Below, one piece after another: positions 1 through 21,952 of a DNA stretch of 21,952 nucleotides. The DNA is from Promethearchaeia archaeon (GTDB lineage Archaea > Asgardarchaeota > Lokiarchaeia > Sigyniarchaeales > SOKP01), in assembly GCA_029856125.1 (NCBI GenBank), contig JAHQWJ010000118.1, positions 1-21,952 of the forward strand, given 5' to 3'. A program made the position numbers and the translations under genes. The notes beneath the pieces are model-generated. The model had not been told where the DNA came from, ran no database searches, and saw nothing but the letters and a program-made list of their open reading frames with translations. The first letter of the stretch is position 1; each line of letters opens with the position of its first letter.

Positions 1-2
1 TT

Positions 3-368
3 AGTTCCATTGCCCAATTCGCAGCAATTGACATTTTAAAAACTTCAAGTAGCCATACCATTGATATGGTTAGAAAACTTAAAGAAAGACGCGATTATTC
101 CTATAATAGACTGAGTAAAATTGAAGGAATTACATGCGTTAAGCCTAATGGTGCTTTTTATCTTTTCCCTAAACTAGATTTAGAAGAATTAAAGAAATGG
201 AAAGATGATAAAGAATTAGTTGTTGATTTACTTAAAGAAACCGGAGTTTGTTTGGTCTATGGTTCAGGTTTTGGTGATTATGGAAAAGGACATATGAGAT
301 TAACCTTCTTACCGGAAAAAAAAATACTTGAAGAAGTATATAACTTAATTGAGGAGTTCTTAAAGTAA
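3..368 (+). CDS. Class I/II PLP-dependent aminotransferase, C-terminal part (truncated by the left window edge)
   Basis: The frame is open from position 3, so the ATG at 66 is internal. It has the C-terminal motifs PNGAFYLF, GVCLVYGSGFG and the conserved substrate-binding Arg in GHMRLTF. Confidence 0.85.
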   Translation, partial: SSIAQFAAIDILKTSSSHTIDMVRKLKERRDYSYNRLSKIEGITCVKPNGAFYLFPKLDLEELKKWKDDKELVVDLLKETGVCLVYGSGFGDYGKGHMRLTFLPEKKILEEVYNLIEEFLK

Positions 369-400
369 TCGACAGAACTAAGTGAAATCATAAACCGTTG

Positions 401-410
401 TTTTTTTCTT
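401..410 (+). terminator. Oligo-T archaeal terminator candidate after the aminotransferase
   Basis: TTTTTTTCTT about 30 nt after the stop codon. Confidence 0.35.
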
Positions 411-560
411 TATATTAGCCAAATAATAGTAATTTTAAAAACTATTAAATTTCTAAAGTCCATGAGATTTATAAAATGTAAAAACTATTAACTTTAAAAG
501 AACAAAAAACCTTTTAGCTATAAAATGAAGTAGTGATCACTGAAAAAAGAGTCAAATATC

Positions 561-2303
561 ATGATAATTAGAATAAATTCTGTTGAAAGTACTATTGAAA
601 TTTTTTACAAGGACTACATCCATCTTCATGGTTTTTTAAAATTGAATGCTGAGGATCATAGTAATAATAAGCTATATACCATAATAGTTCAGGTCCTTAG
701 CGAACAAACAATATCAGACTACATATTTACGCGCCAAAAATTAAGAAATGTTAAAATGACAGAATACATTGAAGCAGAATTAGAATCAGAACTACAATAT
801 GTTATTCAAGGCCGTCCCATCCTCTGCATAGAAAATGATAAGAATACAAAAGAAGTAAAGAGTCATGTAACCAACGTATTCTTTTTAATTGAAGATTTGA
901 TGGAAAATAGAACACTCCAACCTCATTTAATGAAAATTTCAGAGGATCAAAGCGACATCCATGAAGATTTGAGATACATTTTCCCTCCTGATGGAATCTT
1001 TATGGGTAATTTAGCATCTGAAAAAAAAGTAGAGGTCTATTTTCCCTTCAAATATTTAATGTACCATTTTTTTATTGCAGGTGCTACAGGAATGGGGAAA
1101 TCAAATTTAAACCAAGTTTTTATAGACGGTTTGCTACAACATAACGCTCAGATAATTCTCGGAGAGAAAGGGACTAAAATCTCCATGCTCGCTATTGACA
1201 TGCATGATGAGTATGCTTTGGGATGTATTAAATATGGAGTTAATGATATATGTAAAACTTCAGGGTACAACAAAGATCTATTTGGTTCTTGGTTTTACCT
1301 CTATCCCAATAAAGGAATACCACCAGCAGAATTAAAGAGCCTAGCAACTCCTTGTCTAGTAAATTATCAAGAGATAACACCAGAAGACCTTTTTACTACA
1401 GGTTCTTTTAACGATCTTCAAGCTGGAGCTATTTATTCAGCATATAGGAGTGATCAAGAAAATTACATCGAAAATTTATTAACTGATGGTTATCGTCCTC
1501 CAGGAGGGCATGATGAAAAAACTATGGCTGCGATAAGACGAAGAATGCACTGGTTGGAGTATTCTGATATGTTTCAATCTAGTGTCGCAAGCAAACTTCC
1601 AGAAATCGTGCTCAAGTTGGAAAAAGGGAATGTAATTATTTTCAATGCGTCAATGATATCCGATTTAGAACAATTCCTTTTTAATAGCATCTTGGCTAGA
1701 ACATTATTTGATATACGTAAATCGCTAAAATCATCTTCGGATATTGTTACTCTTGAAAAAAAGCTAATCCAGAATTTGCCCAAAAACTTTTATGAAAATT
1801 ATAAAGCTAATTTGAAAAATGTGTATATTAAAACCGGAACAACAGTTAAAGATCCATCAGAATTACCAATTATTATCTTTACAATAGAAGAAGCTCCAAG
1901 TATCTTACGACCTGAAATGATGAGACATAATAATGTATTTAAAGATATTTCGCGCCAAGGAAGAAAATTTAATCTAGGATTAGAAGTGATTTCACAGCAG
2001 TATTCACCCATAGATGAGAGCATTTTATCTAATATGAATACCGTAATTAATTTACCCTTACGATCAGAAAAAGAAAAAGCTGTTGCAGCCCAAATGCTTG
2101 GAGGAGGCATTCAACGTAGCGATTTAGAATCCTTAACAGGGACTAGGGGGATAGCGTTAATTTCGGGAATTTGGCTTACTAATTTTCAAAAATTAAAAAT
2201 TCCTCTGTATGATGAATACTTTGAACAATACTCTAAAAGGTTTTATGAAAATTTTGCAAAAAAAGTCGCGTCTTCAGCACCCCCACCTACTTCACTTCCA
2301 TAA
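561..2303 (+). CDS. herA: HerA helicase/translocase (FtsK-HerA ATPase)
   Basis: Walker A GATGMGKS, IDMHDEY (DxHGEY-like), Walker B IFTIEEAP, arginine finger RQGRKF, ISQQ sensor. It lies directly upstream of nurA, mre11 and rad50. Confidence 0.88.
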   Translation: MIIRINSVESTIEIFYKDYIHLHGFLKLNAEDHSNNKLYTIIVQVLSEQTISDYIFTRQKLRNVKMTEYIEAELESELQYVIQGRPILCIENDKNTKEVKSHVTNVFFLIEDLMENRTLQPHLMKISEDQSDIHEDLRYIFPPDGIFMGNLASEKKVEVYFPFKYLMYHFFIAGATGMGKSNLNQVFIDGLLQHNAQIILGEKGTKISMLAIDMHDEYALGCIKYGVNDICKTSGYNKDLFGSWFYLYPNKGIPPAELKSLATPCLVNYQEITPEDLFTTGSFNDLQAGAIYSAYRSDQENYIENLLTDGYRPPGGHDEKTMAAIRRRMHWLEYSDMFQSSVASKLPEIVLKLEKGNVIIFNASMISDLEQFLFNSILARTLFDIRKSLKSSSDIVTLEKKLIQNLPKNFYENYKANLKNVYIKTGTTVKDPSELPIIIFTIEEAPSILRPEMMRHNNVFKDISRQGRKFNLGLEVISQQYSPIDESILSNMNTVINLPLRSEKEKAVAAQMLGGGIQRSDLESLTGTRGIALISGIWLTNFQKLKIPLYDEYFEQYSKRFYENFAKKVASSAPPPTSLP

Positions 2304-2324
2304 CGATTAGATATAAAAAAACTA

Positions 2325-2330
2325 AGGTGA
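2325..2330 (+). promoter_or_regulatory. Shine-Dalgarno AGGTGA for nurA
   Basis: AGGTGA followed by AAAAAA and an in-frame ATA at 2337. Confidence 0.6.
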
Positions 2331-2336
2331 AAAAAA

Positions 2337-3536
2337 ATATCTTTTAATTTCGAATTAATCTCACTTGAAAAGTCATTTGAAAAAAGACCTGAAATATCTA
2401 TTGACGATGACGTTCAAAAATTTAAAGAATATATTCAAGAAAGAAGAGCTAAGTGGACTGAAGAGGAGAAGATCGAGCTCGAGACTGATAAATTTGACAA
2501 TGATGAGAGTTTAATAAACACTAATTTACTCTTTAGTGAAATGCCACATCTCGCAGTTGGGAAGGAGTCTATGAATTATGTACGCGATAATTACAAAATC
2601 ATAGGTTTTGATGAGAGCTCAAATACTTTTACTGGAACTTATGCAAAATTGGCTTCATTTAAATTTGGAGAATGCCATCTCACATTTAAGAATGGAGAAT
2701 ATCAAAAAGAAAAAATAATGTATAAACCTATTACTACATATATCGAAGATAACGAGCATAAACTTATTATTTATAAAACAGTAATCGAAAATTTTGTAAA
2801 AACCATTAAACGAAACTTCTATGTAGGTAGTTTAAAAGATAAAGTTGATAAATTAGAAGACTGGTTCGATTCAACTTATAAAAAAAAAATAGATGATCAC
2901 ATTAACTCTCACGCTTTCTATTATCCAACATTAGGACATGTTGTAGATAGAATAAGAACAGCTGATGAGATACTAAAATCACTAATTAGAATTAAGGAAA
3001 TAAGCAACTGGGGCAAAAACGAAAATGTCGTCTTCCTTGGAGATGGAATTCAAATGTTTCGCCAGCACATTTTTCCTCCAACCGCTTTTACTGAATTTTT
3101 TTACAGATTTATTCAGTTATACAAGATAAAATACTATAGTTTTTCAAAGACATGCCGATTAAGAGATGCTCAGGGCAATTTTTTGCTGCCAATTTGGTCA
3201 GAAATATATAAAAATAAGAACTTTCTTGTGGATATGCCAGATCTTTCAATGTACACAAAAAGTAGAGCATACTTAACAAGACTGCAACAGGATAGTTCTG
3301 CTTTGAGGTTTGACATTTGCGACGATTTAGACACGAAGGATGCTCTATATATTATCAAAAATCTAATTCCGTTTGCCCCACGTGGATACCCCCTTTGTCT
3401 TATAGGAGCTCATGAAGCAAGTACTTTATTAGCCTCGGAATTTAATAAGCTAGAAGCTTCGTTCTTAGAATTACAATACGACCCCAAAACAAAAAAATAT
3501 GCCTCAAAATGGAGACACAAAGTATTAGGGGTATAA
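2337..3536 (+). CDS. nurA: NurA nuclease (divergent); proposed ATA start, 399 aa (the ORF track starts at ATG 2541)
   Basis: Motif I IIGFDESS, motif II VFLGDG, and the C-terminal NurA signature GYPLCLIGAHEAS. It sits between herA and mre11. The frame is open for 68 codons upstream of ATG 2541, back to the ATA next to the SD. Confidence 0.8.
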   Translation: MSFNFELISLEKSFEKRPEISIDDDVQKFKEYIQERRAKWTEEEKIELETDKFDNDESLINTNLLFSEMPHLAVGKESMNYVRDNYKIIGFDESSNTFTGTYAKLASFKFGECHLTFKNGEYQKEKIMYKPITTYIEDNEHKLIIYKTVIENFVKTIKRNFYVGSLKDKVDKLEDWFDSTYKKKIDDHINSHAFYYPTLGHVVDRIRTADEILKSLIRIKEISNWGKNENVVFLGDGIQMFRQHIFPPTAFTEFFYRFIQLYKIKYYSFSKTCRLRDAQGNFLLPIWSEIYKNKNFLVDMPDLSMYTKSRAYLTRLQQDSSALRFDICDDLDTKDALYIIKNLIPFAPRGYPLCLIGAHEASTLLASEFNKLEASFLELQYDPKTKKYASKWRHKVLGV

Positions 3537-3576
3537 AGTTCATTTATTTTACATGAAAAAAAGATAAGGACTGCAT

Positions 3577-4887
3577 ATGGTAAAAATTGTACAAATATCA
3601 GATTCTCATTTAGGTTATCGAACGAGAAGAGGTGTTACAAACAAATGGGCAATTCAAAACTACTCAAAACCTTACGAACAAGAAATCTACGATTTATTTT
3701 TAAAAGTCATGACAGACATCTCCCTAATCAAGAATTTAGATTTTGTTGTTCATTGTGGCGATATGTTTCACCATCCATCTAAATACAGCTCGTATCCTCC
3801 ACCAGAACCTGCGAGGAGAGCATTTAAGGAAGGTTTAGATATCTTCTTTAATAACACAAGCAATCAAATTCCTTTCATTTATGTTGAAGGGAATCACGGA
3901 ATCTTCAGAGGATATGAATACACACCATTTGAATCACACATTCAAGTCGAAAGATATTCAAATCTTCATTATTATAAACAAAGAGACCTACTGACAGCGA
4001 TCAAAAATAATGAACCATTAAAGTTGGATTTTCCAGCAAAAAAAGTGCGCTTCTATTTATTTCCCTATTTTGAATTTCAAGATTACGAAGTCTATGAAGC
4101 GGCTTATGATAATTGGGTAGAAAATCAACATCCTATTGGAAACGAGGGAAATACTAATATAGCAGTTGCACATGGCTCCGCTGGTGATTACACTTTACAT
4201 CGGAAAATTAGTTCTAATGATTTTGATTACGACTACGTCGCTTTAGGGCACGAACATGGATTAAAAAAATTATCAAAAAATCATTATTACTCCGGAAGCT
4301 TGCTTCCAATGAATTTTAAAGAAATTAATGAAAAACAAGGTTATCTAATAATAGATATCGACAAAAAAGCTAAAATCGTAAATATTGAAGAAATCTCTAC
4401 AAGTAAGTTACTCAAAAGAACTTTTGAAATTATCCCAATTCATCCTAGCCCTCAACACACATCCGCTGATTTAGAAGCTCTCATCAGCAAAGAATTGAAT
4501 CGGTTCATCTCGGACGATGGGTTCGATCCTAAAACTGCTGCGAGATTAAAATTCAATTTTATGGGAGAAGTAACAATAGAAAAAAATTGGCAAATAAACG
4601 ATATGATGTCAAGAATCCGAAGAGATTGCTTTTCTCAACCAGATAAATTTAATATCCTGCAGATAATTTGGAAGATTATTGATATATCTGAATCTTTTGA
4701 AGATGATATAAGTCCGGGAATAATTCAAGACTATATATTAGAACATCCGGATGAAGAATTTAAAACTTTTGTGTCAGAGAAATTAACTGAAGATCAATCC
4801 CATTTCAATGTGGATAAACTTAGCCAATTGGGGATGAGAGCTCTTAAAAATGCATTAAAAGACATGGAAAAGGAGAAGGAGGTATGA
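3577..4887 (+). CDS. mre11: Mre11/SbcD DNA repair nuclease (calcineurin-like metallophosphoesterase)
   Basis: Motifs SDSHLG, CGDMFH, GNH(G), VAHG, YVALGHEH and YSGSL. It ends 3 nt before rad50. Confidence 0.92.
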   Translation: MVKIVQISDSHLGYRTRRGVTNKWAIQNYSKPYEQEIYDLFLKVMTDISLIKNLDFVVHCGDMFHHPSKYSSYPPPEPARRAFKEGLDIFFNNTSNQIPFIYVEGNHGIFRGYEYTPFESHIQVERYSNLHYYKQRDLLTAIKNNEPLKLDFPAKKVRFYLFPYFEFQDYEVYEAAYDNWVENQHPIGNEGNTNIAVAHGSAGDYTLHRKISSNDFDYDYVALGHEHGLKKLSKNHYYSGSLLPMNFKEINEKQGYLIIDIDKKAKIVNIEEISTSKLLKRTFEIIPIHPSPQHTSADLEALISKELNRFISDDGFDPKTAARLKFNFMGEVTIEKNWQINDMMSRIRRDCFSQPDKFNILQIIWKIIDISESFEDDISPGIIQDYILEHPDEEFKTFVSEKLTEDQSHFNVDKLSQLGMRALKNALKDMEKEKEV

Positions 4888-4890
4888 AAA

Positions 4891-6993
4891 ATGCATATTA
4901 CGAATCTCACTTTTAAAAACTTCATGGGATATAAAAAATTAACTCTTCCAAAAAACATGAAAGAATTTCCAAAAGGATTAATATTAATTAGTGGAAAGAA
5001 CTCTTACGGTAAATCTACTATTCTGGAAGGGGTTTTGTTCGCTTTTTTCGGACCTAAAATATTTCGCGGAAGAAAAGCAGCCTCCTTTATCGCATATGGA
5101 GAAGAAAAAGCCGAACTAACTATTTATTTTACTATTGATAACATAAAATATAATATTTATCGTAAATGGGGTAGAAGTGGAGCCACTACTACGAAATTGT
5201 TTGAATGGGTTAAAACTTCTTTTCGTGAAATTAAGAACTTTAATATTGAAAACTTTTTCGAAATTTCTACAGAGCAAGCTTTAAATACAGTATTCGTAAG
5301 ACAAGGAGAAGTGGAAGAGTTAGCAAATAAAAAAGGTGCTGAGCTAAGGGAAATGATAATTGATCTTTTCAGACTCAATATAATCGATGATGCGCTCGCT
5401 TTCCTTGATAGAGAATCTAAAAATGCTAAATTTAATAAAGAAAATTTAGAAAGGAAAAGAGTTCCAATAGACCGGATCAAAAAGGATATCACTGGCGTAG
5501 AACTCGAAAATGTAAAATTGGAGAAAAAATTTGCTGATAATAATAAGGCAAAAAAAGACCATGAACAACAAATTTCTGATTTTCCATCAGACGACTTGAT
5601 TTTGAATTTAGGAAGCCTGTATGACCAGCAAAAAATACTTGAAGAAAATTCTCTCTCTTACAAAAACGATTTTCAACGAAAAATCAAAAATACTAATTTA
5701 AATATCAAAGATTTTGAACCCATCTCCAAGATTAATGAAAAAATATCGCTTTTAATTAACGAAGAAAACGATATCAAATCACTAAAAGTAACCTTTGATA
5801 AAAGAAGAGAAGTAACTTATAAAGGTTTAGGGAAAACTAAAGGCAGAATTGATGATAGCAAAAAAAAAATAAAGAAGATGGAAGATAGCTTACTTTTTAC
5901 GACGAACGAGAATAATGCAGAAGTAGCACAATGCCCTACTTGCCAAAATGAACTTACAAAAGAGCATTATAACGAAATGGTTAATGAATTTAACAAAGAA
6001 ATTGAGGTCAGTCAAGAAAAAGTTAAATCTATTACGAAAATTATTGGAAATCTGGATTTAGAAATAAATGAAAAACAAAATAAACTTGATTATGTTAAAA
6101 AACAGATTACTGTGATTCAAGGATTAAGGAACGATTATCAGAATTACCAACAAAAAGCATTAGATTTTGATAAGGCTAAGGAAAGAACTGATGTTTTTCT
6201 AGCAGAACACAAGTCTAAATTTGCTGATATAAACCCTGCCAACATAAAAATGCTTTCTATTGAGAAAAAAAAGCTCAGTACTGAACTAACCGCCATTATT
6301 AAAGAATTAAAGGAAAATCAAAAGAAAATCGAAGGAAATCTTAATAGGATTGTGGATTTGCGGAGTGAAGTTAAGCAAATGAAGAAATTGGAAGAGGAGA
6401 TTGGAGAATTCGAAATTGACCTTGATCACATTAGTAAAGCAAAAGAATTAGTTAGGAGGTTTGTTACCGAATATATGGTTGTGAAGCGCTTAGTAAAAAA
6501 TATTGCTTTAACAACTAACAAATATATTAAAGATTTTACTTCAGGTCAATATAGCGATTTAACTATTGACTTGTCCGGAACAAAAAAGACAGGATTGTCG
6601 CTAAAAATCATGGATAATTTCAATGGCGTTCTCGAATCAATAGAAGTTCTCTCTGGAGGAGATAAAACTGCTTTAGGAATTGCCTTACGATTTGCTATTT
6701 CCGAATTAATGAGTAAAATACGCCCCACAAAAGAATCACCAAAAAAAAATCCTAAAATTGATATTCTTCTTTTAGATGAGCCGTTAGCAGCGCTTGATGA
6801 AACTCGAAGAGAAAGAATACTCAAGCATTTGATAAAATCAAAAACATTTTCACAAATTTTCTTAATTACTCACACATCTATCCCAGCAGATATTAATACG
6901 CATAAAATAATCGTAAGTAAAGACCATACAACAGGAATAAGCACGGCAGTATTTAAACTTGAGAAAATAGCGATAGACACATTATTGAACTAA
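4891..6993 (+). CDS. rad50: Rad50/SbcC ABC-ATPase
   Basis: Walker A GKNSYGKST, Q-loop FVRQGE, central zinc hook CPTC within coiled coils, signature LSGGD, Walker B/D-loop LLLDEPLAALD, H-loop ITH. SD GGAGGT upstream. Confidence 0.94.
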   Translation: MHITNLTFKNFMGYKKLTLPKNMKEFPKGLILISGKNSYGKSTILEGVLFAFFGPKIFRGRKAASFIAYGEEKAELTIYFTIDNIKYNIYRKWGRSGATTTKLFEWVKTSFREIKNFNIENFFEISTEQALNTVFVRQGEVEELANKKGAELREMIIDLFRLNIIDDALAFLDRESKNAKFNKENLERKRVPIDRIKKDITGVELENVKLEKKFADNNKAKKDHEQQISDFPSDDLILNLGSLYDQQKILEENSLSYKNDFQRKIKNTNLNIKDFEPISKINEKISLLINEENDIKSLKVTFDKRREVTYKGLGKTKGRIDDSKKKIKKMEDSLLFTTNENNAEVAQCPTCQNELTKEHYNEMVNEFNKEIEVSQEKVKSITKIIGNLDLEINEKQNKLDYVKKQITVIQGLRNDYQNYQQKALDFDKAKERTDVFLAEHKSKFADINPANIKMLSIEKKKLSTELTAIIKELKENQKKIEGNLNRIVDLRSEVKQMKKLEEEIGEFEIDLDHISKAKELVRRFVTEYMVVKRLVKNIALTTNKYIKDFTSGQYSDLTIDLSGTKKTGLSLKIMDNFNGVLESIEVLSGGDKTALGIALRFAISELMSKIRPTKESPKKNPKIDILLLDEPLAALDETRRERILKHLIKSKTFSQIFLITHTSIPADINTHKIIVSKDHTTGISTAVFKLEKIAIDTLLN

Positions 6994-7030
6994 TAGAATC
7001 CTATTCTGAGCTCAAGAAAATTAGATAAAT

Positions 7031-7046
7031 AATAAAAAAAAGAAAG
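7031..7046 (-). terminator. Oligo-T terminator candidate for the histone gene
   Basis: The minus strand reads CTTTCTTTTTTTTATT shortly after the stop codon. Confidence 0.4.
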
Positions 7047-7068
7047 ATAGTTTATATTATAAGTTTGC

Positions 7069-7257
7069 TTACAAATCTCGCGCTTTTACGGTTTTACGAC
7101 CGTTCGCTTTAGAGCGTTTACAAGCTTTATCAAGAATCGCAACTATCAAATTATTCAGCGTATCACCATCAAGTACACCCGAGGATGTATTGAGGTTATT
7201 GGCTTTTATGTGCTCTCGAACTTTAGATTTTACAAATAAAGTGTCAACCTTTGCCAT
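7069..7257 (-). CDS. Short histone-fold protein, face-to-face / DUF1931-like type (62 aa)
   Basis: N-terminal LFVKSKVREHIK and C-terminal KACKRSKANGRKTVKARDL with the RxTxxxxD L2 motif. The protein ends right after RDL, so helix 3 is truncated. SD GAGGA upstream. Confidence 0.85.
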   Translation of the reverse strand: MAKVDTLFVKSKVREHIKANNLNTSSGVLDGDTLNNLIVAILDKACKRSKANGRKTVKARDL

Positions 7258-7587
7258 TATTTTTTCTTCCTCTTCTTATACTTTAATTAAATTTTAGTAA
7301 AGTCCTAAAAAATCGGATTAAAATTGATTTTTTATTAATATAAAGTATTTTTTTTAGAGTTTTTAAATGTTTTGACATTCCTTAATAATTCTCCAAATTC
7401 TATCATCCTTTGACCTCATTGAATCATAAAATAAGAGTTTATATTAGATTCTAAAATTACTATTGGAGGATTAAATTCAATGTTCTTAACCAACTAAATT
7501 AATTCATGAAAAAATTAATGTAAAATTAATAAAAAAAAGAGAGTTTTTTTGTTTTAACGAAGTGAGTCTTGAATATAAACCCACTAT

Positions 7588-7902
7588 TTACTTTGGTGGA
7601 GCAAGTACAATTTCAATGCTAGAAACATTGTTTGATTGGCCATTCTCTCCTTCTAATTGTTCTGTGGAGAGCCTGATGTCTTTGTATTCAGTTCCTTTTA
7701 AGAATCTGTTTCTTAAAATTTCGCACACATCAACTGCGTGGGAAATAGCTCTACCTCTGGCCTTAACGGTACAATCTTCACCCGTATTAAGGATCATCAT
7801 TGTTGCCATTACATAATTCATGGTAGGGCGTCGTCCGACAAAAACACTGTTTACTTCTTTTGACCGATGTTTTTCTTTTGGTTTATCTGCATCTTCTGGC
7901 AT
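7588..7902 (-). CDS. albA: DNA/RNA-binding chromatin protein Alba
   Basis: VFVGRRPTMNYVMA, VKARGRAISHAVDVCEILRNRF and NVSSIEIVL are Alba signature segments. SD GAGGT 7 nt before the ATG. Confidence 0.95.
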   Translation of the reverse strand: MPEDADKPKEKHRSKEVNSVFVGRRPTMNYVMATMMILNTGEDCTVKARGRAISHAVDVCEILRNRFLKGTEYKDIRLSTEQLEGENGQSNNVSSIEIVLAPPK

Positions 7903-8162
7903 GTTATTTACCTCTATGTTTTATTTTGTATTGTTTTAATTTTGTATTTTTTGTATACTGTGTTAATGTTCTCTCGTAAGATTTTTATTACGAATTTTTA
8001 TTACATCTTTTTAAAATATTTTTTTTCATAAAAATCTTATTATCTTATTAATATATAGTCATTTGAAAAATATCATCTCTAATCTTACTTCTAACAACTG
8101 AATTTTCAGAGTCTTAATAATACGACCAGTGCTGAGGCGTAACATTAGTCAATAAAGAATTT

Positions 8163-8174
8163 AAAAAAAAAAAA
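8163..8174 (-). terminator. T12 terminator candidate
   Basis: Run of 12 T on the minus strand 11 nt after the stop codon of the 8186..8413 gene. Confidence 0.5.
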
Positions 8175-8185
8175 GTTGATTTTAA

Positions 8186-8413
8186 TTATAAACCTTTTAC
8201 TCTTACTCCTAGAAACATTAAAAACCAAGCGAGAAAAACTAATCCCATTCCAATAATACCCCAAGTTTCTGTGGAACTGAAAGTTCCTAAAGCTAACACT
8301 GGTAGAATGCCGCCAGCAATCGCAAAGAAGAGTTCAATTAATATGAACAATCCTCCTGCTAAGAGTAAAAAGCTAAAGATTACCGTAAATTTCGTAGGTG
8401 GTGTCCATGCCAT
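8186..8413 (-). CDS. Small two-TM membrane protein of unknown function
   Basis: Two hydrophobic segments, a basic C-terminus (GVRVKGL) and a poly-T tract downstream. Confidence 0.75.
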   Translation of the reverse strand: MAWTPPTKFTVIFSFLLLAGGLFILIELFFAIAGGILPVLALGTFSSTETWGIIGMGLVFLAWFLMFLGVRVKGL

Positions 8414-8569
8414 TTATATCATCCAATATCAAAATTTTATTGTTGATTACTAATAACTTTGTAACAATATTAAAGTTTAATTTATAAAACAGAAATGTGA
8501 GATTTCGGTTTAAAGATATTAATAATTCCAAGTTAAAAATAAGAGTGTTTTTTCCACTTTCCTTATTTA

Positions 8570-9199
8570 TTAACGCTCTTCTTCTGTATTTTCAAGCTCG
8601 TCTTTATTTTTTTCATCCTGAGCATCGTCATCGTCATCGCCTTTATATATATCTCTCACTATACTGATAATAAGAAGCGCCGATATAACGATTAATAAAG
8701 GGATTAATAAGCCAGAATCTGTTAGGAATATTTTCACCCAACCTATATAGGGAATACCACCCACTACAACACCGATAACACGAGATTCTGGAACTGAGGC
8801 TGCGTCAGGAATCGAATTCGCGTCACCTTTAGTTCTGAAGTACCATGTGTCGCCGTCTAGGTATTTATCAATCACTCGGTGGACTATCGGTTCGAGTGGA
8901 GCAGTGGGCCACAATCCCTGAGCGTTGAAAACAATTATATCTCCATCTTTATCTATTATTGTTCCGTTTTTTATAGTTTCTGGTTCGCGTCCCATCACAA
9001 ACAGCAAGTCACCTTTATGTATTTGAGGTTCCATTGAGCCACTGACTACGACTACTATGGGGGTTTCTGTGTTGAATGAAATTTGAAGGATAAAATATAC
9101 TAAGAAAGATCCAAAGAACGCAACGCTAATCATTACAACAGCAATGATAATTTTCTTTCTAGAAACGGGCTTTTTTTCTTTCTCTGTGGTGTTCTTCAT
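8570..9199 (-). CDS. sec11: Signal peptidase I, archaeal/ER Sec11 type (peptidase S26B)
   Basis: N-terminal TM, catalytic Ser box VSGSMEP..GD, His box IVHRV, TKGDAN, IPYIGW, C-terminal TM and acidic tail. Confidence 0.92.
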   Translation of the reverse strand: MKNTTEKEKKPVSRKKIIIAVVMISVAFFGSFLVYFILQISFNTETPIVVVVSGSMEPQIHKGDLLFVMGREPETIKNGTIIDKDGDIIVFNAQGLWPTAPLEPIVHRVIDKYLDGDTWYFRTKGDANSIPDAASVPESRVIGVVVGGIPYIGWVKIFLTDSGLLIPLLIVISALLIISIVRDIYKGDDDDDAQDEKNKDELENTEEER

Positions 9200-9393
9200 T
9201 TTTTGTTATATTTTTGACATTTCCTCTTTTTCTTGTCTAATTAAATAAAGATGTTAATATAAATTTTGTTCTAAGTCCATCAAAGATTTAGCATATTCTG
9301 ATAAAAGAAGGTGTCTACAGTTGAATATTTAAATACCAGTCCCTTTTGAGATAGTATTTTAAATCATAAAATCTTAATCTAGAATTATTGATT

Positions 9394-9427
9394 TGATGAG
9401 GTCATCCTATTTATCGTGATCTCATCA
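9394..9427. promoter_or_regulatory. 11-bp inverted repeat/hairpin just upstream of the SD of the 9445 gene
   Basis: TGATGAGGTCA-N12-TGATCTCATCA with one G-U pair, followed by GGGTGAGGT. Confidence 0.45.
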
Positions 9428-9444
9428 GGGTGAGGTATTCGTAA

Positions 9445-9960
9445 ATGATTATGGAAGATCCTATTTTAAAAGATTATATCATTGGAGACATTATTAAAGA
9501 AGTTGAAGAAAAAGGGTTAAGGATTGAAAAAGATTATGTTGAACTCTTTATAGACAATTTTATTAGTGAATATGAAAGATTACCTAAAAAGAGTGAAATT
9601 AGTCCGATAGTTTCAAGTTACCTAAAAACTCTCGAAACAAAAAATTTTAAATCAGAAATTATAGAAACACCTCACAAATCATCAGAAGCTGAATCTTCTG
9701 AAGCTCCAAGCGTACCAATCATAAAAAAAAAAAATACATTGCTTAATTCTATAAAAAATGAAGGTCTTTTTGGCCGATCCGGAGATATCTTAACAATCCC
9801 AAAACCTCAAGGGCGTCGACTGTGTCCAATATGCGACGATGCAAATTGGTATAAAATACACGAATTAATTGATAAAAACGATATCATCTGCGACTATCCG
9901 AGGATTTATGGAAAGAAATACATCTGTAGTGGCTGTTCGTGCGTTTGGAAAGAGAAATAA
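9445..9960 (+). CDS. Hypothetical protein with C-terminal zinc ribbon
   Basis: CPIC...CSGC Cys pairs and a Ser/Glu/Pro-rich linker. SD GAGGT 8 nt before the ATG. Confidence 0.75.
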   Translation: MIMEDPILKDYIIGDIIKEVEEKGLRIEKDYVELFIDNFISEYERLPKKSEISPIVSSYLKTLETKNFKSEIIETPHKSSEAESSEAPSVPIIKKKNTLLNSIKNEGLFGRSGDILTIPKPQGRRLCPICDDANWYKIHELIDKNDIICDYPRIYGKKYICSGCSCVWKEK

Positions 9961-10137
9961 AATCACAATATTAACTATCCTCTTAATAAGTTGCTGTTAA
10001 TTCTCGATTTTAAAAAAAATGTTATTCTATTTTTAGATTATATCAAAACTATAATTTTTATATAGGTATAGATTTAAAATTATATTATATTATTTTAATG
10101 AATTTAAAGTATCAAAGATTAATTACGTGATTAATTT

Positions 10138-11097
10138 ATGGAAGCAGATTTAGCAATTATTTATAATCCCATTGCTGGGGGTTCTAAACAGGCAATACAG
10201 GATATAGAATACGCAAAAAAATGTTTGGATGATCTTAAACTGTCTTATAAATTATTCGAGACGGAGTATGCTGGACATGCCATTGAATTAGCGAGTCAAT
10301 TAGCTAAAGAAGGACATAAAGTTATTGGTGCGGGAGGTGATGGCACATGTAATGAAGTTATGCACGGCGTCATTAGTTCGAATTCTGGAGCTTTATGTGG
10401 GTTCATTCCTATGGGTTCAGGAAATGACATTCCGGCAGTTATCGGGATAACTCCTGACATAAAGAGAGCTTGTGAAATTATCGCAGAAGGTTATTCAAGT
10501 AAATCAGATATAGGATTTGCTAAGACAGATCAAGGTGTTGAACGATATTTTTTAGGTATTGGATCACAAGGCTTCGATGCGGAGGTAGCGAAAAGGGCAA
10601 ACGAAAACCAAGAAAAAAACTACAATTCTATCGTTATTAAGACACTATTCAAATGGAAAAGCAAAAAAATAAGAGTTGTGATGGATAACGACATTTTCGA
10701 AGGAATGGCTAACCTAACCGCAGTAGGAAATGGAGGTGCATACGGTGGAGGAATGTATGTATGTCAGAAAGCAAGTGTAGAAGATGGACTATTTGACATA
10801 AGCGTTGTTGATATTGGTAAGTTTAAATTACTATTTCAATTTAAAAGAATGTATAGTGCCTCGTTATTACCACACCCTGATGTATTTGAGTATCAGAGCA
10901 AAAATGTGCGAATAGAAATGGCAAAATCGGAAGATGATCCTTATCTTTGCCAAGTTGACGGTGAAGTGTTAGGTCCATTGCCCGTTACCTATGAAACAAT
11001 TAAAGATGGTTACGAATTTATTCGTCCAAAAACCAATGAAGTCGCAGAAGCCTTTAAAGAAAAGTACGGTCATTATTTTTACGAATGTGATCATTAA
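10138..11097 (+). CDS. Diacylglycerol kinase-family (YegS/DgkB-like) lipid kinase
   Basis: Motifs IYNPIAGG, TEYAGHA, GGDGT, PMGSGND, GNG...YGGG and QVDGE. Confidence 0.92.
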   Translation: MEADLAIIYNPIAGGSKQAIQDIEYAKKCLDDLKLSYKLFETEYAGHAIELASQLAKEGHKVIGAGGDGTCNEVMHGVISSNSGALCGFIPMGSGNDIPAVIGITPDIKRACEIIAEGYSSKSDIGFAKTDQGVERYFLGIGSQGFDAEVAKRANENQEKNYNSIVIKTLFKWKSKKIRVVMDNDIFEGMANLTAVGNGGAYGGGMYVCQKASVEDGLFDISVVDIGKFKLLFQFKRMYSASLLPHPDVFEYQSKNVRIEMAKSEDDPYLCQVDGEVLGPLPVTYETIKDGYEFIRPKTNEVAEAFKEKYGHYFYECDH

Positions 11098-11124
11098 ATT
11101 GAGCGTATTAAATTAAATAGTATA

Positions 11125-11745
11125 ATGCCTGACTGGGACAACGTTTTTGCTGAAAAGGGTAAATATTTTACCACACCACACCCTGATATGGAGAGGTTAG
11201 CGAATTTATTTAGGGAAAAAGGGGTACGGCGAATCTTAGACTTAGGTTGCGGAACTGGACGGCATCTTCTATTTTTATTGAAAAAAGGATTCGAAGTTTA
11301 TGGTCTTGATGGGTCTCCGAATGGTTTGGAAATCGCAGAAAATTGGCTAACTGAGGAAAATCTATCTTCAGAATTAACTTGTCAAAAAGTTGAGCATGAG
11401 TTTCCATATAAAAATGATTTTTTTGATGCTGTTATCTCAATTCAAGTAATTCACCATAATTTAATGAAAGACATTAAGTTTACTGTCAATGAAATATTGC
11501 GCACCTTAAAAACAGAAGGCTTTATATTTCTTACAGTCCCTTTAAGCCAAGCTTTCTATGTAAAGAAAAGCAATATGAAGAAAGTCGAGTTAAGAACTTA
11601 TATTCCCTTAGTAGGCCAAGAAAAGGGACTCCCACATCATTTTTTTACGGTCGCAGAAATTAAAAAAGTTTTCAGCGCTTTTAATTTATCTGAAATATAT
11701 ATCGATGAGACTAACCATCGTGCAATCTTAGGTCAGAAAATTTAA
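11125..11745 (+). CDS. Class I SAM-dependent methyltransferase
   Basis: Motif I ILDLGCGTGRH, plus GLDGS, FDAVISIQVIHH and LKTEG. Confidence 0.9.
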   Translation: MPDWDNVFAEKGKYFTTPHPDMERLANLFREKGVRRILDLGCGTGRHLLFLLKKGFEVYGLDGSPNGLEIAENWLTEENLSSELTCQKVEHEFPYKNDFFDAVISIQVIHHNLMKDIKFTVNEILRTLKTEGFIFLTVPLSQAFYVKKSNMKKVELRTYIPLVGQEKGLPHHFFTVAEIKKVFSAFNLSEIYIDETNHRAILGQKI

Positions 11746-11773
11746 AAGTAATATTTTTTTCTCGAAATACTAT

Positions 11774-12943
11774 TTATGATTTAGGTATTTTTTTTTTTAA
11801 TCGTGAACGCAAGACTAATACAACAACAGCGATACCTACTATTGGCAAACTAACCATTAGCAATATTAATAGCTCACTGTCTAAAAGGTTAAAATCATCG
11901 CCCCATGGAAAATTTCCTTGATATTGATCGGTTGTATCATAGTAATTATTATAGATGAATTGTTCTACAGTTTTTCCAGTGATTTCTAGACTTGTGTTTG
12001 AAATGTGAGAGATATCATCGTCAGTAGTATGGTGATAAGGCCATTCAGCAGGTTGATTCCAAAATTTAATTATCAAATCAGCAGAAGGTATTCCATAATT
12101 TAGAAATGGGACATGATCATCGGATATAGTCCCCACAATTGGGTTGGAAGGAAATGCGCTTGTATAATTCAGTTCCCTTCCAATTTCAAAGAGTTCATCC
12201 AATAATGAGGATGTTGAGTGTTGCTCGTTAATAAAACGCAAATTTGTTCCTCCAACCATATCTAATAGAATCATAGCGTCAAAATCTTCTTTTGACGAAT
12301 TGTAAAAATTGTCAATTTCAAGAACAAATTGCGTAGAACCTTCGATCCAATCCCATCCTGAAATTCCAACTCCTACATCGGTCCCTTGATCTTCAGCGTC
12401 AAAGAATAGAAACCAGATTTGAACAGCCAGATTATTCATTCGACTATACAGAACTTCAGCAAGTTCTATAAGAACAGCGCATCCACTAGCGCCATCGTTT
12501 GCTCCAGGGACGGGGGAATCTGGATTTGTCGAGTCTTTTGTAGCCTTAGCTCTAGAGTCGTAATGAGCGCCTAAAATTACGATATTTGTATAATTTTCGT
12601 TCATCTTAAAGAGAACGTTCTGACATTCTACTGATTGAATTGTGAAATTATGAAGCATGAAATTAATCGTTGGATCGATTTCTTGAAATTTAGTTATAAA
12701 ATATTGCGCGCAATCTTCTCTCCCTTGAGTACCAGGTGTTCTAAAAGTAGTTGTATTGATGTTTAATTGGTCAGCTACATAAGTGTAGGCAGTATCGCCA
12801 TTGAAGTGTAATTCAATATCAATGTTTGTGATCTCGCTATCATTGAAAAAAAGGAAAATTGGAATAACGATAGGAATAACTACCATTAACGCAATAAAAG
12901 CGATTAGAGTAAGTTTGTAATTTTTTTTTATTAAAAACACCAC
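11774..12943 (-). CDS. M28-family Zn peptidase / glutaminyl cyclase-like protein, membrane anchored
   Basis: GAHYDSR, GANDGASG, FFDAED, LLDMVG, DDHVPF and YHHTTDD. N-terminal hydrophobic segment and C-terminal TM with a basic tail. Confidence 0.88.
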   Translation of the reverse strand: MVFLIKKNYKLTLIAFIALMVVIPIVIPIFLFFNDSEITNIDIELHFNGDTAYTYVADQLNINTTTFRTPGTQGREDCAQYFITKFQEIDPTINFMLHNFTIQSVECQNVLFKMNENYTNIVILGAHYDSRAKATKDSTNPDSPVPGANDGASGCAVLIELAEVLYSRMNNLAVQIWFLFFDAEDQGTDVGVGISGWDWIEGSTQFVLEIDNFYNSSKEDFDAMILLDMVGGTNLRFINEQHSTSSLLDELFEIGRELNYTSAFPSNPIVGTISDDHVPFLNYGIPSADLIIKFWNQPAEWPYHHTTDDDISHISNTSLEITGKTVEQFIYNNYYDTTDQYQGNFPWGDDFNLLDSELLILLMVSLPIVGIAVVVLVLRSRLKKKIPKS

Positions 12944-13010
12944 TATGATGTTGTTTAAAATTACTAAATATTATCATACAAAATTAAAATAAAAAATAAA
13001 TAATTTGTTT

Positions 13011-13436
13011 TTAGGCGGGTTCAAAACCCAGATCGGTTTTAACTTCACCTTTGAGTTTATTTTCTAAGAACTTAACCTTTAGAGACATGCCGATTTTAAT
13101 AGTATCAGGATTGATTGCATCTACACCAACTAATTGAGCTGAGACCATTGGACCCTCTTCTAGTTTAATAACTGAAAAACAATAGGGTTTATTTCTATCG
13201 TATCCTAGTTCTATAAAGTAGGGCGTACCTACTGTAATTGAAGTGAATGCCGCAAGTTCGCCTTTTCCTGATAATGGTACCCATTCCATATTAAGTGAAT
13301 TACATGCTGTGCATAATTTTCTAACGGGAACATACATGGTACCGCAATCTTTGCATTTTGAGCCCATAAGTTTCTTATTTTGAATAAATTCTAAATAGTT
13401 TTGAATTGTAAATTCTTTTTCTTCTGCTTCTGTCAT
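13011..13436 (-). CDS. DUF35 Zn-ribbon/OB-fold acyl-CoA-binding protein (thiolase partner)
   Basis: CKDCG...PVRKLCTAC, SGKGELAAFT and KLEEGP. It lies 14 nt downstream of the thiolase. Confidence 0.92.
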   Translation of the reverse strand: MTEAEEKEFTIQNYLEFIQNKKLMGSKCKDCGTMYVPVRKLCTACNSLNMEWVPLSGKGELAAFTSITVGTPYFIELGYDRNKPYCFSVIKLEEGPMVSAQLVGVDAINPDTIKIGMSLKVKFLENKLKGEVKTDLGFEPA

Positions 13437-13450
13437 TTCTTCTCATCACC

Positions 13451-14710
13451 TTATTTTTCATAGATAGTGACAACACACGTGGCGCCACTACCTCCTAAGT
13501 TATGTGTTAATGCCCGTTCGACATCAAATTTTACTTGTCTATTTCGTTCTGCTCTTCCCCTCATTTGTTTAAAGATTTCTACCGCTTGAGCAGCCCCAGT
13601 AGCACCAACAGGATGACCTTTTGATTTTAATCCTCCAGAAGTGTTTATGGGTCTTGCTCCATCTCGTTTAGTTTCTCCATCTTTCACCGCCTGAGCGGCT
13701 TTTCCTGCCTCATAAAATCCTAAATCTTCTAAAGCAATAAGTTCTGCTATAGTAAAACAATCGTGAAGTTCTGCTATTTGAATATCTTCTGGTCCATATC
13801 CTGACATTTCATAAGCTTGCCTTGCTGCCTCTCTAGTGGCTACGAAACCTGTTAGATCATCTCTATCGTGAATGGATAGCGCAGCGCTTCCTTGACCCGT
13901 TCCAGAAATCCAAATTGGGGTATCTGTATATTTTTTAGCAACCTCTTCGGCAGCAACAAAGACGCATGCAGCTCCATCTGTGACTAAACTACAATCATAC
14001 AGTCTTAAAGGATAAGCAATCATCGGATTTGAAGCACTTTTAAGATAATCAAATTCATCTTTCCAATCAGGAAGTTCTTTTCCTTGTTGTTCCAACTTCT
14101 TTAATTTGCGTTGCATCATTTCAGCGATAGATCTTTGCATTTGAGCAAATGGATTTTCAACTCCGTTTTCATGATTTTTAATACCTATCCTCATTAAATC
14201 TTCTGAAGTTGTTCCATATTTGTGAAAATGAGCTGTTGCAACAGTAGCATATAACCCTGGAAATGTTGCTCCTGCAGGATATTCAAAAAGGGCATCACTT
14301 GCCGTAGCTAATGCGTCTGTTACTAAACTTGTTGGAAGTTCGTTCATACATTCAACTCCTGCGACAGCGATAACATCATGAATACCGGAAGCTACTGCAA
14401 TAACTGCCTGTCTTAAAGCAATTCCCGAACTAGCACATGCTCCTTCAAATCTAGATGCGGGTTTGGGTGTTAAACCCACCAGGTTAGCCATCTGAGGACC
14501 CAAATGACCTTGGTGATTAAATAAATCTGAAGAATAATTTCCAACATATGTTGCATCTACATCTTTTGGTTCTATACCATTGTCAACTGATTTAACTGCA
14601 TCGACCCATGCATCTACCCAGAGATCAGGATTCCGTTTGAGGGGGTATAGGCGTCCAAACTGCGACATCCCAGCCCCTACGATAGCAACTCGTTTTGATA
14701 ATTTTCCCAT
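13451..14710 (-). CDS. Thiolase (SCP2/archaeal-type acetyl-CoA acyltransferase)
   Basis: Catalytic Cys in EGACASS, plus ELHDCF, NTSGGLKSKGHPVGATG and HNLGG. Confidence 0.93.
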   Translation of the reverse strand: MGKLSKRVAIVGAGMSQFGRLYPLKRNPDLWVDAWVDAVKSVDNGIEPKDVDATYVGNYSSDLFNHQGHLGPQMANLVGLTPKPASRFEGACASSGIALRQAVIAVASGIHDVIAVAGVECMNELPTSLVTDALATASDALFEYPAGATFPGLYATVATAHFHKYGTTSEDLMRIGIKNHENGVENPFAQMQRSIAEMMQRKLKKLEQQGKELPDWKDEFDYLKSASNPMIAYPLRLYDCSLVTDGAACVFVAAEEVAKKYTDTPIWISGTGQGSAALSIHDRDDLTGFVATREAARQAYEMSGYGPEDIQIAELHDCFTIAELIALEDLGFYEAGKAAQAVKDGETKRDGARPINTSGGLKSKGHPVGATGAAQAVEIFKQMRGRAERNRQVKFDVERALTHNLGGSGATCVVTIYEK

Positions 14711-14850
14711 TTTTTCTACCTTTAATTATTTATTATTTATTATTTTAAAAACTATTAAATTGAATTTTCGAATTATTTTATTTCTTATTCTTTCTCTTCT
14801 GAATAGTTTTTTTACACTTCTACGATAAGTAAATAAAAAAAGCGGAACCA

Positions 14851-16089
14851 CTATTCGTGGAAGAATTTGAACAGAAACCAGATTTCAACAAGAATCCCTA
14901 TAGATGTTATAATAAAGGGGGCTAAATAATGGACATTTTCTATTAAAAGAGCCCCTATTATACCCGTTGGAATAAATGCTACGCCCCTAATAAATGCGAC
15001 AACTCCATACGATTCCGCCTTCTTATTTTTTCCTAAATCTGTAAGGATAATCTGCTCCGATGGAATAAATGTAACTATTGAAAAAGCAAAGATTATATGA
15101 GCCACCACAAGAGACGGTATTAGAAAAAACTTCATTCCATTAGACCACAATATCGAGGCTATAATATTTATTATAAAAAAAATTAAACCCGTTATTGCGC
15201 TTAAAATTAAAGATTTCTTTTTACCGAGCTTATCAGTGATACGCCCAGCGGGAATCTGGAATAACATATTTGTAATATTCATCCAAATAATTATGAAAGA
15301 TATTTCCATAGGTGTTAAATGGTAATAGTCGCTTAATCCTCCGTTGTAAATGGAAAGAGAGATTCCATAAATGAAAATATCTAATGTAAAAAAAATAAGG
15401 ATCGATCTCATCCTTGGATTCTTAAATAAATTCAGCCATATCTTTTCCTTTTCACCGTGAAGTTCCTCATTTAATAATGCGTCAGTTTTTTGTTCTTTCC
15501 ATTTAGTTGATAGGAATAATGAGAATATTAAACCTTCTACTATTAATATTCCCATAAATAACAAAAAGAAAACGCGCGTATTAATTGATTGACCAAAAAT
15601 CACAAAGGCATTTCCACCGATGCTTCCAATAAAGAAAGAAAAAAATATAAGACCATACATCAATCCTTTCGACGACTCACTATTTTCGGCTACTAAGAAC
15701 TGACTATTCATGTTATTTAGGGTAAATCCCAAGAAGTATACGACTATTCCAAAAATTAAATAAAGGATATTATTTGAATCTGAAATGAAAATTAACACTA
15801 ATCCTAAAATATATAGTGGAATACTTGCGATAATTGTTGTTTTATGCCCTATCCGATCAGATAACTTACCTACTAAAGGCATGGGAAGAAATTGCATAAC
15901 ACTGCCTAAAGTAACTAAAACTCCAGTAATAAATAGTGAATTTGTAATGTCTAGTAGAAATGGTTGATACACAACGTTAAACATACTTGCTCCAAATCCA
16001 TGGATTAGTTTAGCGATGCATAGTGCTAAGATATTTCTACTCTTAACTCTTGAATTTCCTTTAGAAGTACTCAATTCATTCAAAGACAA
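14851..16089 (-). CDS. MFS transporter
   Basis: About 12 hydrophobic segments and motif A twice (GKLSDRIGHK, GRITDKLGKK). TTG start 7 nt after GGGGA. Confidence 0.92.
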   Translation of the reverse strand: MSLNELSTSKGNSRVKSRNILALCIAKLIHGFGASMFNVVYQPFLLDITNSLFITGVLVTLGSVMQFLPMPLVGKLSDRIGHKTTIIASIPLYILGLVLIFISDSNNILYLIFGIVVYFLGFTLNNMNSQFLVAENSESSKGLMYGLIFFSFFIGSIGGNAFVIFGQSINTRVFFLLFMGILIVEGLIFSLFLSTKWKEQKTDALLNEELHGEKEKIWLNLFKNPRMRSILIFFTLDIFIYGISLSIYNGGLSDYYHLTPMEISFIIIWMNITNMLFQIPAGRITDKLGKKKSLILSAITGLIFFIINIIASILWSNGMKFFLIPSLVVAHIIFAFSIVTFIPSEQIILTDLGKNKKAESYGVVAFIRGVAFIPTGIIGALLIENVHYLAPFIITSIGILVEIWFLFKFFHE

Positions 16090-16287
16090 TTATTAATCCC
16101 CGTAACTAAGTTTCTATAATATTTTGTATCTCAAGAATGTTTTGGTTTATGTTTTAGCTGTTTCATTTACATATTTATGATAAATAGTAATACTCTAAAA
16201 CACGCAAAATGTATCGTTATTAACTTCTATTCAATGCCAGTATTTTAAGCATCAAAATTTTTATCTGTCAATTCATTATTTGATTTT

Positions 16288-16719
16288 ATGTCATTAGAAC
16301 CCGTAAAATTTGATGATTATAAGATTGGAGACTCTGCAAAATTCACGAAAATTATAACAGAGGAAGATGTAATGAAATTCGCTGAAGTTACTGGGGATTT
16401 CAACCCTATTCATGTAAATCCTGAATACGCAAAGACTCAAATGTTTGGGAAACAAGTTGCGCATGGAGCTTTGAGCTCAGGGTTAATCTCAGCAGTTTTA
16501 GGAACTAAATTATTTGGTCCGGGCATATTATATGGTGGACAAACTGTTAAGTTCATAAAACCCGTGTTTTTTGGTGATACACTAACCGCTATTGGTACAG
16601 TAAAAGAAAAATTTACTAAAAAAGATGGCAAACTAAAATTCATCATTGCTGAGACAATTGTAAAAAATCAGAATGATGAAGTTGTTACTTCGGGAGAAGG
16701 TACAATAGTATTTATGTAA
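16288..16719 (+). CDS. MaoC-family (R)-specific enoyl-CoA hydratase (hotdog fold)
   Basis: Hydratase motif FAEVTGDFNPIH, plus VAHG, GPG and FIKPVFFGD. Confidence 0.92.
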   Translation: MSLEPVKFDDYKIGDSAKFTKIITEEDVMKFAEVTGDFNPIHVNPEYAKTQMFGKQVAHGALSSGLISAVLGTKLFGPGILYGGQTVKFIKPVFFGDTLTAIGTVKEKFTKKDGKLKFIIAETIVKNQNDEVVTSGEGTIVFM

Positions 16720-16721
16720 AC

Positions 16722-16740
16722 TTTTTTCTTTTTTTTTTCT
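16722..16740 (+). terminator. Long oligo-T terminator after the MaoC gene
   Basis: TTTTTTCTTTTTTTTTTCT immediately after the stop codon. Confidence 0.6.
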
Positions 16741-16860
16741 ACTTTGCTTAACTTAACTGATTATTTCATATATTTATTTTTAATGAAAAAACACAAAAGT
16801 AAATATTTGTCGAACTTAATTTTATTAATAGTTAAAGAGGTTGAAAAAAGAAAATAGAAA

Positions 16861-18108
16861 ATGGAACACGAAGATAAAATTTATAATATGTTAAAATGTG
16901 AACATTGTGGATATAATTTTGTAGCCCCTTATCAAAAAGATTGTGTCTGTAGAAATTGTAATCTTTTTTCGATCAAAATTTTTCGATTTATGTACGGAAA
17001 GTACAATCTATTTACTGAAGTAGGACCTAAAGCTCTTAAAATCGAATCGATAAAAAATATTAATAGAACAAAAAAGAAAAAGGTTCCAAAAATAGAACCT
17101 AAAGCTCTTAAAATCGAATCGTATAAAAATTTAAGTAGAACAGAAAAAAAAAAGATTCCCAAGAACCTATTTTTTTACGGAATTGTTTCAAAAGAGAGAA
17201 TTCCTATATATTATAACAATAGAAAATCTAAGTATATTTTAGAGTTAACAAATAATTTAGATTTTATTTCTAAGAGTATTTTATCTGGAACGCTTGACAA
17301 AATGTTGATAATTTTAGGAAACGAGGACGAAGGAGAAGAAAAAAAGTTAATCGCTCGTTTTTTTGAGAAAAATGGAGTTATACACATTCTCATAGGAAAT
17401 TTTTCAGATAAAGATAGCGATTGGATATTCAATCAAGTTTCATGGTTTTTCAATGATATGGTACATAAGGATAAAATTAATATTAAAAAATTGGCTAATA
17501 TTGATAAACGCCAGATGTCTATTAAAATAAATATATTTTTAGATTATATAGAAGAAGCAGTCAAATTAAAAGTCAAATTCGAGAAACCAAATTTTAATTA
17601 TATAGATAACTGGCTCAGATTAGACTATTTTGGAATATCATCTGAAACGGTTGGTGTTATTTCGCTTATGTTAGATAAAGAGGATGTTTTAAAATTTGAA
17701 AAGCAAAAACAATTTGAACTTGATTCTGAAAACAATATTTCTGAAGAAGAACGAGAGAAAAAAGAAATTGAAATTATTGATTATAGAGAAGCAGTCTTGA
17801 CTGCAAAAATTGAAGCAATTATAGCAATAATTCTTGGAAACATGAAGGGTTATCCAAGATGGATTTCAATAAAATCAGGTTTCCAAAAATATCGTTTTTT
17901 ATCGTTTAAAAAACTCGAAAATCGGTTCTTTTTATATTGTATTACAGAAGGAAATATTGAAAAACTAGAATCTTTGGAATCATCTCTTGATTTGCATTTA
18001 AAAGATGTAGTATCGAATAGATTTACTAGTTCACTAAAGATTTTTAATGAAATGAAAAATAAAATTCGAACCACTATAGAGACTATTCCAGAAAGAAAGC
18101 ATTATTAA
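16861..18108 (+). CDS. Hypothetical protein: N-terminal Zn ribbon, Lys-rich repeat linker, two putative longin-like domains
   Basis: CEHC...CVCRNC, a 24-aa tandem repeat, then two segments with a beta-beta-alpha-beta-beta-beta-alpha-alpha hydrophobicity pattern. The fold call is inference. Confidence 0.6.
   Translation: MEHEDKIYNMLKCEHCGYNFVAPYQKDCVCRNCNLFSIKIFRFMYGKYNLFTEVGPKALKIESIKNINRTKKKKVPKIEPKALKIESYKNLSRTEKKKIPKNLFFYGIVSKERIPIYYNNRKSKYILELTNNLDFISKSILSGTLDKMLIILGNEDEGEEKKLIARFFEKNGVIHILIGNFSDKDSDWIFNQVSWFFNDMVHKDKINIKKLANIDKRQMSIKINIFLDYIEEAVKLKVKFEKPNFNYIDNWLRLDYFGISSETVGVISLMLDKEDVLKFEKQKQFELDSENNISEEEREKKEIEIIDYREAVLTAKIEAIIAIILGNMKGYPRWISIKSGFQKYRFLSFKKLENRFFLYCITEGNIEKLESLESSLDLHLKDVVSNRFTSSLKIFNEMKNKIRTTIETIPERKHY
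17025..17163 (+). repeat. 72-bp in-frame tandem duplication (about 2 units)
   Basis: ACCTAAAGCTCTTAAAATCGAATCG (25 nt) is identical at 17025 and 17097. It encodes PKALKIESIKNINRTKKKKVPK and PKALKIESYKNLSRTEKKKIPK. Confidence 0.9.
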
Positions 18109-18126
18109 AATGCTCCGAGTAAAATA

Positions 18127-19305
18127 TCATCCTTTTATTCTTTGCCAATAAGAACTGATTTTAATATCGTCGATGTCATAAAATTGTATTTTTGAAGTCC
18201 AATTATAAGTTTTTAGCCACAATTTCCCAGGAAAAGGTTGCCAACCTTTGGTTGGTTGAATGCTAAACTCAATAGTATCTCCAGTACGAGTTAAATAATA
18301 TTCCCCGGCAAAAACTCCCTTTATTTCGTCAATTATGCAAGAAAATCTACCTTTTACTTTCAAATTACTTCTTAGAAATAATAAATTTGGAAGTGCGGGA
18401 GAAAATTCAAAAGAAACGGTATGGTTCTCTTCGTCTTTTCCAGAGATTTTTTCTATCTCGTAGTAATCATGGTTCTTTACAAGGCTAAATGTTATATTTT
18501 CATCAGATATATTTAGGGTTGGTGGATTTAGAATTATAGGATTTATGTTACCACTAAAATTATTATTCCAATTGCTGAATATTGGCTTTAAAGAATAGCG
18601 AGCTAAATAAACTTTCATTCCATTCAATCGAACAGGCATTTCTTTCGCTTCTCTTAAAAAACCATGAATCTTGACAAAAATTTCTGTGTTGTTTTTGATT
18701 ACCATACCGAACTTGTTGAGGAAAACGATGGGGAAATACTTCGGTTTCTTACTAACTTCACCAATAGGAGCTAAAATCGAAACCAATTCTCTCCCAGGGG
18801 TATTTTCTTTAATTTTAAATTCAATTTCTTTTTCTAACTTATCTTTTAAAAAGAGGTAAGCATCCAAGCCCATCTCATCAAATTGGAATTTATATTCAAT
18901 ATCTTCAAGCTGATTGAATGAGACATTTGTAAGTAAATCAGTGACCATCTTTTTTCTATTTTTTATAACAATCTCATTAGTGTAATAAATATCCTTCATG
19001 TTATCCTTTCGATACATGACTACAAGCGGGTATTCTTTGTCAATTTTGTGGAAAATTTGGAGTTCTATACTGTAATAAATAGGATCCTCTTCAAAATTAA
19101 CGATAAGTAATCGATCCATGGGATCAAAAATCATATTAAAAGGTGATAAAATCATGTTTCTTGGTGGGCGGTTGTAAATGTTGAGCGAATTTTCGCGTTT
19201 ACCAAGATACTTGTGGTGATCTATAAGAATATCTTGAAACTTTACGTTAGAGAACCTTAAGATAAATGAAGATAAATAATTCTTGATTCCCATATCTAAG
19301 CTCAC
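18127..19305 (-). CDS. Hypothetical protein (beta-rich, no recognised motif); start uncertain
   Basis: 392-codon ORF 9 nt downstream of cobO. The true start could be a later ATG. Confidence 0.7.
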   Translation of the reverse strand: MSLDMGIKNYLSSFILRFSNVKFQDILIDHHKYLGKRENSLNIYNRPPRNMILSPFNMIFDPMDRLLIVNFEEDPIYYSIELQIFHKIDKEYPLVVMYRKDNMKDIYYTNEIVIKNRKKMVTDLLTNVSFNQLEDIEYKFQFDEMGLDAYLFLKDKLEKEIEFKIKENTPGRELVSILAPIGEVSKKPKYFPIVFLNKFGMVIKNNTEIFVKIHGFLREAKEMPVRLNGMKVYLARYSLKPIFSNWNNNFSGNINPIILNPPTLNISDENITFSLVKNHDYYEIEKISGKDEENHTVSFEFSPALPNLLFLRSNLKVKGRFSCIIDEIKGVFAGEYYLTRTGDTIEFSIQPTKGWQPFPGKLWLKTYNWTSKIQFYDIDDIKISSYWQRIKG

Positions 19306-19314
19306 TATACCTCG

Positions 19315-19878
19315 TTAATGTTCTATACCAATCCGAGCTTTAATACCCTTTGAAGAATAGTAATGTTTGATCATTCTCATTTCAGTAAGCAAATCTGCTC
19401 GTTCCTTGATTTTTGGATGCATTTTAGGGCCGCCTGTTATAACTAGTTCGACTTTTTCTGGTTTATTGTCAATTAATTTTAATACATCGTCGATTTTTAC
19501 AATCCCATACTCAACGGCTACACCAATTTCATCAAGAATTACTATGTCATATTCATCGGACATAATTATTTTCTCGGCAAACTCCATGCCTTTCCTTCCT
19601 TCTTCGAAATCAATATCTCCAGGAGTTGCTATTAAATCTGGCGTGCCAAACTGTTTCAGTTCGAAGTTAGGCGTCTTTTCTATCGCTTTTACTTCCCCAT
19701 ATTGAGGATATCCCTTCATGAATTGAATCATATATACCTTAAATCCATGCCCTGTAGCTCGAAAACCTTGTCCTAAGGCTGCAGTGGTCTTACCTATAGG
19801 CATTACTATCATCTATATAGTACTTTTACCCCGACCAAAATAAACTTGCACTAGCCCTTGTTTTAATCTTTTTCTAAT
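19315..19878 (-). CDS. cobO: ATP:cob(I)alamin adenosyltransferase CobO/BtuR/CobA, split gene: exon 1 19878-19826, exon 2 19795-19315; 177 aa after splicing, proposed ATT start
   Basis: The joined product MRKRLKQGLVQVYFGRGKGKTTAALGQGFRATGHG...IQFMKG...VILDEI...ELVITG...ADLLTEMRMIKHYY..GIKARIGIEH has all the BtuR-family motifs. The ORF track captures only the part after the in-frame TAG. Confidence 0.88.
19796..19825 (-). other. Putative 30-nt bulge-helix-bulge/loop (tRNA-type) intron in cobO mRNA
   Basis: The insertion AAGUACUAUAUAGAUGAUAGUAAUGCCUAU has an in-frame UAG. A central helix GGGU/GCCU has a 3-nt segment (AAA, AUA) after each strand, with an intron stem UACUAU/AUAGUA and an exon stem UGGUC/GACCA. 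Cutting after the 2nd nt of each 3-nt segment restores GGU AAA GGU AAG ACC ACU. Confidence 0.75.
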
Positions 19879-19886
19879 GATAAATT

Positions 19887-19891
19887 ACCTC
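19887..19891 (-). promoter_or_regulatory. Shine-Dalgarno GAGGT for cobO
   Basis: GAGGT-AATTTATC-ATT on the minus strand. Confidence 0.6.
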
Positions 19892-20029
19892 TAAGCTTAC
19901 TATATTATGATGTAATACTTGGTCAATTAAAAACCATCATAATAAATCTATTCGAAAATTAATATTTATAAGAAGTATGGTTCAATAAATATTAGAAGTT
20001 ACAATGAAAACTTATGCGTAGTGTTAAGT

Positions 20030-20794
20030 ATGAGTAAATACAAAGAATTAGATGAAAAACTAAATAAATATCTTCGGTTAGCCACTTTCCCCGTCGCTGT
20101 AAAATTATTACGGAATCCCGAAGAATTAAATGACATCAAATTTTTAAAAAAAACGGAAAAGAAAGTTGCACTTTGTCAAATATTCAGCTATGCCAGATAT
20201 TATGGATGGACAATGGGCTGTGAAAAGGAGGATAATTTATGCCCCTTAGCTGAAATTTCTCTTGGATTTGAAAAATCGCATAAACTTTTCGAAGAAGGAG
20301 CTTTTTTCGTGGGACGATACAATGAAACAAAAGAAGCTGCCAAAAAAACTACAGCTACAATGCCAAAATTACCATTCGGACAATATAACGCTATTGTTTC
20401 TGGTGCTTTAAGCCGAATTGATTTTCAACCTGATTTAATCTTAATTTGGGGTAATTCTGCTCAGATTATGAGAATAATTCAAGGTTCTTTATGGAAAAGA
20501 GGAGGGAGAATTTCAATGTCAACTTTTTGCGATGGAGTTTGTGCCGATACTATTTCAAATGCTATTCTTACAGGTGAACTACAAGTTGCGTTTCCATGTC
20601 TTGGCGATCGGCGTTTTGGTATGGCAACTGATACGGATTTAATTGCCTCAATACCTATTGGAATTGTTGACGAAATAATAGAAGGTATGGAAAAGACTCA
20701 TAGAGCTGGAACTAGGTATCCCATTCCATATCAAATATCAACCCCCGAATTCTTCGTAAAATTAAAGAAGCAATTAGAAAAAGCAAAAAGATAA
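20030..20794 (+). CDS. DUF169 (ArCR/COG2043) family protein; start ATG 20030 or GTG 20021
   Basis: PVAVKL, LCQ...AR, DNLC...LG, PDLILI.GN..QIMR, GVCAD and PCLGDRRF match the DUF169 Cys pattern. Confidence 0.85.
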   Translation: MSKYKELDEKLNKYLRLATFPVAVKLLRNPEELNDIKFLKKTEKKVALCQIFSYARYYGWTMGCEKEDNLCPLAEISLGFEKSHKLFEEGAFFVGRYNETKEAAKKTTATMPKLPFGQYNAIVSGALSRIDFQPDLILIWGNSAQIMRIIQGSLWKRGGRISMSTFCDGVCADTISNAILTGELQVAFPCLGDRRFGMATDTDLIASIPIGIVDEIIEGMEKTHRAGTRYPIPYQISTPEFFVKLKKQLEKAKR

Positions 20795-20944
20795 GGTAAT
20801 ATATTAATCAATTTGAATTCTATTTCATTTTTTTTCTACATTCCAATGAGTGTAATATAATATATTTTTAACATAACAAAAATTGTTTCTAAATATTGTT
20901 TTAATATCTAAATTTCAATATTCTATGACGTGAGGAGATGGAAA

Positions 20945-21805
20945 ATTCAAAAAAGTAAACTTATGACTTTAGATGAGGCAATTTCTACTTATGTTCAAGA
21001 TGGTGATTTGGTTGGAATTGGAGGGCTTTCCTTTTGGAGAAAACCAATAAGTGCCTGTAAAGAGATGATTAAACAGAATAAGAAAAATTTATCTTTATGT
21101 ACATTTGTTGGTGGGATAGATGTTGATATGCTTATTGGTGGGGGTTGCGTGTCAGAAGTAAAAAGTTGCTTTGTTGGTATGGAAATATTTGGTATGGCCC
21201 CGAATTATAGAAAGGCTGTCGAGGCAGGTTCAGTAAAAATTTCCGAGGAAAGTGAAGCATCAATTGCTCTAGGATTGAAAAGTTCGTATTTAAAAGTTCC
21301 ATTTATGCCTTTAAAAGGGATGATAGGCACTGATTTCCCTAAAGTTAGGAATGATATAAAACAATTCGAAGATCCTTTGGGTTCAGGCACTCAACTTATG
21401 GCCATCCCTAAAATAGACTTAGATGTTGCAATTTTACATGTCCCCTATGCGGATGAATTTGGTAATGGAAATATAGCAGGAGCAGTTTGGATGGATGATG
21501 ATATGGCTAAGACTGCAAAAAAAACAATTATTACCTGCGAAAGATTACTTGAAACAGAAGATATTAGATATCTACAGGGAAAGGCCCAACTACCAATGCA
21601 AACAACCAATGCCGTAGTGAAAGTGCCTTTTGGAGCTCATCCCACATCCTGCTACGATCGTTATACGTTCGATGCACTTCACATTCAAGAATATCTTAAA
21701 ACGCCCTTTAACGAATATAAGAGTAAATTTATTGAAGTAAAATCGAACGCCGAATATCTGGATAATGCTGGTGGCGCAGAAATGATATTAAACATTTTAC
21801 TGTAA
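20945..21805 (+). CDS. Family I CoA-transferase subunit A (GctA/PcaI-like); proposed ATT start at 20945 (ORF track uses GTG 20930)
   Basis: SKLMTLDEAI...DGDLVGIGG, DMLIGGG, PFMP..G..GTD, DVAILHVPYADEFGN and PFGAHPTSC. Confidence 0.9.
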   Translation: MQKSKLMTLDEAISTYVQDGDLVGIGGLSFWRKPISACKEMIKQNKKNLSLCTFVGGIDVDMLIGGGCVSEVKSCFVGMEIFGMAPNYRKAVEAGSVKISEESEASIALGLKSSYLKVPFMPLKGMIGTDFPKVRNDIKQFEDPLGSGTQLMAIPKIDLDVAILHVPYADEFGNGNIAGAVWMDDDMAKTAKKTIITCERLLETEDIRYLQGKAQLPMQTTNAVVKVPFGAHPTSCYDRYTFDALHIQEYLKTPFNEYKSKFIEVKSNAEYLDNAGGAEMILNILL

Positions 21806-21952
21806 AAATATGCTCCGGTTTTAAGTTATTAATTTTAAAAGAGCTTAATTGTTTTTTCAAGCCCTTCAATTTCAGCTTATTAGTAGAAAAATTAAAAAGT
21901 GTCCTTTGATACGGTATTTGTAAACCAGATAAGTTTTTATCTATGACATTAG

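What the first reader, a model, noticed from the sequence alone, without database searches (positions are those of the whole stretch)
19785..19837. Candidate tRNA-type (BHB/BHL) intron interrupting the P-loop of a protein-coding gene (cobO/btuR)
Seen in sequence, minus strand: ...UUU GGU CGG GGU AA^[A AGUACUAU AUAGAUG AUAGUAAU GCCU AU]^A GGU AAG ACC ACU GCA. The conserved BtuR motif GxGKGKTTAA is split by exactly 30 nt carrying an in-frame UAG (19815-19813), while both flanks are intact. The region folds as a 4-bp central helix GGGU(19831-19828)/GCCU(19801-19798), with AAA (19827-19825) and AUA (19797-19795) on opposite strands. It is closed on the intron side by A-U, a G/A mismatch and a 6-bp stem UACUAU/AUAGUA, and on the exon side by UGGUC/GACCA across an internal loop (relaxed, BHL-like). 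Established: the archaeal splicing endonuclease EndA cuts after the 2nd nucleotide of each 3-nt bulge and RtcB ligates the exons. Applying that rule removes 19825-19796 and gives G-R-G-K-G-K-T-T, one of only two equivalent 30-nt registers that restore the exact motif. The archaeal mRNA intron of this kind that I know is in crenarchaeal cbf5. Inference: this organism splices a metabolic mRNA with its tRNA machinery, possibly to regulate adenosylcobalamin synthesis, much like non-spliceosomal HAC1/XBP1 splicing in eukaryotes. More such introns may be hidden as 'truncated' genes elsewhere in the genome.
Basis: partly seen in the sequence, partly recalled or inferred. Interest (0 to 1): 0.95.

Follow-up and report, generated by a model that had tools for sequence, protein, structure and literature searches.

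The report
tRNA-type mini-intron in Asgard cobO gene
The only vitamin-B12-activating enzyme gene (cobO) found in this Loki-type Asgard archaeon is broken in its ATP-binding loop by a 30-base hairpin that is conserved like a tRNA intron, so the messenger RNA very probably has to be cut and re-joined by the tRNA-splicing enzymes, something the papers searched report for only one other archaeal coding sequence.

Summary
Observation confirmed. A 30-nt insert (19825-19796, minus strand, in-frame TAG) splits the first Lys codon of GxGKGKTT in the only cobO found in a Promethearchaeota (Loki-type) genome. The same site holds a 29-33-nt insert in 34 of 145 distinct related loci. The 4-bp central helix is 99% paired; the intron stem is 95% paired with five doubly changed pairs. 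Exon codons inside the helix are synonymously constrained, both exons are under purifying selection (dN/dS 0.075), and a relative fixes the cut register predicted by the EndA rule. The genome encodes two EndA paralogues, one with the broad-specificity loop, and RtcB. A homology-based census found the same kind of insert in other genes, including a relative's only EF-1alpha.

Corrections: the proposed exon-side helix is not conserved (the motif is HBh'), and nothing supports a regulatory role; presence is patchy (at least 17 changes on the tree). Splicing was not observed, because no RNA contig covered the junction.

This scan has already noted such introns in other genes of this genome, in at least 34 genomes, and in cobO of three other genomes. 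Verdict: very probably a spliced mRNA intron (0.9); new variant of the cbf5 kind.

The parts
19887..19891 (-). Shine-Dalgarno-like GAGGT upstream of cobO
   Evidence: Sequence; kept in L003, L004, L006, L007, L008, L010
19826..19881 (-). cobO exon 1 (18 codons + 2 nt, ending ...VQVYFGRG-K). Start inferred at ATC 19881 or ATT 19878; there is no ATG
   Evidence: NCBI calls intronless sisters as 178-aa proteins starting MIRKRL (P0163, P0165). L006 and L007 have ATG at the 19878 position
19796..19825 (-). 30-nt candidate intron (relaxed HBh' type)
19828..19831 (-). Central helix H, exon strand GGGU
   Evidence: 99.1% of cells paired in 28 sequences; synonymous constraint on the Arg and Gly third positions
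19825..19827 (-). 5' bulge AAA; predicted cut after the second base (19826|19825)
   Evidence: L108, L334 and L335 start the intron with T, so only this register gives Lys
19802..19824 (-). Intron hairpin h' (19824-19817 pairs with 19809-19802; 7-nt loop; one G.A mismatch in this genome)
   Evidence: 94.6% paired; 5 of 8 pairs with changes on both sides
19813..19815 (-). In-frame TAG that ends the unspliced reading frame
   Evidence: all 14 distinct 3n introns carry an in-frame stop
19798..19801 (-). Central helix H, intron strand GCCU
   Evidence: L168 changes G to A opposite U and keeps the pair
19795..19797 (-). 3' bulge or open loop AUA; predicted cut after the second base (19796|19795)
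   Evidence: Middle base is free (T, C, G, A); last base is only A or G, the Lys wobble
19315..19795 (-). cobO exon 2 (GKTT... to the TAA stop), CobA/CobO/BtuR ATP:corrinoid adenosyltransferase
   Evidence: PF02572 E = 3.9e-48; intronless sister protein matches solved CobA 1G5R and 4HUT at E about 5e-21; dN/dS 0.075

Best explanation
The insert is a short archaeal endonuclease-type (relaxed bulge-helix-bulge, HBh') intron in the cobO pre-mRNA. Shown here: position, structure and its covariation, register, selection, and the presence of the enzymes. Inferred: the transcript folds exon GGGU onto intron GCCU, stacked on the intron hairpin. The (alpha-beta)2 EndA with the CSL/L1 loop cuts after the second base of the AAA bulge and of the AUA segment, and RtcB joins the exons. 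This restores the Lys codon and a 178-aa adenosyltransferase that supplies adenosylcobalamin to the genome's methylmalonyl-CoA-mutase-family enzymes. Unspliced mRNA stops four codons into the insert. The intron is most likely a tolerated passenger rather than a regulator. It persists because only an exact loss from the P-loop codons leaves a working gene, and it is lost precisely and also carried between strains by homologous recombination.
For: Same site in 34 of 145 distinct loci, lengths 29, 30, 31, 32 and 33 nt, so all three frames occur while both flanks stay intact. 33 of 34 pass an HBh' test against a mean 0.5% for shuffled inserts. 96% of cells paired, 5 pairs and 21 cells changed on both sides, slid controls 31-59%. 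Arg third position only A/G in 34/34 against 81/111 intronless; Gly third position only T/C in 34/34 against 77/111. Third-position divergence at the junction codons 0.11 against 0.47 at matched distance. Exon 2 dN/dS median 0.075 with the intron and 0.074 without; exon 1 shows 144 synonymous against 14 non-synonymous pairwise differences (whose printed labels are swapped). Single cobO, no PduO match, and 3-4 mutase-family matches in a 99% complete genome. Two EndA paralogues and RtcB; the catalytic subunit aligns without gaps over the loop of 3P1Z/3AJV including the K44 equivalent (PMC5829648). The same motif breaks the only EF-1alpha of G017 and aIF2-gamma of this genome.
Against: No spliced RNA was seen; the four RNA-labelled runs do not cover the junction. 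The cleavable conformer is not the lowest-energy fold, and RNAalifold prefers the slid A-U register. No exon-side helix forms in any of 34 loci, so the 3' cut depends on relaxed recognition. Related loci are not independent, so the counts overstate significance. An RTG codon in frame with exon 2 exists in 29 of 30 introns examined.
Confidence: 0.9

Rival explanations
1. The insert is not spliced. Translation starts or restarts at an AUG/GUG inside it and makes the 162-165-aa MPIGKTT protein that gene callers annotate.
For: An in-frame ATG, GTG or TTG lies three codons before GKT in 29 of 30 intron-bearing loci; public databases hold many 162-165-aa calls, e.g. TKJ20610.1, NHJ19460.1, NVM43331.1.
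Against: The TG is explained by pairing (U with the A after the bulge, G with the Gly wobble). L168 changes it to TA, keeping the pair and losing the codon. The product would lack the first strand and the GxG half of the P-loop seen in CobA. Exon 1 stays under purifying selection, which a skipped segment would not.
Confidence: 0.04
2. The intron is spliced, and its removal is a regulated switch for adenosylcobalamin synthesis (IRE1/HAC1-like). This is a sub-case of the best explanation, not an alternative to splicing.
For: Relaxed motif with a competing slid conformer; every distinct 3n intron holds an in-frame stop, 14 of 14 against about 0.49 expected each (not independent); a negative-regulator role was proposed for the cbf5 intron (PMC2738675).
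Against: Absent from 111 of 145 loci, including sisters 92-95% identical; at least 17 gains or losses; loop length and sequence vary freely; similar introns sit in unrelated genes with equally patchy presence.
Confidence: 0.12
3. cobO is a pseudogene inactivated by a hairpin insertion, or the insert is an assembly artefact.
For: There is no ATG start in this genome; some relatives do have nonsense-broken cobO copies (G074, and a paralogue in G089).
Against: The non-ATG start is shared by intronless sisters. dN/dS equals that of intronless alleles. The insert sits at one site in 20 species-level genomes of four genera with compensatory changes. Independent sequencing studies hold the region.
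Confidence: 0.02
4. Ribosomal bypass (hopping) or stop read-through across the hairpin, without RNA cutting.
For: A stop codon at the top of a hairpin with Lys-like AAA/AAR take-off and landing codons loosely resembles T4 gene 60 bypass (from memory, not tested).
Against: In L108, L334 and L335 the take-off codon would be AAT, not Lys. Lengths vary from 29 to 33 nt. What is conserved is the 4-bp helix with 3-nt offsets, which is the EndA geometry. Read-through would leave ten extra residues in the P-loop and cannot handle the non-3n alleles.
Confidence: 0.03

Closest known systems
cbf5 pre-mRNA intron of Desulfurococcales and Sulfolobales (Watanabe 2002; Yoshinari 2006; Yokobori 2009, PMC2738675)
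   Same: Short intron inside a coding sequence that splits the codon of a critical motif; unconventional BHB; cuts between the second and third bulge bases; host has a hetero-oligomeric EndA; patchy presence with losses.
   Different: Different gene (cobO; this genome's cbf5 is uninterrupted), different lineage (Asgard, Promethearchaeota), a metabolic rather than RNA-modifying enzyme, and one of several such mRNA introns per lineage. cbf5 splicing was shown by cDNA; this one was not.
Non-canonical HBh' tRNA introns of Asgard and TACK archaea (Marck and Grosjean classes; bioRxiv 10.64898/2026.10.13.758758; PMC5829648)
   Same: HBh' class (all four central pairs plus intron-side helix), about 30 nt, repeated gain and loss; two 30-nt motif-positive inserts in tRNA T-arm-like context differ between G007 and this genome.
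   Different: Host is an mRNA. The preprint's main text has no occurrence of 'mRNA' or 'cbf5'. No look-alike of the cobO intron was found elsewhere in this genome.
EndA-cleaved intron in the 5' UTR of Haloferax volcanii HVO_1309 (PMC7714728)
   Same: EndA acting on an mRNA through BHB sites.
   Different: That intron lies in the untranslated leader and does not break a reading frame; different phylum.
HAC1/XBP1 unconventional splicing (IRE1 with Trl1 or RtcB; from general knowledge)
   Same: Non-spliceosomal removal of an intron from an mRNA, with ligation by a tRNA ligase.
   Different: The nuclease is IRE1 acting on two stem-loops, not EndA on a bulge-helix motif, and it is stress-regulated; no evidence of regulation here.

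Membership tests
Archaeal EndA-type (BHB) intron | 4-bp central helix formed by the exon 1 end and the intron 3' end | tested here: met
   99.1% paired over 28 sequences; 33 of 34 loci have 4/4 pairs
Archaeal EndA-type (BHB) intron | Exon-intron borders fall after the second base of a 3-nt segment 3' of each helix strand | tested here: met
   The rule restores GxGKGKTT in all 30 loci printed; L108 excludes the alternative register
Archaeal EndA-type (BHB) intron | Intron-side helix h' closing the 5' bulge | tested here: met
   94.6% paired, five pairs with double-sided changes
Strict hBHBh' subclass | Exon-side helix h closing the 3' bulge | tested here: not met
Filed as HBh', not strict.
Archaeal EndA-type (BHB) intron | Host encodes an EndA able to cut relaxed motifs ((alpha-beta)2 with CSL/L1 lysine) and RtcB | tested here: met
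   Two PF01974 genes and RtcB; loop and lysine align with 3P1Z/3AJV; PMC5829648. Sequence-level only.
Archaeal EndA-type (BHB) intron | Removal from the RNA in vivo (spliced junction) | tested here: inconclusive
   Four RNA-labelled runs laid; none covers 19710-20050
Archaeal EndA-type (BHB) intron | Cleavage by EndA in vitro | not testable with these tools
   Needs a bench assay
cbf5 intron (orthologous) | Located in the catalytic Asp codon of cbf5 | tested here: not met
   Host gene is cobO; this genome's cbf5 has no stop inside and an open frame of 355 aa
Self-splicing group I/II or spliceosomal intron | Catalytic core of hundreds of bases, or GU-AG ends | tested here: not met
   29-33 nt, ends AA...AN (TA...AG in L108)
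CobA/CobO/BtuR adenosyltransferase | Full-length PF02572 with the GxGKGKTT P-loop | tested here: met
   Met only after intron removal; activity not tested

The most novel reading that the evidence does not exclude
In this large Loki-type family the tRNA-splicing machinery routinely splices mRNAs. About 30-nt HBh'/BHB introns sit in conserved motifs of many unrelated genes, including essential ones, come and go between sister species and move by recombination. That would be a prokaryotic, spliceosome-free population of mRNA introns in close relatives of eukaryotes, with cobO as one member.
Probability: 0.8. Interest if true: 0.85.

Novelty: new variant of a known kind. Interest (0 to 1): 0.72.

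Why it matters
The papers I could search report one archaeal coding-sequence intron of this kind (cbf5) and one in a 5' UTR. A 2026 census of Asgard tRNA introns does not mention mRNAs. If cobO, EF-1alpha, aIF2-gamma and uvrA in this family need EndA/RtcB splicing, then mRNA splicing is routine in an Asgard lineage. That gives a testable prokaryotic case of intron gain, precise loss and lateral spread, relevant to how genes in pieces and RtcB-dependent mRNA ligation arose. Practically, these genes are now annotated as N-terminally truncated proteins (e.g. TKJ20610.1, NHJ19460.1, NVM43331.1), so metabolic and phylogenomic reconstructions of Lokiarchaeia miss or mis-model them. The 30-nt substrate is easy to test in vitro.

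Tried and rejected
RNA evidence: runs X17-X20 gave one short contig each, all within 19305-19707 and none over the junction; X17 and X19 are probably DNA. This says nothing for or against splicing.

Intronless contigs inside intron-bearing protein clusters (L318, L322, L329) were checked as possible cDNAs. They span neighbouring or divergent genes and differ at many synonymous sites, so they are intronless DNA alleles.

A homology-free genome scan (motif plus coding score) did not discriminate: 4889 true-geometry against 4934 mirror-geometry candidates. It was discarded. A pattern scan for T-arm tRNA introns in this genome gave only spurious hits.

Single-sequence folding is not significant. 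No donor copy of the intron was found in the genome at up to 7 mismatches; the one hit is coding sequence and looks like chance. The sigma-70 promoter scan is at chance level and unsuited to archaea.

In the G017 census, five of nine frame-breaking rows (16-57 nt) did not fit the motif. They look like misalignments of short, low-complexity or terminal ORF segments, but I did not verify each. Literature searches found no report of mRNA introns in Promethearchaeota; subscription journals are mostly not covered.

Full report
OBSERVATION. The window is contig C118 of a 3.69-Mb, 99% complete genome. Its closest cobO relatives come from records titled Promethearchaeota, i.e. Loki-type Asgard archaea. 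On the minus strand the gene reads ...VQVYFGRG-K, then 30 nt (19825-19796) with an in-frame TAG at 19815-19813, then GKTTAALGQG to the stop at 19315. Removing the 30 nt gives an open 178-aa frame, and only two of nine registers restore GKGKTT. PF02572 spans the site with one TAG inside. There is no ATG: the start is inferred at ATC 19881 or ATT 19878 behind a GAGGT. Intronless sisters share this start region, and two relatives have ATG at the ATT position. On its own the hairpin is unremarkable (z = -0.47), so everything rests on comparison.

CONSERVATION. Of 145 distinct related cobO loci, 34 carry an insert at exactly this place and 111 lack it precisely. Lengths are 29, 30, 31, 32 and 33 nt, so the unspliced gene is broken by a frameshift or a stop in every case printed. 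Among species-level genomes the insert was seen in 20, from four genera of the window's own family (112 genomes with a cobO match). It was not seen in the 20 matching genomes of other families of the class (I looked only at matches flagged by stops, short spans or low scores, and 8 matches were not listed). On a tree built from exon 2 away from the junction, presence changes at least 17 times, 13 forced by well-supported branches. Counts of changes cannot tell gain from loss.

STRUCTURE. On 28 aligned junctions the named structure (4-bp helix, 3-nt bulge, 8-bp intron stem) is 96% paired. Five stem pairs and 21 cells change on both sides; slid controls reach 31-59%. The pair that is G.A in this genome is U-A, C-G, U-G or A-U elsewhere. 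33 of 34 loci pass an HBh' test against a mean 0.5% for shuffled inserts; none has an exon-side helix. The motif is therefore HBh', a class that the 2026 Asgard tRNA census scores as canonical and that needs a broad-specificity EndA (PMC5829648). RNAalifold and energy evaluation prefer a slid register in which the first A pairs, so the cleavable form is probably enzyme-selected (inference).

REGISTER. In L108, L334 and L335 the insert begins with T, so a cut one base later would give Asn instead of Lys; only AA|R works. The first base of exon 2 is only A or G (Lys wobble), while the base before it is free. This is the cut-after-second-base rule, consistent with how cbf5 borders were assigned and confirmed by cDNA (PMC2738675).

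SELECTION. Exon 2 dN/dS is 0.075 among intron-bearing pairs and 0.074 among intronless pairs. Exon 1 keeps VQVYFGRGK with 144 synonymous against 14 non-synonymous summed pairwise differences (its printed labels are swapped). Exon bases in the helix are constrained only when the intron is present: Arg third position A/G in 34/34 against 81/111, Gly third position T/C in 34/34 against 77/111. Junction third-position divergence is 0.11 against 0.47 at matched distance. Related loci are not independent, so I give no p-values. This is the only cobO found, no PduO-type gene matched, and 3-4 mutase-family matches suggest a need for adenosylcobalamin.

MACHINERY. The genome has two EndA paralogues and one RtcB. 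The C135 subunit's best solved relatives are 3P1Z and 3AJV, which I know as Aeropyrum pernix EndA. It aligns with them without gaps across the N-terminal loop, including the lysine matching K44 and the Tyr/His/Lys catalytic positions. PMC5829648 reports (alpha-beta)2 EndA with this L1 loop in Asgard archaea and ties the lysine to broad specificity.

NOT ALONE. A census using homology only, with the motif tested afterwards, compared this genome with 1.15 Mb of the same-genus genome G017. Four frame-breaking in-gene inserts of 30-33 nt fit the motif: a uvrA-like gene here and three genes in G017. None of 14 open in-frame indels and none of the antisense controls fit; five further frame-breaking rows did not fit and look like misalignments. 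One of the four splits the P-loop of the only EF-1alpha over the family cut-off in G017. In this genome aIF2-gamma is frameshifted by a 29-nt strict motif at the same codon position (lead from note e1-5574584). Against 1.06 Mb of G007 the only frame-breaking coding insert was cobO itself, and two motif-positive 30-nt inserts lay in tRNA T-arm-like sequence. Translation factors cannot plausibly be pseudogenes, which is the strongest indirect argument that such inserts are removed in this genus.

HISTORY. Two assemblies (L326, L327) are nearly identical upstream to an intronless allele (L322) but identical to an intron-bearing allele (L323) from 30 nt before the junction onward. This indicates that intron-bearing segments move by homologous recombination, unless both assemblies are chimeric. 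With precise absence in sisters 92-95% identical, this favours a passenger that survives where only exact loss is tolerated. All 14 distinct 3n introns hold an in-frame stop, against about 0.49 expected each. That may reflect selection against a full-length protein with a broken P-loop (inference).

WHAT IS MISSING. No RNA contig covered the junction, so splicing is inferred, not shown. Regulation has no support.

KNOWN VERSUS NEW. It works like the crenarchaeal cbf5 intron and meets every sequence-testable feature of an EndA-type intron except the strict exon-side helix. It is not the cbf5 intron, since cbf5 is intact here. A 2020 paper names cbf5 as the only earlier mRNA example and adds one 5' UTR case (PMC7714728). 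Searches found no paper on mRNA introns in Promethearchaeota. Earlier unchecked notes of this scan describe the same kind of intron in other genes of this genome, in at least 34 genomes, and in cobO of three other genomes. I treat these as leads only and re-derived two of them at sequence level.

VERDICT. Real, conserved and very probably spliced (0.9). New variant of a known kind. Interest 0.72.

Noticed in passing
L317 (G017:C11:166081-167400, minus strand): The only EF-1alpha over the family cut-off in G017 is split in its GHIDHGKS P-loop by a 33-nt HBh' insert with TAG and TAA; this genome and G007 have it intact.
   Followed up: partly
G000:C136 near 18998, plus strand: aIF2-gamma is frameshifted by a 29-nt strict hBHBh' insert at the same codon position (A|AG of Lys) as in the G017 EF-1alpha; both inserts begin TGA(A)TTAG, which may reflect the shared exon context or transfer between paralogous P-loops.
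   Followed up: partly
G000:C149 near 3303, minus strand: uvrA-like gene broken by a 31-nt strict motif next to a zinc-binding CxxC; absent in G017.
   Followed up: partly
G017:C17 near 377453 (minus) and near 23475 (plus): Two more genes, about 583 and 424 aa in this genome, carry 30- and 33-nt motif-positive frame-breaking inserts in G017 only; families not identified.
   Followed up: no
L326 and L327 versus L322 and L323: Apparent recombinant cobO allele: upstream like the intronless L322, intron and downstream identical to L323.
   Followed up: partly
L207 and L228 (G007) versus G000 C26:1962 and C84:116470: 30-nt motif-positive inserts in tRNA T-arm-like sequence present in G007 and absent here. 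ARAGORN finds only about 18 tRNA lines in this 99% complete genome, suggesting many interrupted or unassembled tRNA genes.
   Followed up: no
window 19881-19876, minus strand: cobO has no ATG; it appears to start at ATC or ATT behind GAGGT in this and several sister species, so gene callers start it at an internal GTG (168 aa) even without the intron.
   Followed up: partly
window 18127-19305, minus strand: 392-aa ORF with no Pfam match starting 9 nt after the cobO stop; a 386-aa unannotated gene follows cobO in L318 and L329 too.
   Followed up: no
window 16861-18108, plus strand: 415-aa ORF with no Pfam match in the lowest-GC part of the window (26-28%).
   Followed up: no
L336 (G074) and L330 (G089): Ordinary nonsense-broken cobO copies without any insert, a useful contrast to the intron alleles.
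   Followed up: partly
L332 (G042) and L333 (G049): cobO homologues of another family carry a long in-frame protein insertion after IQFLK, not an intron.
   Followed up: no
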